NCBI GenBank assembly: GCA_045863295.1
Contig: BTWA01000012.1
Coordinates: forward strand, 32,001 to 96,000
Reading direction: 5' to 3'
Length of the DNA stretch: 64,000 nucleotides
Source of the DNA: Candidatus Hydrogenedentota bacterium
GTDB lineage: Bacteria; Hydrogenedentota; Hydrogenedentia; Hydrogenedentales; SLHB01
The notes under the pieces were generated by a model, which was not told where the DNA came from, did no database searches, and was given only the letters and a program-made list of their open reading frames with translations. A program made the translations under genes and the position numbers. Shown one piece after another: positions 1 through 64,000 of the stretch; position 1 is the first letter of the stretch; each line of letters begins with the position of its first letter.

Positions 1-2250
1 GTCATGTCGCTCGGCGGACTGGCCATGGGTGTTGGCATGCTCGTAGACAACTCAATCGTAGTTCTTGAAAGCGTCTTCCGGTGCCGTGACGAGGGCGATG
101 ATACAACCGATGCGGCCAATCGAGGTACCAACGAGGTCGCGGGTGCCGTAACTGCGTCGACACTGACATCCATTGCCGTATTCGCGCCATTGACCTTTGT
201 AGAGGGGGTGGGGGGGCAACTATTCAAAGACCATGCATGGGTTGTAACATACTCGTTACTTGCATCGTTGCTAGTGGCCCTATACCTGATTCCAATGATT
301 GCATCTCGCAGACGCCTGACTCTTCAATCCGGAGAGGACGTTGTATGGGTGATTCAAGCCTACCGATTGGGCAGAAATAACGGCCAATCAGGGCGTCTTG
401 GGGCACTGATGCTGGTGCCGCTTAACGCGATTGCACTGATTGGGGAGTGGTTTAACGATACTGCAGACGAAAAGTACGGCCACCTGTTTTCACGGGTTCG
501 CAATTCCAAATTGCCTTATCCGTTGGCCCTGATGTTGTACGCAATTCCGTTTGCGGTCGCAACATTTCTCTTTGGGGTGGAGACTTTTATCAAGTCGGTT
601 CTTCAAGTTCTTGTTACGATCTTCTTCGTGCTTACTCTGATTCTGGGGTCTATTTTCTGGATTTTGGCCAAGGCGATACGAATCGCACTCTGGATTCCAT
701 TGCGGATTTTTGACGTAACCTACGGCGCGCTTACCAACTTTTACGAATCCAGCCTACGGTTTTTGATGCACTTCAGTCCTGCCGTTCTATTCATCATGAT
801 AGCGTTGAGCGTGCATGCAGGATATATGGCAAAGGATCTTGGCACCGAATTGATCCCGTCATTTCGCCAAGGGGAGTTCACCATCCGTATGGAAGCACCT
901 CCCGGAACGCGCCTGGAGGAGACCGCCGATCAAGCGTCAGTTATTGAACGCGAGGCTCTAGGCATGGAAGAAGTTGAGAATGTCACCGTGCAAATCGGTC
1001 AGGATAAGACTCAAGGCGACGATTCTCGTGGTGAAAATATTGCGGAGTTTACGATCCGGCTGAGGGATCCGGAGGTAAATGTGCCACGACAGGACGAGAT
1101 CGTCGAGAGATTGCGTGCGAGCATACTGAATATCACTTCAAACGAAGTTAATTTTTCCCTTCCCGCCCTACTCAGTTTCCGAAGCCCGGTCGAACTCCAG
1201 ATTCTGGGGCCAGACATTCTGGAGCTAAGACGCATTGGGGAAAAGGTAGTCGCGGCCATATCCGATGTTGAAGGGATTCGCGACCCCGATGTAAGCGTAA
1301 AAGAAGGGTATCCGGAGGTCATAATTAGCCTCGATCGGGAACTTCTCGCATCCAAAGGATTGACGCCGCAACAGATTGCAGAGCGATTGCGCGCCGAACT
1401 ATACGGTGACGTAGCCACCGATTTCGGGGCTGCGGGTCAAAAGATTGACATTCGCGTACTGGCAAGTCGCGCACAATTATCCAACTTGGAAGATCTCAAG
1501 AATCTGCCAGTCAAGGACGGTTACCCTCCAATCCCATTGGATGCTGTAGCGAGCATTCAAGTAGTTGAAGGACCAAGCGAGATTCGCAGAATCGATCAGC
1601 GGCAAGTTGCCTTGGTGACGGCGAATCTCGAAGGAAGGGATCTTGGCTCGGTGATGGAAGAAATCATGGAACGGGTCGCGAGCGAGGTGCCCGTGGTTGA
1701 GCCGTACCGGATTGTTCGATCGGGACAAGATCGTGAACTGGCAGAGTCCTACGAAAGTTTGATGTTGGCGCTCTTTCTAGCCGTGTTTCTAGTGTATGTG
1801 GTTATGGCAAGCCAGTTCGAGTCAATATTGCAGCCAGCCCTCATTATGTTCACCGTGCCGATGGCATTCATTGGCGTGATTTACGTCTTGGCCTGGCAGG
1901 AGATAAGCGTCAGTGTACTTGTCTGGATAGGTGGCATTGTGTTGGTTGGAATTGTTGTAAACAATGCCATTGTACTTGTCGACTACGCCAATCAATTGCG
2001 TGAACGAGGTTTGACCAAGCGCGAAGCCGCAATTCAGGCGGGGATGATACGACTGCGTCCTATCTTAATGACTGCGCTAACTACGATTCTGGGATTGCTT
2101 CCCATGGCCATCGAAGTTGGGCAAGGCGCAGAAATCCGCCAGCCTCTGGCGCTTACTATCATGACCGGTTTGACCTCTGCCACGTTTTTGACGCTCTATA
2201 TTATCCCCATGGTGTATGACCTGTTTTCGGTGAAGGATAAGAAGGCATGA
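1..2250 (+). CDS. RND efflux transporter permease (AcrB/AcrD/AcrF family), 5'-truncated by the window edge
   Basis: Frame is open from base 1. Contains GMLVDNSIVVLE (TM4), ELIPSFRQGEF, VMASQFES and RLRPILMTALTTILGLLPMA. Confidence 0.95.
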   Translation, partial: VMSLGGLAMGVGMLVDNSIVVLESVFRCRDEGDDTTDAANRGTNEVAGAVTASTLTSIAVFAPLTFVEGVGGQLFKDHAWVVTYSLLASLLVALYLIPMIASRRRLTLQSGEDVVWVIQAYRLGRNNGQSGRLGALMLVPLNAIALIGEWFNDTADEKYGHLFSRVRNSKLPYPLALMLYAIPFAVATFLFGVETFIKSVLQVLVTIFFVLTLILGSIFWILAKAIRIALWIPLRIFDVTYGALTNFYESSLRFLMHFSPAVLFIMIALSVHAGYMAKDLGTELIPSFRQGEFTIRMEAPPGTRLEETADQASVIEREALGMEEVENVTVQIGQDKTQGDDSRGENIAEFTIRLRDPEVNVPRQDEIVERLRASILNITSNEVNFSLPALLSFRSPVELQILGPDILELRRIGEKVVAAISDVEGIRDPDVSVKEGYPEVIISLDRELLASKGLTPQQIAERLRAELYGDVATDFGAAGQKIDIRVLASRAQLSNLEDLKNLPVKDGYPPIPLDAVASIQVVEGPSEIRRIDQRQVALVTANLEGRDLGSVMEEIMERVASEVPVVEPYRIVRSGQDRELAESYESLMLALFLAVFLVYVVMASQFESILQPALIMFTVPMAFIGVIYVLAWQEISVSVLVWIGGIVLVGIVVNNAIVLVDYANQLRERGLTKREAAIQAGMIRLRPILMTALTTILGLLPMAIEVGQGAEIRQPLALTIMTGLTSATFLTLYIIPMVYDLFSVKDKKA

Positions 2251-5200
2251 GAATGACGCTGCCATCCCTCGCGATACGGCGGCCCATTACCACGCTCATG
2301 GCCATATGCACGGTTCTCGGGTTGGGCATCATTTCACTTCAGCGAATTCCGTTGGAGTTTCTGCCGCCGTTGGAACTGCCACTTATCTTTGTCAGCATTC
2401 CCTATGTTGGGGCAACACCGGAGCAAGTCCAAAACGAAGTCGCCATACCCGCGGAAGGCGAGTTTCGCACCATTCCCAATTTACAGCGCATTTCAAGCAC
2501 CTCAGATCAGAATGGCTGCAATATTCAGCTTGAATTCAAGCTCGGCACCGATATGACCCAGTCCACTGCGGAAGTACGTGACAGAATTGAGCGGCTCAAA
2601 TTGGATCTGCCCGCTGAAATCGAGCGAATGCTCATACAGAAATTCAGCTCGGATACTCTACCCATCATGGTGTTTGGCCTTTACTGGGACGGCGATGAGG
2701 ATGAATTGGCCTATTTGTGCCGGACTGTAATACAGCCGCGTCTGATGCGGCTCGAAGGCGTGGCAGATTGCCAGATCTTGGGAAGGCCAGAGCGCGAAAT
2801 CTTGATCGAGTTCGATCAAGAGGCCCTTAGAAACAGGCATTTGGACTTGTATCAGGTTGTCAATTCGCTGCAGGCTGCGAATCTCAACGTATCCGTGGGC
2901 CAAATGACCGAGGGGGATAAGCGATATTTCGTCCGTGCACTGGATGAGATTCGAACACCGGAAGCCTTGGGAGAACTCATTGTAGGCCAAGGCAATACCC
3001 GTTTGAATGAAGTAGCCGATGTGGGATTCCGAACCAGGGAAGTCTCTCAAGAGTTTGGCATAGACGGCCGCTCCGGAACGTTCATTTTTATCCGTAAAGA
3101 AGCCATGGCAAATGCCGTTGCCACGTGTCAGGTCGTTGAAGAAGAACTAAAGCTCATTGCCGTGGATCCAATGTTTGACGGCCTGAAGCAATTTATGATC
3201 TTCAACCAATCTGACTCCATACTCTCCGCATTGGATGGGCTTATTGATTCGGGGCGATATGGAGCGGTGCTGGCCGTTGCAGTCCTTTTCCTGTTTCTCG
3301 CCCGGACTCGGCCAACCATTATTGTAGGTTTGGCCATCCCTCTTTCGGTGCTTATTTCTTTCGTCTTCATGTACTTCACGGGTATGTCTCTAAATCTGAT
3401 CACCATGATTTCCCTGATAATTGCTCTGGGAATGCTGGTGGACAACTCCATCGTTGTCATAGAGAATATTTTCCGGTACGTCGAATTGGGGCACAGTTAC
3501 CGCGAAAGCGCGGAGCGCGGTGCAAACGAAGTCGCGATGGCCATTACGGCTTCAACCTTGACCAGTGTTGTAGTCGCTATTCCTGTAATATTCTTGGAAA
3601 GTGGTCCGTTCGCCATCTACATGCGGCAGTTTTTCGGGCCGATTATTGTCTCCACCATGGCTAGCCTTTTGGTGGCACTCACCCTCATTCCCTTGGCCGC
3701 CTGCCACATGAAACCCAAATCCGATACGTGGTTGTTTCGAATTGTTGTGTCTCGTATGCGTCGGGTGCGGTCCGTCGAGAATGAGAGACCCAATATTCTC
3801 GCCCGGTTACAGAAACGCGCGTTGCGGTTGATTATGACTAGTTATGTCAGTGCGCTTGGTTCCATTTCACGAAATCGCCTTGCTTCGTTGCTGGTGCTCG
3901 GAGTAGTACTGCTGACTACTATATTCCCCATGCTCAATCTCAAACGGCAGCGTATGCCGGCAGTCGATGTTCGTCGCGTTGACATAAACGTTCGGCTGGA
4001 CCAAGGCGTGGATATGCCGCGTGCACACGATATTTTTGACACTATTGTAAAAGTAATTGATATTCAGCGCGACGAACTGGCAATCAAAAACATATTCGTC
4101 AATTACAACATGACCGGTGGCGATGTTAACATTTACCTGCATGATGTGGATGAAATGCCGGGCGGAGGGGAACCTCCCTTTTCTACCGAGCAAGTGATGG
4201 ACATTTTGTGGCAGCGTTTGTCTGGCAAGGTCCCTGGTGGCGAACTACGCTTCAATATCGCGGACGCAGGTGAACAGACGTCGCGAGCGATAACGCTCCA
4301 ACTCCGGGGCGACGACGCGGTTCAACTCGATATTTACGCCACCGAACTTGGCAAACGTTTGGCTGCCCTGCGCGACGTAAGTGACGTAAATACGGATACA
4401 ATCCGGGAGAACCAGGAAGTACGGCTGATTATCAACGATACGATGGCGAGCCAGTTTCGAGTAAGTCCCTTGTCCATCGCACAAACCGTCGATTTTGCCT
4501 TGCGGGGCATTCGCCTGCAAAACATGAAGTACGGGAATAGGGAAGTGCCGGTATGGGCCCAATTCGCAGAGGAAGACCGCAAGTCCAGATCCAATTTGGA
4601 AAACATCGACATCGGCACGGGGACAGGCCAATTGGTATCCTTGAGCCAGTTGGTTGAGTTTCGTAAAGCACAGAGTCCCAGAGCTATACAGCGCGTTAAT
4701 GGTAAGAATGTCAAGACGGTCAGTGCCAAATACACGGGCGATGATTTGGCGGGTCTTGTCCGGGATATTCAGGCAATCCGTAATAGTTTTGCATTAGCCC
4801 AAGGATATACTATTGAATTCGGCTCCGAGTTAATGGAACTGGATACGAATATGTCCGACTTCTTTCTGATGCTTCTGCTGGCAATCGTGCTGATATACGC
4901 GGTGATGGGCGCCTCCTTTGAGTCCTATTTGTTGCCTTTGTCCATCTTGATGACTGTGTGGATGGCTGGCATCGGTGTGATTTGGTCACTCTACTTGAGC
5001 GGAACACCTGTGGATGCGATATCGTTCATCGGCATGATACTGCTCGCCGGTGTTATTGTGAACAATGGGATCGTTATTATCGATCATATCAACCAATTGC
5101 GACTTTCCGGTGTGGAAAGGTACGAAGCTATCCTGCAGGCCGGAAGAGATCGATTCAGGCCTGTTATGATGACTGCGCTTACGACGATTCTTGGGTGTGT

Positions 5201-5396
5201 ACCACTTGCGATTGGGGGCACTTTTGGAGGGCAAGTCTCATTTACAAGCCTGGGAATTGCCCTAATCGGAGGGCTCTCCGCGGGCACCGCGCTGACCCTC
5301 TTGGTGGTGCCGTTGTTCTATTCGATATTTGACGATGGCCGAATATGGTTTTCCAGGTATTTCGCCAATGTTACATCGCTATTCAGAGCGGCCTAG
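2247..5396 (+). CDS. RND efflux transporter permease (AcrB family), second subunit
   Basis: 1049 aa with AIRRPITTLM, GMLVDNSIVVIENI and RFRPVMMTALTTILG. ATGA overlap with the upstream permease. Confidence 0.95.
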   Translation: MRMTLPSLAIRRPITTLMAICTVLGLGIISLQRIPLEFLPPLELPLIFVSIPYVGATPEQVQNEVAIPAEGEFRTIPNLQRISSTSDQNGCNIQLEFKLGTDMTQSTAEVRDRIERLKLDLPAEIERMLIQKFSSDTLPIMVFGLYWDGDEDELAYLCRTVIQPRLMRLEGVADCQILGRPEREILIEFDQEALRNRHLDLYQVVNSLQAANLNVSVGQMTEGDKRYFVRALDEIRTPEALGELIVGQGNTRLNEVADVGFRTREVSQEFGIDGRSGTFIFIRKEAMANAVATCQVVEEELKLIAVDPMFDGLKQFMIFNQSDSILSALDGLIDSGRYGAVLAVAVLFLFLARTRPTIIVGLAIPLSVLISFVFMYFTGMSLNLITMISLIIALGMLVDNSIVVIENIFRYVELGHSYRESAERGANEVAMAITASTLTSVVVAIPVIFLESGPFAIYMRQFFGPIIVSTMASLLVALTLIPLAACHMKPKSDTWLFRIVVSRMRRVRSVENERPNILARLQKRALRLIMTSYVSALGSISRNRLASLLVLGVVLLTTIFPMLNLKRQRMPAVDVRRVDINVRLDQGVDMPRAHDIFDTIVKVIDIQRDELAIKNIFVNYNMTGGDVNIYLHDVDEMPGGGEPPFSTEQVMDILWQRLSGKVPGGELRFNIADAGEQTSRAITLQLRGDDAVQLDIYATELGKRLAALRDVSDVNTDTIRENQEVRLIINDTMASQFRVSPLSIAQTVDFALRGIRLQNMKYGNREVPVWAQFAEEDRKSRSNLENIDIGTGTGQLVSLSQLVEFRKAQSPRAIQRVNGKNVKTVSAKYTGDDLAGLVRDIQAIRNSFALAQGYTIEFGSELMELDTNMSDFFLMLLLAIVLIYAVMGASFESYLLPLSILMTVWMAGIGVIWSLYLSGTPVDAISFIGMILLAGVIVNNGIVIIDHINQLRLSGVERYEAILQAGRDRFRPVMMTALTTILGCVPLAIGGTFGGQVSFTSLGIALIGGLSAGTALTLLVVPLFYSIFDDGRIWFSRYFANVTSLFRAA

Positions 5397-5535
5397 TGGT
5401 AGAAAGGCGTCAAGCAAGGAGTCTCTTTGAGGCTTTAGACTTTCCCAGACCCATTGATTCGAAAAGAGGTAAATTGGTATTCTATTGACACAAAAAGTGT
5501 GGTGTGTGTGATTCGGATTGTCCCCAGAGGTCTCC

Positions 5536-7911
5536 ATGTACGAAGCGTTTTATGGACTTAAAGAAAAGCCATTTAACCTCACTCCCGATCCGAAATTCGT
5601 CTACCTTAGCGAAAAACACAAGGAAGCCTTTGCACATCTTTTGTATGGCATCAAGAACCGTAGTGGTTTCGTTATGGTCACCGGCGAAATCGGCACGGGA
5701 AAAACAACCATCTGCCGAACCCTTGTCAGTCAGTTAGACGATGCCACGGAAGTTGCGTTCATTTTCAATCCATGTCTCTCTCCTGACGAGTTGCTCCGGA
5801 AGATTAACGAAGACTTCGGGATTAAGACAAAGGCAGAAACCATAAAAGGCCTGATCGATGAGTTGAACGCTTATCTACTTGACCGAAATGCCATGGGTAA
5901 GAACTGTGTGTTGGTCATCGATGAAGCACAGGACCTGACACCGGGCGTACTCGAGCAGATTCGTTTGCTATCCAATTTGGAGACTGAGAAGCAAAAGCTT
6001 CTTCAGATAGTGTTGATCGGCCAGCCCGAATTGAACGAGCACCTTGCGCTGGACGAGTTACGTCAACTCAATCAACGTATTACCGCTCGGTACCATTTGC
6101 AGCCTCTAAATTCTGAGGAAACAGTCCAATACATTGCGTACCGTCTGCGTATTGCAGGGGCGAGGAGGCGCATTCATTTTGCTCGATCAGCCTTTGGCCA
6201 GATTTTTAAGTATGCCAAGGGCACTCCACGTGTCATCAATGCAATTTGCGATCGCGCTCTTCTCATCGGATACACACGCGAAACGCACAACATATCCGCG
6301 GATATCATTAAACAGGCTGCACGGGAAATACAGGGCGAACGCCCCAAGCGTCGAAAGGATGCTGCTAGGCCGCGCTTATTTTCCAGTGCCGCCATCATAG
6401 CGGCCGCGCTAATAGTCCTTGCCGGTGCAATTTATGCAGTAGAACGAGGAAGGACTCCAAATGCAGTTGACAACGGACCTTCACTGTTCGCTCGCCTCCA
6501 AAGTTGGATGGATTCGCTTCGCTTTACATCGAATGCTGGCGCCGCCAGTGACGAGTATTCCACTGATCCGGATGAACTGCCTCCAGGCGTAGATCCAAGA
6601 GAGTACTGGCGTCAGCAGAATCTGGATTTGGCCAATGCCGTTGTGTCTGAGAATGACTCGCACGTGCCGGATCTACCTGAACAGACGGTTACTTTCACCG
6701 ATGTAATCGATGGCATGGATCCCGCCGCCGCCAGGACTGGAGCTGCCGCGGCCATTCTTCGTGCTTGGAATATGGCTTTCCTGAGTAGTTATCCCAAGAC
6801 CGATGACCCTGGAAGTTTCGTAGAATTTGCCGGACAGTACGGTCTGGTATGCGAAGTATTGCGGCCGGCCTTGGAGCAGGTCGAGATGATCAATCTGCCC
6901 GCGCTAGTCCGAATGAAAGGACGCAATCAAAACGTCTGGTGTGCGTTTACGGCTGTCGAGGGCGATCAGTTGCGTCTCACAACGGGTATGTCGGATTCAG
7001 TTTTGGTGTCCCGGCAGGATTTCAAAGATCATTACATGCAAGAGGCGCTGATACTCTGGCGCGATCCATCTCCAGACACGCCCACGATGAAACTTCAGGC
7101 ACAGAGCGATGACGTACAGGTGTTGCAGGCGCAACTTAGAACCATCGGCCTGTTTCGCAACAATCCAAACGGTGTTTTTGACGAAGCCACCGAAAATGCG
7201 ATCAAGCAACTGCAGCAAGATACTGGACTCCATGCCGACGGCGCTGCCGGCCGGCAGACGAGAATGGTCATGTGCAGTTGGCTTCCAGGCTTCGATACGC
7301 CGGAATTACGTACATTACCCATGCTTTGGAGCAATGCCGGAGATATCGTTCTTGGCGGTTCGCGTTTGAAATGGCGCCAGATACCCCGGCCGCTTATATC
7401 GGAAGAAACAGCCGATGCGAAATCGAATTCGGTTCAGGAACCGCCCATGCCCACTTCAGCCGCGCCGCAAGGGGAGAGTTCGACAAAAGACGATCCTACG
7501 GCGGAACCTCCTATTAAGCCGGAGTCTGCAGACACCGCTTCTCAAGTTGGCGACAACACCACTGCATCTGATTCGCCTTCTGATGTGAACTCGGCTCCGC
7601 AGCCAGAGGTGACGGAAGGCTCTGAATCAGCGCCAGATCCAGATTTGGGATCTTCAGCGGCCGCGCCTAATGTCGAGATCACGCCACCAACAGATCAGGA
7701 TTCCGTTCCCACGCCTGAAACGGACGCGCCACCCTCTGTTCCGAGTGTGGAATCACCGGCCGTGGTTGATGCACGCAATAGTACTTTTCCGTTAGTCCCG
7801 TCTGAATCAGATGCCCGGCCTCCGAATGCCGGAGCCGATCAGACTGCGCCAGTAAACCCCGCTGACACAGAAACTGCCACCGTTGTAGAACCTGAGGAAT
7901 CCCGTTCATGA
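5536..7911 (+). CDS. exeA: ExeA/GspA-family AAA ATPase with TM helix and peptidoglycan-binding domain
   Basis: MYEAFYGLKEKPFNLTPDP N-terminus, Walker A GEIGTGKT, Walker B VIDEAQ, PG-binding-like segment DVQVLQAQL...GLHADGAAGRQT, and an acidic/Pro-rich tail. ATG at 5536 chosen over TTG at 5518. Confidence 0.9.
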   Translation: MYEAFYGLKEKPFNLTPDPKFVYLSEKHKEAFAHLLYGIKNRSGFVMVTGEIGTGKTTICRTLVSQLDDATEVAFIFNPCLSPDELLRKINEDFGIKTKAETIKGLIDELNAYLLDRNAMGKNCVLVIDEAQDLTPGVLEQIRLLSNLETEKQKLLQIVLIGQPELNEHLALDELRQLNQRITARYHLQPLNSEETVQYIAYRLRIAGARRRIHFARSAFGQIFKYAKGTPRVINAICDRALLIGYTRETHNISADIIKQAAREIQGERPKRRKDAARPRLFSSAAIIAAALIVLAGAIYAVERGRTPNAVDNGPSLFARLQSWMDSLRFTSNAGAASDEYSTDPDELPPGVDPREYWRQQNLDLANAVVSENDSHVPDLPEQTVTFTDVIDGMDPAAARTGAAAAILRAWNMAFLSSYPKTDDPGSFVEFAGQYGLVCEVLRPALEQVEMINLPALVRMKGRNQNVWCAFTAVEGDQLRLTTGMSDSVLVSRQDFKDHYMQEALILWRDPSPDTPTMKLQAQSDDVQVLQAQLRTIGLFRNNPNGVFDEATENAIKQLQQDTGLHADGAAGRQTRMVMCSWLPGFDTPELRTLPMLWSNAGDIVLGGSRLKWRQIPRPLISEETADAKSNSVQEPPMPTSAAPQGESSTKDDPTAEPPIKPESADTASQVGDNTTASDSPSDVNSAPQPEVTEGSESAPDPDLGSSAAAPNVEITPPTDQDSVPTPETDAPPSVPSVESPAVVDARNSTFPLVPSESDARPPNAGADQTAPVNPADTETATVVEPEESRS

Positions 7912-8879
7912 GTTCCATACTCGATGCTTTGCGCAAGCTGGAGCAGGAACAAGGAGAAGGGGGGAGGAACGATATAGGTACGGTCGAACCGGACCGTGCC
8001 GATCGTAATCCTCCTGAATACCGTGCAGCGGCTGGTGCGGTCACCATATCTATAGAGCCTTCCATGATACTGGTGGGCTCGGTTACCGCAGTGCTGCTGC
8101 TTGCGTCCGTAACGGCTGCGGCGCTCTTCATGCTGATGCGTAACCCGTCAGCTCCCGGGCCGTCCGTCGCGGCGGTGTCAACTAACAGCAGTTCAAATGC
8201 TGCAGAAGTAGCGATGAACGTTAGCGCGAACGCGATCGCGCCTACCCCGGTTCGGGAGCCGGCAGTCGAACCGTCAGTGGCTGCTACCGCAACACTCCTA
8301 ACGATAGATGAGAATGCATCGGCTGTTGAGACTAATGCAGCAGAGGTTCCGGTTGTCGAGGTGGAGGCTCCTGTGCGCGTGGCTTCCAAGGCGGATTTGG
8401 AGGTATCCCCCAAGCCTATTGAGAACAAGCCCGAACCAGTTGTGCGGGCAAAGCCTGCGGAGCCTCAATCTGAACAGGTTGCCACTGTGCAACCCCAGCC
8501 TGCAGCTGTTGTGCCCAAACCAGTGGAGGACGAACCTGTCCAACTTCCTGCGCCTCCTTCGGTCCAGCCGGCAATCGTTTCGGAAACGGATGTCCAAGCA
8601 CAATCAACTCCAGATGCGGCACCGGATTCGGTAGTTGATTTGAATAGCCTGCCCATATTGTCTGAGTCGGATCGCCTTCGCCTAAACCTCCCGGAAATCA
8701 CCATAAATATCGTGGGAACGGCCAGTTCACGCAATCCCCGGCCATCGGCAATGATAAACTACAAAAGGGTAATGGTTGGTGAGTTCGTGCCAGGGACAAA
8801 TGCAAAGCTGGTGGCAGTGGACGTAAAGGGAATTGGCATATCAGTGGGGGGAATTCAGTTTTTCGTACCCAAACGATAA
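7908..8879 (+). CDS. exeB: ExeB/GspB-like bitopic membrane protein
   Basis: Diagnostic MSSILDALRKLEQE start, one TM, Pro/Ala-rich linker, C-terminal LPEITINIV...SAMIN domain. ATGA overlap with exeA. Confidence 0.8.
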   Translation: MSSILDALRKLEQEQGEGGRNDIGTVEPDRADRNPPEYRAAAGAVTISIEPSMILVGSVTAVLLLASVTAAALFMLMRNPSAPGPSVAAVSTNSSSNAAEVAMNVSANAIAPTPVREPAVEPSVAATATLLTIDENASAVETNAAEVPVVEVEAPVRVASKADLEVSPKPIENKPEPVVRAKPAEPQSEQVATVQPQPAAVVPKPVEDEPVQLPAPPSVQPAIVSETDVQAQSTPDAAPDSVVDLNSLPILSESDRLRLNLPEITINIVGTASSRNPRPSAMINYKRVMVGEFVPGTNAKLVAVDVKGIGISVGGIQFFVPKR

Positions 8880-8880
8880 A

Positions 8881-9606
8881 CTACGCGTGATGGTATCGCA
8901 ATCCGACCAGCTTATATAGTCCGTCCACTTCGCTTGCGCTCAAATATCGCCACTCGCCAGGTTTCAGTCCTTTGACCTTTACATTGCCCACGGAAACTCG
9001 CTGCAGCTCGCGTACCGGATGGCCTACATGTTTGCACATGCGTTTTACCTCTCGCTTCCGTCCCTCACGAAGCAGCAATTGGATGAGTGTAGTCTTCTTT
9101 CCATGATATAAAATGACCACTTCGGCGGGTGCCGTCATGCCATCGTCCAATTCAACACCATGTTCCAGGCGAATCGCCGTCTCTGTCGACATGCTGCCCT
9201 CGACCCAAGCGAGATAGATTTTGTCAATTTGGAACCGGGGATGCGTCATTCGGTAGGCCAACTCGCCATCATTCGTCAGGAGCAACGCACCTTCCACGTC
9301 CATATCCAGACGTCCAACGGGAAATAATCGCTCGTTCAGGCCTTCGAGACAATCCACCACCGTCTTGCGTTCATGCGTATCTTTGACACTTGTAATTACA
9401 CCTCGTGGCTTGTTGAGCAATATGTATACCTTGTTTTCGGGTTGCACAGCTTTGCCGTCGAGGGTGATGGCGTCCTCGCCGGGCGTAATTACATGACCGA
9501 GGAGTACGGGTTTCCCATTGACAAGCACACGACCGCTTTCTATAAGCTGTTCTGCCTGCCGCCGCGACGCAATCCCACAGGACGCAAGATACTTTTGAAG
9601 ACGCAT
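8881..9606 (-). CDS. rluB: 23S rRNA pseudouridine synthase (RluB/RsuA family)
   Basis: S4 domain MRLQKYLASCGIASRR, LLNKPRG, catalytic PVGRLD, EGRKREVKRM. Follows scpB. Confidence 0.9.
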   Translation of the reverse strand: MRLQKYLASCGIASRRQAEQLIESGRVLVNGKPVLLGHVITPGEDAITLDGKAVQPENKVYILLNKPRGVITSVKDTHERKTVVDCLEGLNERLFPVGRLDMDVEGALLLTNDGELAYRMTHPRFQIDKIYLAWVEGSMSTETAIRLEHGVELDDGMTAPAEVVILYHGKKTTLIQLLLREGRKREVKRMCKHVGHPVRELQRVSVGNVKVKGLKPGEWRYLSASEVDGLYKLVGLRYHHA

Positions 9607-9610
9607 GCGG

Positions 9611-10219
9611 TTATCCCATCTCCCGCAGTTCTTCTATAGACGGCAACTCTTTCAAGTTCTTCATCCCAAAATGGGCCAGAAACTCGTCTGTGGTCCTGTA
9701 CAATTTGGGCCGCCCGGGTACCTCCGCCACACCCACGACTTTGATTAGGCGTTTCTCCTGCAAAATGTCAAAAGCATGCGATACACTCACGCCACGCACA
9801 GCTTCTACTTCAGATCGCGTGACCGGTTGCTTGTAGGCGATGATGGCCAGCGTTTCAAGCACGGCCTTGGATAGCCGGTTGCTCTTTTTGATTTGAAGCA
9901 TACGGCGAATATAAGGCGAATACTCGGATTTTGTAGTGAACTGGTATCCGCCCGCTATTTCTCGAAGGGAATAAGGAGAACCTTGCGATTCCAATTCCAG
10001 CGCAAGTTCGCCCAGTAGGTTGGCGACAATTTCCCGGTCGATATCGCCCAGCGCCTCTGCGAGCCGGTCGGCGCTCACAGGACGATCGCTGACAAACAAC
10101 AAGGCATGCAACGCCTGGCGGGACTCTTCTCGGCCGAGGGTCTGGACCGGCTCGAGTTCGCCTTCTTCCTGTTCGTCTTCTTCCTGTTCGATCTCGTTTT
10201 CGATATTCTCTTTTGCCAT
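9611..10219 (-). CDS. scpB: SMC-Scp complex subunit ScpB
   Basis: LSKAVLETLAIIAYKQPVTRSEVEAVRGV and PGRPKLYRTTDEFLAHFG. Confidence 0.95.
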   Translation of the reverse strand: MAKENIENEIEQEEDEQEEGELEPVQTLGREESRQALHALLFVSDRPVSADRLAEALGDIDREIVANLLGELALELESQGSPYSLREIAGGYQFTTKSEYSPYIRRMLQIKKSNRLSKAVLETLAIIAYKQPVTRSEVEAVRGVSVSHAFDILQEKRLIKVVGVAEVPGRPKLYRTTDEFLAHFGMKNLKELPSIEELREMG

Positions 10220-10224
10220 GGTAT

Positions 10225-11238
10225 TTAGAGCGTCTTCCCGACGAGTTCAACAAATGGACGTAAATCGTCCATTAACTTCCCAAAACGTTTTGGCTTCAAT
10301 GATTGCGGTCCATCTGAATACGCGCTTTCAGGATGGGGGTGCATTTCCACCATGATACCGTCCGCGCCAGCAGCGACCGCCGCCTTGGCCATCGAATCCA
10401 CAAATTCCCAATGTCCGGTCGCGTGACTCGGATCCACAAAAACCGGTAAGTGGGAGAGCTTCTTCAGAACGGGAACAGCTGATATGTCCAGCGTGTTCCG
10501 CGTTTCCGATTCAAAAGTGCGAATCCCTCGCTCACACAAAGCCACATTCAAATTCCCAGCAGCCATGATATATTCGGCCGACATCAACAATTCTGCAATG
10601 GTGTTCGCCATTCCGCGCTTCAAGAATACAGGTTTCGACGCTTTCCCCACAGCCTTTAGCAGGCCAAAGTTCTGCATGTTTCGAGCGCCTACCTGCAGCA
10701 TCGAAGCATACTGGTCTACCAGCGGGACTTGTTCCGGTGTCATGACCTCCGTCACAAAAGGCAACCCGTGGGTATCCGCTGCTTCTTTCAAGAGTTTCAG
10801 CCCTTCTTCCTCAAGACCCTGAAAGCTGTATGGGGACGTGCGAGGCTTGTATGCTCCACCGCGCAAGACGTGTCCGCCAAAGCGTTTTACGATTTCGGCA
10901 GACTCCATTATCTGTTCTCGCGTCTCGACCGAGCACGGACCAGCCATGACACAAAATGCGCCGCCTCCAACCGTGGCTCCCCCAACAGCAAAAGAAGAGT
11001 CGGACTTTCGCAGTTCCCGGCCAGCCAACTTATAGGGCTTCAAAATTGGCACAACCTGCTCGACGCCGGGCATGGATTCCAGCGCGTGCAAGCGTTCCTT
11101 GCCTCTTTCGTCTCCTACAGCGCCAATGACGGTTCGCTCAACCCCTTCGATAATGTGCGGCGTATACCCGAATTCCCTGATCTTCTCGATGACCCGATCA
11201 ATATCCTCGCGTATACGAGAGGCCATCACAACAATCAT
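10225..11238 (-). CDS. aroF: DAHP synthase class I-beta with N-terminal regulatory domain
   Basis: MAGPCSVE, LRGGAYKPRTSPYSFQG, GARNMQN, CERGIRTF, DPSHATG. Confidence 0.95.
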   Translation of the reverse strand: MIVVMASRIREDIDRVIEKIREFGYTPHIIEGVERTVIGAVGDERGKERLHALESMPGVEQVVPILKPYKLAGRELRKSDSSFAVGGATVGGGAFCVMAGPCSVETREQIMESAEIVKRFGGHVLRGGAYKPRTSPYSFQGLEEEGLKLLKEAADTHGLPFVTEVMTPEQVPLVDQYASMLQVGARNMQNFGLLKAVGKASKPVFLKRGMANTIAELLMSAEYIMAAGNLNVALCERGIRTFESETRNTLDISAVPVLKKLSHLPVFVDPSHATGHWEFVDSMAKAAVAAGADGIMVEMHPHPESAYSDGPQSLKPKRFGKLMDDLRPFVELVGKTL

Positions 11239-11362
11239 GTATGGCTCCTTGATTCTGCATTGGGTTACTCGCGTGCATTATACGCCGCACGATTTGCTCA
11301 AGGCAAAAAACGGCCCACCAATATTGTGTCATTACTATAGGCTCTGCAAGGAGTTATAGCCA

Positions 11363-13921
11363 CTATGCCCAGACGATAAGCTGGGTTTCGTGGGGATTCA
11401 TCAAGTCCGTGTGCCTTGGTATCGCACGTACTGTAAACCCTTGTTCCCCGGTTTTACCGCAAGGAATGCTGCCTTTAAACCGGTACAGCGTACCTTCCAA
11501 TTTCGATTCCATCTGCATCGGCACAGCCGCCCCCTTGACAATCTGACCCAGCGAATCGACATCGCCATAGTACACTTCCACTGCGACGTCATTTTCCGTG
11601 AGTCCGGCAAGGCTAATGTCTGCAGTTACGTCGAGTTTGCTACCGAATATCAGATCCTCGGTATTGCCTGATTCCAGATTCGCGATAGTTACGTTGCCCC
11701 ACGCAGTGACCACGCGTGATTTCCAATCCGATAGCGCTTTGGCCCGCTTTCGGTTGTCGGCTCTAAGTTCGTTGCGACGCACTGTCGCCGGAATATAGAA
11801 CCGGTCTGCATACTCCTGCACCATGCGATGCGTATTAAAGAACGGCGCACAGGTGCGGATAGCATTCTTCATTCGTCGTATCCAGTGACGCGGCAAACCA
11901 TCCCGGCCGCGATCGTAAAAGGCCGGCGCAATTTCAAGTTCGAGCAGTTCATAGAGCATTTCGCCTTCCACGTGATCCTGCTCGTCGGTGTTCTCGTAGT
12001 TCTCGCCGCGACCGATAGTCCACCCGTTCTCGCCAAGCAATGCTGCTTCGTCCCACCATCCGTCGGGAATGCTGATGTTGAGTGCGCCGTTCAAGGCCGC
12101 TTTCATACCGCTTGTTCCGCTTGCCTCCATGGGGCGGCGCGGTGTGTTGAGCCAGCAATCCACTCCCTGCACCATATAGCGCGCAACATTGATGTCATAG
12201 TCTTCAATGAATACGATGTGATTTCTTGTGTTGTACCGTCGGACGAACTGAATGATGTTACGAATAAGTTCCTTGCCCGCATTGTCCTGCGGATGGGCTT
12301 TGCCGGAGATGATAAACTGAACCGGCATAGCTTCCTTCTTGAGAATGCGAACCAGTCGCTCCGGATCCATAATAAACAGATTGGCGCGCTTGTATGTTGC
12401 AAAACGCCGCGCAAATCCAATAGTGAGAACCTCCGGATCCAGTACCTCATTGGCAGCCTGCACATCAGCATTCGACGATCCACGATCCTTCAATTGTTGC
12501 ACAAGGCGGCGGCGGACAAAGTTCACGAGCCGTTCGCGCCGGCGCTCGTGGGTGCGCCAAAGCTCCGCGTCGGGCACAGCGTCGATCCGGTCCCAAACCT
12601 CTTGGTCCGGCGGATTGCTTATCCAGCTGGGGCCAAGGTACGTGTCGTACAGGCCGCCCATGTCCCGCGAAATCCAGAAACGGGGATGTACTCCGTTCGT
12701 AATAGACGTAATGGGTACCTCGTCTACCGGAACATCTTTCCAAGTTCTCGACCACATGCTTCGCGAAATCTCGCCGTGCAGCTTGGCGACACCATTGGCC
12801 GCACATGAGATCTTAAGGGCGAGCACAGTCATGCAGAAAGGCTCCCGAACATCACCCGGATCCTGTCGCCCAAGTCCAAGTAACCGGCCCAACTCGATAC
12901 CAATTTCCGAGCAATAGGCTTTGAAATAATGCTCGATCATCTCGGGCGGAAACATGTCATTGCCTGCGGGTACCGGAGTATGTGTCGTAAAGACGCTGGC
13001 CGACTTCACAGACTCAAGTGCTTGCTCGAATGTCAGCTTATCATTAGACATCAATTCGCGGATTCGCTCTAATGTCATGAATGCAGCGTGACCTTCGTTC
13101 ATGTGAAATACGGTGGGATAAATATTTAACGCGCGCAATAAACGCACGCTGGCCATGCCCAACAGAATTTCCTGCCGGATTCGCATGTCCCGGTCGCCGC
13201 CGTACAGTCGCGCCGTTATCTCCCGATCTTCGGCGTCGTTCTGCTCGAAGTCACTGTCCAGCAGATAAAGAGGCACACGACCGACTTTCAGCTGCCACGC
13301 TCGAACGTGTACAGTGCGCTCTGGGTAAGCAATTTTTACAACGATCGGCTTGCCCTTTTTGTCTCGAACCAACTCGACCGGCATCTTGTGCACATCGTTT
13401 TTCGGATAACGCTCCTGCTGCCAGCCGTCGGCATTCAAATATTGCCGGTGATATCCTTCCCGATAGAGAAGGCCAACCCCGACCAGGGGCAGACCCAGGT
13501 CGCTCGCGCTTTTTAAATGATCGCCCGCAAGAACGCCAAGTCCACCGGAATACACCGACACCGACTCATGCAAGCCAAACTCGGCTGACAGATAAGCAAT
13601 GCTCAAGTCTTTCGGTGATTGTGTGTTGCGTTCTGCCCATGGAGAGGAGTTCAGATACTCGTCCATACGAACAGACACTCGCTTGAGGTGAGACAGAAAA
13701 CTGTCGTCCGCAGCCAACCGCTCAAGTGCGGCCTGGCCAACCTCGCCTAACATCGCCACCGGGTTTTGACCGGTCTTGATCCACAAGTCACGATCCATGC
13801 GGAAAAAGAGCTCAATGGCCTCGGGATCCGAACACCACCAAAGATTGTTCGCTATGTCCCGTAACCGCTCAAGCGCAGGCGGGAGCTTAGGCACAACAGT
13901 AAATCGGGTCACTTTAGCCAT
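11363..13921 (-). CDS. glgP: Alpha-glucan (glycogen/maltodextrin) phosphorylase
   Basis: YSGGLGVLAGDHLKSASDLG, HMNEGH, GFARRFATYKR, PLP-lysine motif EASGTSGMK. Confidence 0.95.
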   Translation of the reverse strand: MAKVTRFTVVPKLPPALERLRDIANNLWWCSDPEAIELFFRMDRDLWIKTGQNPVAMLGEVGQAALERLAADDSFLSHLKRVSVRMDEYLNSSPWAERNTQSPKDLSIAYLSAEFGLHESVSVYSGGLGVLAGDHLKSASDLGLPLVGVGLLYREGYHRQYLNADGWQQERYPKNDVHKMPVELVRDKKGKPIVVKIAYPERTVHVRAWQLKVGRVPLYLLDSDFEQNDAEDREITARLYGGDRDMRIRQEILLGMASVRLLRALNIYPTVFHMNEGHAAFMTLERIRELMSNDKLTFEQALESVKSASVFTTHTPVPAGNDMFPPEMIEHYFKAYCSEIGIELGRLLGLGRQDPGDVREPFCMTVLALKISCAANGVAKLHGEISRSMWSRTWKDVPVDEVPITSITNGVHPRFWISRDMGGLYDTYLGPSWISNPPDQEVWDRIDAVPDAELWRTHERRRERLVNFVRRRLVQQLKDRGSSNADVQAANEVLDPEVLTIGFARRFATYKRANLFIMDPERLVRILKKEAMPVQFIISGKAHPQDNAGKELIRNIIQFVRRYNTRNHIVFIEDYDINVARYMVQGVDCWLNTPRRPMEASGTSGMKAALNGALNISIPDGWWDEAALLGENGWTIGRGENYENTDEQDHVEGEMLYELLELEIAPAFYDRGRDGLPRHWIRRMKNAIRTCAPFFNTHRMVQEYADRFYIPATVRRNELRADNRKRAKALSDWKSRVVTAWGNVTIANLESGNTEDLIFGSKLDVTADISLAGLTENDVAVEVYYGDVDSLGQIVKGAAVPMQMESKLEGTLYRFKGSIPCGKTGEQGFTVRAIPRHTDLMNPHETQLIVWA

Positions 13922-14263
13922 GCAAACGGGTACCTCCTGGTACTGCGGGAAGCAGTACCGAACCGCTCAGTGCGCCGCCGGTAGCAGATTTTTCAGCGAG
14001 CCGCTCCACCCCCGCGGAGCCACACTCGCCGGCGCAATACAACGGAATGCCAATCTCGAAAAAGGGCCAAATGGGGAATATCCCTGCCCAGTGACCCACC
14101 GGCTTCGGAATGGTACCAGAATTGGATGCGCGATGCGATCCGGCGAAATGCATACATTGTGGAGGGCTGGAACCGACTATTCATTACAGTTTACCGTGGA
14201 ATACCGTCTGGGCAACGAATACAATTCAAAAGCGCCTCCATACCTGCAAATAGGGAGACTCAC

Positions 14264-14950
14264 ATGAAATTGTTGGTTGCTTGTGTCCTTGTGTTCGGGG
14301 CAAGCGCAGTGTCGGCACAGGAATTTGCGCCAGGGACTTCACCGGGCCCTGATGCCTTGCACCGTGAGCGAATTGAATGGTGCGATATCTGGATTACCGA
14401 CGCGGATAAGGACGATAGGCCGCGTGTTCTATTTATAGGCGATTCCATTACACGAGGCTATTTTGAGTTTGTGGAAAAGGCGCTGGAAGGGAAGACCTAT
14501 TGTGCCCGGCTCACATCTTCGCGAAGCGTATGCGACCCCGTGTTTTTCAACGAATTGGGTCTGATACTGAGTCAGTACGAATTTGATGTAATTCACTTTA
14601 ACAACGGCCTTCACGGGTGGCTCTATTCTGAAGCGGAGTACAAAGAAGGGGTGGAGGACTTGATTTCCGCCTTAAGGAAGTATGCTCCGCAAGCGAAACT
14701 TGTGTGGGCAGCGACGACGCCGGTCAAACACTCATCGTCGATGAGCAATCACGAGGCGCGCGTCAAAGATCGAAATGCCATCGCGGCCGAGATAATGGCC
14801 CGCGAAAAAATTGCCATAAATGATATGTTCAAATTCGTAGCCGATCATATGGAGTATATCGGGGATGATGGTATTCACTTCACACGGGAAGGCAAAGAAG
14901 CACAAGGAGAAAAGGCCGCGAATGCAGTGTTGAATGCATTGAAAGACTGA
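14264..14950 (+). CDS. Secreted SGNH/GDSL hydrolase
   Basis: Signal peptide after an RBS (GGGAGA). Blocks FIGDSI, FNNGLHG and DGIHF. Confidence 0.85.
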   Translation: MKLLVACVLVFGASAVSAQEFAPGTSPGPDALHRERIEWCDIWITDADKDDRPRVLFIGDSITRGYFEFVEKALEGKTYCARLTSSRSVCDPVFFNELGLILSQYEFDVIHFNNGLHGWLYSEAEYKEGVEDLISALRKYAPQAKLVWAATTPVKHSSSMSNHEARVKDRNAIAAEIMAREKIAINDMFKFVADHMEYIGDDGIHFTREGKEAQGEKAANAVLNALKD

Positions 14951-14982
14951 GCCGAAACATTTACCCCGCCAGGGGCCCCGCG

Positions 14983-16263
14983 TTAAAAGAAGTAACGCTT
15001 TACAAATCGGCCAATCCGGCGCGACATGGATCCGACAGGTCCGCGCGATCCAATGCTGCCATTCCTGGCTGCACGGCGATGTTCGATGGCATGGCGCACA
15101 ATTCCCACCGCTGCCGTGTAGTCGGGCGCGGCGACACGTGGCGGCATGGTTTCCAGACTGGCAGGAAGGCCGCTACGGCATGGAACTTGAAACACGGATT
15201 CTGCCAGCGAAAGGTAATTCCTCAGCATACTTCCACCGCCTGTAAGCACTATTCCCCGGATTAGATTTTTGCTCAGTCCCCGTGATTCGAGGTGCTGTCG
15301 AACTTTGATTAACAATTCCTTTGCCCGCTCATAGACGATGTCATCCAATTCAGCGCGATCAACAACATTGGGCGCCCCTGGCACTGCGGTTTTGAGTTTA
15401 ATTCTCGAATCTGATCGGTCGGAGGCATTGGAAGCCTCGAGGGTGTTTTCAAATTCTTCCCGGATATTGGCTTCCGAGATACCATATTCGAGAATCAACT
15501 CGTCAGCCTCGTCAAAGCTGACCTGCAATCCTGCGGCCACGTCCCGCGTAATTTGAAACGCCCCCCATTCAAAACAATGGGAGTTTAAAATCCGGAAGTC
15601 ACGGTATACGGCCAGGCCCGTTACACTTCGGCCAAGGTCCAGTACCGCCACACCCAATTCCATGTCTTCCGGTGTCAGACAACCCATAGCCGATGCAAGC
15701 GGTAAAAATACAAAGTCCTCCAGATCGCAACCGAGTGATTCAATACAGGAAACGATATTGTCCTCGATAACAGATGGGAGGCGTGCAAAGTGCACACGGG
15801 TTTTCAATACCTGCCCCCGAATTCCCATCGGATCGAGTACGCGCATGTTGTCGACATACCACTCTTGCGCATCTATGGACGAGGTAATAATCTTACCGGG
15901 AGCCAAAATATCGCGCGAAGCAATATCCCGCGCTTCCGCCATGTTTGCATATTCAACAACTTCGCGCTGAATCTCCGCGTGGCCTTCACGTATAAAGGTC
16001 TCCACGTTCTTGCCGTTTACACCGCAAAACAACGTATTAACCTTTAATCGTGCTTCCTTCTGCGCCGCGGTCAATGCTTTTTTCAAGGCGAGTTGTGCGC
16101 CATTGCGATCCTGAATTAGACCCTGAGACACAGACCCCTGCGTCGGGCAAGAACCGTGTCCAATTACCTGTACCGCGCCGTCGGTGTCCTGTTGGGCAAT
16201 CAGCACACGGATCTCCCGCGATCCGAAGTCCACAACCGCGACAATTTCCCGTTTCGCGCGCAC
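14983..16263 (-). CDS. ftsA: Cell division protein FtsA (orphan copy)
   Basis: Actin fold DFGSREI, SHS2 insert, LTPEDMELGVAVLDLG, ITRDVA, GIVLTGGG, YTAAVG, and a C-terminal amphipathic helix RRIGRFVKRYFF. Confidence 0.85.
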   Translation of the reverse strand: MRAKREIVAVVDFGSREIRVLIAQQDTDGAVQVIGHGSCPTQGSVSQGLIQDRNGAQLALKKALTAAQKEARLKVNTLFCGVNGKNVETFIREGHAEIQREVVEYANMAEARDIASRDILAPGKIITSSIDAQEWYVDNMRVLDPMGIRGQVLKTRVHFARLPSVIEDNIVSCIESLGCDLEDFVFLPLASAMGCLTPEDMELGVAVLDLGRSVTGLAVYRDFRILNSHCFEWGAFQITRDVAAGLQVSFDEADELILEYGISEANIREEFENTLEASNASDRSDSRIKLKTAVPGAPNVVDRAELDDIVYERAKELLIKVRQHLESRGLSKNLIRGIVLTGGGSMLRNYLSLAESVFQVPCRSGLPASLETMPPRVAAPDYTAAVGIVRHAIEHRRAARNGSIGSRGPVGSMSRRIGRFVKRYFF

Positions 16264-16327
16264 AAATTGGCCCTACCGAGCGTATGAATTATGGGTTACT
16301 AAAGTGAAATACACATGGAAATGCCCT

Positions 16328-18760
16328 TCAAAACAACAAGGCATCTTTGCCGGTATCCGAATTCTGTTCCGCGCTGCGTATGTGTTGAATCGTCTGCTCA
16401 ATGTCGGTTACCGAACCGCGCTGCCGTTGAAGTAGATCACGAGCACGCTCAAGTGCCGCCTCCAGTTCCATGCGGCGCCGTTGAAGACTCTTGACTTCTT
16501 GCCGCGCGTCTTCCAAACGCACACGTGCACGTTGTTCTTCCTCGTTGAGCCGCTCAAGGCGCGCCTGCGCTTCGTCCTCTTGGGCACGCGCTTCGTCACG
16601 CCGCGATACTTGCGCCAAGCGCTGGCGTTCCGCCGACTCCCGCTGCGCAATGAGTTCTCGAATCTGTGCATCCAGGTCGGAGACTCGGGATTCCATCGAC
16701 TCAAGTTCGTTCTGAATCCCCGCCGTCTGCGCTTTACGTTGAAGCAGGGATTCTTCTCCCTCGCTTACGCGGCGCTCTGCGACTTGTACCGATTGCTCGG
16801 AAATTTGCGATCTCTCTCTCGCCGTTTCTATCGACGCTGTGCTTTCGCGAAGCCGCACTTCGGCCGCACGTACGCGCGCCTCGGCTTCCTCCGCCTGCTG
16901 ACGTGCGATACTCGCTGCTGCCTGCATGGCCAGTAGCTTTGCGTCTACCGCGGAGCCTTTGGCCGCCGCAGCCTGCGCGGTTTCAAGCAACCGCATGAAA
17001 GAAGCACCTTCAGACTCCCCGCCTCGATCATCGTCTAATGCTTCATCTACGTTGGGCGGCGTATACGACGCAGGTTCGTCCAATTGCGTCTGGTGCAATT
17101 CCTGAATCGTCGCGGCGGCAAGCTCAAGCGGTGTCGAATAGGTATCCGGCACAGGCTCGAACTCTGGGATACCAAAATCGGTTTCGGTGGAATCAGATAT
17201 TTCGACTGTCTGCTCAAACGGTGTCGAATCCGCACCGGAGACAGCCGGTTCGGTCATTGAGACATAGGCCTCTTGCTCGGCCAACTCAAAAAGATCACCT
17301 TCATCATCCGTCACAACCACCGGTTTCGGCGGGGACGACTGTTCCAATGGTGTCTCAATTTGCCATTCGGCGAGCATTCCGTCGCACTCGGAAATCCACT
17401 CCAACAGTGCGGCGTCGTCAGCGTCGTCGCTCGCGTCCGCGTACAGACCTCCAAACGCATACGCCAGCTCAAAAAAACGGTCGCTCCAATGGTGCGGATA
17501 CTCGAACGCCCCTTCACATAAGCGGCGAATCGAACGCGTCGCAGCCAACGCGCCGTTACGGCCGGTCTCGTGAGCCCGCTCGGCCAACAACTCCAGGCTG
17601 TGGCGCATTGCGTTCCACGTTTCATCGCGATCGATTTGTTCGCGTTCCTGCTCCATGCGCGACAGGCCTTCGCAAAAGATATCAATAAAACCCACCAGAC
17701 TCGGAGAAAGCCCACGTGATGCCCTCGCGGTTGCAATCGCCGAGGGCGAAGTATCCAAGTGCATTGGAGCGAGAGGCATCATCTCAAATTCTTCGTCCGG
17801 AGCCGTAGCGGGTGTCTGCTGTTTCACAAATGGACGACCGGCGCTTAAATTGTCAGTACTGGATTCCAGCCCCTCCAGCACAGGAGATGCCAAGGAATTG
17901 TCCAAGGGAGCCTCCATCAACAACGGCGACAGGTCATCCAGAGAAGGAATCTCAACGTCTGCCGAGTCAGATGATTCAGATACCATTGGTGGCAGCTCAA
18001 ATGGGGAAAGACCATCGTGGTTCGAGGCGGATGTCGGCGGTGCTACGTCGTCGACCGCCGAAGTTATGTCGAAACCCGGCGACGGCGCGGGGGCATCCAG
18101 GTTTCCAAAGCCGTCCTCCACATCGACCTCGATCGCCGAATCCTCGTCACGTACTAGAGGAATGCCAGCATCCCGTATATCTTCAACCGCTTCCTGGTAG
18201 CGGGCGCGCCAGCGCTGAATCACGGCTGGCCGGACACGCCCCGCAATCAAGTCGCCAACCATCAGGCACAATATTTCGTAGCTGTCGGTCAAGAAAGGGA
18301 CACACTGGTTTGCGCGACCCACGTCTTCATAGCTCTGAAGAATACGCGCTGTCTCCGTGAGCGACTCGACCAAATCGCTCCAACCTTGTTCGATCGATAT
18401 CTCCACGGCACTGATTAGATAGTTCATGCATTCATCAGACCAGCGGTCTTGCGGAGCCCCATCTTGTGCAATTAAATACTGGCGTTGAAAGCGACCCAAG
18501 GCGGTCAACAAGCGTTGTGTGGGCTCGTTTCCGGCTGGCGCGGTCCTGTTCATGCGCTCTTCCTTCAATTGGCGGGTCGATTCCCGCATAGGCACCACGT
18601 TATCAGCCACAGGGGCGTCCTGGAAAGACGGAGCATCAGCGGAGGGTAGGGGGGGATCATCCATTTCGGGCACGTGAACCGCATCCGCCTGGGCCTCCGC
18701 CGTATTCTGCTCTCGGCGACCCCACAACAACGGATTTCGGCTGCGTTTACCAAATCGCAT
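16328..18760 (-). CDS. Hypothetical protein: two helical bundle domains, acidic disordered linkers, C-terminal coiled coil
   Basis: 810-aa ORF with an RBS (AGGGG). The last roughly 200 aa are E/Q/R/A-rich heptads. Confidence 0.8.
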   Translation of the reverse strand: MRFGKRSRNPLLWGRREQNTAEAQADAVHVPEMDDPPLPSADAPSFQDAPVADNVVPMRESTRQLKEERMNRTAPAGNEPTQRLLTALGRFQRQYLIAQDGAPQDRWSDECMNYLISAVEISIEQGWSDLVESLTETARILQSYEDVGRANQCVPFLTDSYEILCLMVGDLIAGRVRPAVIQRWRARYQEAVEDIRDAGIPLVRDEDSAIEVDVEDGFGNLDAPAPSPGFDITSAVDDVAPPTSASNHDGLSPFELPPMVSESSDSADVEIPSLDDLSPLLMEAPLDNSLASPVLEGLESSTDNLSAGRPFVKQQTPATAPDEEFEMMPLAPMHLDTSPSAIATARASRGLSPSLVGFIDIFCEGLSRMEQEREQIDRDETWNAMRHSLELLAERAHETGRNGALAATRSIRRLCEGAFEYPHHWSDRFFELAYAFGGLYADASDDADDAALLEWISECDGMLAEWQIETPLEQSSPPKPVVVTDDEGDLFELAEQEAYVSMTEPAVSGADSTPFEQTVEISDSTETDFGIPEFEPVPDTYSTPLELAAATIQELHQTQLDEPASYTPPNVDEALDDDRGGESEGASFMRLLETAQAAAAKGSAVDAKLLAMQAAASIARQQAEEAEARVRAAEVRLRESTASIETARERSQISEQSVQVAERRVSEGEESLLQRKAQTAGIQNELESMESRVSDLDAQIRELIAQRESAERQRLAQVSRRDEARAQEDEAQARLERLNEEEQRARVRLEDARQEVKSLQRRRMELEAALERARDLLQRQRGSVTDIEQTIQHIRSAEQNSDTGKDALLF

Positions 18761-18812
18761 GATGCACTACCCCTATTTAACGCAAAATTGTAGCACAACG
18801 CCACCCTGTACG

Positions 18813-18822
18813 CAATATATTG
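18813..18822. promoter_or_regulatory. Palindromic operator CAATATATTG (NrdR-box-like)
   Basis: Perfect 10-bp palindrome about 50 bp upstream of the 810-aa gene. It overlaps a possible minus-strand -10 (CACAAT, 16 bp from TTGACT). Confidence 0.45.
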
Positions 18823-18944
18823 TGGTATCCCTGTCCAAGAAGTCAAGCAAATCCGCTGTGGAAAATGCGAAGAGCCGGAAATTGTAGTCCAATTTCCGGC
18901 TCTCAAACGCTTCTACAAGCACATTACGTGCAAAAAGTCACAGA

Positions 18945-19553
18945 CTAGACAAGAATCCCTTTGCTTCTAAGGTAGGCCAAAACCAACTCCGCAGACTCTT
19001 CCAAGGAATGTTGGGATGTGTCGACAACCAATTCGGCATTATCCGGTTCTTCGTAAGGTGCCGAAATACCCGTGAATTCGGGAATCTGGCCTGCGCGGGC
19101 TTTCTTGTACAGTCCCTTCGGATCGCGTTCTTCACAGACCTCGATCGGGCATTTTACGTAAACCTCAATAAATGAATCCTTTGCAATAGCCCGTGCTTTG
19201 TCGCGATCAGCCCGGTAAGGAGAGATAAACGCTGTGATGGCAATGACGCCCGCCTGTACAAACAGGTTGGAAACCTCGCCAATACGACGAATATTCTCTT
19301 CGCGATCCGCGGGCGAGAAGCCCAAATCCTTGTTCAGACCGTGTCGAACATTGTCGCCATCAAGCACATACGTGCGGCAACCCTTTTCAAACAACGCATT
19401 CTCGACCGCATGGGCCAGCGTTGATTTGCCCGAACCCGACAGACCGGTGAACCAAAGAACACAGGCCTTATGGCCGTTCAGGCGTTCGCGATCCTCTCGG
19501 GTAATGTCTGCCGCGTGCCAAGTAATGTTTGTTGCCCTAACTTGATCAGCCAT
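18945..19553 (-). CDS. cysC: Adenylyl-sulfate (APS) kinase
   Basis: [41 protein letters not shown]. Start at MADQ (19553). Confidence 0.95.
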
Positions 19554-19692
19554 GGAGGTAGTGCCCTTTCCAATACCGTGGGGTGTCAACCAGTCGCAAC
19601 CGAACCGATCAGACATGGAATGCGGTTGCAAAGAGGGAAAAGCTTACCAGAATTTGGGTGTATTTTGCCAATTGCCTGGCGTCAAGGTGAGA

Positions 19693-21423
19693 CTAGGACC
19701 CAAAGTAGGATTTGAGTGCCGCGACGTATGCGATGGCAAATTGCTGGCGCCACCACGGATCCGCCGTCCACGATTGATCTTCACTGTTTGAAAGGTTGGC
19801 CACCTCAATGAGCACCTTGGTTGGGATTTGGTTGTTGCGAAGCACCGCAACCACATATTCTTTGCCACCGGACTGGCGGATCACGTTGCGTATCGGATCG
19901 CCTACCGAATGGCGTTTGATCCGGTGCTGACCAAGTTCGTCCAGAATAGTCTCTGCGAAATTGCGAGACAAGGCTTCATCCCGACGGCGCTCGTCGGCAG
20001 TCGACTTAAACTCCGGCTGTTCCACATACTCAAGATAATCGTTGTACGCCTTCGGCGGCCAACCTCTTTCTGAGTTCTTACGATAGCGAGCACCCGGGAT
20101 GTATACCATCGCACCTCGTAGATCGGCATTAAACAATGCGTCACCGTGAATACTTGTGAAGACCACCTTGCGCGGGTCGGCACCAGCCTTAACCGCGCGA
20201 TTATAGACGGAATTGGCCCAATACCAACGCAATGTGGCCGATACGGAAGCATTTTCATTGAGGTAGTTCGGCGTCACAAGCACAGACTCGTCTGAATCAT
20301 TGGTGAATCGATTGACGTCATTGGATTCATAGCCATTGTCTGCGTCCAACATACTGACGTACACTTTGGCATGGGTTGTCTCCTCAAGAATCTTTTTAAT
20401 TCGACAGACAATGTCGTATGCAATCTCATCTTCATAAAGGCCGAGCTTACTTGCTGCCGGCGTGCCAATATCTTTGCCTCCGTGGCCGGGATCCAGTACC
20501 ACTACGACGCCTTCCAGTCCGCGTGACTGTACGCTGCCGCGTAGGCGTTGGGCCTCTTGAACCGTTTCTTCAAACTCTTCACGCTCCGGTGTACCCTCGG
20601 GTTTGAACCGATCGGCCAGCATATCCACCGGTATGAACACCCGATCACCAATCTCTACCTTGTTTTTGTCTTGAATCCCGCTCTCTCGAACAATGACGTC
20701 GATTGCGCTGTGGATGTCTGCGTTCTCACGGTAGTTGGTGAAGCGAACAACCACTTTGGTGTACAGCGTGTCCCCGGGCTTAATCCTGTATACCGCGAAT
20801 TGCCTGTTGCCCTTGTTGTCAAAGGACAACTCCTGAGCGGCCTCTTCCAGGTTCAGTTCGATTTCCTCGGACTCCTGCCTGACAACGGTCGGCTTTTGCA
20901 TAACAGACCGCAACAAATTCTGTGGGAAGACCAAAACTTGCCCGGTAGACAGATCGGTTGACTTGAGATTGTTGAATTTAGTTACGGCCGTGTGATTTGT
21001 ACCCCGGCCAGTCAACCACTCGCACAAAGTCCATAAGGTCTCCTGATCGGGTCCTGCATAGACTACCGTGTGGTGCCAGCCCTCCTCGTCCACAAAGTCA
21101 AATGGGAACACGGCCAACAACATGCGCCGCTGAGTCTCCTCGTTGAGGTGGCTGTATGGAATGGCAGCCCGCTTACCCGCATATTGACGGTAATTCACTC
21201 CAGCGGCGAGGTAAGGTTCAAGGTATGAACGGCCAGCTTCTCCGGACGGGGCTTCGCAATTAAGAAACAGCATCCGCCCTTCCCGCAGTAGAGCGTACAC
21301 CCCGTCCGCAATTTCTACTTGGACCAGTTCGGCACAGGCAGGTGCACACACTATTCCAGCCAGCAGTAAGCCTCCAAGTATCTTTCGTAGGGGAGTATAG
21401 GATTGACGAAAGCGCATCGGCAT
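19693..21423 (-). CDS. N-acetylmuramoyl-L-alanine amidase (Amidase_3) with LysM-like repeats
   Basis: Signal peptide; LysM-like QETLWTL...TGQVLVFP and YRIKPGDTL; Zn motifs LDPGHGG, E, SIHGD, VLIEV. Start position uncertain. Confidence 0.85.
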   Translation of the reverse strand: MPMRFRQSYTPLRKILGGLLLAGIVCAPACAELVQVEIADGVYALLREGRMLFLNCEAPSGEAGRSYLEPYLAAGVNYRQYAGKRAAIPYSHLNEETQRRMLLAVFPFDFVDEEGWHHTVVYAGPDQETLWTLCEWLTGRGTNHTAVTKFNNLKSTDLSTGQVLVFPQNLLRSVMQKPTVVRQESEEIELNLEEAAQELSFDNKGNRQFAVYRIKPGDTLYTKVVVRFTNYRENADIHSAIDVIVRESGIQDKNKVEIGDRVFIPVDMLADRFKPEGTPEREEFEETVQEAQRLRGSVQSRGLEGVVVVLDPGHGGKDIGTPAASKLGLYEDEIAYDIVCRIKKILEETTHAKVYVSMLDADNGYESNDVNRFTNDSDESVLVTPNYLNENASVSATLRWYWANSVYNRAVKAGADPRKVVFTSIHGDALFNADLRGAMVYIPGARYRKNSERGWPPKAYNDYLEYVEQPEFKSTADERRRDEALSRNFAETILDELGQHRIKRHSVGDPIRNVIRQSGGKEYVVAVLRNNQIPTKVLIEVANLSNSEDQSWTADPWWRQQFAIAYVAALKSYFGS

Positions 21424-21490
21424 CTGGCTACAAAACTTCTTCCCCGGCACAACGGCCTTGTAAGAGCCGTATTGCCGATTCAAGTGAGCA

Positions 21491-21594
21491 CAATATGTAG
21501 GGGTGCCAAATCACGGCGGAAACGATATTAGCAGATCAGGAGGTGGGAGTAAAGGCCATATTGTGTAAATAAAATGAAAGCATACAATATCTAG
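21491..21594. promoter_or_regulatory. Array of NrdR-box-like sites at about 31-bp spacing
   Basis: CAATATGTAG (21491), ACGATATTAG (21522, weak), GGCCATATTG (21554, weak), CAATATCTAG (21585). Confidence 0.45.
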
Positions 21595-21640
21595 ATATCC
21601 GGTACGGCCAATCTGTAAACTTGAGCCACGGTTCAAGGGG

Positions 21641-22207
21641 CTACCCTTGTGAGACGTACTTTGCGACTTTCTCAGCGTCCCGAGCCATGTCTCGTGCCAA
21701 CGCCTCGAGTCCGCGAGTCAGTGTAGTGACTAAACCTTTGGGTCCATCGGATTCAACCGGCAGCAAGGTCTCGTACGTCACTTTTCGAATAGCGGGGTCG
21801 TACGGGTCCATTTCAGGAGTTCGGTACACCATTTCAATCTTAACGTGGCCTTTCGGACCTTCCTTGGTATCGTTCTGGCCAAAGGCCAGTACTTTTCCCG
21901 TCGCCAGCACGGTAGTCCGCCCTTCCTGTGGATTTCCAAACTCCGCCTTCAACTTCTCTGACACTAGTTCGGTCAAGCTGGCAGCCCAATCGTCGGATGC
22001 ATAGTATTCAACTTCCGTGGGGCTCTTCAGGATGAGAATGTCCATCCGATTCAGAGTTTCGTGTACGCGCATGTGATCGACCTCAATATTGCATTCCGGT
22101 TTGGCGAGACCGGTTGGGGTCATATCCAGCGTGTATAATCGGGTTGGGGGCGTGCTCGCGCAACCCACCACAATCATGACTGCCGCTCCAAACCAAATTA
22201 AACGCAT
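21641..22207 (-). CDS. PqiC-like ABC transport auxiliary lipoprotein
   Basis: Lipobox VVGC, TRLYTL, YYASDDWA. Last gene of the MCE operon. Confidence 0.8.
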   Translation of the reverse strand: MRLIWFGAAVMIVVGCASTPPTRLYTLDMTPTGLAKPECNIEVDHMRVHETLNRMDILILKSPTEVEYYASDDWAASLTELVSEKLKAEFGNPQEGRTTVLATGKVLAFGQNDTKEGPKGHVKIEMVYRTPEMDPYDPAIRKVTYETLLPVESDGPKGLVTTLTRGLEALARDMARDAEKVAKYVSQG

Positions 22208-22225
22208 GCGACTGGTTCCTTTCGC

Positions 22226-23296
22226 CTATTTCGATTTGCGTCCCTGAGGTGTCGATCCCCAAATGGCGGCATTGGGATCGTCCTTCAACTTGCGGGAAAA
22301 TTCCTTCAGATTGCGCGCCGTCTCGCGAAGCTCAATCAACAAATCATCTACGAGCGGGCTGTTCGCCTTGATCATGCCTCCCGCAGTCGTGGCCGCTGTA
22401 TCCACTTGTACGATGACGCCTTCGATACCTGCCACCAACCCATCCAAGTCTTCCGTCACCGATTTTACGTCAATCAATATTTGATCGACGTTTCCTACAA
22501 TTGAACTGATGTTTTCCTTTTCCTGGGTCAACAGTGAATCAATTTGCGTTGCCACCGATTCCGCCGACTTACCTGTTCTCTCGACGCGCTGCAAGAGATC
22601 TCTGATGGTCTGGCGGTTTTCGTCAATAACCTGACGAGTATCGTCCACGGCTCGTTTGCCTGAATCCATGGTGGCTTCCAGACTCTCAAAAAGCGTGGCC
22701 AGTGTACTCTTCAAATCCTCCGCTTCGCCGGACCGGTCTTCTGGTGCGGCCACGCCCAACACGAGGCGCACATCCTCCACGGTCATTTTCATTTCCTCAA
22801 GCAAATCGTTGACCGTGTCCATTGCCCCGACAATTTCATTACCAACGCTCGCAATGGCTCCAAAGATGCCGCCCTCGCCACCGCGGAACGCAATTGTATC
22901 GCCTTCCGCAAGCAGGGGTGCATCGTCCGAACCGGTCGTAATCTCCAAATGCTTGGGTGAGGTAAGGGTTGTTTGACCGATAAAAGCCTCTGACTTTGCA
23001 TTAAGCGGAACATTGGCATCAATCTTGGCGGTCAACCGGATCTTGGAGGGTTGGGCAGGATCGAATCCTACTTCAATTTTGCTGACTCGGCCCGACAATA
23101 CGCCGCCATAGCGTACGTCAGCCCCGCGGTTCAGGCCACCTGTATCTGACGCATACATCACATACGTTCTCTGATCCTGTGCCGGTCGCCAATTCAGAGC
23201 GGCCGCTAAAAAAACGAAAAACACGATCCCCGCAATTAGGACCATGACGCCCGCTTTGATTTCCACGACAGTGAAATTATGTTTTTTAGTTGGCAT
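22226..23296 (-). CDS. mlaD: MCE/MlaD family protein with long helical region
   Basis: N-terminal TM, GLNRGADVRYGGVLSGRV, C-terminal LKDDPNAAIWG. Confidence 0.9.
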   Translation of the reverse strand: MPTKKHNFTVVEIKAGVMVLIAGIVFFVFLAAALNWRPAQDQRTYVMYASDTGGLNRGADVRYGGVLSGRVSKIEVGFDPAQPSKIRLTAKIDANVPLNAKSEAFIGQTTLTSPKHLEITTGSDDAPLLAEGDTIAFRGGEGGIFGAIASVGNEIVGAMDTVNDLLEEMKMTVEDVRLVLGVAAPEDRSGEAEDLKSTLATLFESLEATMDSGKRAVDDTRQVIDENRQTIRDLLQRVERTGKSAESVATQIDSLLTQEKENISSIVGNVDQILIDVKSVTEDLDGLVAGIEGVIVQVDTAATTAGGMIKANSPLVDDLLIELRETARNLKEFSRKLKDDPNAAIWGSTPQGRKSK

Positions 23297-23328
23297 ATCG
23301 CTTCTTGTTGAATGTGAGTTTTGGCAAT

Positions 23329-24138
23329 TCAGCCGGTTTCAGTTAGCGATTGAATGAAATCCGAGCGATCCGCGTCTTCTTCCTCTGGTTGGCGCAAGAA
23401 GAACTGTTTCACGAAGGGATCGTTGGTTTGCTTGATCTGTTCCAAGCTTCCGTATCCTACGGACTTGCCCGCCTTAAGCATCAGCACACTGTCGGCAATC
23501 AATTCCACACTTGCCATTTCGTGTGTTACGACCACGCTCGTCAGATTAAACGTACTCTGCATTTTTCGGATGAGCTGATCGAGTCCCGCCGCGACTATCG
23601 GGTCCAATCCCGCGCTTGGCTCGTCGTAAAAAATGACTTGCGGATCCATGGCCATGGCGCGGGCGAGCCCGGCTCGTTTCTTCATTCCACCACTGATTTC
23701 TGAAGGGAGATAATCGCCAAATCCGCCCAGTCCAACCAACTCAAGCTTTATCTTGGTCATGATTTCAATGGTGGACTCTTCCAGACGCGTATGCTCCCGA
23801 AGCGGCATGGCCACATTGTCCGCAATGGAAAGTGAATTGAACAAGGCAGATCCTTGAAAACACATGCCCATGCGCTTACGCGCGTTCAGGCGTTCCTCGT
23901 CCGTCATAGCGGTGAAATCCTGCCCATCGAACATGATGGAACCCGACGTAGGGCGCATCAAGCCGACCAGATTCCGTAACAAGGTACTCTTGCCGCAACC
24001 GCTGCCGCCCAGAATCACAAACGTCTCGCCCCGACGTATATTGAATGTCAACCCATCGATAACCGTGCGTGCGCCGTAACGCACGACAAGGTCTTTAACT
24101 TCGATTAGATTGTCTTCCTTATCCATCACAAGTCCCAT
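23329..24138 (-). CDS. mlaF: MlaF/Mkl ABC transporter ATP-binding protein
   Basis: GGSGCGKST, FQGSALFNSL, ISGGMKKRAGLARA, YDEPSAGLDP. Confidence 0.92.
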   Translation of the reverse strand: MGLVMDKEDNLIEVKDLVVRYGARTVIDGLTFNIRRGETFVILGGSGCGKSTLLRNLVGLMRPTSGSIMFDGQDFTAMTDEERLNARKRMGMCFQGSALFNSLSIADNVAMPLREHTRLEESTIEIMTKIKLELVGLGGFGDYLPSEISGGMKKRAGLARAMAMDPQVIFYDEPSAGLDPIVAAGLDQLIRKMQSTFNLTSVVVTHEMASVELIADSVLMLKAGKSVGYGSLEQIKQTNDPFVKQFFLRQPEEEDADRSDFIQSLTETG

Positions 24139-24141
24139 TCT

Positions 24142-24939
24142 CTAAAAGAAGAACAATGCGGTAAACACGAGGTCAACGACAATAATTAAGAAGATAGAGG
24201 TAACCACCGAGGAAGTTGTCATGCGGCCCACACCTTCCGCGCCTCCTTCGACCTGAAAACCTCGGTAAACCCCTACCCAGCAGATGGTCAACGCAAAGAA
24301 AACGCTTTTAGTCATGCCGGTGGTGAAATCCTTCATGCGAATGGCATCGGCGGTGGTCTCAAGGTACTGCAGTGCATCGACCCCCAATACGCCGGCAGAC
24401 AAGCAGAATCCCCCAAGGATCATGATGAACATTCCAAGGATGGTCAAACAGGGAATTGCCAGTACCATAGCTATAAACTTCGGTACGACCAAGTACTTGG
24501 TTGGATTCAATCCCATTACAACTAACGCGTCAATTTCCTCGGAGACCTTCATTGTGCCAATTTCGGCCGTAATTGCGGAACCGCTTCGGCCAGTCAACAG
24601 AATCGCCGTCATGAGTGGAGCCAGTTCCCGCACTCCGGCAACTCCGACCAGACTGGCAATCAGGTGAGTGGCGCCAAACCGGTCCAGTTGCTGGTAGGAT
24701 TGCATAGCCATGATCGCACCGATTAGAAAGCAGATCAGCGAAACCACCGGGAGCGAATTAACGCCAAACTCCACAAAATGCTCCACGGCACTTCGCAGCC
24801 GCAGACCCTTGCCACGAAAGGGCTGAATGAACAACCAGTTCATGGTGTCCAGCATCAGGACACAGACGCAACAAAACGCATACAGGCCGTTTAAAGAGAT
24901 TCGGCCCGTGGAACCGGCGATATTTGTCAATGCACTCAT
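24142..24939 (-). CDS. mlaE: MlaE family ABC permease
   Basis: RELAPLMTAILLTGRSGSAITAEIGTMKVSEEIDAL and GAEGVGRMTTSSVV. Confidence 0.93.
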   Translation of the reverse strand: MSALTNIAGSTGRISLNGLYAFCCVCVLMLDTMNWLFIQPFRGKGLRLRSAVEHFVEFGVNSLPVVSLICFLIGAIMAMQSYQQLDRFGATHLIASLVGVAGVRELAPLMTAILLTGRSGSAITAEIGTMKVSEEIDALVVMGLNPTKYLVVPKFIAMVLAIPCLTILGMFIMILGGFCLSAGVLGVDALQYLETTADAIRMKDFTTGMTKSVFFALTICWVGVYRGFQVEGGAEGVGRMTTSSVVTSIFLIIVVDLVFTALFFF

Positions 24940-24963
24940 AGTGGAAACTCGTCTGGCACAGGA

Positions 24964-25281
24964 TTAGCCTACGTTCTCTATGTCAAACACCGTGTCCAGG
25001 CGAGAGAGATGCAGCACCTTCATGACCGAGGCTGAAGGCGTTACGAGCGTAAAGGCCGCATTGCGATCATTCGCAGTGCGGAGACCTTCCACCAGGGTTG
25101 CCACGCCCGAACTGTCCATGTACGAAACGCCGCTGAGATCGACGGCCACGGTCTGGGTATCTTTTGGAACCTCTTTCGTTATGGCCGTGCGAAGTTGAGG
25201 GGAAGTGTTCAAATCCACTTCGCCCTGCACGCAGACGGTCCGTACGCCATCTTTGTCGGTCTTGCTTAGGTTCATCGCCAT
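24964..25281 (-). CDS. STAS-domain anti-sigma factor antagonist (RsbV/SpoIIAA-like)
   Basis: GEVDLNTSPQLR and DLSGVSYMDSSG with the phosphorylatable Ser. Confidence 0.9.
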   Translation of the reverse strand: MAMNLSKTDKDGVRTVCVQGEVDLNTSPQLRTAITKEVPKDTQTVAVDLSGVSYMDSSGVATLVEGLRTANDRNAAFTLVTPSASVMKVLHLSRLDTVFDIENVG

Positions 25282-25367
25282 GTTCAGCCGAATCCTCTAT
25301 TCGTTACTATCGTTGTCCGTTTCAGCCACCGTATGCCAACACAGCCAGGCAAATCACAATATGTGAA

Positions 25368-25802
25368 CTACAACGCGCGCCTTCTCAAACGCATGATTAC
25401 GGTATTGCCATGCGCCTCGCCGGGTACAAATCGCACCTCGTCGAATACATAATACATAAGTTGAACACCGAGACCGCCCGGCTTCAACGTGTCTCGGGAC
25501 GGGGTGGTCAACTCGCGTCGCTCAATTCGATCCAGCGGTGCGGGAATGCCCTCATCCTTCAGTGCGATATCGACAAACTCCCCGTTGGAGCTGAATGTCA
25601 ATTCGTACTCCTGATCGGCCTTGCCTTCGTACGAATGCCGTATGGCATTGGCACAAGCCTCGTCGACGGCAAGAACTGCGTCATCCACGCGATCCGAATC
25701 GATTCCGAAATTGCTCAGGTAGGACCTGACCAGTCCGCGGATAGAGCAGAGCAAGTTCGGGCTCGATCGCACCGTCAGTTTAATATCCATCGAGTCTTCC
25801 AT
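25368..25802 (-). CDS. RsbW/SpoIIAB-like Ser kinase / anti-sigma factor
   Basis: N box LAVDEACANAIRHSY, DEG, G box GGLG. Confidence 0.9.
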   Translation of the reverse strand: MEDSMDIKLTVRSSPNLLCSIRGLVRSYLSNFGIDSDRVDDAVLAVDEACANAIRHSYEGKADQEYELTFSSNGEFVDIALKDEGIPAPLDRIERRELTTPSRDTLKPGGLGVQLMYYVFDEVRFVPGEAHGNTVIMRLRRRAL

Positions 25803-25847
25803 GCCTACCCTCGGCTGGCTCGATAGGCATAACCGTAAACCACCCGG

Positions 25848-27533
25848 TTACGCCCCGGTTCCGTAATACTTCAGCGCAATCATTGTGCAATCGTCTTGCG
25901 GAGCCGTGTTATGACAATGTACACGCACCGCTTCATTAATCTGATCCACTATTCGTCGCGGCAATGCCGACACCAACTCCTTGGCCTCCAAGCTCAGGCG
26001 CTTCATGCCAAACTCATCCAGGACCTTAGTCTGGCCCTCACCGGTATACCGTCTGGCCTCCACTATGCCGTCAGTGTACAGGAGAATAGTCTCGCTCTTT
26101 TTGACTTGTATGTGCACATCGGACCAGGTTGCGTTCTCAAGTATGCCTACAGGCGGTCCTGATGGATCTGGGAAGACCCGCACCCCTTTTTCCGCCAGCA
26201 TCAATGGCGGATGATGGCCCGCATTAGCACAGATAGCCTTGCCCGTGTCCAAGTCCAGCAAGACATAGCACAAGGTACAAAACATCCCGGCCTGGCTGCG
26301 CACACATTGGATGTCATTCAACGCTTTCAAAACAGCGGCGGGCGATTCAAGATTCGGCGCGTGAATGCGGAATTCCGCCAGCAGTTGGGCCATGGTCAAC
26401 GCCGCTGGAATCCCCTTGCCACTCACATCGCCAATCAGGAGTCCTACCTTGTTTCCCGACGGCACAATAAAATCGTAAAAATCTCCACCGATAATCTTGG
26501 CGGGACGAGTCTCGCCATATACGGCATACCGCGCCTCGTTCTCCGGCCAGTCTTTAACCAGGAAACCTTCCTGGATGGTCCATGCGTGCTGAATTTCTTG
26601 GTCCGTGCGTTCTTTGTCCACAATTTTTTGGTGCATGGTCGCATTTTCGAGCGCAAGTCCGGCGCTGTTGCCCACGGCCGTACTGAGTAACATATCCTCG
26701 TGTGTGTACTGTAGGCCGGGTCGATCCGAGTCAACGTACAGGATGCCAAGAATGCCATACTTGCCACGCAATGGCGCGCAAATAATTGAACGCAATTTGA
26801 GCGACATGATGCTCTGGGCTTCGTTCAACTCACTTGCGTTGTCCGTATCCTGAAAAAGCAGACTTTCGCCCTTGCTAAGCACATTGTTGGCCACGGTCCG
26901 GCTAATGCGGATGTCCCGCTTTTCGACATGGGTAAGACGCCCATTTTCTATCACATGGAACTTCCCGCAAGATGGACAAGGTTCGATATCCGTCGGACTT
27001 GTACCCGCAAACAGGATCGTACCCCGTTGCGCGTCGATTGCGCGCAGTGTCGTTTCAAGAATGCGATCCACTAAGGGACAGGGCTCGTACGTAGACGCAA
27101 TCTCGTTCATTACTGCAAAAATTGCCCTCAGCAGCGACTCGGACTTGGCTTCGCCTTCGGCGGCTTCGCCTTCTCTCTGCCAGCCAACGAGCTTTTCCTT
27201 GAAAATGGTCGAGTCGTCGGGTTCGTCCAATTTGACCGTCTTTTCAACTTCGATCACCTCGAAACGTAGTATGGTCTCGCCAATACGGATACGGTCGCCG
27301 TGGGAAAGCTGGCCCTCCACCATGGGATGTCCATTGACAATCGTCCCATTGGTGCTACCCAGGTCTTTCCATTTAAATCGGTTGCCGGTATGGACAATTT
27401 CGAGGTGATGGCGAGAGGCTGCACCGTCGTCAATCACGAGCCCGCAGTCTATGGATCGGCCAAGAGTCAGTGTTTGTCCCACTGCGATTCGGCGATTTTC
27501 GTCGCCTTCGCATACGATGTAGCCCTGCTGCAA
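25848..27533 (-). CDS. FHA-GAF-SpoIIE (PP2C, RsbU-like) phosphatase
   Basis: FHA (LGRS...ASRHH...DLGSTNGT), GAF (SIICAPL...GILYVD), PP2C (GGDFYD, GDVSGKG, NAGH, YTDGI, DDCT). TTG start at 27533 follows AAGGAG; the ORF extends to 27602. Confidence 0.9.
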   Translation of the reverse strand: MQQGYIVCEGDENRRIAVGQTLTLGRSIDCGLVIDDGAASRHHLEIVHTGNRFKWKDLGSTNGTIVNGHPMVEGQLSHGDRIRIGETILRFEVIEVEKTVKLDEPDDSTIFKEKLVGWQREGEAAEGEAKSESLLRAIFAVMNEIASTYEPCPLVDRILETTLRAIDAQRGTILFAGTSPTDIEPCPSCGKFHVIENGRLTHVEKRDIRISRTVANNVLSKGESLLFQDTDNASELNEAQSIMSLKLRSIICAPLRGKYGILGILYVDSDRPGLQYTHEDMLLSTAVGNSAGLALENATMHQKIVDKERTDQEIQHAWTIQEGFLVKDWPENEARYAVYGETRPAKIIGGDFYDFIVPSGNKVGLLIGDVSGKGIPAALTMAQLLAEFRIHAPNLESPAAVLKALNDIQCVRSQAGMFCTLCYVLLDLDTGKAICANAGHHPPLMLAEKGVRVFPDPSGPPVGILENATWSDVHIQVKKSETILLYTDGIVEARRYTGEGQTKVLDEFGMKRLSLEAKELVSALPRRIVDQINEAVRVHCHNTAPQDDCTMIALKYYGTGA

Positions 27534-27792
27534 CGGACATTTCTCCTTCTCATCCACGAACAGCGTAATTCTATCCAGCTTTGCAGGCGGACACAAATGC
27601 ATGCCGCTGTAAGTCTAATCTGGGCTGGCATGTAGTAAGGTGGGGGTGCAAATATGCCTCAAAATACGTTCACCACAGCCAAGAAGCGGCTGTGTAAAGG
27701 TCCAATTGCGTTTCAACTGTCAACACATGGCGGGTTTGCGCAACCCTGTGGTATAGTTCAGATTCCGTAGGGACAAGGCTGGATACAGGTCG

Positions 27793-28557
27793 ATGAGCAA
27801 CAAGGCATTTCTCGAAAAGCGCGTGCTGGATTTGGAAAAGGAGTGTGCCGATGCACAGGCGCGATTGGCGGATGTGCGAGAAAAGCTCGATCGTGCCGAC
27901 GCACGAAAGAAGGCTGACCCCACGCAACGTGACCGATGGAATGGCGTCATTGAGAACCTCGAGCGGGACATGGCAAAGGCAAAGGCAGTAATCGCCCATT
28001 GCGAAGCCGAGATTAGCGAGAAAAGAAAGAAGATAGCAGAACTGCCGGCCGAGGAGTCCCCTCAGGCACCGTCCGCGGCTGCTGAGTCTGATCTCGAAGA
28101 TGCGGAGGACGATCTCAACAAAGTTCTAGATGACCTGCATCAATTGCTCGAGCCGGAAGACGACGTCAAACGCCTACTGGAGATGCCGCCGTCCGAACTG
28201 GTCAATGTCAGTGACGAAGAGTTAAGCGCCCTTCAGGACTACGAATTACGGGCGGCCCGCGCAAGGCGCAAGCTGGGGGAAGAGAATGCGCCTAAGTTGT
28301 TGACACCAGGCGAGAGGCGAAAACAAGAGAAGTTGCGCCTTGCCTTGGAAAAGCTGCGGGTCGACAATTTCTACGCGCTGACGCTGGATGACATGACCGT
28401 CATTTCCGAAGCGTACGTGACTCTGAACAAAATACCGCGCCGGACAGCACAAGAAGAGGAAATGCGATTTCTGATCGGTGGCGCAATATACAGTTTCGAG
28501 ATACTCTACAAATACATGCAGCGTTGGTGGAAGAAGGCCGAAGGGAAGACTCCGTAA
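27793..28557 (+). CDS. Hypothetical protein with N-terminal coiled coil
   Basis: 254-aa charged helical ORF, divergent from the phosphatase gene. TGgTATAGT at 27749-27757 upstream. Confidence 0.7.
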   Translation: MSNKAFLEKRVLDLEKECADAQARLADVREKLDRADARKKADPTQRDRWNGVIENLERDMAKAKAVIAHCEAEISEKRKKIAELPAEESPQAPSAAAESDLEDAEDDLNKVLDDLHQLLEPEDDVKRLLEMPPSELVNVSDEELSALQDYELRAARARRKLGEENAPKLLTPGERRKQEKLRLALEKLRVDNFYALTLDDMTVISEAYVTLNKIPRRTAQEEEMRFLIGGAIYSFEILYKYMQRWWKKAEGKTP

Positions 28558-28574
28558 CTCCAGTCGCGGTTGGC

Positions 28575-29507
28575 TTAGGATGCCGTTTTGCTGAGTTCTC
28601 GGGGTAGCTTAAAGTGAACACTCTCGGTCACAATCTCGCTTTCCTCAACCTCCACAGGTCCCCGCGCTCGGAAATATTCGATCACACCCTGTACCAGCGA
28701 TTCCGGGGCGGAAGCGCCTGCTGTTAACAAAATAGCGCCAATGCCTTCCAGCCAGCGTTCGTCAATCATGCTGGAATCACCGATGAGCCGTGCGGGCTTG
28801 CCGGTTGTCGCGCAGATATCAACCAACCGGTTTGAATTAGCACTGGTTACGTCACCGACCACAAGCACGAGATCCACGTCTGACGACAATGCCCGCACGG
28901 CAGCTTGTCGATTTGTCGTCGCATAGCAGATATCTGAGGTAGGGGGGGCTTGAATATTTGGGAATTTCTGCTTGAGGGCATCCAGGACAATCTCGCAATC
29001 TTCGACACTGAGCGTGGTTTGGGTAATATACGAAACTTGGTCGGGATTCTCGATTTCGAGGTCTTCCACGTCCTGCAGGGTCAATACCCGCTTAATGTGG
29101 GTAGGTGCCCAGCCCATGGTCCCCACCGTCTCGTCGTGGCCTTCTTCACCAACAAGGATAATCGTAAAGTCCCGTGCTGCGAACCGGCGTGCTTCGTTGT
29201 GTACTTTCTCGACCAGCGGGCAAGTGGCGTCGATAACTTCCATCTTATACCGTTCGGCTTCAGCATACCGTTCCGGGCTTACGCCGTGTGCGCTAAAAAG
29301 GAGGTGAGAACCTTCGGGAACGTCATCCAAGTTCTTGACGAAAACAGCCCCCTTGGCTCGCAAGTCATTGACTACATGGGCGTTATGCACTATGTCGTTG
29401 AGTACGTATACGGGTGCGCCATAGCGTTCCAGAGCCTGTTCGACGCATTTAATAGCCCGTTCCACTCCCGCGCAAAACCCACGCGGCCTCGCCAATATGA
29501 TTTTCAT
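28575..29507 (-). CDS. ispH: 4-hydroxy-3-methylbut-2-enyl diphosphate reductase
   Basis: PRGFCAGV, IVHN, SAHGV, DATCPLV, QTTLS, DICYATTNRQ, TAGASAP. Confidence 0.97.
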   Translation of the reverse strand: MKIILARPRGFCAGVERAIKCVEQALERYGAPVYVLNDIVHNAHVVNDLRAKGAVFVKNLDDVPEGSHLLFSAHGVSPERYAEAERYKMEVIDATCPLVEKVHNEARRFAARDFTIILVGEEGHDETVGTMGWAPTHIKRVLTLQDVEDLEIENPDQVSYITQTTLSVEDCEIVLDALKQKFPNIQAPPTSDICYATTNRQAAVRALSSDVDLVLVVGDVTSANSNRLVDICATTGKPARLIGDSSMIDERWLEGIGAILLTAGASAPESLVQGVIEYFRARGPVEVEESEIVTESVHFKLPRELSKTAS

Positions 29508-29730
29508 AGTTTTCCCTGTAGACGAATGAACACCAAAGGTTTGCTATGTGAAAAACAACAGACTGCGGACTTGCTATTCCGTTTGGGTCACCAATCTGCG
29601 GATACAAGCATAGCATACACTTGATCGCTGGCTCGAATCCGGCCTGGTGCACAGGTTGTTCCAGCGGTATTTACCCGCAAATACTTGTCAGGAAGCGCAA
29701 CTTCAATAGGGAACAGTTCACGATACTCCG

Positions 29731-30510
29731 TTAAAGGTGAATTTCTCCGGTGAGAAACAAAGCGGCTGTGCCAGCTACGGATACACGATCACCCTTGTCT
29801 TCGCAGGCAACGGCGCCTCCCCTGTGCGACACTTGGCGGGCGTTCAGCCGCGACTTTCCAAGGCGTGCGGCCCAATACGGGGCCAATGTGCAAAAGGCCG
29901 AACCGGTAACGGGGTCCTCCGGGATACCTTGACGTGGGGCAAAGAAGCGGCAGACAAAATCGCATGATTCGCCTGGCGCACAGATGGTAAAGGCAAACGT
30001 GTCAAATGCCGCGATCTTGGTCATGTCCGGTTCGACCGTGCGCACAGCAGCTTCAGATTCCAGCACCAAAACGGTATCTCGGGCGACAAGAGATTCCAGC
30101 ACCTTTGCACCAATTGCGTCTGCCAGGTTCGCATCAGTCGGTACTGGTTTACCGGGACGTGCCGGAAAGTCCATCGCAAGTAAATTACCCTCGCGCGTTA
30201 CCGACAATTGCCCGGAAAGGGTCTCAAATTCCACCCGATCCCCTGAATAGTCTAGGCAGTTGAACAGGATATGAGCTGTTGCCAATGTGGCATGACCGCA
30301 TAGGTCGACTTCAGTCGTGGGAGTGAACCAACGCAGTCTGAATACGTCTCCCTCCTGCACAAAAAAGGCGGTCTCGGACAAGTTGTTTTCCGCAGCGATG
30401 GATTGAAGTAGGTCGTCGTCCAACCAATTTGGCAGGGGACAGACGGCTGCGGGGTTGCCGCCAAAGATTTTGTCAGAGAACGCATCCACTTGAAATACGG
30501 GAATATTCAT
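29731..30510 (-). CDS. PhzF family isomerase
   Basis: QVDAF...GNPAAV, SETAF, EVDLCGHATLA, EDPVTGSA. Confidence 0.93.
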   Translation of the reverse strand: MNIPVFQVDAFSDKIFGGNPAAVCPLPNWLDDDLLQSIAAENNLSETAFFVQEGDVFRLRWFTPTTEVDLCGHATLATAHILFNCLDYSGDRVEFETLSGQLSVTREGNLLAMDFPARPGKPVPTDANLADAIGAKVLESLVARDTVLVLESEAAVRTVEPDMTKIAAFDTFAFTICAPGESCDFVCRFFAPRQGIPEDPVTGSAFCTLAPYWAARLGKSRLNARQVSHRGGAVACEDKGDRVSVAGTAALFLTGEIHL

Positions 30511-30804
30511 GCGAAATCCTTCCGGCTCTGAATTGTCCGATTGTGTTCTTTCACGAGGTCATGCCTACTGGTTGCTTCAAAGCAAGTTAGGGATTGCTAG
30601 CGGCTGTTTGCCTATAACCTTGCCGCTTTTCCGTGCATAGGCCGTTTGCGCTTTGGGATATAGGCGCTTGGGCAAGCATAGTGCAATTCCAAACCCATTG
30701 CCGATAAGGGTTACGCATTGGTATAGTCATCGGCAAGGCCCGGCCTTGGCGGGTAGAGGCCGGACAGGGCCCATCGGGAGGGCCGACGGAAGGAGCGTAC
30801 GGGT

Positions 30805-31776
30805 ATGACGGTTCTGAAAGTATTGGGTTTCAGCGTCGCGGTCTTGGGGTTGATCGGGGTGCTTGGCTGTGTTCGTGCGCGACCCGGTGCGCCCCACGGC
30901 GTGACCGATGTAATTGCCCACCGAGGCTCGAGTGCGTACGCGCCGGAGAATACCCTTGCTGCTTTTAAGATGGCCAAGGAGCAGGGTGCGGATTGGTTTG
31001 AATTGGACTGTAGGCTCAGCGAAGACGGCCAAGTGGTCGTGATTCACGATGAGACGGTAGATCGTACCACGAATGGAACAGGATACGTTCGCGAGTTGGC
31101 GTTGCACGATTTGCAGAATCTGGACGCGGGCACGTGGAAGGGGCCTGAGTTCGAGGGAGAGCGTATCCCGACTCTGGGACAGGCGCTCGATTTCGCAAAG
31201 TGGAAAATCGGCGTCTATTGCGAAATCAAGAGCGACGACGATGACACTCTGCTGATTGAGCGGATCAAGGAGCGCTCGAAAGGAATTGCAAAGGCCGACT
31301 TTCAGTTTAAGCAGGACATCATGGCGATGATTGAAGCCAGCGGAACTCGAAACCTGGAACTCACGCGCAAGGCTATTGTGGAGATTCTGAACCGGCGCAT
31401 GTGGCGGCAGGTTGTCATTCAATCATTTTCTCCGGTCATTTGTGCCATCGTGGCAATCGAAGCTCCGCAGATACGAGTGGAATATCTTGGCGGCGAAGAT
31501 CCAGATGTACCGGGGTCGTGGGAAGAGTATTTGCGGATGGGCTATTTGCTCGACGTGGACGGATTCAACATCAATCGACAATCGGTGACTGAAGGACGAA
31601 TCGCGGCGTTTCACGAGGCAGGCAAGACCTGTGCAGTTTGGACAGTGGACGAACTTGAAGAAATCGATCGGCTGATTACTTGGGGTGTCGATGGAGTCAT
31701 TTCAAACAAGCCAGAAATTGTATTCAATTCGACCCGCGAGAAGCAGTGGGTTGGCGCTCCCTACAAGGCGAAATAG
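30805..31776 (+). CDS. Glycerophosphodiester phosphodiesterase, probable lipoprotein
   Basis: IAHRGSS, PENTL, FELDC, IHD, EIK, WTVD, GVDGVISN; lipobox-like VLGC. Confidence 0.9.
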   Translation: MTVLKVLGFSVAVLGLIGVLGCVRARPGAPHGVTDVIAHRGSSAYAPENTLAAFKMAKEQGADWFELDCRLSEDGQVVVIHDETVDRTTNGTGYVRELALHDLQNLDAGTWKGPEFEGERIPTLGQALDFAKWKIGVYCEIKSDDDDTLLIERIKERSKGIAKADFQFKQDIMAMIEASGTRNLELTRKAIVEILNRRMWRQVVIQSFSPVICAIVAIEAPQIRVEYLGGEDPDVPGSWEEYLRMGYLLDVDGFNINRQSVTEGRIAAFHEAGKTCAVWTVDELEEIDRLITWGVDGVISNKPEIVFNSTREKQWVGAPYKAK

Positions 31777-31807
31777 GCTACTTCCTTTCGACTAGTCACG
31801 AAAGACC

Positions 31808-31843
31808 AGGGCACCGGTCCACATAGGCCGGGAGCCCTTTTTT
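31808..31843 (+). terminator. Probable intrinsic terminator
   Basis: AGGGC-a-CCGGTC / GGCCGG-ga-GCCCT stem followed by a T run, about 30 bp after the phosphodiesterase stop. Confidence 0.6.
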
Positions 31844-31996
31844 GTCTTGCCCGGGTTCATGGGCTGGCGGTAAATAGGCGGGTAAGGGCGAAAACTTGAA
31901 AATTGCCCGGAGTTTGCGGGTGGGACCGTTCAATCACTGGGGTGATTGCGGTTTTTGAATACTATCCGACGGTACATTCTGTTCATTCGCGTTCAA

Positions 31997-32053
31997 ACCT
32001 GTTATATTTAACAGGTGCGTCTGGGGGAAGCCTGACAGGTATACCACCTGTTA
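31997..32053. promoter_or_regulatory. Interlocking inverted repeats of ACCTGTTA/TAACAGGT
   Basis: ACCTGTTA 31997, TAACAGGT 32009, TGACAGGT 32033, ACCTGTTA 32046. Confidence 0.5.
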
Positions 32054-32095
32054 CGATTTGGCGTGAAATTGTCAGTTACGTAAGGATGGGTAATC

Positions 32096-33217
32096 GTGGC
32101 AGAAAAGAACTCGGCGCAACTTGAAGAGTATCTGTACGTCGGCCTTGCCACGTTGTTTGATCCCAACGCACATCATGGTGGAGCTTCCCGGTTCCGTACG
32201 CTTGTTCGAGGTTGGCAACGTGATCGATTCCTCATGATGGATTGGCCAAGCGTTGAAGAGAAGGTGCTGCTGCTGCGCCCGGATAAACAATGTGTGGTTC
32301 AGTTTTTCAACAAGGGGCGTGCGTGTGGATTCAACACACAAATCCTGGATACAGGCAGTTCTCGGCAACCTTGCTTTCGAATTGAATGGCCAAGCACGTT
32401 TGAAGTTGTAGCCATCCGGCAGCATGAGCGGGCTCCAGTCAACGTCTCTTGTTGGATAACGGATACACATGGCGCGACCTTTGCCGGTATCCTGCGTGAC
32501 TTGAGTGCTGGTGGTTGTGGCGTGGTGATGGATACGCCGCTAGCCAAAGGGGCGTCAGCCAAGTTACGTTTTGCACTCAATAAAGTGACGGCCTTTGACG
32601 ATGTAGAAGTGGTCGTACGCAGCTTTGCCGAGGTTTCGGACGGTACGATGTTGGGCATGCAGTTTGTTAATATGTCCGAGGTCGTGGCCGATCAAATCGA
32701 GCTTTACGTTGCGATGGCGCTCGGTCAGTTGAGAAATATGACTTCAACCGCGCAGCGCGTGCTCATCTTCGAAGGACCTGGTGCCGCCGACAACCCGGTT
32801 CGCGATCAATTGGAAGCGTTAGGATATGAGGTCACTAGCTCCTCCAATTTGGTGGACGGATTTTACCAATTGAAGCTGCTTTTGCCCGATCTGCTGATTA
32901 TCCGCCAAGATATGCCGGACATGACCGGCGACGCAATTTGCAGGATAATTCGCAAGTCGCACGGATGCGAGGCGCTGCCGCTCTTGGTGCACGGCGCCTC
33001 CAATCCTACAGCGAAAACGAAAGCAGAAGAAGCAGGTGCTACCGGATACCTGTCGGATATCGCCGCATTGGTTCAAAAGACCGCAGCGATATTAAAGGAG
33101 GCGGCCCCGGCCGGGCCCGTGCCGGTGGAACCGGAAAATGCCGCCGAAGGCGACTCGATGATCAACACAGCGATGCCGGCGGAAGCCGAATCGGCCGCTG
33201 TCCAGAATGCAGAGTAG
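32096..33217 (+). CDS. YcgR-like (PilZN-PilZ) c-di-GMP effector with C-terminal pseudo-receiver domain
   Basis: RQHER (RxxxR) and DLSAGG (DxSxxG). REC-like domain PDLLIIRQDMPDMTG lacks the phospho-Asp. GTG start. Confidence 0.8.
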   Translation: MAEKNSAQLEEYLYVGLATLFDPNAHHGGASRFRTLVRGWQRDRFLMMDWPSVEEKVLLLRPDKQCVVQFFNKGRACGFNTQILDTGSSRQPCFRIEWPSTFEVVAIRQHERAPVNVSCWITDTHGATFAGILRDLSAGGCGVVMDTPLAKGASAKLRFALNKVTAFDDVEVVVRSFAEVSDGTMLGMQFVNMSEVVADQIELYVAMALGQLRNMTSTAQRVLIFEGPGAADNPVRDQLEALGYEVTSSSNLVDGFYQLKLLLPDLLIIRQDMPDMTGDAICRIIRKSHGCEALPLLVHGASNPTAKTKAEEAGATGYLSDIAALVQKTAAILKEAAPAGPVPVEPENAAEGDSMINTAMPAEAESAAVQNAE

Positions 33218-33223
33218 ATCTCT

Positions 33224-34288
33224 ATGGATCCCGAGGCTGTTGAAAAGTTCTTCCATGTCGGACAACTCGCATTCTTCCATCTTGAACCCCGCGATCCTGC
33301 ACAGTTGGGAGTCAAATGCTACATTCGTGGCTGGCAACGGGGTTCCTATGTGCTAGTGGATATGCCTGATCCTGGCGAACACCACCTGCGAACAGGACAG
33401 GGGTGCAGCATTCGATTTGTGACGGACGAAGGATGCGCATGCCGGTTCGTGTCAAAAATCGGGGATTTGGGCTCGGGTATCTGTTTTTCGTTTGCTCGAG
33501 TTGCATGGCCGAGCATGGTTGCCAATATGCCCATACGCCGGCATCAGCGGTTGGCGTTCTCGTGTCCATGTACGGTTTTTTCCGACGAGGCAACCTCGGT
33601 TCCAGCAAATATCATTGACTTGAGCCGTGGCGGCTGTAAGATCGATTGCGCCATGCCGTTCGCCAAAGATACACAGCTTCATCTATCTTTTCGTTTGCCA
33701 GACGGTTCGATAATTGACGGGATTCCTGCTTCCGTATTAAGTATTTCGCGAGGAAAGCATACTCAAACGGTTCGTTGCCTTTTTGTAGATCCCGAAGAGA
33801 GCCATATTTACGACATTGAGTTCTACATCGCATCGACCTTGGCGCGTCAGCGTGGTTCAATGGATGCGATTCGTCGGGTGTTACTCGTCGAGCCGAACGA
33901 ACGCGAAGCCGAGCGCATCTGGGTGATGCTGCGGGATCGGGGATTCGAAGCATTTATTACGCATAACCTGGTAGACGCGTTTTTTCAATTGCGAAATCAG
34001 CCGCCGGCAGGCGTATTAATCAACGCGTCTATGCCTTCGGTAAGCGGAGTGCAGGCTTGCCGGACATTGCGCGGAATGAGGCAGTTTAAAAACCTTCCCA
34101 TCGTTATCTATGGTCCAGATGTGCCGAATCTGAAGAAAGAAGCCGTGGATGCAGGAGTCACAGCCTACGTAACGGATATGAGCACAGCGCGTGAGTTGAC
34201 AAGTCACTTCGCGGACGAACCAAATTCGAATCTGGAACCTACCCATAGCCATTCCATTCATGAAGCCGCCGGCGCCGCCGATTCGTAG
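33224..34288 (+). CDS. YcgR-like PilZ protein with pseudo-receiver domain, paralog 2
   Basis: RRHQR and DLSRGG; REC-like PAGVLINASMP. Shares RGWQR and NLVD motifs with the upstream gene. Confidence 0.8.
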   Translation: MDPEAVEKFFHVGQLAFFHLEPRDPAQLGVKCYIRGWQRGSYVLVDMPDPGEHHLRTGQGCSIRFVTDEGCACRFVSKIGDLGSGICFSFARVAWPSMVANMPIRRHQRLAFSCPCTVFSDEATSVPANIIDLSRGGCKIDCAMPFAKDTQLHLSFRLPDGSIIDGIPASVLSISRGKHTQTVRCLFVDPEESHIYDIEFYIASTLARQRGSMDAIRRVLLVEPNEREAERIWVMLRDRGFEAFITHNLVDAFFQLRNQPPAGVLINASMPSVSGVQACRTLRGMRQFKNLPIVIYGPDVPNLKKEAVDAGVTAYVTDMSTARELTSHFADEPNSNLEPTHSHSIHEAAGAADS

Positions 34289-34312
34289 TATGCACGCGAC
34301 AAAATAATTGGA

Positions 34313-35437
34313 TCAGAATACGCGCAAGGTCACACAGGTGAGGTAGTCCGTTTCCGGCATACTCAGCAACACCGGATGATCGCGTGAGGCGCCCTTGCGG
34401 GAAAGTACCCAGACTTCGCGCCTTGCCGCCCTCGCCGCTCGTTTAATCATCTCCATGAATGCAGCCATGTCTACGAAGTGCGAACATGATGACGTCACCA
34501 GGATTCCACCCGAAACCAGAGACTTCATGGCTTCGCGATTGAGTGCTTGATAAACCCCGAGTGACTTTTCCACATGAGCACGGCTTTTCGCGAGCGCGGG
34601 TGGATCCAATACGACCACGTCGTACTGTTCGCCCCGGCGGAGCACGGTCTGAATGTCTTCACATTCAAATTTGATGATGCCTTCCAACCCGTTCGCCACG
34701 GCATTCATCATGGCAGTCTCGATTGCCGGCCTGGAAGAGTCGACGGCAAGTACTTTTGAAGCTCCCCCAATAGCTGCGTGACAACTCCAGAGTCCATTAT
34801 AGCAATGACCGTCCAGCACCCGCGCACCGCCCGAGTAAGCTGCAATATCGACGCAGTTCTCGCGTTGATCCAAGTAGAAGCCTGTCTTCTGTCCGCTCTC
34901 GACATTTATGGAAAACTGAAGATCGTTGATCGTAACAGACACGGGATTCACCGCTTCGCCAAACCACTGAATATCCTTGCCGACTGCAATGCGTACGGAG
35001 TGTACGCTGGTATCCTCCATAAACGCATTGGCCAACTCGGCTCGTACATGACCATAGAACGCGCAAGGTGAATGAACCGTAACGACCGATCCAAAGCGGT
35101 CTGCTATCAAACCGGGCAGTTCGTCACTTTCGCCGTATATCCAACGGTACACATTGGAGGCGGGAAAAAGTCGTTCACGAAAAAGTCTCGCTCGCTCTAT
35201 GCGTCTGCGCAGGAACGGCCCATCAATGGCATCGGCGTGCCGGGTAAGCAAGCGTACGGCAATTCCGCCGTCGCTCTGATAGAAACCCCTTCCGACCAAC
35301 TTCTTGGTGTCCGAAAGCACTTCAACAATTTGACCGTCTGCCAACGGCGGTAACGGTTCAAATTCATTGCGAAAGGCCCAAAGATGTCCACGCGCAAGTC
35401 TTCGGTCTTCTTTTTGTTTGAGACGTACCTTTTCCAT
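34313..35437 (-). CDS. rlmI: RlmI-family SAM-dependent rRNA m5C methyltransferase
   Basis: PUA-like GHLWAF, GESDELPGLIADRF, GQKTGFYLDQRENC, LDPPALAK, SSCS. Confidence 0.85.
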   Translation of the reverse strand: MEKVRLKQKEDRRLARGHLWAFRNEFEPLPPLADGQIVEVLSDTKKLVGRGFYQSDGGIAVRLLTRHADAIDGPFLRRRIERARLFRERLFPASNVYRWIYGESDELPGLIADRFGSVVTVHSPCAFYGHVRAELANAFMEDTSVHSVRIAVGKDIQWFGEAVNPVSVTINDLQFSINVESGQKTGFYLDQRENCVDIAAYSGGARVLDGHCYNGLWSCHAAIGGASKVLAVDSSRPAIETAMMNAVANGLEGIIKFECEDIQTVLRRGEQYDVVVLDPPALAKSRAHVEKSLGVYQALNREAMKSLVSGGILVTSSCSHFVDMAAFMEMIKRAARAARREVWVLSRKGASRDHPVLLSMPETDYLTCVTLRVF

Positions 35438-35509
35438 TTCAAGTCCCTTGCAAATAGGAAAACCCGGCAGAAACGCATAACGGCGCCGCACCGGGTATAC
35501 AAAAGTCGA

Positions 35510-36418
35510 CTACAATTGCGACCATGCAGCGTTAAGCTTTTGCTTGGATTCCGCGATGATTTCGCCGGGGGTCTCACCCTTCATTGGTTTAACTTCAAAA
35601 CTTACAACGCGAGGAGAGCCGGACACCAAGTAGCCTGCGTTCATGAGTGCTCTTAGATACTCAGTCAGTTCAGGAACGTCGTTTCTCGTGCCGGGGGCGC
35701 CAAAGCGCGGATGATTGTCACCGTATGCTGGATGCTCAGGATCATCCATAGCGCAATTACCGATGTGTGCATGAATCAGGTGACTGCCCGCAGCTGGAAT
35801 GGCGTCGGCGCTCGACTCGTACTGAAGCGGTAGATGGCTCAAATCGAGCATAATGCCGAAGTCAGGATAGTCTTGGCGAACCTGTTCCGAAACAGCCACT
35901 GCGTCCGCGGTGGGACCGATTAGACAGTTTTTACCAAAGGGAACCTGGTCGAAGACTTCCAGTACGAGTGGCAAACCGTACATATGTGCATGTGCGCACA
36001 ATGTGGTAAGCGATTCCACCAGACGAGCCATGGAAGCCTGCTTGTCCGGATAGACTTTGCCGCTCAACACGGCGACGCCCTTGGCCTCCAATTCGGCCGC
36101 CTGATCGATTGCGGCCTTCACGGCCTCAAGCGCTTTAGCCCGTTCCGTTGATTCTGGGTGATTCAAGTCGAGCGCGCCTCCAAGTAAGATTGGCTGCGCG
36201 CCGAAGTACAGGTCCACGCCATTGTCCTTGGCAAGGGTCTTTATAGTTCTGCGATTTGAAGGGTCAGTAACTCGCGTGATTTCAAGCACCTGGAAGTACG
36301 GGTCCTCGGCAAGTGACCGGACGGTCTCCACCACCGGGCCTTCGCCTGCCATACAGGCCGGATATGCCATAAAATGGACAATGCCAACTTTCATGTAATC
36401 AATGAGTGGCGTATTCAC
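35510..36418 (-). CDS. Sugar phosphate isomerase/epimerase (xylose-isomerase-like TIM barrel)
   Basis: Metal ligands VLE, DLSH, HAH, SFE. Starts 2 bp after gnd. Confidence 0.8.
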   Translation of the reverse strand: MNTPLIDYMKVGIVHFMAYPACMAGEGPVVETVRSLAEDPYFQVLEITRVTDPSNRRTIKTLAKDNGVDLYFGAQPILLGGALDLNHPESTERAKALEAVKAAIDQAAELEAKGVAVLSGKVYPDKQASMARLVESLTTLCAHAHMYGLPLVLEVFDQVPFGKNCLIGPTADAVAVSEQVRQDYPDFGIMLDLSHLPLQYESSADAIPAAGSHLIHAHIGNCAMDDPEHPAYGDNHPRFGAPGTRNDVPELTEYLRALMNAGYLVSGSPRVVSFEVKPMKGETPGEIIAESKQKLNAAWSQL

Positions 36419-36420
36419 TT

Positions 36421-37869
36421 TTATACCGTATAGGTCGTGGCAGATGTACTGCCGCCCCGCCCGGTCCAGTTTGTGTGAAAGAACTGCCCGCGAGGTTTGT
36501 CAATCCGCTCGTAGGTATGGGCGCCGAAGTAATCGCGCTGTGCCTGAAGCAAGTTTGCCGGAAGCCTTCCAGTGCGATAACCGTCAAAGAATGCCAGAGC
36601 GGATCCAATAGCAGGCACTGGAATGCCCATACCGACCGCGGCCGTGACTACTCGGCGCCAAGCGGCTTGAGCGTTTTGCACCTCTTTCGCAAAAAATGGG
36701 TCGATAAGCAAGTTGACGAGGTCGTGATTCTTATCAAAGGCTTCTTTGATTCTACCCAGGAACACGGAACGTATGATGCACCCTCCACGCCACATCAAGG
36801 CGATACCGCCATAATTGAGATTCCATTTGTACTCCGTCGCGGCGGCGCGCATGAGCTGATAACCCTGTGCATAACTGACAATCTTCGAGGCATACAAGGC
36901 CTGTTCCAGGTCAGCAAGAAATGCGCTTTTATCACCGTCAAAAGTCGTGTATGTACCGGATAGGACCTTGTCAGCGGCAACTCGTTCTTCTTTAAGAGCC
37001 GACAGGCAACGAGCAAATACGGCTTCTGAAATCAGTGTCAAGGGTTGACCGGTGTCCAGCGCGGAAATGACTGTCCATTTGCCCGTGCCTTTCTGACCCG
37101 CCGCATCCAGAATGCAATCGACCACATACGTACCATCTTCATCTGTGTACCCGAGTATGTCCCGCGTGATTTCAATGAGGTATGAGTCCAGTTTGCCTTT
37201 GTTCCATTCCGCAAAGACCTTGTGCATCTCCGCGTTCGTCAATCCGAGCCCGTCTTTCATGATCTGATAGATCTCGCAGATCATTTGCATGTCGCCATAC
37301 TCGATTCCATTGTGAACCATTTTGACAAAATGTCCGGCGCCGTTTTCGCCCACCCAGTCGCAACAAGCCTCTCCTTCGCTGGTCTTGGCAGAAATGCTTT
37401 GAAAGATGGGTTTGACGTGTTCCCAGGCTTTAGGTGACCCCCCGGGCATGATCGATGGTCCCTTCAACGCACCTTCTTCGCCGCCCGAAACCCCGGTACC
37501 TATATAGAGCAAGCCTTGGCTTTCCACGTAGGCCGTACGGCGGATACTGTCGGTGTAAAGAGAATTGCCTCCGTCAATGATTATGTCGCCGGGTTCCATG
37601 TGGGGAAGCAACTTTTCAATGAAGTCGTCCACGGCTTGTCCCGCTTTCACCAGCATCATTACCTTGCGCGGACGATTCAGATTCCTACACAACTCTTCAA
37701 TGCTATGACAGCCAATAAACTTTTTGTTCTTACCACGTCCATTGACAAAGGCATCGACCTTGTCCAAGGTGCGATTGTAGACCGCCACGGTATAGCCGTG
37801 GCTTTCCATGTTCAAAACCAAATTCTCACCCATTACCGCAAGGCCGATAAGGCCAATATCTGCAGACAC
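36421..37869 (-). CDS. gndA: NADP-dependent 6-phosphogluconate dehydrogenase (decarboxylating)
   Basis: GLIGLAVMGENL, YNRT, VSGGEEGA, KMVHNGIEY, QKGTG, QAQRDYFGAH. GTG start follows AAGGAG. Confidence 0.97.
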   Translation of the reverse strand: MSADIGLIGLAVMGENLVLNMESHGYTVAVYNRTLDKVDAFVNGRGKNKKFIGCHSIEELCRNLNRPRKVMMLVKAGQAVDDFIEKLLPHMEPGDIIIDGGNSLYTDSIRRTAYVESQGLLYIGTGVSGGEEGALKGPSIMPGGSPKAWEHVKPIFQSISAKTSEGEACCDWVGENGAGHFVKMVHNGIEYGDMQMICEIYQIMKDGLGLTNAEMHKVFAEWNKGKLDSYLIEITRDILGYTDEDGTYVVDCILDAAGQKGTGKWTVISALDTGQPLTLISEAVFARCLSALKEERVAADKVLSGTYTTFDGDKSAFLADLEQALYASKIVSYAQGYQLMRAAATEYKWNLNYGGIALMWRGGCIIRSVFLGRIKEAFDKNHDLVNLLIDPFFAKEVQNAQAAWRRVVTAAVGMGIPVPAIGSALAFFDGYRTGRLPANLLQAQRDYFGAHTYERIDKPRGQFFHTNWTGRGGSTSATTYTV

Positions 37870-38085
37870 GATTCCGCTCCTTTGCTTGTTGCCCACCAAT
37901 CCAATCCGGATTCCGAATGGCTGTGTAGGTTAGGATGTCCCGAAGCTATTCAATGGAAAGAAACTTGATTCTGTGTCGACAGGCATACGCGATTTGAAGC
38001 GCGTCATCGCCATTTTCGATGAATCCCAATTCTCGTATCATAGCATTCAAGGCAAGCCATGCTCCAACCCAGCGCACCTGTTCGG

Positions 38086-38715
38086 TTATTGGTCGGCGTT
38101 ATGGGGGAGGTATTCGCTGTCGTACGTCTGGCGTTCGGCCTTCAAATACTCGTCGACTCTGCGTTCACGTCTTTCCGAGGCCAGCCTGGCTCGTCGTTGC
38201 CGTGCCAGGGAGAGCCTCCGAAGTGCAGACACTCGTTTACGATGCAACCGGGCCATTGCCATCGAGGCGAGCATTACAGCGCAGAGAGCGGCCGTGCCCG
38301 CGAACCATGGGAAGTGCGTTTCAACGACGTAGGGCGGCCGATAGGTGAGGAGTGCAGGGGGACTCTCCTCAAATCCCCGGCCTGCGGTGACCCAGACCTT
38401 GGTACTCTCCGTGATGCCCGGCAGTGCAGGGGGGATTACGCGAATTGTCCCGGGACCTGCAATCTTAATTCTGGTCTCCGCTACGATTTCTTTTCGGTCA
38501 ATCGGGTCGTCGGAGAATCCGAAACCCACCCAATCGGCCTTATCAAGCCCGGCGCCGGTGATTGTAATCTCCGGCGGCTTGTCTGCTCTGACAACCTGGG
38601 GAGCGATTTGTTCGATGCTGAACTGCGACCCGACTTCTCCACGGCCGCATCCCTGTATCGAAACGGCTCCACAAAGAGCAATCAGCGCGATACTGGAATA
38701 CAGCCCAGCATTCAT
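38086..38715 (-). CDS. Hypothetical membrane protein with lipobox, Ig-like (IPT/TIG-like) domain, C-terminal TM and basic tail
   Basis: IQGC lipobox-like, EITITGAGL...IRVIPP...VWVT, TM followed by an Arg-rich segment. 4-bp overlap with pfp. Confidence 0.65.
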   Translation of the reverse strand: MNAGLYSSIALIALCGAVSIQGCGRGEVGSQFSIEQIAPQVVRADKPPEITITGAGLDKADWVGFGFSDDPIDRKEIVAETRIKIAGPGTIRVIPPALPGITESTKVWVTAGRGFEESPPALLTYRPPYVVETHFPWFAGTAALCAVMLASMAMARLHRKRVSALRRLSLARQRRARLASERRERRVDEYLKAERQTYDSEYLPHNADQ

Positions 38716-40010
38716 TTCTTCTTCTTTCGAATAGCTTCGAGTTGGTACGGAAGTAGTTTCTTGCTCGCGAACACGGGCTTAAACTGCGTGAATCGCTGTC
38801 GGCCATTGACTACCGGAACGCTTGCCCAGTCTTCGCCTACTAACGGCTTTACATACCGAAGAAAATCGTCGGAGACGTCAATCTTATTCGAGGTGATCCA
38901 ATCCTTCGGGAACGTCCGTTCGGAATTAGCTACTTTATCCAGTGGTACTTTGTCGTATCGTACATTGTAGATAGTGCCGGGTTCGCGGAGAATCGTCGCC
39001 ATCCACCCATTCTCACCGGAATGCGCGATCAGGGCCGCTTGCTGACCAACTTTGTACGCTTCGTCCAAGTCAACAATGGACGCGTAAACTGCGGTTGCAC
39101 GTTGATCGGTGCCTGAGACCTGGCCACGGGCGGCGCCCGGCACAGGCAGTCCGCGCTCGTTTAACATAGCCACTACCTGTGCTTGTACGCTCATTTTGGC
39201 GGAACCGTAATTTTTGTGGCCGAAGCTGTCGCGGACTTCGCCGCCGTCCGATCCAACCTCAAATCCTTCACTGACAACCACGATGCAGCGCCCGTCTTTC
39301 TTGAGCTGGTCGTTGACCCGGTCACACATTTCCGTTGCAGTCACGTCGGACTCGGCGAGGTAGATCTGGATCGGCAAATCCCTTTTAGGATCCGCCAGTC
39401 GCGCAGCTGCGGGAATGTAACCAATTTTGCGTCCCATCGCCTGGAGCACCAATACTGGGTCCGCCGGACACGAGCCCGCGTTTTCCTCGTTGGCATTTTG
39501 CACGACACTCATCCAGTAGCGAGCAACGCTGCCATATCCGGGAGTATGGTCAATGAGCTTGAATTCGGAATCGCCAACATCGTTGTCAATGGTCTTGGGC
39601 ACGCCCACGGCAACCAGATCCAGCCCTTTGTCGTGCGCCATTTTTGCTACCTTGTGGCACGTGTCCATGGAATCGTTGCCACCGGTGTAGAAAAAGTATC
39701 CCACGTTATGCGCCTTCATAACCTCGATGACGCGGTCAAAGTCTTCTTGCTGATCATTTTTCAGTTTGTAACGGCAGGTGCCTATAGAACCGGCAGCCGG
39801 AGTGTATCGCAACAAAGCGATTTCCTCTTCGGTCTGTGCGGACAGATCCAGCAGTTCTTCCTTCAATACACCTTCAATTCCGTGCCAACCGGCATAGATG
39901 GTCCCAAAAGTACTTGGAAACATTTTGCATGTTTCAATGACGCCACGCAGCGAACTGTTGATTACCGGGGAAGGGCCGCCCGATTGCGCCACAATTACGT
40001 TCTTACTCAT
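38712..40010 (-). CDS. pfp: PPi-dependent phosphofructokinase family protein
   Basis: QSGGPSPVIN, GGNDS and PKTIDND (Asp/Lys signature of PPi users), MGR, SEG. Confidence 0.85.
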   Translation of the reverse strand: MSKNVIVAQSGGPSPVINSSLRGVIETCKMFPSTFGTIYAGWHGIEGVLKEELLDLSAQTEEEIALLRYTPAAGSIGTCRYKLKNDQQEDFDRVIEVMKAHNVGYFFYTGGNDSMDTCHKVAKMAHDKGLDLVAVGVPKTIDNDVGDSEFKLIDHTPGYGSVARYWMSVVQNANEENAGSCPADPVLVLQAMGRKIGYIPAAARLADPKRDLPIQIYLAESDVTATEMCDRVNDQLKKDGRCIVVVSEGFEVGSDGGEVRDSFGHKNYGSAKMSVQAQVVAMLNERGLPVPGAARGQVSGTDQRATAVYASIVDLDEAYKVGQQAALIAHSGENGWMATILREPGTIYNVRYDKVPLDKVANSERTFPKDWITSNKIDVSDDFLRYVKPLVGEDWASVPVVNGRQRFTQFKPVFASKKLLPYQLEAIRKKKK

Positions 40011-40063
40011 TCGCGCTTCCTTCATTCTCTTGTCGAAAGTACCCGTACGTTTTCCAAACTCGA

Positions 40064-41332
40064 CTACTTCACTGAGGCCGATTCACGTAGTCTATGCAAG
40101 ACCTCGCCTGCGTGTTCCACCAGGAGGAGTCCTTCGTCCTCTCGATCACGCCAGTCATCCGGATTTATTGAATCCGGATTGCGGAATCCAAGGTTAATCG
40201 CCCGGCACTCTGATTCCGGGATTGCCGTTGCGAGCGTTACCTGTACTCGCGGCGATTCAATACCGTTCTGATACGATCCGATGCCACGAACATGTGTTGA
40301 GTGTGCGAGGATTCCGCCCGGGACGTCCTTGAAGCGATCCATTTGTGCGAGAAAGTAGTCGCGCGTGTGGTATCCGATTCGTTTGATAAGACTGCCGTGT
40401 GTGATGCTGACTTCGCGGATGTGTGGACCGTAAATAATGAGCTCACCTCCGTCGGCAACGACCGGCTCCAGCTTGTACATGCACTTTCCGGCTACCCAGA
40501 TTTCGTCGTACATTTCGGGAGCCATGGCCAGTACGCTCGCAAATGGCTTGTCCTTGTAGATAACGTGAGTTTCGGCAGCCAGATCCGCCGCAGGCGACCA
40601 AGCATCTTCAGGTGTTCCGTAAAAAATAGCGCGGGTCCTGCTTCCGGACACGTTGAAGCAAAACGCCCGCTTTTCTTTGTGGATCATGGCTGCGCATGTG
40701 TCAACCACTGCCCGCACCGGGGTATATTTCGTACCGTTTATCAATGGGTTGGTAATCAGTGCTCCAAGCCAGTGGAATACATTCAGTATGTCCGCGCCTG
40801 CTATTCCGGGGAAGAAGTACTTATTCCCGCCACTGTACCCGACCACCTCATGGGGAAATACCGGTCCCGCGATAATGATAATATCGTAATCGAAGATTCG
40901 CTTATTGACCCGGACAGGTGCTTCGTCTCGCATGAGGCCGCTAGATAGTTCGGCCAGTTTCTCGCTAGTGAGGATCCCAATCTCCGCGAGTGCGTCCGGG
41001 TTGTCCCATTCGTGATTGTAAATGTCAATATCTGCGTACTGGGAATGCCGATCGGACTTCGAAAGTCCCAACAACTTCAAAATGCCATTTTCATTCATCG
41101 GTGGGTGGGTGCCAAGTGCGATGAGGAAATCGGTTTTTGCCGCGCGCCCCCGTGTGGCTTCGCAGGCTGCACGAAACAGTGCCGGCATGGGCATGCTTCG
41201 TGTGTTGTCTGGAATTATGAACAGCACGCGCTTGCCGTCCAGAGTTTCGCTTTCCAGGGCCTCAAGCACAAACGCGTGGATTTCGAGGTCGGACAAAAAA
41301 CCTTGCGTCTTAACTAGTTCCATTGGTTGCAC
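40064..41332 (-). CDS. LarA-superfamily (nickel-pincer) alpha-hydroxyacid epimerase, likely mannonate/gluconate 2-epimerase
   Basis: IPDNTR, ALGTH, NH, PHEVVGYSGGNKYFFPG. Substrate inferred from gene context. Confidence 0.8.
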   Translation of the reverse strand: MQPMELVKTQGFLSDLEIHAFVLEALESETLDGKRVLFIIPDNTRSMPMPALFRAACEATRGRAAKTDFLIALGTHPPMNENGILKLLGLSKSDRHSQYADIDIYNHEWDNPDALAEIGILTSEKLAELSSGLMRDEAPVRVNKRIFDYDIIIIAGPVFPHEVVGYSGGNKYFFPGIAGADILNVFHWLGALITNPLINGTKYTPVRAVVDTCAAMIHKEKRAFCFNVSGSRTRAIFYGTPEDAWSPAADLAAETHVIYKDKPFASVLAMAPEMYDEIWVAGKCMYKLEPVVADGGELIIYGPHIREVSITHGSLIKRIGYHTRDYFLAQMDRFKDVPGGILAHSTHVRGIGSYQNGIESPRVQVTLATAIPESECRAINLGFRNPDSINPDDWRDREDEGLLLVEHAGEVLHRLRESASVK

Positions 41333-42491
41333 TTTCCCACTGACTGGCCACCTGAAATGAGAGACCCTGCAAGGTGGCCGTAACTTCGGGGTTTGGATGC
41401 TTCAGGCGCACCGTCGTGCGCGAAAACTCACGGCGGCGAGGATATTCCTTGCGCAGGCGATCAAACATCTCCGCACGCTGACAAGCATCTGCTGCCATCA
41501 GCCTTCGCATGGCTTGATCATCCGTTCGAATAGAATACACGGCTTGGACTGCTTTGCGAGCGGCAGGTATAATGTGTGTATCTTCCACATCCACGAATCC
41601 ACATTCAGGCTGGGGAAGCAGAGGTGTTGGATCCCAATCTGACTTCTTGCCCAGGAATCGTGCAACGGCCGAGTGCAACATTCGCGTGCCGTTTACCTTG
41701 CCGTCGAACGAATACCCGGCGATGTGCGGCGTGCCAATAAAGACTTTCCTGAGAAGACGCATGTCTACGTCCGGTTCTGCATTCCAGACGTCCAGGATGG
41801 CGGCAAGAAGTTCGCCTGATTCCAACCCCTCCAGGACACACTGTTCGTCCATCACGGGACCACGGGCCGTGTTGATGAATATGGCCCTGGGTTTCAGTTG
41901 CTCGAAAAAACGCCGCTCGGCCAGCCGGAAAGTGGCATCGGGTCCGTCATACGTAAGCGGCACGTGAATGGTGACGATGTCACACTCATAGATTTCCTCG
42001 ATCGACCTGTACAAGGGATCGCCCGTCAAACGGGCCAGTGGAGGGTCGTTGAGCACACACTCCATGCCGAGGGCTTCGCAACGGATGGCGACCCGGGAAC
42101 CCACATTTCCCACGCCGATGATACCTATGCGCTGGCGAGGAAGGTCAATGCCAAAGTGGGCGCCCAATTCCAGCAAGGCGGCGGTCAGGTAGTCAGCCAC
42201 GCTGTCCGCATTGGAGCCGGGGGCGCTGTCGAAGCGGATGCCTTCCTTGGCCAGATACTCTTTATCGATATGATCTTCACCGATGGTGGCCGTGCCCACA
42301 AATCGGACACGGGACCCCGCCAGAAGAGCCGCATTGACCTGGGTTACCGAGCGAACAAGCAAGATATCCGCGTGCTGTATGGACGCGGAAGACATGCCCC
42401 GGCCAGAAAGTGTTGTCACGTCGCCGAATTGGGAGAAGGCATCCTTCACATACGGGATGTTTTCATCAGCGACTATGTTGAGCGTGGCCAT
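41310..42491 (-). CDS. pdxB: 4-phosphoerythronate dehydrogenase
   Basis: IVADENIP, LLVRSVT, TATIGEDH, APGSNA, GVGNVG, TPHIAGYS, C-terminal FDRLRKEYPRRREF. Confidence 0.9.
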   Translation of the reverse strand: MATLNIVADENIPYVKDAFSQFGDVTTLSGRGMSSASIQHADILLVRSVTQVNAALLAGSRVRFVGTATIGEDHIDKEYLAKEGIRFDSAPGSNADSVADYLTAALLELGAHFGIDLPRQRIGIIGVGNVGSRVAIRCEALGMECVLNDPPLARLTGDPLYRSIEEIYECDIVTIHVPLTYDGPDATFRLAERRFFEQLKPRAIFINTARGPVMDEQCVLEGLESGELLAAILDVWNAEPDVDMRLLRKVFIGTPHIAGYSFDGKVNGTRMLHSAVARFLGKKSDWDPTPLLPQPECGFVDVEDTHIIPAARKAVQAVYSIRTDDQAMRRLMAADACQRAEMFDRLRKEYPRRREFSRTTVRLKHPNPEVTATLQGLSFQVASQWESATNGTS

Positions 42492-42523
42492 TGTCACTTA
42501 TGTCCGTGTATGCACTTGGACCA

Positions 42524-43411
42524 CTATTTCCACGGCGGCGTCGAAGGAAGTTCCAAATTGAATTCTTTGACAAGAGCGTCTTGGTAGGCGCCGCCAAAGG
42601 TGCCGCCAAAGAATTTGTCGAGTCCTTCCTGGAATAGCCGTTTCCAACTTTCGTCTTCCCGACCGGGAATGATGGGAAAGAAGTGTGCCCCATTGTCCAC
42701 GGCAGCCTTGTGATCGCCTGGTGCATCCCCAATCATGAGCATATTCGACTTTTTGTACCGTCCTGCAGAGGCTAAGTGAATGTGTTCGGACTTCTTGCCG
42801 AGTTCCTGGCCCGCAATCGCGAAAACAAATTCTGCGATACCCTGTTCGTCCCATTCCCGTTGGAGTGCCTCCGTGGGGGTTTGCGAGCAAACAAGCATAT
42901 CGGCATTTGATCGGGCTTTTTCAAGCGATTCGCGCACATAGGGAAAAGGAGGGAGTCCGTCCTTTACGATTTCTGAGACGACCTTATTCACTTCTTTACT
43001 CCAAGCCAGCGCACGATGCATATCTTCCTGATCGTGTGTCTTGCAGTACGCTTCAAGTACAGGGTTGCCCAACTTGGATTCCGTGGCAATCCACTGCCGC
43101 ACATTGGGTGCCTCCGGTACGACAAACTTGCGGTCCCGCACCTTGTCCCACTCCTTCAACAAATCAAAGGTCATGGTAAGCGCAGGAAATCGGTTGATGC
43201 CCCGCCATTGCGAATAAAGATTAACAAACTCGGCCGCAGCCCGCGCGAATTTCGAGATGGGTTGCAGGTCCCAATGCTTGATGATTTGCGGTATGAAGCA
43301 CTCCTTGTGCTTTACTTCCATCGTATCGAAAGCACAACCGTCGGAGTCGATTGCGATCAAAAACTCATGGGATGGCTGATGGTTTTTTAGTATGGACGTA
43401 GGGTCGGACAT
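42524..43411 (-). CDS. HAD-superfamily hydrolase
   Basis: Motif I DSDGCAFDT, motif II CSQT, K, motif IV MIGDAPGD. ATG follows AGGAGG. Confidence 0.85.
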   Translation of the reverse strand: MSDPTSILKNHQPSHEFLIAIDSDGCAFDTMEVKHKECFIPQIIKHWDLQPISKFARAAAEFVNLYSQWRGINRFPALTMTFDLLKEWDKVRDRKFVVPEAPNVRQWIATESKLGNPVLEAYCKTHDQEDMHRALAWSKEVNKVVSEIVKDGLPPFPYVRESLEKARSNADMLVCSQTPTEALQREWDEQGIAEFVFAIAGQELGKKSEHIHLASAGRYKKSNMLMIGDAPGDHKAAVDNGAHFFPIIPGREDESWKRLFQEGLDKFFGGTFGGAYQDALVKEFNLELPSTPPWK

Positions 43412-43439
43412 GGCTGAGACTCCTCCTTGAACAACGGCG

Positions 43440-44273
43440 TCACACGCCGGAATAGGCCGAAAAACCACCGTCAACTGGAATGACCGTTCCCGTTACGAAA
43501 CGCGCAGAATTGGAAGCGAGCCATATCGCGACTCCCGTAAGATCGCCGGACACGCCAAATGCACCCGCCGGAGTGTGGTCTATGATCTGCCTGCCCCGCT
43601 CGGTTAAGCCGCCGGTGCGGTCATTAGTCAACAGAAACTGGTTTTGTGGCGTCAGAAAGAATCCGGGTGCAATCGCATTCACGCGCAAATTTGGAGAGTA
43701 TTCTTGCGCCAGATGTACAGCAAGCCATTGTGTAAAATTGTTAACCGCGGCCTTCGCTGCCGCATAACCCACTATGCGGGTTAAAGGCCGAGTCGCCGCC
43801 ATGGACGAAATATTAATGATGGACCCGCCTTCCGGATTGTCTTTCATGCGTTTGCCGAAGATTTGGCATGGCTTGACTACTGAATTCAAAAAGTTTAAAT
43901 CCATGACTTTGCGGATGGCGTCGAGGGAAAGGTCGAAGAAAGGCATATCGGCCGTGACCGTGGCCTCTTTCATATTGCCTCCCACGCAATTCACAAGAAT
44001 ATCAACTTTGCCAAATTCCAAGTATACGTCATCGCAAAACGCTTCCACGGCACCATCTTGCATCATATCCAACGCATACCCTTTGGCGTGGCCGCAGGTT
44101 TCCGCCAGCTGTCGCGAAATCATCGCAGCCTTGTCCAAGGTAATGTTGGTCACAGCACATTGTGCACCAGCGCGGGCCATGCCGCAGGCGATCGCGCTAC
44201 CCAACTCGCCGCCACCACCGGTTATTACGGCTACCTTGCCGGATAGGTCAAAAAACTCCTGAATATCTGACAC
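43440..44273 (-). CDS. uxuB: SDR oxidoreductase of the D-mannonate oxidoreductase/fructuronate reductase type
   Basis: TGGGGELG, YAAAK, and subfamily-typical PLTRIVGY...NFTQWLAVH...APGFFLTPQN. GTG start follows AAGGA. Confidence 0.75.
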   Translation of the reverse strand: MSDIQEFFDLSGKVAVITGGGGELGSAIACGMARAGAQCAVTNITLDKAAMISRQLAETCGHAKGYALDMMQDGAVEAFCDDVYLEFGKVDILVNCVGGNMKEATVTADMPFFDLSLDAIRKVMDLNFLNSVVKPCQIFGKRMKDNPEGGSIINISSMAATRPLTRIVGYAAAKAAVNNFTQWLAVHLAQEYSPNLRVNAIAPGFFLTPQNQFLLTNDRTGGLTERGRQIIDHTPAGAFGVSGDLTGVAIWLASNSARFVTGTVIPVDGGFSAYSGV

Positions 44274-44449
44274 AGTCAATTCCTTCCCCACAGGGCAATT
44301 CGGAGGAGTAAACGAAGTTCGATTCCCGACTGACAATTGGACGGGGCGAAGTGACGCCAATACTTGAAACGGCCATGGGAAACCCTCTATTTGGGAAGCG
44401 CCCAACGATTAATAAGCTCGTTTCAGAATTGCCCAAACACAAACATCGA

Positions 44450-44478
44450 ATCGTATCACATATAAGCTAAACCTTCAA
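44450..44478 (-). promoter_or_regulatory. Sigma70-type promoter of the sugar-acid operon
   Basis: TTGAAG-17 bp-TACGAT with extended -10 TG. Confidence 0.55.
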
Positions 44479-44528
44479 ACAGTGATGGGTTACTTAGAAC
44501 AAATCAAGACACCTCAAAAACGTGCAGG

Positions 44529-45515
44529 TTAGACCTGTCCGGGTTCGCGAGGGTCCCCCATTTGAGGACGATTGCGTTTGAACCAAATGGCGGTCCCCAC
44601 AAGTCCTCCTACGATTAAGGAACCAACACCAATCCACTGAGATGTAGACAAACCGAATGCACGATTGGCTTCGACAAGGGGGGCTGCGTCAAGGACAACT
44701 CGCATCAATCCATATAAGACAAAAGTCAGTGCGAAAGTGGCACCCGGTGCTCGAATGCATCGGTAGAAGATCTCAACCGTCACCCAGAGTACCAGCCCCG
44801 CGGTCGTGTAGGCAATTGGCAAGGGAAACACCGGCATCGTTCGGTTCTTTTGAGCCATCAGCAGTGCCTCTTCACGTGTCATGCCGTGCGTGACGAGATG
44901 GCGTTTTAATGCGAGCGGCAGGCGGGAGTCGTCCATTGCAAGCAAAGCGACATGACAAATTGGAATGCGTTTCCCGTCTTCCAGCGAGAGCAGAAGCGGA
45001 TCTGGAGGATCGAGCATTCCCAACGCGTACTGACGGTTGTAAACGATGCTGCCAAACGGGTACGTGATGCCAACCGCCGGCCTACATTCGATCCCCGCGC
45101 AACATCCAGACGACAGACATGCAAATTTCGCCACGGCAATCGAAATAAAGATTGACGGCGCCAATGCATCAAGGTAAGTCAGAGATTTCGACCCAAAGAA
45201 CAGGACGTAACTAAACAAAATTACAGATGAAAACGCGAGAAAGATGGAAATGGAATACGGCGCTCGCGCAAAAGGAGAAAGCAGTGCCCATTCAAACCTG
45301 GGAGACGATCCGGAACTCAAGTCATGTACAATTCGCCCAGCCAGCCAACCGGCCACAATTGCAATAATAAACCCAGGAACCAATTTGCCAACGTCGATTT
45401 CCCGCCGCCGGGTACGGCCAATTAACGTGGCAACGCCTGCCAGTGCCGCCAAGAGGATGAAGAACGGATAAGCATTCACATCCATCCGGCCTATGGATAG
45501 GAGTACAGGTTGCAC
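44529..45515 (-). CDS. Lgt-family membrane protein with degenerate catalytic motifs
   Basis: Lgt-like N-terminus MQPVLLSIG...AY, GR, DALAP, GCCAG, YGLMR, STSQ. The HGG, GR and HPxQLYE motifs are replaced. Confidence 0.75.
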   Translation of the reverse strand: MQPVLLSIGRMDVNAYPFFILLAALAGVATLIGRTRRREIDVGKLVPGFIIAIVAGWLAGRIVHDLSSGSSPRFEWALLSPFARAPYSISIFLAFSSVILFSYVLFFGSKSLTYLDALAPSIFISIAVAKFACLSSGCCAGIECRPAVGITYPFGSIVYNRQYALGMLDPPDPLLLSLEDGKRIPICHVALLAMDDSRLPLALKRHLVTHGMTREEALLMAQKNRTMPVFPLPIAYTTAGLVLWVTVEIFYRCIRAPGATFALTFVLYGLMRVVLDAAPLVEANRAFGLSTSQWIGVGSLIVGGLVGTAIWFKRNRPQMGDPREPGQV

Positions 45516-45616
45516 GGGCTGGCTGGGCGAAATGCCGTCATTGCCGGGATTCAGGTTTTGCTATCAACACGAATACTGAAACCCAAACAAGACGGTGCAA
45601 TGCATGCCCAATCTTG

Positions 45617-45772
45617 TCAGTGCGTTAAGGCGTTGTAGCATTCGCCCCAGCCCGGCGTCGGATATTCCACAGGCACATCATCTGCATACGATACCAAGGC
45701 CGGTGCAAACAGGGTGGCAACTATGGCGACCGCGGCCGCCCACCAGATCACGCGCTTCGAAAACCGTTTCAT
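45617..45772 (-). CDS. 51-aa secreted peptide precursor (below the ORF-track cutoff)
   Basis: AAGGAG RBS 8 nt before ATG. Translates to MKRFSKRVIWWAAAVAIVATLFAPALVSYA-DDVPVEYPTPGWGECYNALTH*, a textbook Sec signal peptide followed by a short tail. Confidence 0.8.
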   Translation of the reverse strand: MKRFSKRVIWWAAAVAIVATLFAPALVSYADDVPVEYPTPGWGECYNALTH

Positions 45773-46103
45773 TTCCTGTTCTCCTTGCTTTCTTGCCTTG
45801 CGACCTGCAAGACATATTTGTGGCGCACTCCGGCTCGGGATGTGGACTGCGTAAGTGCATTACCAACATTTCACGTGCCGGAACATACGCGCAATGGATG
45901 CAGACGAAAGCGAATGGGAGAGAATGCGTTCTCACTCGCAGCGCTTACAACCGGTACCGAATATACAGGCACAAGCCTTAAGCGTGTCCAACGTGTACAA
46001 ATACATGGGGTTTGAACGAGGCTGGAGCCCGAAAGGTGACGTCCACTCGAGTCCAATCAGCCGACGCCAAACGAGAAGCAACTGCAACAACCAGGATTTA
46101 ATC

Positions 46104-46132
46104 ACTTTATCAATAACCATTCATCTTGTCAA
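46104..46132 (-). promoter_or_regulatory. Strong sigma70-type promoter facing the peptide/Lgt-like genes
   Basis: TTGACA-17 bp-TAAAGT with extended -10 TG. Confidence 0.7.
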
Positions 46133-46250
46133 TGGTATTGTGCATGAGAAAAGTGTGTTCAAATATCTCGATGTAGCAGTAAGACCAGTTATGGGGTGTA
46201 GAGGTTCGAATCTTGAAGAGGTGGAGTAGAACGTCGGCGGCCCCGATGCA

Positions 46251-46733
46251 TCAAGTCAGAATCGAAGGTAGTGAGTCCGGGGCTCCCTCTACCAAATTGC
46301 GTATGCCGTCAATAGAGGAAAGGCCTCTCTTTTCGCCAATGCGGCTCATGATCCATGCCAGACATTTCAACCAAAATGGAATGGGAGCATTCGATATGCA
46401 CAATTCATGACGCAATCTTACTTGCTTTCCATTTTCAAGAGCATCCAGATGAAATGTCTCATCCACGTGGCGGCCTTTGTGCGTTGATTCAAGTATATAC
46501 CGGAAAGTAATTCTGATTCGCGGATCCAACGCCACCACTTCGCAGGAGGCCCTTGAGGCAGGTCCGGACATCTTGAACGTGGCACTGAACCGGAGTCCGT
46601 TGTATGCCTTCGTCCCCCGAGCGTCGCAGGCAACACACTTGTGATTCCAGAGCGGCATTAACTCTACGTCTTCCAGAACGGACCAGACGCGATCAGGACT
46701 GCCTGAAATGAAGCCCTCGTCATAAAGCACCAT
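46251..46733 (-). CDS. SRPBCC (polyketide cyclase/START) family protein
   Basis: ISGSPDRVWSVLEDVELMPLWN and a C-terminal helix IDGIRNLVE. Confidence 0.75.
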   Translation of the reverse strand: MVLYDEGFISGSPDRVWSVLEDVELMPLWNHKCVACDARGTKAYNGLRFSATFKMSGPASRASCEVVALDPRIRITFRYILESTHKGRHVDETFHLDALENGKQVRLRHELCISNAPIPFWLKCLAWIMSRIGEKRGLSSIDGIRNLVEGAPDSLPSILT

Positions 46734-46756
46734 TTCGAGAATTGTCACCGTTGTAG

Positions 46757-47938
46757 TCAGTTCAATACCGATGGATCCCAAATGGTGGCGCCAATATACC
46801 GTTCGGGACCGGTCGTTGCATCGTTGAAGTAATACACGACAACCACTTTTCCATCAGGGCGTTGCACGCTTCGTGGATAGCCGATGTCTCGACTTGCGCC
46901 GTCCTTGCGCAGGACGATTTCTTTACCCCAGGTTCTACCGCCGTCGTCGCTCAACTTGGCGCACATGGAGAAAGGTTCCGCCCTGTATCCATAGGTCAGA
47001 CAGAGGCGGCCATCTTTCAGTTTGATTAAGCTGGGAGGGTTTCCTTCGCCCAGTGTTTCCATTGGGTCGTTAGAGTACGTCCATGTCTTGCCGTTATCGG
47101 CGGAGTGATAGGTCGAATTAAAGCGGCGATCAGGCGTGCGCACGCGCACGACACTCACCAATTCAGTTTCGGACAACCGAACGCTTGAGGGCATAATGGA
47201 GAATTCGTCAATCTCAGGCCCGATGAACGAGAGAAATTCCCACGATTTCCCGCCATCGGTTGTGCGCATGCAGAAAGGCCGGCCCTCCCGGCCATTGCTT
47301 TTGGCCGCGGTCGAAAAGACGGTGCAAATGCCGGGTCCATCCACAATATAGTCGGTACGAGCCGCGGTGCCCTGCAAATCAAAGTTGGGGAGACGAAATG
47401 GGCCTTGCCAAACATGGCCTCGATCATAGGAGTAGTAAAACCGAGACACCCCCGCATGAACGCTGTTCATGCGCGTGGTAAAGGCAAAATCCGGATGAGT
47501 AAAGTCAATTCCTCCCGGGCATTCTTCCAGCGGTGGAATGGCGACTCCTGGAATCTCCGTGCCATGCAATGAATCGCCTTCAGGCATCAGCATGCCCTTG
47601 GAGTTCGGATCTTCAATCGCCCAACTCTCCCCGCCATCTAGGCTTCGGGCGAGCATGTGCCGTTCTGGTTTGTCGCGGTCGATGTGATGACGATCTCCCA
47701 GGTTCAGATAGTGACCTTTGCTAAATCCCACCAGGATTTCGTTGCCCCAAATCCATATGCCATGGTTGGCGGGCCAACCACCAAACATGCCCGGCTCGTA
47801 ATAGACTTTTACATGAGATGCCTGCACGGGTTCACCTTGCGCCTGCTCCTGTCCGTAGGAGGCGCATGCCAAGAATACGATCCAAATGACTAATGACAAG
47901 ACATCGTAGCGGACAAACGAACGCATTGAGGTCGGCAT
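46757..47938 (-). CDS. Secreted BNR/Asp-box (sialidase-like) beta-propeller hydrolase
   Basis: Signal peptide; five Asp boxes (SLDGGESW, SYDRGHVW, TTDGGKSW, SADNGKTW, SDDGGRTW); DIGYP. Confidence 0.85.
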   Translation of the reverse strand: MPTSMRSFVRYDVLSLVIWIVFLACASYGQEQAQGEPVQASHVKVYYEPGMFGGWPANHGIWIWGNEILVGFSKGHYLNLGDRHHIDRDKPERHMLARSLDGGESWAIEDPNSKGMLMPEGDSLHGTEIPGVAIPPLEECPGGIDFTHPDFAFTTRMNSVHAGVSRFYYSYDRGHVWQGPFRLPNFDLQGTAARTDYIVDGPGICTVFSTAAKSNGREGRPFCMRTTDGGKSWEFLSFIGPEIDEFSIMPSSVRLSETELVSVVRVRTPDRRFNSTYHSADNGKTWTYSNDPMETLGEGNPPSLIKLKDGRLCLTYGYRAEPFSMCAKLSDDGGRTWGKEIVLRKDGASRDIGYPRSVQRPDGKVVVVYYFNDATTGPERYIGATIWDPSVLN

Positions 47939-48307
47939 GTGCGGCTCCTGGTTGATGGAACAGCATCGTACTGGGGCGGGAGCACCTCCTTCAAGGTCAC
48001 CGTAACCGATTGTGTACGAGTCCAATTGTGACCTCAGGTCGCGCGTGCGCGGGCCATGTCATTCGATGGTCTGTCGGTTTGGAGGTATACGGCTAGAGTG
48101 GGCAGGGTTTCATTCAAGCCCAGAGTACGGTGACGTAATCCAGGAGTATCGCCTGACGTTACGGACTATTTCGCCGAATGGTGAGGGCTACAACCGCGTA
48201 CCGATAACTAGCAAATAGGTCACCATGGAATGCGATGCACAATAATCGCCTCCATCCACTCGAATCACACGCGGGTGTGTCTCGTTTGTACCGGCAAGAT
48301 AATTCTT

Positions 48308-48748
48308 CTATTGTACCGACGCTACTGGTTTCTGCGGTATCTTTCGGGGACGCGGCGCTGGTTTGGGAGACTTGCCGGGAACTCGCTGCTCATCCTCTTG
48401 CACCCGTTTGATGAACGCCGTGACCAAGTCAAAGCTCTTATCCATCGTGGATTTGAAGTCCTTGCGGCTTCTCCTCACCATTTTCGCCCATTCAGTGGCG
48501 ACTTTCTTGCCCTCCGCCGGCATCCAGCGACCGTTGGTCAGAATCTCCATAATCAACTTCTCAGCTTGATCCTGAATGCCTCCCACAACTTTGATGGTCG
48601 TATCAAACGTGGTCTTTTGAAACTCCACCAAATTGAGGGCAAGTTTCACCGCTTTTTCCCGGGTTACGTCACCAGTTTTCGCCAGGCTGTTTCGCAATCC
48701 CCTTTTTCCTTTCTTCGTGGCTGCGGATTTCTTTTTTGTTTCCACCAT
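48308..48748 (-). CDS. Phasin-like helical protein with Lys/Pro-rich termini
   Basis: Core EFQKTTFD...QDQAEK...WMPAEGKK...EW...DFK resembles uncharacterised phasin-like proteins. RBS GGGAG. Confidence 0.55.
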   Translation of the reverse strand: MVETKKKSAATKKGKRGLRNSLAKTGDVTREKAVKLALNLVEFQKTTFDTTIKVVGGIQDQAEKLIMEILTNGRWMPAEGKKVATEWAKMVRRSRKDFKSTMDKSFDLVTAFIKRVQEDEQRVPGKSPKPAPRPRKIPQKPVASVQ

Positions 48749-48884
48749 GGTACTGACTCCCAATTGTCAACCCAACGTGTGCAACAGCCGCTTTGCCTTG
48801 CACATGGTCAGGTACCGATCGATAGCTCATCCCATGTCTCGCTGGCCGTTCAATCTTGCTGTCCAATTCCAATTTCGTCGTATT

Positions 48885-50027
48885 CTATGCGGTTACGCTC
48901 AACTTCTTTGAATTTGCGGCCTTCTGATCCATGACGGACTGCCATTTTCTGGCAACGGCGTGCGACATTATGCAATCAAGGTAGGCAGGATCCGTGCATG
49001 GAAATGGCTCGGAATCGTCAAGCACAAAGTCAGTATTGGAGCGGTCAAAGACCGCTTCCGCAAACATATACGGTCGCAGGGGCAGCATTGATTTCAAGGT
49101 GCGACGTTCTACCGGAGTCGCATCGCCATTCAAACGGGGGACATCCGCAAGCCGCCCTGGCGATCCCCGACGGGCACAGTATCCATTCGCCCACCCCATC
49201 ATGTGCCGGTGCGTCAACGGATTGGGATTCGTGAGATGAAACGTCCTGCCTGAAGGCCCGTCGCGGTCAATGATGGTCCACATCGCCCTCGCTACCCAGT
49301 CCACGGGCACCAAGTTCTGAGTTGAATGAGGATTCGCTTCAACGCGAATGGGCCTGTCACACGGAATTCGGCGTTCGGCCAACAGGGCTACCAAACGCAT
49401 AAAACCGTAAAAGTTCAGGAACTGGCAGATGGAACCATCCCCGGTTGCGCCTGTAATGATAGAAGGCCGGAATATCGATCCCTGCACTCGGCCACTCGCG
49501 ATCGCGTCTCGTACCATGCGCTCCGCCGTGAGTTTGCTCTTTTCATAGGTGTTCTTGAAGATCTGCCCATGATCGAGATCGCTCTCGCGCACAATACCTA
49601 CTCGAGTGCCTGCAACATACGCCGTGCTGACGTGGTAGAGCGGGATTCCCGTTCCTTCCAGAAAGTCAATGACGTTAGCCACACCCCAAACATTGGTATC
49701 CCAAATCACCTCATCCATCGAGCTATCGAAACTCGTACACGCGGCACAATGAATCAAGGCAGTCAACGTTCGCCGAAGTTCATCTCGTTGCCGGGAGGAG
49801 ATGCCAAGGTTGGGCAGGCATGCATCGCCATGCACAATGCGGATTCGTGACGTAAGGTGTCCCCGACCCGTAATAGACATGACGGCCGTCAAGCGCCTTC
49901 TAGCCGTGCCAGGGTCCGCGTCACGCATTAGGACGACCGGTTTGAGTCCGCGGTCCAGGCTTTCAGCCAGGACCCAACTTCCCATAATGCCCGTTGCGCC
50001 CGTCAGCAGGATGGAGCGGTGCCGCAT
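48885..50027 (-). CDS. Extended SDR, fatty acyl-CoA/thioester reductase (male-sterility) type
   Basis: LLTGATGIMG, HCAA, HVSTAYVAG, YEKSK, RPSII, NLVPVD. Confidence 0.8.
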   Translation of the reverse strand: MRHRSILLTGATGIMGSWVLAESLDRGLKPVVLMRDADPGTARRRLTAVMSITGRGHLTSRIRIVHGDACLPNLGISSRQRDELRRTLTALIHCAACTSFDSSMDEVIWDTNVWGVANVIDFLEGTGIPLYHVSTAYVAGTRVGIVRESDLDHGQIFKNTYEKSKLTAERMVRDAIASGRVQGSIFRPSIITGATGDGSICQFLNFYGFMRLVALLAERRIPCDRPIRVEANPHSTQNLVPVDWVARAMWTIIDRDGPSGRTFHLTNPNPLTHRHMMGWANGYCARRGSPGRLADVPRLNGDATPVERRTLKSMLPLRPYMFAEAVFDRSNTDFVLDDSEPFPCTDPAYLDCIMSHAVARKWQSVMDQKAANSKKLSVTA

Positions 50028-50123
50028 GGGATCCCCCTAAAATTGGCTGGTGCCGTTACCCCTCGAATCCGGACGCCAAAACTAAGTCTCGACATCGACA
50101 AACATACTAACCCGTCCAACCGT

Positions 50124-50140
50124 AGCACACCTTGTGCCAA
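50124..50140 (-). promoter_or_regulatory. Sigma54 (-24/-12) promoter
   Basis: TTGGCACAAGGTGTGCT: TGGCAC with exact GG-N10-GC spacing, about 100 bp upstream of the reductase. Confidence 0.65.
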
Positions 50141-50450
50141 GCAACCGTAAGTTGTGCGCTCAGCATAAAGTCTTTAGCAGGAACCAATTGAGTAGGCGAG
50201 TCTCCATTCGGTTGGGCGAAAGGAACGTATCGTGGCGTTGCACTGAACGGGAATGCGCAGGACAGGAGTGCGCGTCGACTGCACCTTTCTTGTGAAATTA
50301 CGGTCTTTCCGCCGGGCAAATTGATGCTCCTCCGCAGATTTACAGGAATGCCATTTACTCAAAATGGGTACAGAAAATGCTGCAATTAGCCGGCGGTGCA
50401 CTATGGCCCTCTTTCTTATGGGAGGTCCACGAGACCTTCGGAGCCTGGTC

Positions 50451-51206
50451 ATGACCGTGATCGACGTCGCCATGCGGCATGCAGTTATCGACGCCTACCG
50501 CGTTGAGCTACAACATCGCTATACCACACGAAATGTCCGCCGGTTTGTCGACCGAACCGCCTTTGACGAAGCTGTGCTGAAAGCGTTGAGGACGTTCTTC
50601 CTAAACCATATTTATCCGCCCGCGAAAGAGCGGGAAAAGCTGGATGCCGCCTGCGACCACGTTGCCGAGATTCTGCGGACCCCAAAACAAGTTATGCCCC
50701 TACTGGGCACCGCTCTGAAGACCCTGATCGCACTTGGCACAAGCCTGCCTGCCGCCGCCTCCATGACAGTTACCACGTTGGAGGCCCTGAAGGAAACTCG
50801 CCGATTTGAGAGTGAATTGGTCAAACTCGCCTTGAGGTCGAGCCATGCTCCAATCGATTTGAAGGAACGAGCCGTCTGCCGGGCACTCGTGGCGTTACTA
50901 CCCAAAAAGGAAGTCATTCGTTTCCGGACCGACGTTATCAAGCTTTTTGATTCCATGAACAACGTCAAACTGTTGCGAACTGGAGTCCGCGTCATGGAAC
51001 AAGCGATGACTACTATGCGGGGCAGGCCGGACAAATTCTCGGATCGTGACATACAAGGCTTTGAACTGGGTCGAACATTGCTTCATGCCAGCCAGCAACT
51101 CTACGAAATGTTGAAACCGGGCGAAGCCAGCCAAATCGTCGCTGTCATAGAAAGAATCGAAATCGACTGGTACGAGGGGGTAATTGCGGAAGCCCACAAC
51201 CGGTGA
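50451..51206 (+). CDS. Hypothetical all-helical protein
   Basis: Long ORF (open from 50364); ATG 50451 follows GGAG. Ends 12 bp before the SRPBCC gene. Confidence 0.65.
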   Translation: MTVIDVAMRHAVIDAYRVELQHRYTTRNVRRFVDRTAFDEAVLKALRTFFLNHIYPPAKEREKLDAACDHVAEILRTPKQVMPLLGTALKTLIALGTSLPAAASMTVTTLEALKETRRFESELVKLALRSSHAPIDLKERAVCRALVALLPKKEVIRFRTDVIKLFDSMNNVKLLRTGVRVMEQAMTTMRGRPDKFSDRDIQGFELGRTLLHASQQLYEMLKPGEASQIVAVIERIEIDWYEGVIAEAHNR

Positions 51207-51218
51207 GGAGGAAGCGCA

Positions 51219-51695
51219 ATGGCGTTCACGGTCGATGTGCAAGCGTCGAAGCGATTCAAGACGAAGGCACCCATCAAAAAAGTATATGAATTGGTGTCTG
51301 ACGTGCCAAAGTCCGCGGGCCACTTTCCAAAGCGGGAAAAGCTCATCGACCTGGGCGGAAACGCATATCGGTGGGAAATGGAGAAAATCGGTCTAGAGCG
51401 GTTCTCTATTCAAACCATCTACGCTTGTCAGTATGCAGCGAGCAAGAAAGACTGGACAGTTGCTTGGACGCCGATCGAAGGCGTGGGCAATGCGCGGATT
51501 AAGGGAAAATGGTTGCTGAAAGCCGCCAAGGACGGTGGAACGCAATGCAGTTTTTCCACATCCGGCGAATTGTCAATGCCGCTCCCCGGCATGGTCAAAT
51601 ACTTGGTGTCCGGTCTGCTCGAGCGTGAATTCTCGTCGCTAATCGAAGAATACTTGGACAATATAAAATCCGCTTTGGCGAATTCGGGGCAGTAG
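51219..51695 (+). CDS. SRPBCC/CoxG-like protein
   Basis: KAPIKKVYELVSDVP...HFP, YRWEM, GNARIKGKW; RBS GAGGAGG. Confidence 0.75.
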   Translation: MAFTVDVQASKRFKTKAPIKKVYELVSDVPKSAGHFPKREKLIDLGGNAYRWEMEKIGLERFSIQTIYACQYAASKKDWTVAWTPIEGVGNARIKGKWLLKAAKDGGTQCSFSTSGELSMPLPGMVKYLVSGLLEREFSSLIEEYLDNIKSALANSGQ

Positions 51696-51704
51696 CGAGC
51701 AAGT

Positions 51705-52010
51705 CTATTCTTCAGTAAACCGGATTCGACGCTTTTCTTGCTCCGCGTGCTCGCGATAAAGCATGGCCACGTGCCCAATGATACCCGCTACTGCACTGTG
51801 TGTCCGGGTCGCTAATTCGTCCACAAGCGCTCGTTTCTCATCCTTGTGGTCCACAAACCGGATCTTGATCAATTCGTGGGCGGCCAACGCCTTGTCTGCC
51901 GATTCCACCAATTGGTCGGTTATCCCGTTTTTGCCAATGAAAACAATGGGCTCCAAATGGTGTGCAAGACTGCGCAAGTATTTCCGATCACCGCTTGAAA
52001 GCTCTCGCAT
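51705..52010 (-). CDS. yhbY: YhbY (CRM domain) RNA-binding protein
   Basis: YLRSLAHHLEPIVFIGKNG, HELIKI, IGHVAMLYR. Confidence 0.93.
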   Translation of the reverse strand: MRELSSGDRKYLRSLAHHLEPIVFIGKNGITDQLVESADKALAAHELIKIRFVDHKDEKRALVDELATRTHSAVAGIIGHVAMLYREHAEQEKRRIRFTEE

Positions 52011-52094
52011 AGTTCCTCTTTGGGGTTATTTGTCCGCTCACTGTATTCGCGACGACTCTCCGAATCAACTTCTGAAGCATTTTTGGGGCCGCCC

Positions 52095-52124
52095 TTGACA
52101 GAGTGGCATTGTTGTCCGTATAGT
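52095..52124 (+). promoter_or_regulatory. Sigma70 promoter of marR, with adjacent imperfect palindrome (possible auto-operator)
   Basis: TTGACA-18 bp-TATAGT. GTTAATATGTGAAC overlaps the -10/+1 region. Confidence 0.6.
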
Positions 52125-52150
52125 TAATATGTGAACGGATAGGAAGATAT

Positions 52151-52630
52151 ATGCCGCTCAAAGAAGAACTGGGACTGCGCGAGTCCTTCAAACACCGGGA
52201 GCACGAAGTGCTGCTCGGCATCTATTACACGGCATCAATTCTGAAGAAAAAGGCGGACGAGTTTTTCCGTACAAGGGAACTTACAGACGTACAGTTCAAC
52301 GTTCTCATGCTGTTGAAAAGCCAGTGTGGGGAAGAAGGTGGACTTACCCAGGTGGAATTAAGCCGGATGATGTTGGTCAATCGTGCCAATATTACATCAC
52401 TGGTCGATCGCATGGAAAAGGCAAATCTGGTGACCCGCGTCGCTACGCCCGGTGACCGTCGGTATAACCTCATCAAGATGACCAAACGGGGAGAGCGCAT
52501 TTTCATGGCCGTGGCGGAGGAATATCATCATGCGGTGGATGAGGTCATGGGCGCATTGAATGACTCTGAAAAGAAGACGCTGAGCGGGTTGCTCGAAAAG
52601 TTGCGCAAACACCTTCCGGACCAAGGCTGA
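52151..52630 (+). CDS. MarR family transcriptional regulator
   Basis: LTDVQFNVL, LTQVELS, NITSLVDRMEK, DRR, TKRG. Confidence 0.92.
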   Translation: MPLKEELGLRESFKHREHEVLLGIYYTASILKKKADEFFRTRELTDVQFNVLMLLKSQCGEEGGLTQVELSRMMLVNRANITSLVDRMEKANLVTRVATPGDRRYNLIKMTKRGERIFMAVAEEYHHAVDEVMGALNDSEKKTLSGLLEKLRKHLPDQG

Positions 52631-52657
52631 TTACTTAACCCGACAGGAGCCATTGCC

Positions 52658-53950
52658 ATGTTTCGTGTATACGTGCAGTTTAGATATAAACAGCTTATGT
52701 ACATACTAAAACGGTGGCTTCTGAAAGCTACGGCACTCGCCGCCATCGCTACCTTCGTCTCCGGATGCCTAACCGTGTGTTGGACCGTAATGCTTATCCC
52801 TCTATGTCTGGTTGGCGTTATCTTTTTGCCGTTTTACCTCGTCATGCTACCCATCTACTATGCGAACGAGGGTGCGCCTGACACGTTCGGGGTCCAGCAA
52901 ATTGCAGTGGCGCCCGATGGCCGTTCCATCGCGGGAACGGTGCTCGAAAACGGCAAAACACGCCTGGTCCGATTTCCAGTGGAGGGCGAATCTACGCCGA
53001 TTCTGTTGACCGACGGAAACCATTCGGATTTCGATCCTGTATACACGCCTTCGGGCGATAGCCTCTTGTTCGCCCGCAACACAGGGCGGGACGAGTCAAA
53101 CCTGTTTGCAATGGAGCCAGACGGATCGAACCTCCGGCAGTTAACCCATACCAAAGGCAATTTGTGGGGTGTCAACCTATCGAAAGACGGCCAGTGGGCG
53201 GTATTCAGCTATTCTGAAAAGGGGAAGCAAGCAGACATCCATCTGCTGAATCTAGTGACATTGGAACGTCTGACCGTTACCAACGACGAAGACTCCCATG
53301 ATATCAATCCCATTCTGCTTGAGGATGGTGAAACGATCCTCTTCGCTCGAGGAACATGGTTTGGCCACTATTCCCCGATTGCCGCATCGGCTTGGCACGA
53401 TTTCGACCTTTTCACCGTCCAAAAAGACGGTACCGATCTCCGCCAGCTCACCCGTCAAAGCAGCTACGGAACAAGCCGTATGGAACGAACTTCCGATCGG
53501 AATCGTGTTCTCTATTCGTACGGGGGCTTTGTATCACTGGAAGACGGACAGATTGCCGACATACTTCCCAAGGGTATTCGCTACACGGTGTTGAGTGAGA
53601 CAGACCTTCCAGTAAATGACCCAGGCCGGTTTCGAATTTCAAGGGATGGCAAACGCCTCGCGTTTCTAATGAGCGAAGAGACGAGCGAAGGAAAGGACAT
53701 CGACACCCTTCACATCATGGATGTTGAAGACCAAACGCCCAGGGAAATCGCACGGCATGAATCCATACACTCCGTTTCATGGATGCCTTCCGGCGATGCA
53801 GTTGCTTTCACTTCCAGTCGTTCAATAACCAAAACCCAACAAAGGCTCGAACTGTGGCTGGCTATGGTCGACGGTTCGCCACCTCGGCGTTTGGATTACG
53901 CTCTGGAAAGCGGATCAGAAGAAAAGGAGCACCGCGATGAAGACGAATAA
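52658..53950 (+). CDS. TolB-like (PD40 repeat) beta-propeller protein
   Basis: APDGRSI, PVYTPSGD, MEPDGSNLRQLT, DGTDLRQLT, SRDGKRLAF; hydrophobic N-terminus. Alternative start at 52697. Confidence 0.8.
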   Translation: MFRVYVQFRYKQLMYILKRWLLKATALAAIATFVSGCLTVCWTVMLIPLCLVGVIFLPFYLVMLPIYYANEGAPDTFGVQQIAVAPDGRSIAGTVLENGKTRLVRFPVEGESTPILLTDGNHSDFDPVYTPSGDSLLFARNTGRDESNLFAMEPDGSNLRQLTHTKGNLWGVNLSKDGQWAVFSYSEKGKQADIHLLNLVTLERLTVTNDEDSHDINPILLEDGETILFARGTWFGHYSPIAASAWHDFDLFTVQKDGTDLRQLTRQSSYGTSRMERTSDRNRVLYSYGGFVSLEDGQIADILPKGIRYTVLSETDLPVNDPGRFRISRDGKRLAFLMSEETSEGKDIDTLHIMDVEDQTPREIARHESIHSVSWMPSGDAVAFTSSRSITKTQQRLELWLAMVDGSPPRRLDYALESGSEEKEHRDEDE

Positions 53951-55133
53951 ACCTGTGGCCGTTCTGGCCTTGATGCTCGCTGTGGGGTGCGCCCACAGCC
54001 GGACTCAGCCGGGTATGGATGGTGTGCAATCAGCCGTCGTTTCGCCCTGCACCGGCACAATCGTCATGGAATACCGATCGCAAGGAGTACAGAACCTTTT
54101 GGCCATCGCCCCGGACAGCGTAACGGCAAAACCGCTGACCACAGGCAGCGTGTACGACTTCGGTCCGACCTGTTCGCCAACCAAACCCCTGATTGTCTTT
54201 GCCAGAAAGACGACCGATCACAAGGCCGCCCTGTGGACGGTGGCAATGGATGGAAGCAAATTGAACAGGATCACCAGCGGCCAAACGCGCGACTGGATGC
54301 CACGGTTTACGCCCGACGGCGAGGAGGTGATCTATTGTTCCGCGACCGGCGATGACACCAGCTTATATGCGATAGGCGAAAACGGGACAAACCGGCGACC
54401 GGTTGCCATCGCATATCGATCGTCTATCCGGCCTCAGCCGCTGAATGACGACGGGCAGATTTTGTTTTGGCGCGCCTGGAACCGTGCAAAGGGAGGCTCG
54501 TTTGAAGAACCTGCATGGGATTACCACGGCCCATACCTTTTAGACCCTGTCACTGATCTCTGTACCCGGCTTCACGAGGATTTCTACGCCCGGCCCATTT
54601 CGGTGAGCGCTTCCCTGCGGTTAGGCATCGTGGCTGTGTGTGTCCCCGACGATTCGAATGACGACGCTCTGTTGTTGTACTGGCGAGAAGAACCGGCGAG
54701 ATGGCGGTACTTGAGACCCTCTAGCGAAGGCTATGTAGATCTGGATGAGTACAAAAAGAACACGATCGATCTGCGCTATCCTTGTTTCTCTCCGGAAGGT
54801 GCAATGCTGGTTTTCACGCGAGTGGAACGGGGCAAGAACCAAAGTACCTTGCATGTGATGGACATGAACACGGGTACGGCAAGACAAGTGTATGGGCAGG
54901 GGAATTGGATTGAATCGCCTTGCTTTCTACTTGGGGAGGAGAAGATCATTTTCATTGCCGTGGAGATGGAGGGAGGGCAGGCATGCCGCCAACTTTGGAT
55001 GGTAGACACGGACGGTACGAACGCCAAACGGTTGGACGCCGGGATCGGAACTACTGCGTCAGAATCGATGGCTACTCCGCCTCGGAAGCCCGGGAGGGTT
55101 GCGGGACCAAAAGTAGTAGTCCTCCGCCAATGA
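53937..55133 (+). CDS. TolB-like (PD40 repeat) lipoprotein
   Basis: Lipobox AVGC; PRFTPDG, PCFSPEG, DTDGTNAKRL. Confidence 0.8.
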   Translation: MKTNKPVAVLALMLAVGCAHSRTQPGMDGVQSAVVSPCTGTIVMEYRSQGVQNLLAIAPDSVTAKPLTTGSVYDFGPTCSPTKPLIVFARKTTDHKAALWTVAMDGSKLNRITSGQTRDWMPRFTPDGEEVIYCSATGDDTSLYAIGENGTNRRPVAIAYRSSIRPQPLNDDGQILFWRAWNRAKGGSFEEPAWDYHGPYLLDPVTDLCTRLHEDFYARPISVSASLRLGIVAVCVPDDSNDDALLLYWREEPARWRYLRPSSEGYVDLDEYKKNTIDLRYPCFSPEGAMLVFTRVERGKNQSTLHVMDMNTGTARQVYGQGNWIESPCFLLGEEKIIFIAVEMEGGQACRQLWMVDTDGTNAKRLDAGIGTTASESMATPPRKPGRVAGPKVVVLRQ

Positions 55134-56316
55134 GGAACAAAACGATCAGGCTCAATACACCGGACTGCACGCGCCCGCTGACCTGCGTGAATATACCAAC
55201 CAATAGCGGTCCAAGCACGGCGGCAAATTTGCCGAAAATGTCGTAGAAGCCAAAGAACTGCGCTGCCTTCGTCTTCGGCACGATGGCTGCAAAATAGGAC
55301 CGGCTTAACGCCTGTATGCCTCCCTGCGCCGTGCCCACCAGAATCGCCATGATCCAGAACTCGGTGGCGCTGGTCACAAAGTAGGCGAAGACTGTGACAC
55401 CCAGATAGATGACGAGACCGAACAGCAGCATGTTTTTGCCGGTAAACGTTTTGGCCAGCATGCCGTAGATGATGGCGGAGGGAAACGCCACAATCTGAGT
55501 AACAAGGAAGATCATCAGCAATGTGTTGTCTGTCAGACCAATGTCCTTGCCAAACACCGTCGCCATTTTGATGATTGTATGCACGCCATCGATATAGCAG
55601 AAATAGGCCAGCAAGAAGAGAAAGACATGCCGGTAATGCCGGATTTCGGATAGGGTCTTGAACAGTCGGGCAAAGCTCTCCGTCACCGGATTTCCCGAAC
55701 TCTCCAAGAAATGCTTTTGGCGGACGTTTAACAACAGGGGAACAGTCAACAGCAACCACCAAGTAGCCGTAATTACAAACCCGATGCGTGTCGCCGTCAC
55801 AGTTTCAATTCCTAACTGAGGCGCCATCCGGACAATTCCCAACACGAGGATAAACGGCAATACACTTCCGATGTAGCCCCACGCGAACCCGGATGCGGAA
55901 ATCCAGTCCATGCGTTCGTCATCCGTCACATCCACCAAAAACGAATCGTAAAACACGACTGCCCCGTAAAACCCAATCGAAGACACGGCATAAATGATCG
56001 CGCACGTCAGCCACGCGCCTTCCTGAACCGCCACCAGGGCCAGCGTCGAAACAATGCCAATGGCAAAAAACGCCATAAACAGGCGCTTCTTGAAGTCCTT
56101 CAAATCCGCCATCGCCCCAAGCACAGGCGCCACCAGCGCCACGCACAACGAGGCCGCTGTGTTGGTGTACGCCCAATATGCTGTCGAAGTCTCGCTGTCC
56201 AGCCCCTGAGCCGCCACGTTCTTAAAGAAAATGGGGAGGACCGTCGCCGTTATGATTAGGGTATACGCCGAATTCCCCACATCATAGAGAATCCAGCTCC
56301 GCTCTTGCTTGGTCAT
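55072..56316 (-). CDS. MFS transporter (UMF1/Atg22-like)
   Basis: SWILYDVGNSAY, FYDSFL, GFAWGYIG, GGIQALSRS, FFGFYDIFGKFAA. Confidence 0.9.
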   Translation of the reverse strand: MTKQERSWILYDVGNSAYTLIITATVLPIFFKNVAAQGLDSETSTAYWAYTNTAASLCVALVAPVLGAMADLKDFKKRLFMAFFAIGIVSTLALVAVQEGAWLTCAIIYAVSSIGFYGAVVFYDSFLVDVTDDERMDWISASGFAWGYIGSVLPFILVLGIVRMAPQLGIETVTATRIGFVITATWWLLLTVPLLLNVRQKHFLESSGNPVTESFARLFKTLSEIRHYRHVFLFLLAYFCYIDGVHTIIKMATVFGKDIGLTDNTLLMIFLVTQIVAFPSAIIYGMLAKTFTGKNMLLFGLVIYLGVTVFAYFVTSATEFWIMAILVGTAQGGIQALSRSYFAAIVPKTKAAQFFGFYDIFGKFAAVLGPLLVGIFTQVSGRVQSGVLSLIVLFLIGGGLLLLVPQPSRASEAE

Positions 56317-56445
56317 GCAAACGCCCCTGAAGTTATTGCGGAATTGTGACTACCTAAATTGTGGTAATCAAGCGGACCATCACCCGGTGGACGCCAATAG
56401 GCCACAATACGCCTCCCAATAAGCAACCGACCGAAGTCCGGACCA

Positions 56446-56474
56446 TTGAATGCAATTTGATCCTTCTCTACAAT
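56446..56474 (+). promoter_or_regulatory. Sigma70 promoter of the diguanylate cyclase
   Basis: TTGAAT-17 bp-TACAAT; predicts a start near 56481. Confidence 0.6.
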
Positions 56475-56573
56475 CCCATTGGACAGTTAGGTACCGGCTG
56501 GGTCCAAGAGAGGCGCCGGGAGCCGTAGCGACTCACTGGAGTCCGCCCATCAGGTGCAGATACCGGGAACGGA

Positions 56574-58520
56574 ATGAGAATCCGAACAAAAACCGGGCTG
56601 GTGTTTGTTGGCGTCGTCGCGCCTTTGGTCTGCGCGGTATACGCGATTTCACAAATCATACTGCTGCGTCACTTCTCTCAAATCGAAGTGGCCGACGCCC
56701 GACGCACCATAGTACAGGTGGAAAACGTCCTCAAAGCTCGTGTGGAAGACCTCTCTGTACGGGTTGCGGACTGGGCGAATTGGGACGAAACGTACCGCTT
56801 CTTGCAAGACGCAAATCAGAGTTTCGTCGTCCAAAACCTGAATTCGGAGTCATTTGTCTACGGGTTGAATGTAAATTTTGCCGTTTTTCTTGACACGGAA
56901 CGTCGTGTAGTGCGCGTGGCTGGATTCGATTTGGAATCCGGCGAACCCATGGATCCCCCCGCAGAATTCCTGCACTCCCTCACTCCTGAAAACCCGTTAC
57001 TGACGGCAAGGCCTTCGGATTCGCCTGCGGCCGGATTTGCCTTTCTTGATGCCGGATTGCTGATGGTATCCGGATTGCCCGTATTGAAGAGCGATTTCAC
57101 GGGGCCGCCCACGGGGTACCTTGTCTTTGCCGTGCTGATGGACAGTCGGTACGTACGCAGTCTGGGTGATATGTTGGGACACACCATTGAAGTCTTAGCA
57201 CCCGGAGCCGGGATCAACCAAGGTGAGTATGATGCTCTCTTCGCGGAATTTAAGGCGAACAATGCCCCGCCGGTTTCGGTTCTGGACGACCGGCAAATCG
57301 CCGCATATTCATTTCTCACAGATGTTCACGGAAATCCGGGGTCCATACTACGAGTAAGTGTGCCTCGAGATACCTATCCACAAGGCGTGCGCGCTCTGAA
57401 TTTGCTGATGTTTGCACTGATTCTCGTGGGCGTATCCGTTTCCGTCGCCTCAATGCTGTTATGGGATCGTTTTGTACTGGCACGAATCGCGAGACTGAGC
57501 GCGGAAATTGCCGCGATCAGTCAAAGACGCAACACAGCGCAACGCGTCACCGTAAGCGGTAACGATGAAATCACCTCCTTCGAAACCATGATTAACGAGA
57601 TGTTGGAAACCGTGCATTCGGCAGAATCCGCACTAATGGAGAACGACGCCAGGCTTCGTGCCATTTTATACACGGCGGTGGACGGTATAGTTACAATCGA
57701 TGGAACGGGCGCTATTCAAAGTCTCAATCGGTCCGCGGAAGTCACTTTTGGATATGCACCCAACGAAGTCATCGGCCGGCGATTCGACATCCTTGTGCCG
57801 GACATCGATCCAGAACCACATACAAACCAGCCGGCAATGAATATGCAAGAGTATCTTGGATCGGGCCGGGAGGTTGTGGGACGCCGCAAGAATGGCGAAT
57901 CATTCCCATTGTATCTGGCCGTGAGTGAAGTACCCTTAAAGAACATGCACATATACTCCGCAATCATGCGGGACATCACGGTCGCGAAACGCAATGAAGC
58001 AAAACTAACGGAATTGGCCACAATTGACTCGCTCACAGGATTGAACAATCGAAGATATTTCCTGGAAAGACTAGAATTCGCCGTGGAGTCCAAGAAGCGA
58101 TTCGGCCATGCCATGTGTGCGGCGTACCTCGACGTTGACGAGTTTAAACAGGTCAATGACCACTTCGGCCATGCCGTAGGCGACGACGTTCTGGCGGCTC
58201 TGGGAAAGATCATTCAGGCCGAAGTGCGGAAAATCGATATCGCCGGCCGTTTGGGCGGCGACGAGTTTTGTATCGTGTTCATTCAAACTACGGCCAAAGC
58301 GGCATTATTAAGTGTGGACCGTATCCGGAAAGCCATAGAGGCCGTATCCTTTGGGCACGATGCCGCACGGCCTGTCCGAGTGACCATTACGGCGGGGCTA
58401 GCCGATATGCCGCAGGGTGAATGCAGCGCCAAATCACTTCTGGAAGCGGCGGATTCGGCCTTGTATAAGGCAAAAGAACTTGGCAAGAATCGTTGCGGTG
58501 TCTTCAACGAGCAATCATAG
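56574..58520 (+). CDS. Diguanylate cyclase (TM-CHASE4-TM-HAMP-PAS-GGDEF)
   Basis: DWANWDETY (CHASE4), GNDEI (HAMP), PAS with RRKNGESFP, DSLTGL, I-site RKID, intact GGDEF. Confidence 0.92.
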   Translation: MRIRTKTGLVFVGVVAPLVCAVYAISQIILLRHFSQIEVADARRTIVQVENVLKARVEDLSVRVADWANWDETYRFLQDANQSFVVQNLNSESFVYGLNVNFAVFLDTERRVVRVAGFDLESGEPMDPPAEFLHSLTPENPLLTARPSDSPAAGFAFLDAGLLMVSGLPVLKSDFTGPPTGYLVFAVLMDSRYVRSLGDMLGHTIEVLAPGAGINQGEYDALFAEFKANNAPPVSVLDDRQIAAYSFLTDVHGNPGSILRVSVPRDTYPQGVRALNLLMFALILVGVSVSVASMLLWDRFVLARIARLSAEIAAISQRRNTAQRVTVSGNDEITSFETMINEMLETVHSAESALMENDARLRAILYTAVDGIVTIDGTGAIQSLNRSAEVTFGYAPNEVIGRRFDILVPDIDPEPHTNQPAMNMQEYLGSGREVVGRRKNGESFPLYLAVSEVPLKNMHIYSAIMRDITVAKRNEAKLTELATIDSLTGLNNRRYFLERLEFAVESKKRFGHAMCAAYLDVDEFKQVNDHFGHAVGDDVLAALGKIIQAEVRKIDIAGRLGGDEFCIVFIQTTAKAALLSVDRIRKAIEAVSFGHDAARPVRVTITAGLADMPQGECSAKSLLEAADSALYKAKELGKNRCGVFNEQS

Positions 58521-58552
58521 AAGCCCCGTAGGGTAGACCTCTGAATATTCGC

Positions 58553-58723
58553 TCATAAAGGCTGCTTTGGCACAAGTACTTGCGCTGATGTCGCGTTTCC
58601 GTCTTCAACATTCGTTGACACTTTGGGGAGATACGATTCAGGCGGTGCGTTCGTTGAAGTGAAGACGAGGAAGAGAAGGGCTAAAAGCAATGCAAGGCCT
58701 ATCCGCTTTGCCAAAGTGTTCAT
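58553..58723 (-). CDS. 56-aa small exported/membrane protein
   Basis: MNTLAKRIGLALLLALLFLVFTSTNAPP... with a signal/TM N-terminus. Starts 38 bp after the sulfotransferase stop. Confidence 0.55.
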   Translation of the reverse strand: MNTLAKRIGLALLLALLFLVFTSTNAPPESYLPKVSTNVEDGNATSAQVLVPKQPL

Positions 58724-58761
58724 GAGAACAGTAATCCCTGAACCCTCGGCAGAGTTGCCGT

Positions 58762-59775
58762 CTATTCGCGCAACAAAACATCGCAGACCAGACGGGCCTT
58801 GCTCAGCACTCCCCGGAACATGCCGCCCTTCTGCGCCTGCGCACGGAGCCCCACGATGAGTTTGCGTTGCAGCCGGTAGCGCGTGAGGCCTGATGCGCGG
58901 CTGGCGACGCTCTTTCCTTGGACCTGTTCCAGTGCTTCCCAGAAACTCGCCGGAGGATATCCCCAGACGGTCAGATCCTCTTCGGCCAGCCGGTCGACAA
59001 TAGCCCGCATCATCGAGAGTTTCAACGGATCGGCCACCAATTCCGATGCCCACTTTTCGATAGATCCGGTCTGTGGCCGATCGTGCTGCGTGACGCCAAT
59101 GGGATCTCCCAGACCGTCTGAGTGCGCGGTTCCCGGCCGTTCGCCGTAATTGACCATCGCCGGTTCATACGGCACGCCGATGTAGGCACAGATTTCCTGC
59201 ATCCAAAGTTCGGGTTTCCGAACCAAATCCTCGTACCGCACATGAAATACTTGCGGATAGTCCCTCCGCAGAAAGTCCGCGATGGCGGGAACATACCGGT
59301 TCAACAAAGGATTGTAATTCTGTGCAGCCTGATAATTTCCATCAAAAAACGAATTGGCATACGATGAAAATACCGCCAATGGATGCCGAGTCAGTACAAC
59401 GTACTTCGCATCCGGAAACACCTTGGCGATAAACGGCAAAATGAGCGCGTACGCAGGCGTCTTGTCCAGGCAAATGTGCTTTCCGCTCCCCGCAATATAC
59501 GCTCCATATAGAGTGTCGCAATATGCGCGGCATGCTTTCCAATAGTCTGATTCGCCACCGGGCAACTTGCTGATGAATAGCTTTTGTGATTCCGCCGCCA
59601 GTACATGGTCATATGGGGCTTTGTCCACGTTGGCCCATACCCCCAAGTGCGCCAACGGGGTCAGCAAGTGCGGCTCGGGGCCGCCATGAATAAGGGAATG
59701 GCCTTCCAGCATGCGTTCCAGCATCGTGCTCCCCGATCGAGGGGCACTTATCACGAAAACCATGGGAACACTCAT
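58762..59775 (-). CDS. PAPS-dependent sulfotransferase
   Basis: 5'-PSB motif APRSGSTML, LDKTP, 3'-PB motif RHPLAVFSS, RYEDLV. Confidence 0.9.
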   Translation of the reverse strand: MSVPMVFVISAPRSGSTMLERMLEGHSLIHGGPEPHLLTPLAHLGVWANVDKAPYDHVLAAESQKLFISKLPGGESDYWKACRAYCDTLYGAYIAGSGKHICLDKTPAYALILPFIAKVFPDAKYVVLTRHPLAVFSSYANSFFDGNYQAAQNYNPLLNRYVPAIADFLRRDYPQVFHVRYEDLVRKPELWMQEICAYIGVPYEPAMVNYGERPGTAHSDGLGDPIGVTQHDRPQTGSIEKWASELVADPLKLSMMRAIVDRLAEEDLTVWGYPPASFWEALEQVQGKSVASRASGLTRYRLQRKLIVGLRAQAQKGGMFRGVLSKARLVCDVLLRE

Positions 59776-59977
59776 TGAATAAACGGCCCTTCCTAGTCGT
59801 CAACAGAGTAGCTGGAAGCGTAGTCACTGGGGCGAAGCATTTCAAATTGCACAGTGTTTCAATCGGCAGTGCAGAAGATCCCGTGGCTTTTGATATAGTC
59901 TGTCGCTTGTGACCGGAAAAGGCCATTGCCGATCCGGGAGTCCTGGTAACTTCAAGCATTGAACGGGCGGATGTAGT

Positions 59978-62900
59978 GTGAAAAATGTAAAACGTGTCGT
60001 CGTCAAGGCCGCCGTGTTTGGACTAAAGCTGGCTGTCGTTGTAGGCCTCTTTGTGTTCATTTTCCGGCCAGAAACCTTTGGATTTCGCGCTGACCTCTTC
60101 AAGAATATTACTCCGTGGACGATTGTCGAGACGTGCAAGCAACTCGATCCGGTCAACGTTCTTTTGTGGCTCGGCTTTGCTTCCATCGCCAAACTGACCG
60201 GAATAACCTGCGGTATTCTCCGGTGGAACCTTTTACTGAGAGGGCAGGGTCTCAAACTTCCTATGCTCTATTTGGCGAAATGTTGGTTCTGGGGGCGGGC
60301 CATTGGTTTGTTCCTCCCGGGCACCGTGGGATTGGACGGATACAGGCTTGTCGAGTCGTCCACCTTCACGCGCGAACCCATTAAATGTACATCCGTCATC
60401 GCCGTGGAAAAGCTTACCGGGTTCATTGCATTGTTTGGTCTGGTCTTTTTGACGGTTCCACTGGGACTTCGGGTATTCAACTTCAATCTTGCCATGCTGA
60501 CTCTGGTCCTACTCTGCCTCGCAGCATTCGTGTCGGTCACACTCATGTTGCTCATGAATCCACGAGTCATACAGGTATTGGCGGCAGCATTTCCCGTGCC
60601 AGCGCGTATCCGGGACAAAGTAAACAAGTTGGGCTTTGCCGTAACGGCCTACAGCGGTCAGCGCGCGAGATTGTTACTCGCTCTGTTGCTTGCCTTTGGC
60701 GTGCATCTTGGCATTTGTTTTATGTATTTCGGCACGGCCATGGCCATCAAAGCGCCAAACACATCGTTGCTGGATATTCTGTTTGCCAGCCCACTCGTGA
60801 TTGTCGCCTCGGTTTTCGGACCCACAGTGAGTGGCGCGGGAGCCCGCGAACTTGTGTTTGGCGCGCTGCTTGGAGATAAGTCCGGCATGGCGAATGCCGT
60901 GCTGTTCGGCCATCTGGGGCTCTGGATTGGCGAAGTCATCCCTCTGATAGTTAGCCTTCCGCTGCTGCTCACGTCTACTCGTCCCAAACGCGACGTGTTA
61001 CTGGAGGAAGTGGCAGACCTCCGTCATGCCATTGATGAGGCGGATCAATCCGTTCACTTGCCCGAGGCCGACGTAATGCGTTATCGAAATACCATCCTGA
61101 GTACCTTGCTTGCTGGTCTTGCGGCTGGCGGAATCGGCGGTGCATGCATCGGCTTTGTGGAAGCTTCCTGGGTAGCCAGCACATTGAGCGGCTTGTCCGA
61201 ATTGGGTGCGTTCTGGTGGGGGACAATTGTCTACGCCGTCCTATTTGGTGGACTCGGACTGGGGGTCGGTGCCGCACTGCTATTCTTCTATTTGATTGCC
61301 GACCGCCTGGGACCGGCTTCCGTTTCTTTTGGCATCACTTTGGGCACCATTCTAGCCGTGGGTGTCTTAATTATCGGCCGCTGGCGTTACCAGCGCGATG
61401 TGCTTATCGAACACGCCCTCAGCCGAAACGAAAACCTCGCTGTATTCGGCGCCGCATTGGCCGTCTTTGCCGTTGGATTTGCTGTTGGAGGAGGAATCGC
61501 ATTCGCGTTGCGCAATCGTACACCTCTCTGGAGTAGAGCGCTCGCGACAGGTGCCCTCATCGCCGTAATTGCCGCCGCATTCTTTCGATCAGCCATGTAC
61601 GTACCTGAGGCGGAACAACGGCAGTTTGATCCACTGCCCTCGGCACAAGGCCCGAATATCATTCTCGTAGCTATCGACACACTTCGAGCGGATTACCTGC
61701 GCGCCTACCGTCCTGACGCCAAGGCCTACACGCCGAACATAGATGCGTTTTTGGGCGATAGCGTCTTGTTTGCCAGCAGTTTCGCGCAATCCTCATGGAC
61801 CAAGGCTTCGTTCGGCACCATTTTTTCAGGAATGCACCCCCAAGCCCACAAAGCAGTCACCAAAAGCGCCTCGTTGCCCAATGACGTCGAGACTCTGGCC
61901 GAAGGATTGTTTGCAGGAGGCTATTACACCCAGGGTTTCCCCAACAACGCCAACATCTTTAGTGTGTTCAACTACGGCCAGGGATTTGTCCAGTACAAAG
62001 ACTTACTGCCTGACCGGTACTGCGGAGCCACTGAGTCGGCCGCCCGCCTTTCCCTGTATGAAGTCGTCCGGCGAGTCGTGGAAACTATAAACGCGAAAGT
62101 TCTTGGCGGACGCATTGTAATCAGCAACTTCTATCAGCCGGGTGAAGTGATTACGAAAACCGCGTTGGAATGGATCGACGGAGACGAGCGTCCGGCCGGA
62201 GCACCATTCTACCTCTTCTTACACTACATGGACCCGCACGATCCATTCCGGGATCCGGAAAGGCCTGGCAAAGGCTATGCACGTGTGCAACGTCCCAACC
62301 CCGATCCGGAAAAATTTCGCGAAGCGTTTATCCGGTCATACAACTATGAAATCGAATACCTGGATGAGCAACTGGGGAAATTGTTTCAAGGGCTGAAAGA
62401 CAGGGGTATCTATGACGATGCTCTTATCGTGTTTACTAGCGACCATGGCGAAGAATTTTGTGAGCACGGAGGTTTTTGGCACGGGCTTAGTCTCTACGAA
62501 GAACAAATCCGGATCCCATTGGCCATAAAGCTCCCTGGCAACAGGCACGCCGGCGCTCGACAGACACAAATCGCAAGACATATCGACATCGCGCCAACGA
62601 TTCTACTTACCGCTGGCCTGCAGCCCTTGCCCGCCATGCAGGGAGAGCCTCTATTTTCCTTTGACGGCAATCCCGTGGATAACAGCGTGTCCGAGACCTA
62701 CGCCCACCTCGATTTCGAAGGAATCCAGCTGAAGGCCGTCCGGACTCCGGAATCGAAGCTAATTACGTCCAACGAAAACAAAAGGAAGTATGCCCCGATT
62801 GAACTGTTTGATCTCCAAACGGATCCGGCTGAGAAAAACAACTTGGCAGGCAAAAACGTACCGTCGGAACAACAACTGCTGGACCTGCTGGATCAATTTC

Positions 62901-62998
62901 AGGAAACTGTCTCAATCGTAGGTGTCGCAAACGAACAGACAACGACGGTGGACAAGGCGACAGAAGAAGCGCTTCGCAGTATTGGCTATGGCGAATAA
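59978..62998 (+). CDS. Fusion of an LPG-synthase-TM (flippase-like) domain, extra TM helices and a sulfatase/alkaline-phosphatase-superfamily domain
   Basis: RWNLLL, LPGTVGLDGYR, EKLTG, SGAGARE (UPF0104-like); PNIILVAIDTLRAD, SSWTKAS, HYMDPH, SDHGE, ELFDL. Confidence 0.85.
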   Translation: MKNVKRVVVKAAVFGLKLAVVVGLFVFIFRPETFGFRADLFKNITPWTIVETCKQLDPVNVLLWLGFASIAKLTGITCGILRWNLLLRGQGLKLPMLYLAKCWFWGRAIGLFLPGTVGLDGYRLVESSTFTREPIKCTSVIAVEKLTGFIALFGLVFLTVPLGLRVFNFNLAMLTLVLLCLAAFVSVTLMLLMNPRVIQVLAAAFPVPARIRDKVNKLGFAVTAYSGQRARLLLALLLAFGVHLGICFMYFGTAMAIKAPNTSLLDILFASPLVIVASVFGPTVSGAGARELVFGALLGDKSGMANAVLFGHLGLWIGEVIPLIVSLPLLLTSTRPKRDVLLEEVADLRHAIDEADQSVHLPEADVMRYRNTILSTLLAGLAAGGIGGACIGFVEASWVASTLSGLSELGAFWWGTIVYAVLFGGLGLGVGAALLFFYLIADRLGPASVSFGITLGTILAVGVLIIGRWRYQRDVLIEHALSRNENLAVFGAALAVFAVGFAVGGGIAFALRNRTPLWSRALATGALIAVIAAAFFRSAMYVPEAEQRQFDPLPSAQGPNIILVAIDTLRADYLRAYRPDAKAYTPNIDAFLGDSVLFASSFAQSSWTKASFGTIFSGMHPQAHKAVTKSASLPNDVETLAEGLFAGGYYTQGFPNNANIFSVFNYGQGFVQYKDLLPDRYCGATESAARLSLYEVVRRVVETINAKVLGGRIVISNFYQPGEVITKTALEWIDGDERPAGAPFYLFLHYMDPHDPFRDPERPGKGYARVQRPNPDPEKFREAFIRSYNYEIEYLDEQLGKLFQGLKDRGIYDDALIVFTSDHGEEFCEHGGFWHGLSLYEEQIRIPLAIKLPGNRHAGARQTQIARHIDIAPTILLTAGLQPLPAMQGEPLFSFDGNPVDNSVSETYAHLDFEGIQLKAVRTPESKLITSNENKRKYAPIELFDLQTDPAEKNNLAGKNVPSEQQLLDLLDQFQETVSIVGVANEQTTTVDKATEEALRSIGYGE

Positions 62999-63327
62999 CC
63001 CCAAGTGAACTGCTGTAGTAACGCCCTAAGCCCCAGGGTTTCTATTGTAACCTGTTGTGTCGGCATGTTTTACGAATATGCAGCATGTGAAAAGGAAATC
63101 TTCTTACAAGTGGTTGCAAATTCCGCTCTATCTGTCTATCATTTCCCAAGTGGGCTTGGGGGAGCATGATGCCGTATCTCGCTGTCAGTCAAGAAATCTC
63201 TATTTGCCTGACGATTGCAACATCATGCTCGCCGTGTGGTAATATGATGCAGCTATGATTGGTCGGGGGTCTGGATACGGAACGCGTAACTCTTTGGGAA
63301 CGCGCATCGTAGGGAGAAGCCCAGCGC

Positions 63328-64000
63328 ATGCAGAAATTTAGCAAGCCGGTAGTTTTTTGCACCTTGGTACTGTTGGCCCTTGTCAGCAGTGGGTGCCCGT
63401 TCCTTACGCCCCCGAATTATCTTCCATCATTCCTCGTCACTCCTGACCTGCTCGTTTTCGGGAAAGGCGTGAATACGTTGACCTTTACCGTGGCCAAGTC
63501 GTGGACTTCCACCACGGTACCGCAGTTCACGGTCACTCCAAACCAGCCTTGGATATCGGTTACTCCGACTACCGGAACCAGCAGCGGGCCAAGCAATAAG
63601 GTTACAATTACAGTTACCTTGAATCGGTCTCTGTTGGGCGGGGGAGAGAATTCCGGCCAGATTGTCGTTTCAGCGCCCGGTGTCGCTCAGACAGTGGTTG
63701 ACGTTACCGCGGACTCCGTACTTTCGGCCAACTTCGTTGCCGACAAGACTAGCGCGGCGGTGAACGACACTATTCAGTTTACCGACCTGTCCTTGATCAC
63801 GCCCGAATCTGGACCAATCATCGCGTGGGAATGGGATTTCGGTGATGGTAGCCAGAGCACCCAGCGCCACCCTCGCCATGAATATGCTCTGCCCGGCCTG
63901 TACTCGGTTGAATTGACTGTTTCCACCGCGACTGTGACCAATACTCGCCGTCGAAGCAACTATATTCTGGTCACCGGACAGAAACCGATAGCGTCTTTTA
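63328..64000 (+). CDS. Surface lipoprotein with BACON-like and PKD domains, 3'-truncated (absent from the ORF track)
   Basis: MQKFSKPVVFCTLVLLALVSSGCP lipobox; QPWISVTPTTG; PKD motif WEWDFGDG...HEYALPGLYSVELTV. Open to the window end. Confidence 0.85.
   Translation, partial: MQKFSKPVVFCTLVLLALVSSGCPFLTPPNYLPSFLVTPDLLVFGKGVNTLTFTVAKSWTSTTVPQFTVTPNQPWISVTPTTGTSSGPSNKVTITVTLNRSLLGGGENSGQIVVSAPGVAQTVVDVTADSVLSANFVADKTSAAVNDTIQFTDLSLITPESGPIIAWEWDFGDGSQSTQRHPRHEYALPGLYSVELTVSTATVTNTRRRSNYILVTGQKPIASF

Follow-up and report, generated by a model that had tools for sequence, protein, structure and literature searches.

What does a relative of the prolipoprotein-modifying enzyme Lgt do when the gene just upstream of it encodes a short peptide with a signal sequence, a single Cys and no lipobox? 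Lgt is a housekeeping enzyme, and an antibiotic target, that transfers a diacylglyceryl group to the Cys thiol of substrates bearing a signal peptide, and the known rule for choosing these substrates is the lipobox. The locus that raises this question lies in a window of 64,000 nucleotides of a Candidatus Hydrogenedentota genome (the whole stretch of DNA that was analysed), where all the relevant features are on the minus strand:

46104-46132, minus strand: promoter-like sequence TTGACA-17-TAAAGT with a TG before the -10 element, 10 of 12 positions matching, about 330 nt upstream of the start of the small open reading frame (sORF)
45781-45786, minus strand: Shine-Dalgarno sequence AAGGAG, 8 nt 5' of the ATG of the sORF
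45617-45772, minus strand: sORF of 51 aa, stop included in the coordinates, reading MKRFSKRVIWWAAAVAIVATLFAPALVSYA (signal) followed by DDVPVEYPTPGWGECYNALTH (tail)
45683-45772, minus strand: putative signal or leader, sORF residues 1-30, with a basic n-region, a 23-aa hydrophobic stretch containing LFAP, and S-Y-A at -3 to -1
45620-45682, minus strand: putative tail or core of 21 aa, DDVPVEYPTPGWGECYNALTH, net charge -4, whose only Cys is Cys45
45516-45616, minus strand: 101-nt spacer that separates sORF and LGT-like gene
44529-45515, minus strand: LGT-like gene, 328 aa, GTG start, member of a distinct LGT subfamily
45093-45128, minus strand: altered Lgt signature K130-F-A-C133-L-S-S-G137-C138-C139-A-G141, aligned to R143LGN146FINGE151LWG154 of Escherichia coli
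44525-44537, minus strand: weak terminator-like hairpin of 5 pairs, followed by a T-run, overlapping the LGT-like gene's stop codon

The preliminary description of this locus had reported a 51-aa sORF with an AAGGAG ribosome-binding site, no lipobox and a single Cys at position 7 from the C-terminus, and all of these are present (the codon of Cys45 is at 45638-45640). It had also placed a co-oriented gene with the Lgt fold 101 nt downstream of the sORF, which we confirmed by the matches of its product to the Pfam LGT family (PF01790; 46.4 bits for a cutoff of 24.9, residues 3-304, and 45.5 bits in the scan of the whole genome) and to the E. coli Lgt structure 5azb. The GTG start is backed by residues 1-10, which can be aligned both to homologues and to the N-terminal end of E. 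coli Lgt. The near-consensus promoter exists as described, but such sites are no more frequent than expected by chance, with 3 in the 2.1-kb region against 1.9 +/- 1.4 in shuffled sequences, and the site at 46104-46132 is only suggestive. The same region contains 4 terminator-like hairpins for 2.7 expected, which is not significant. The spacer has a minimum free energy of -30.4 kcal/mol (z -1.47) and an equally stable fold was obtained in 12 of 200 shuffles, so there is no evident attenuator in these 101 nt; in other loci of the subfamily, the distance from the sORF to the enzyme gene is about 45 to 150 nt. No Rfam family matched between 44300 and 46400, a range that includes the long leader of the sORF. 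Two of the 24 sequencing runs are of RNA type: X10, which is probably DNA and has contigs covering only 44488-44906, and X22, with a single contig of 161 nt at 45356-45525 that is inside the enzyme gene and has an odd back-joint. Sequence variants were not seen in runs X2 or X4.

One could read these observations as those of a chance reading frame, or of an unrelated small gene beside a spare Lgt paralogue, given that the promoter-like site does not exceed chance and that the contigs of both X10 and X22 fall outside the sORF. This explanation is effectively refuted by the recurrence of the sORF. First, one to five co-oriented sORFs are found directly upstream of the enzyme gene in all 9 subfamily loci with upstream DNA, even though the other enzymes are only 29-39% identical to the one of the window. 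These loci are the pair in the window, a second pair in the same genome, one in each of four other Hydrogenedentota genomes (one of them labelled Nitrospirales), one in a MAG labelled Planctomycetales and two in metagenome contigs; the sample is small, with three genomes from one genus and two loci from one genome, and it covers the genomic context of about half of the 15 subfamily clusters, with none from the representatives P0004-P0012, P0014 and P0015. Second, the homologous sORFs start with ATG in 10 out of 10 cases and have GGAG within 25 nt upstream in 8 out of 10. Third, a profile of the family recovered peptides that were not used to build it at E-values of 3.8e-15 and 7.2e-11 in a search of 5.8 billion proteins. 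Fourth, the co-location of peptide and subfamily enzyme is exclusive. Among the 163,273 frames of the genome, the peptide profile matched only the two LGT-adjacent sORFs (the next best match had an E-value of 0.93), it matched once in genome G135, and across 149 loci, which include more distant LGT loci, there was no match with an E-value below 0.4 outside the subfamily. The recurrence of the pairing, as a pattern in the sequences, is far above chance because it is found in 9/9 subfamily loci. The check proposed at the outset, a scan for such peptide genes upstream of the homologues, was positive in all 9 loci. The gene is not unannotated everywhere: some public Hydrogenedentes MAGs list homologous peptides as "hypothetical protein".

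The pair seems to be self-sufficient. We found no conserved neighbour gene for a transporter, protease, exporter, kinase or regulator beside it, and the flanks differ from locus to locus. The idea of a dedicated two-gene unit is therefore strongly supported: the pairing holds in 9/9 loci, two genomes searched in full have no further copy of the peptide, and conservation does not extend to any other neighbour. The unit is rare, since the subfamily is present in 5 of the 135 genomes that represent the phylum, one of them G000, and in at least 1 of the 401 sampled genomes of the phylum of G135, this one being G135 itself (with the scoring limited to five candidates in each genome). Pattern scans in collections of genomes and metagenomes only added L022, L070 and L071 as full members.

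The 15 peptides of the 9 loci have a basic N-terminus, a signal of the form W.WY..GLFAP..A.A and a variable, mostly acidic tail. Three residues (L21, F22 and P24) are invariant in the 10 aligned peptides, where A30 reaches a conservation of at least 90%. The tail cannot be aligned, save for the Cys, its only invariant residue, which is present once in 14 of the 15 peptides and twice in that of L070; the probability of having at least one Cys by chance in the tails of the 9 loci is about 8e-6. According to the simple rules used to assign signals and cleavage sites, the Cys is 9-39 residues past the predicted site, the lipobox [LVI][ASTVI][GAS]C is absent from the end of the signal in all 15 peptides, and the residues at -3/-1 are small (A-x-A type) in 15/15, which suggests that signal peptidase I removes the helix. 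Close pairs of orthologues show conservative changes in the tail or, past the Cys, limited divergence, and in G011 there are five tandem copies of the peptide gene for one enzyme gene. As far as can be read from the sequences, a peptide in which the signal is conserved, the tail hypervariable and the Cys invariant is built like a substrate of the Lgt type or like a RiPP precursor.

Bacteriocin/immunity and pheromone loci are known to have the gene of a secreted peptide next to that of a polytopic membrane protein. The same layout, with variable peptide genes in tandem, raises the alternative that the peptides are effectors of this kind secreted by Sec, and that the LGT-like protein confers immunity to them or is their receptor, and transfers no lipid to them. 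We regard this as improbable. The net charge of the tails is negative in 11 of the 15 peptides, zero in 3 and positive in one, unlike that of typical cationic membrane-active bacteriocins; exporters, kinases and regulators are not conserved nearby; and PADLOC gave no match for either the peptide or the LGT-like protein (a search of the protein atlas with the peptide gave no usable match either). It also leaves unexplained why the sole invariant residue of the tail is of the type that Lgt modifies.

If the peptides are substrates, one should ask whether the protein next to them is still an Lgt. It is far below the NCBIfam equivalog cutoffs (TIGR00544, 16.7 against 118.9; NF000778, 54.2 against 334), and the predicted AF2 model (pLDDT 83.9, pTM 0.80) keeps the seven-TM Lgt fold, with 5azb as the sole match in the PDB with E<=0.001 (E 1.9e-6, probability 1.00, TM 0.58/0.66). 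A profile search of the full library of 1.84 billion representative proteins delimits a subfamily of 15 clusters, set off from other proteins by a gap in score from 237 to 146 bits. In the altered signature, K130, C133, G137, C138, C139 and G141 are invariant in the 19 subfamily sequences, which means that all 19 have Lys130 at the position of Arg143 of E. coli. Glu243 of E. coli is replaced by Asp, the HGGL/arm-2 and HPSQLYE blocks are absent (the stretch aligned to HGGL reads S-x-T/S-x-F), and the head, of about 80 aa, is remodelled. On the other hand, the equivalents of Y26, D129, G154, Y235 and R239 are kept, with Y16, G141 and R272 (for Y26, G154 and R239) invariant and Y268 (for Y235) at least 90% conserved, and there are 19 invariant residues altogether. 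The fold, the kept residues and the invariant positions argue for a working cavity.

The preliminary description had called this homologue non-canonical, which holds for the Lys at Arg143, the lost blocks and the new head, but not for the GC..GCC cysteines, which are normal for the Lgt of this lineage. That the cysteines in place of N146 and E151 might be new to the catalysis was considered and rejected: the high-scoring Lgts of the genome read GRIGCFLNGCC[FY]G. From the alignments, the true departures from Lgt are the change of Arg143 to Lys, the loss of HGGL and HPSQLYE, and the new head. H103 of Lgt is described as "poorly conserved" (PMC13251419), and its position is Q or Y in high-scoring Lgts of the same genome, so that the absence of HGGL is only weakly diagnostic. 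H103GGL/arm-2 is the proposed site of the lipobox peptide. The regions where the subfamily departs from Lgt (arm-2/H103 and head) are those reported to determine the specificity of Lgt for its protein substrates (PMC13251419).

Co-folding, another of the checks proposed at the outset, predicted that peptide and protein bind each other, with a median score of 0.61 (0.44, 0.71 and 0.61 in the three runs) against 0.01 for the best control. The runs share at least 69% of the contacts and the pLDDT of the partner is at least 58. In the calibration of the tool, 116 of 157 solved complexes and 2 of 215 mismatched pairs reached this mark, figures that are only roughly valid with custom alignments. Peptide residues 6-31 are placed on enzyme residues 10-57 (TM1/TM2), where the predicted error is lowest for the signal helix, and the stretch 40-50 of the tail, with Cys45 in it, lies against S80-P81, G155 and the insert of the head at 176-203; the confident tail contacts listed do not include K130, C138/C139 or R272. 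This supports, at the level of a structural model, the binding of peptide and enzyme. Within the peptide, conservation is highest and docking best in the signal helix, which would be lost upon cleavage by signal peptidase I. The suggestion that the protein is a membrane receptor for the mature peptide therefore fits less well, and the same contact, mostly made by a helix that the mature secreted peptide would lack, speaks against the effector alternative.

We favour the explanation that the peptides would be dedicated substrates of the LGT-like protein, docked via their signal helix and S-lipidated on the tail Cys, a chemistry that we infer and a reading to which we give a probability of roughly 45%. 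The module would be self-contained, with a dedicated Lgt paralogue and its precursor peptide or peptides, and could work as follows: 1) the peptide would enter the membrane via Sec, its N-terminus staying cytoplasmic and its tail becoming periplasmic; 2) the conserved signal helix, W.WY..GLFAP..A.A, would serve as a leader-like recognition element docking on TM1/TM2; 3) the remodelled arm and head would bring the lone Cys of the tail to the lipid-binding cavity; 4) a lipid group, by analogy diacylglyceryl from a phospholipid, would be passed to the Cys thiol; 5) signal peptidase I would then cut after A-x-A; and 6) the product would be a short, mostly acidic peptide with a lipid anchor near its C-terminus rather than its N-terminus. 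Such a product could tentatively stand for a new class of ribosomal lipopeptides, possibly defined by a dedicated Lgt paralogue, a Sec signal used as leader, a glycerolipid on a non-lipobox Cys near the C-terminus and cleavage by signal peptidase I.

A number of arguments go against lipidation. First, the Lys at the site of Arg143 is invariant, and R143A, R143E and R143K of E. coli Lgt are reported to be inactive (PMC4728403); to this one may add the loss of HGGL and HPSQLYE. Second, the Cys is predicted to be 9-39 residues past the cleavage site, and so would not be at the membrane surface like a lipobox Cys. Third, Mao et al. (PMC4728403) describe the "front cleft" at TM1/TM2 as the entry of the phospholipid and propose that the lipobox peptide uses the side cleft at TM3/TM7, whereas the predicted complex has the helix at the front cleft, not at the side cleft, and tail contacts without K130, C138/C139 and R272.

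These arguments bear on another explanation, in which the peptide is a small single-pass membrane protein serving as subunit or regulator, its LGT-like partner has another target or is a pseudoenzyme, the helix is a TM-TM interface, and the Cys engages in a disulphide or binds metal instead of accepting lipid. It would account for the helix being both the most conserved part of the peptide and the one docking on TM1/TM2, for a change at Arg143 that is reported to inactivate the E. coli enzyme (PMC4728403), and for the invariant, periplasm-facing C133, C138 and C139, which could pair with the peptide Cys. Yet up to five divergent genes with hypervariable tails per enzyme gene would be unusual for a stoichiometric subunit, the small residues at -3/-1 in every peptide point to the loss of the helix, the cysteines of the enzyme are common to ordinary Lgts of the genome that have no such peptide, and a dead enzyme would not be expected to keep 19 residues invariant, those equivalent to R239 and Y235 among them. 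We find this explanation unlikely, although less so than that of secreted effectors.

The pattern of pairing suggests a peptide-lipidation system not previously described; in the literature searched, mostly outside subscription journals, we found no description of an Lgt paralogue linked to non-lipobox peptides. If the paralogue is wedded to lipobox-free Cys-peptides, then the Lgt fold would have been recruited for dedicated peptide modification. This would reveal a second, lipobox-independent substrate logic for the fold and a new bacterial route to peptide lipidation, would extend the idea of diacylglyceryl-lipidated ribosomal peptides to systems with their own transferase and a different anchoring topology, and might provide a compact two-gene tool, made of signal/leader and enzyme, for site-specific lipidation of peptides. 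The natural variants, with Lys for Arg143 and no HGGL, could help to probe which residues of Lgt serve catalysis and which serve the choice of substrate. Were the peptide a subunit instead, the Lgt family would gain its first known small-protein partner.

How does this module compare with known systems? It shares with generic RiPP logic a conserved N-terminal region, a hypervariable core, one to five precursor genes upstream of one enzyme gene and a predicted binding of the leader. It differs from it in that the "leader" is a Sec-type signal, the enzyme of the putative modification sits in the membrane, faces the periplasm and belongs to the lipoprotein pathway, and there is no dedicated protease or exporter. 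The closest concept is that of DAG-RiPPs, small ribosomal signal-bearing peptides with an S-diacylglyceryl group on a conserved Cys, which, as described (Proc Natl Acad Sci 2026, PMC13056109), have a canonical lipobox/signal peptidase II signal, rely on the housekeeping Lgt/LspA/Lnt, receive their lipid at the new N-terminal Cys and are defined by an MNIO (ChrH-like) modifying enzyme encoded in the cluster. Compared with that account, the system of the window has in common the membrane-anchored ribosomal lipopeptide, if the lipidation that we infer takes place, and differs by the lack of a lipobox, by residues of the A-x-A type at -3/-1 in 15/15 peptides, by a Cys near the C-terminus, and by having neither an MNIO nor another conserved enzyme, its sole conserved partner being the dedicated Lgt paralogue. 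Within the genome itself there are four other LGT paralogues, all matching PF01790 above the cutoff:

contig C6, 59010-59825: LGT paralogue
contig C27, 15079-15831: LGT paralogue
contig C5, 208320-209069: LGT paralogue
contig C27, 17283-17915: LGT paralogue

They have in common with the enzyme of the window the cysteines of the GC..GCC signature, but three of the four keep GRIGC, W.GG..F.GG and HP(S/T)QLY, which the latter does not, and for all four there is neither a hydrophobic Cys-peptide sORF upstream nor a match to the peptide profile. Finally, the active site of Lgt faces the periplasm (PMC4728403), and both E. coli Lgt (PDB 5azb/5azc, PF01790) and the enzyme of the window would act there on, or with, a signal-bearing partner polypeptide with a conserved Cys. 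The two have the same seven-TM fold, belong to the same Pfam family and share the equivalents of Y26, D129, G154, Y235 and R239. They differ in that the enzyme of the window is below the equivalog cutoffs, has Lys for Arg143 and Asp for Glu243, has no HGGL/HPSQLYE and carries a different head, while its peptide partner has, in place of a lipobox, an A-x-A site of the signal peptidase I type and a Cys 9-39 residues downstream. They also differ in genetic organisation: the gene of the subfamily is linked to its own peptide genes, whereas the housekeeping lgt is not.

The 51-aa sORF reported in the window is present as described, with an AAGGAG ribosome-binding site 8 nt ahead of its ATG and a single Cys at position seven counting from the C-terminus, and an LGT-like gene does follow it 101 nt downstream in the same orientation.

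45617-45772, minus strand: 51-aa sORF, sequence MKRFSKRVIWWAAAVAIVATLFAPALVSYA/DDVPVEYPTPGWGECYNALTH
44529-45515, minus strand: enzyme gene, 328-aa ORF with a GTG start, 101 nt downstream of the sORF

The promoter proposed at 46132-46104 exists as a site, with 10/12 consensus matches and a TG ahead of the -10 element, but it is not in excess over chance and carries little weight, because shuffling the region yields 1.9 +/- 1.4 sites of this kind and the region itself holds 3. No Rfam family matched the sORF leader or the sORF-enzyme spacer, and the spacer folds no better than shuffled sequences (z -1.47). Just upstream of the pair lies an SRPBCC/polyketide-cyclase-like ORF (176 aa, 46251-46781, minus). 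It shares 25 nt with the end of a BNR/sialidase-like ORF (422 aa, 46757-48025, minus), which carries a hydrophobic segment at its N-terminus; neither ORF is conserved with the pair. Window DNA was found in sludge and bioreactor metagenomes. The only metatranscriptome contig at the locus comes from run X22 (45356-45525) and is 161 nt long, at depth 3.3. It has a joint that 'goes back 170' within the enzyme gene's 5' end, which, seen in this contig alone, is probably an artefact of assembly.

The enzyme scores above the Pfam LGT cutoff (46.4 bits against 24.9) and far under every NCBIfam Lgt equivalog cutoff (e.g., 16.7 against 118.9 for TIGR00544). Its AF2 model is confident (pLDDT 83.9, pTM 0.80), and the only significant structural match of the model is E. 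coli Lgt 5azb (E 1.9e-6, TM 0.58/0.66). With a profile of its subfamily, a divergent LGT group, 15 of 1.84 billion representative proteins scored at least 237 bits and the next one 146 bits, a gap which shows that the subfamily is small and sharply bounded. The window's own genome encodes six PF01790 genes, three at 150-206 bits, one at 70 and two at about 45-55, the two lowest-scoring being the window enzyme and a paralog on contig C6. This Lgt complement is unusually large, which suggests that several of the paralogs are substrate-specialised. The two genes on contig C27 are divergently oriented and 1.4 kb apart.

PF01790 genes of the window's genome, by contig (206 to 45 bits)
C6:59010-59825
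C27:15079-15831
C5:208320-209069
C27:17283-17915
C6:113561-114478
window 44529-45515

When this genome was searched with the single peptide, the best non-self match fell immediately before the C6 paralog, in a frame that forms a 65-aa sORF of like design (..LFGPSLLSHA/DETDD..LEECLAELEAAGLEV) 85 nt ahead of the enzyme gene. This second pair (C6:113501-114821, loci L008/L014) has a 331-aa enzyme 34% identical to that of the window, a very acidic peptide tail (net -14) with the Cys within LEECL, and flanks formed by a MoaE/ThiF/rhodanese fusion and a GFO/IDH/MocA oxidoreductase. Upstream sORFs, which the preliminary description had proposed to seek at homologs of the enzyme, were found in all nine subfamily loci with fetched upstream DNA (13 sORFs altogether): the window, C6, genomes G011, G034, G118, G053 and G135 (locus L022, a Planctomycetales-labelled MAG), and metagenome contigs L070 and L071. 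The sORFs start with ATG in 10/10 cases checked, with GGAG at most 25 nt upstream in eight of these. The largest array observed is that of G011 (locus L011, contig G011:C52), where five sORFs in tandem (about 525-1409) precede the enzyme gene (1501-2454), and R-C-(P/V) surrounds the Cys in four of the five. The MAG of the G053 locus (L021, CAZLII010000368.1 = G053:C368) is publicly labelled 'uncultured Nitrospirales', in disagreement with its placement in the genome collection, which is the order of the window's Hydrogenedentota genome.

Coincidence as an explanation of this pairing is, in our judgement, highly improbable. First, among all 163,273 frames of the window's genome the peptide profile matched the two LGT-adjacent sORFs only (next match E 0.93), and it had a single match in G135. 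Second, it gave nothing at E<0.4 outside subfamily loci in 149 fetched loci, including about 124 more distant LGT genes. Third, no strongly hydrophobic upstream sORF was found at the other four LGT paralogs of the window's genome (15-residue hydropathy maximum at most 1.49), and the same measure reached 2.27 and 2.40 upstream of the two subfamily genes. The flanking genes differ at every locus (ThiF/MoaE, GFO/IDH/MocA, TM198-like, GH31, C-type lectin, GGDEF regulator, methyltransferase, esterase, sulfatase, FAD oxidoreductase, HAD, SDR, SRPBCC, BNR), so the conserved unit consists of the sORF(s) and the enzyme gene; the two-gene unit claimed at the outset is real and conserved, with 9/9 loci paired and no constant neighbour. 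The unit is also rare: in 5.8 billion proteins the peptide profile found 11 clusters only, which add peptides P0152 and P0160 and of which the named ones are 'hypothetical protein' of Candidatus Hydrogenedentes, and the subfamily occurs in 5/135 genomes of Candidatus Hydrogenedentota (including the window's), in 1/401 sampled genomes of the phylum of G135 (G135 itself) and on the two metagenome contigs.

Judged by simple sequence rules (basic start, hydrophobic stretch, -3/-1 residues, lipobox), all 15 peptides begin with 1-5 Lys/Arg, continue with a hydrophobic stretch of 17-25 residues bearing conserved W.W(Y/W) and (G/A/T)LF(A/G/V)P, and have small -3/-1 residues (Ala or Gly at -1) that fit signal peptidase I; a lipobox was found in 0/15. 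The invariant L-F-x-P of the peptide alignment (residues 21-24, window 45701-45712) ends the hydrophobic region about where a lipoprotein signal has its lipobox L-x-x-C, with Pro in place of Cys; that it is a lipobox vestige or the recognition motif of the enzyme is pure speculation. The tails (16-41 residues) are unalignable apart from one Cys, which is the only one in 14/15 peptides (L070 has two) and is followed by 1-11 residues; the probability of a Cys in the tails of all nine loci by chance is about 8e-6, given a genome Cys frequency of 1.39%. Tail net charge is negative in 11 peptides, neutral in three and positive in one. The tails of one close ortholog pair differ by V/I and S/T changes only and those of a second pair diverge after Cys-Gly, so that the tail sequence too is under constraint. 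A rival reading, in which the peptides are secreted effectors and the Lgt-like protein serves as their receptor or confers immunity, we regard as improbable.

Co-folding, which the preliminary description had suggested, supports, without proving, binding of the peptide by the enzyme: with enzyme and peptide alignments the median was 0.61 (runs 0.44, 0.71, 0.61) against 0.01 for the best control, the runs had at least 69% of contacts in common and partner pLDDT was at least 58. In a calibration that is rough for self-made alignments, the mark was reached by 116/157 solved complexes and 2/215 mismatched pairs. The signal helix (residues 6-31) is predicted to lie on TM1/TM2 of the enzyme (residues 10-57), and tail residues 40-50, including Cys45, to contact the invariant S80-P81, G155 and the subfamily-specific head (176-203). 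Such docking would be non-canonical, because Mao et al. (PMC4728403) describe TM1/TM2 as the 'front cleft' of phospholipid entry and reserve the TM3/TM7 side cleft for the lipobox peptide. Binding of this kind could also be that of a small-protein subunit or regulator, which seems to us unlikely.

We favour the reading that the peptides are dedicated substrates of the subfamily enzyme, with a probability of about 0.45. In this process 1) the peptide would be inserted via Sec; 2) its conserved signal helix would be recognised in the manner of a leader; 3) the remodelled head would present the tail Cys; 4) this Cys would be S-lipidated, by analogy with Lgt; and 5) signal peptidase I would cleave, leaving a short acidic peptide with a lipid anchor near its C-terminus. 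The putative lipidation chemistry is plausible, and we infer catalysis, donor lipid, acceptor site, cleavage and biological role. The remaining probability goes to mechanisms we have not thought of. Two features are real obstacles to the substrate reading: Lys stands in place of Arg143, and the Cys lies at a distance from the membrane. By an alignment to 5azb and by 19 subfamily sequences (E. coli numbering from PMC4728403 and PMC13251419), the subfamily keeps Y26 (window Y16), D129 (D116), G154 (G141), Y235 (Y268) and R239 (R272), has an invariant Lys (K130) for R143 and Asp (D276) for E243, lacks the H103GGL/arm-2 and HPSQLYE blocks, and has a different periplasmic head (about residues 157-240). 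R143A/E/K are all inactive in E. coli Lgt (PMC4728403), and arm-2, H103 and the head reportedly set protein-substrate specificity (PMC13251419). We rejected the GC..GCC cysteines (E. coli N146 and E151 positions) as a catalytic novelty, because the genome's own high-scoring Lgts (C6:58950-59879 and the C27 and C5 paralogs) read GRIGCFLNGCC[FY]G, with Cys at both positions; they also have Q or Y at the position of H103, which like N146 is reportedly essential in E. coli Lgt (PMC4728403, PMC13251419). Fetched LGT genes from Actinomycetota, Chloroflexota and Bacillota carry the GCC motif as well.

No account of an Lgt paralog associated with peptides that lack a lipobox was found in the literature searched (few subscription journals, main texts without supplements). 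Among known enzymes Lgt comes nearest. Both Pfam and the fold place the window protein in the Lgt family, but it does not qualify as an Lgt equivalog: it scores under the NCBIfam cutoff, lacks Arg143 and HGGL, and is paired with peptides that have no lipobox. The closest system is the DAG-RiPPs (PMC13056109), which combine a canonical lipobox, housekeeping Lgt/LspA/Lnt and an MNIO enzyme, and from which the sORF-enzyme unit differs in all three respects.
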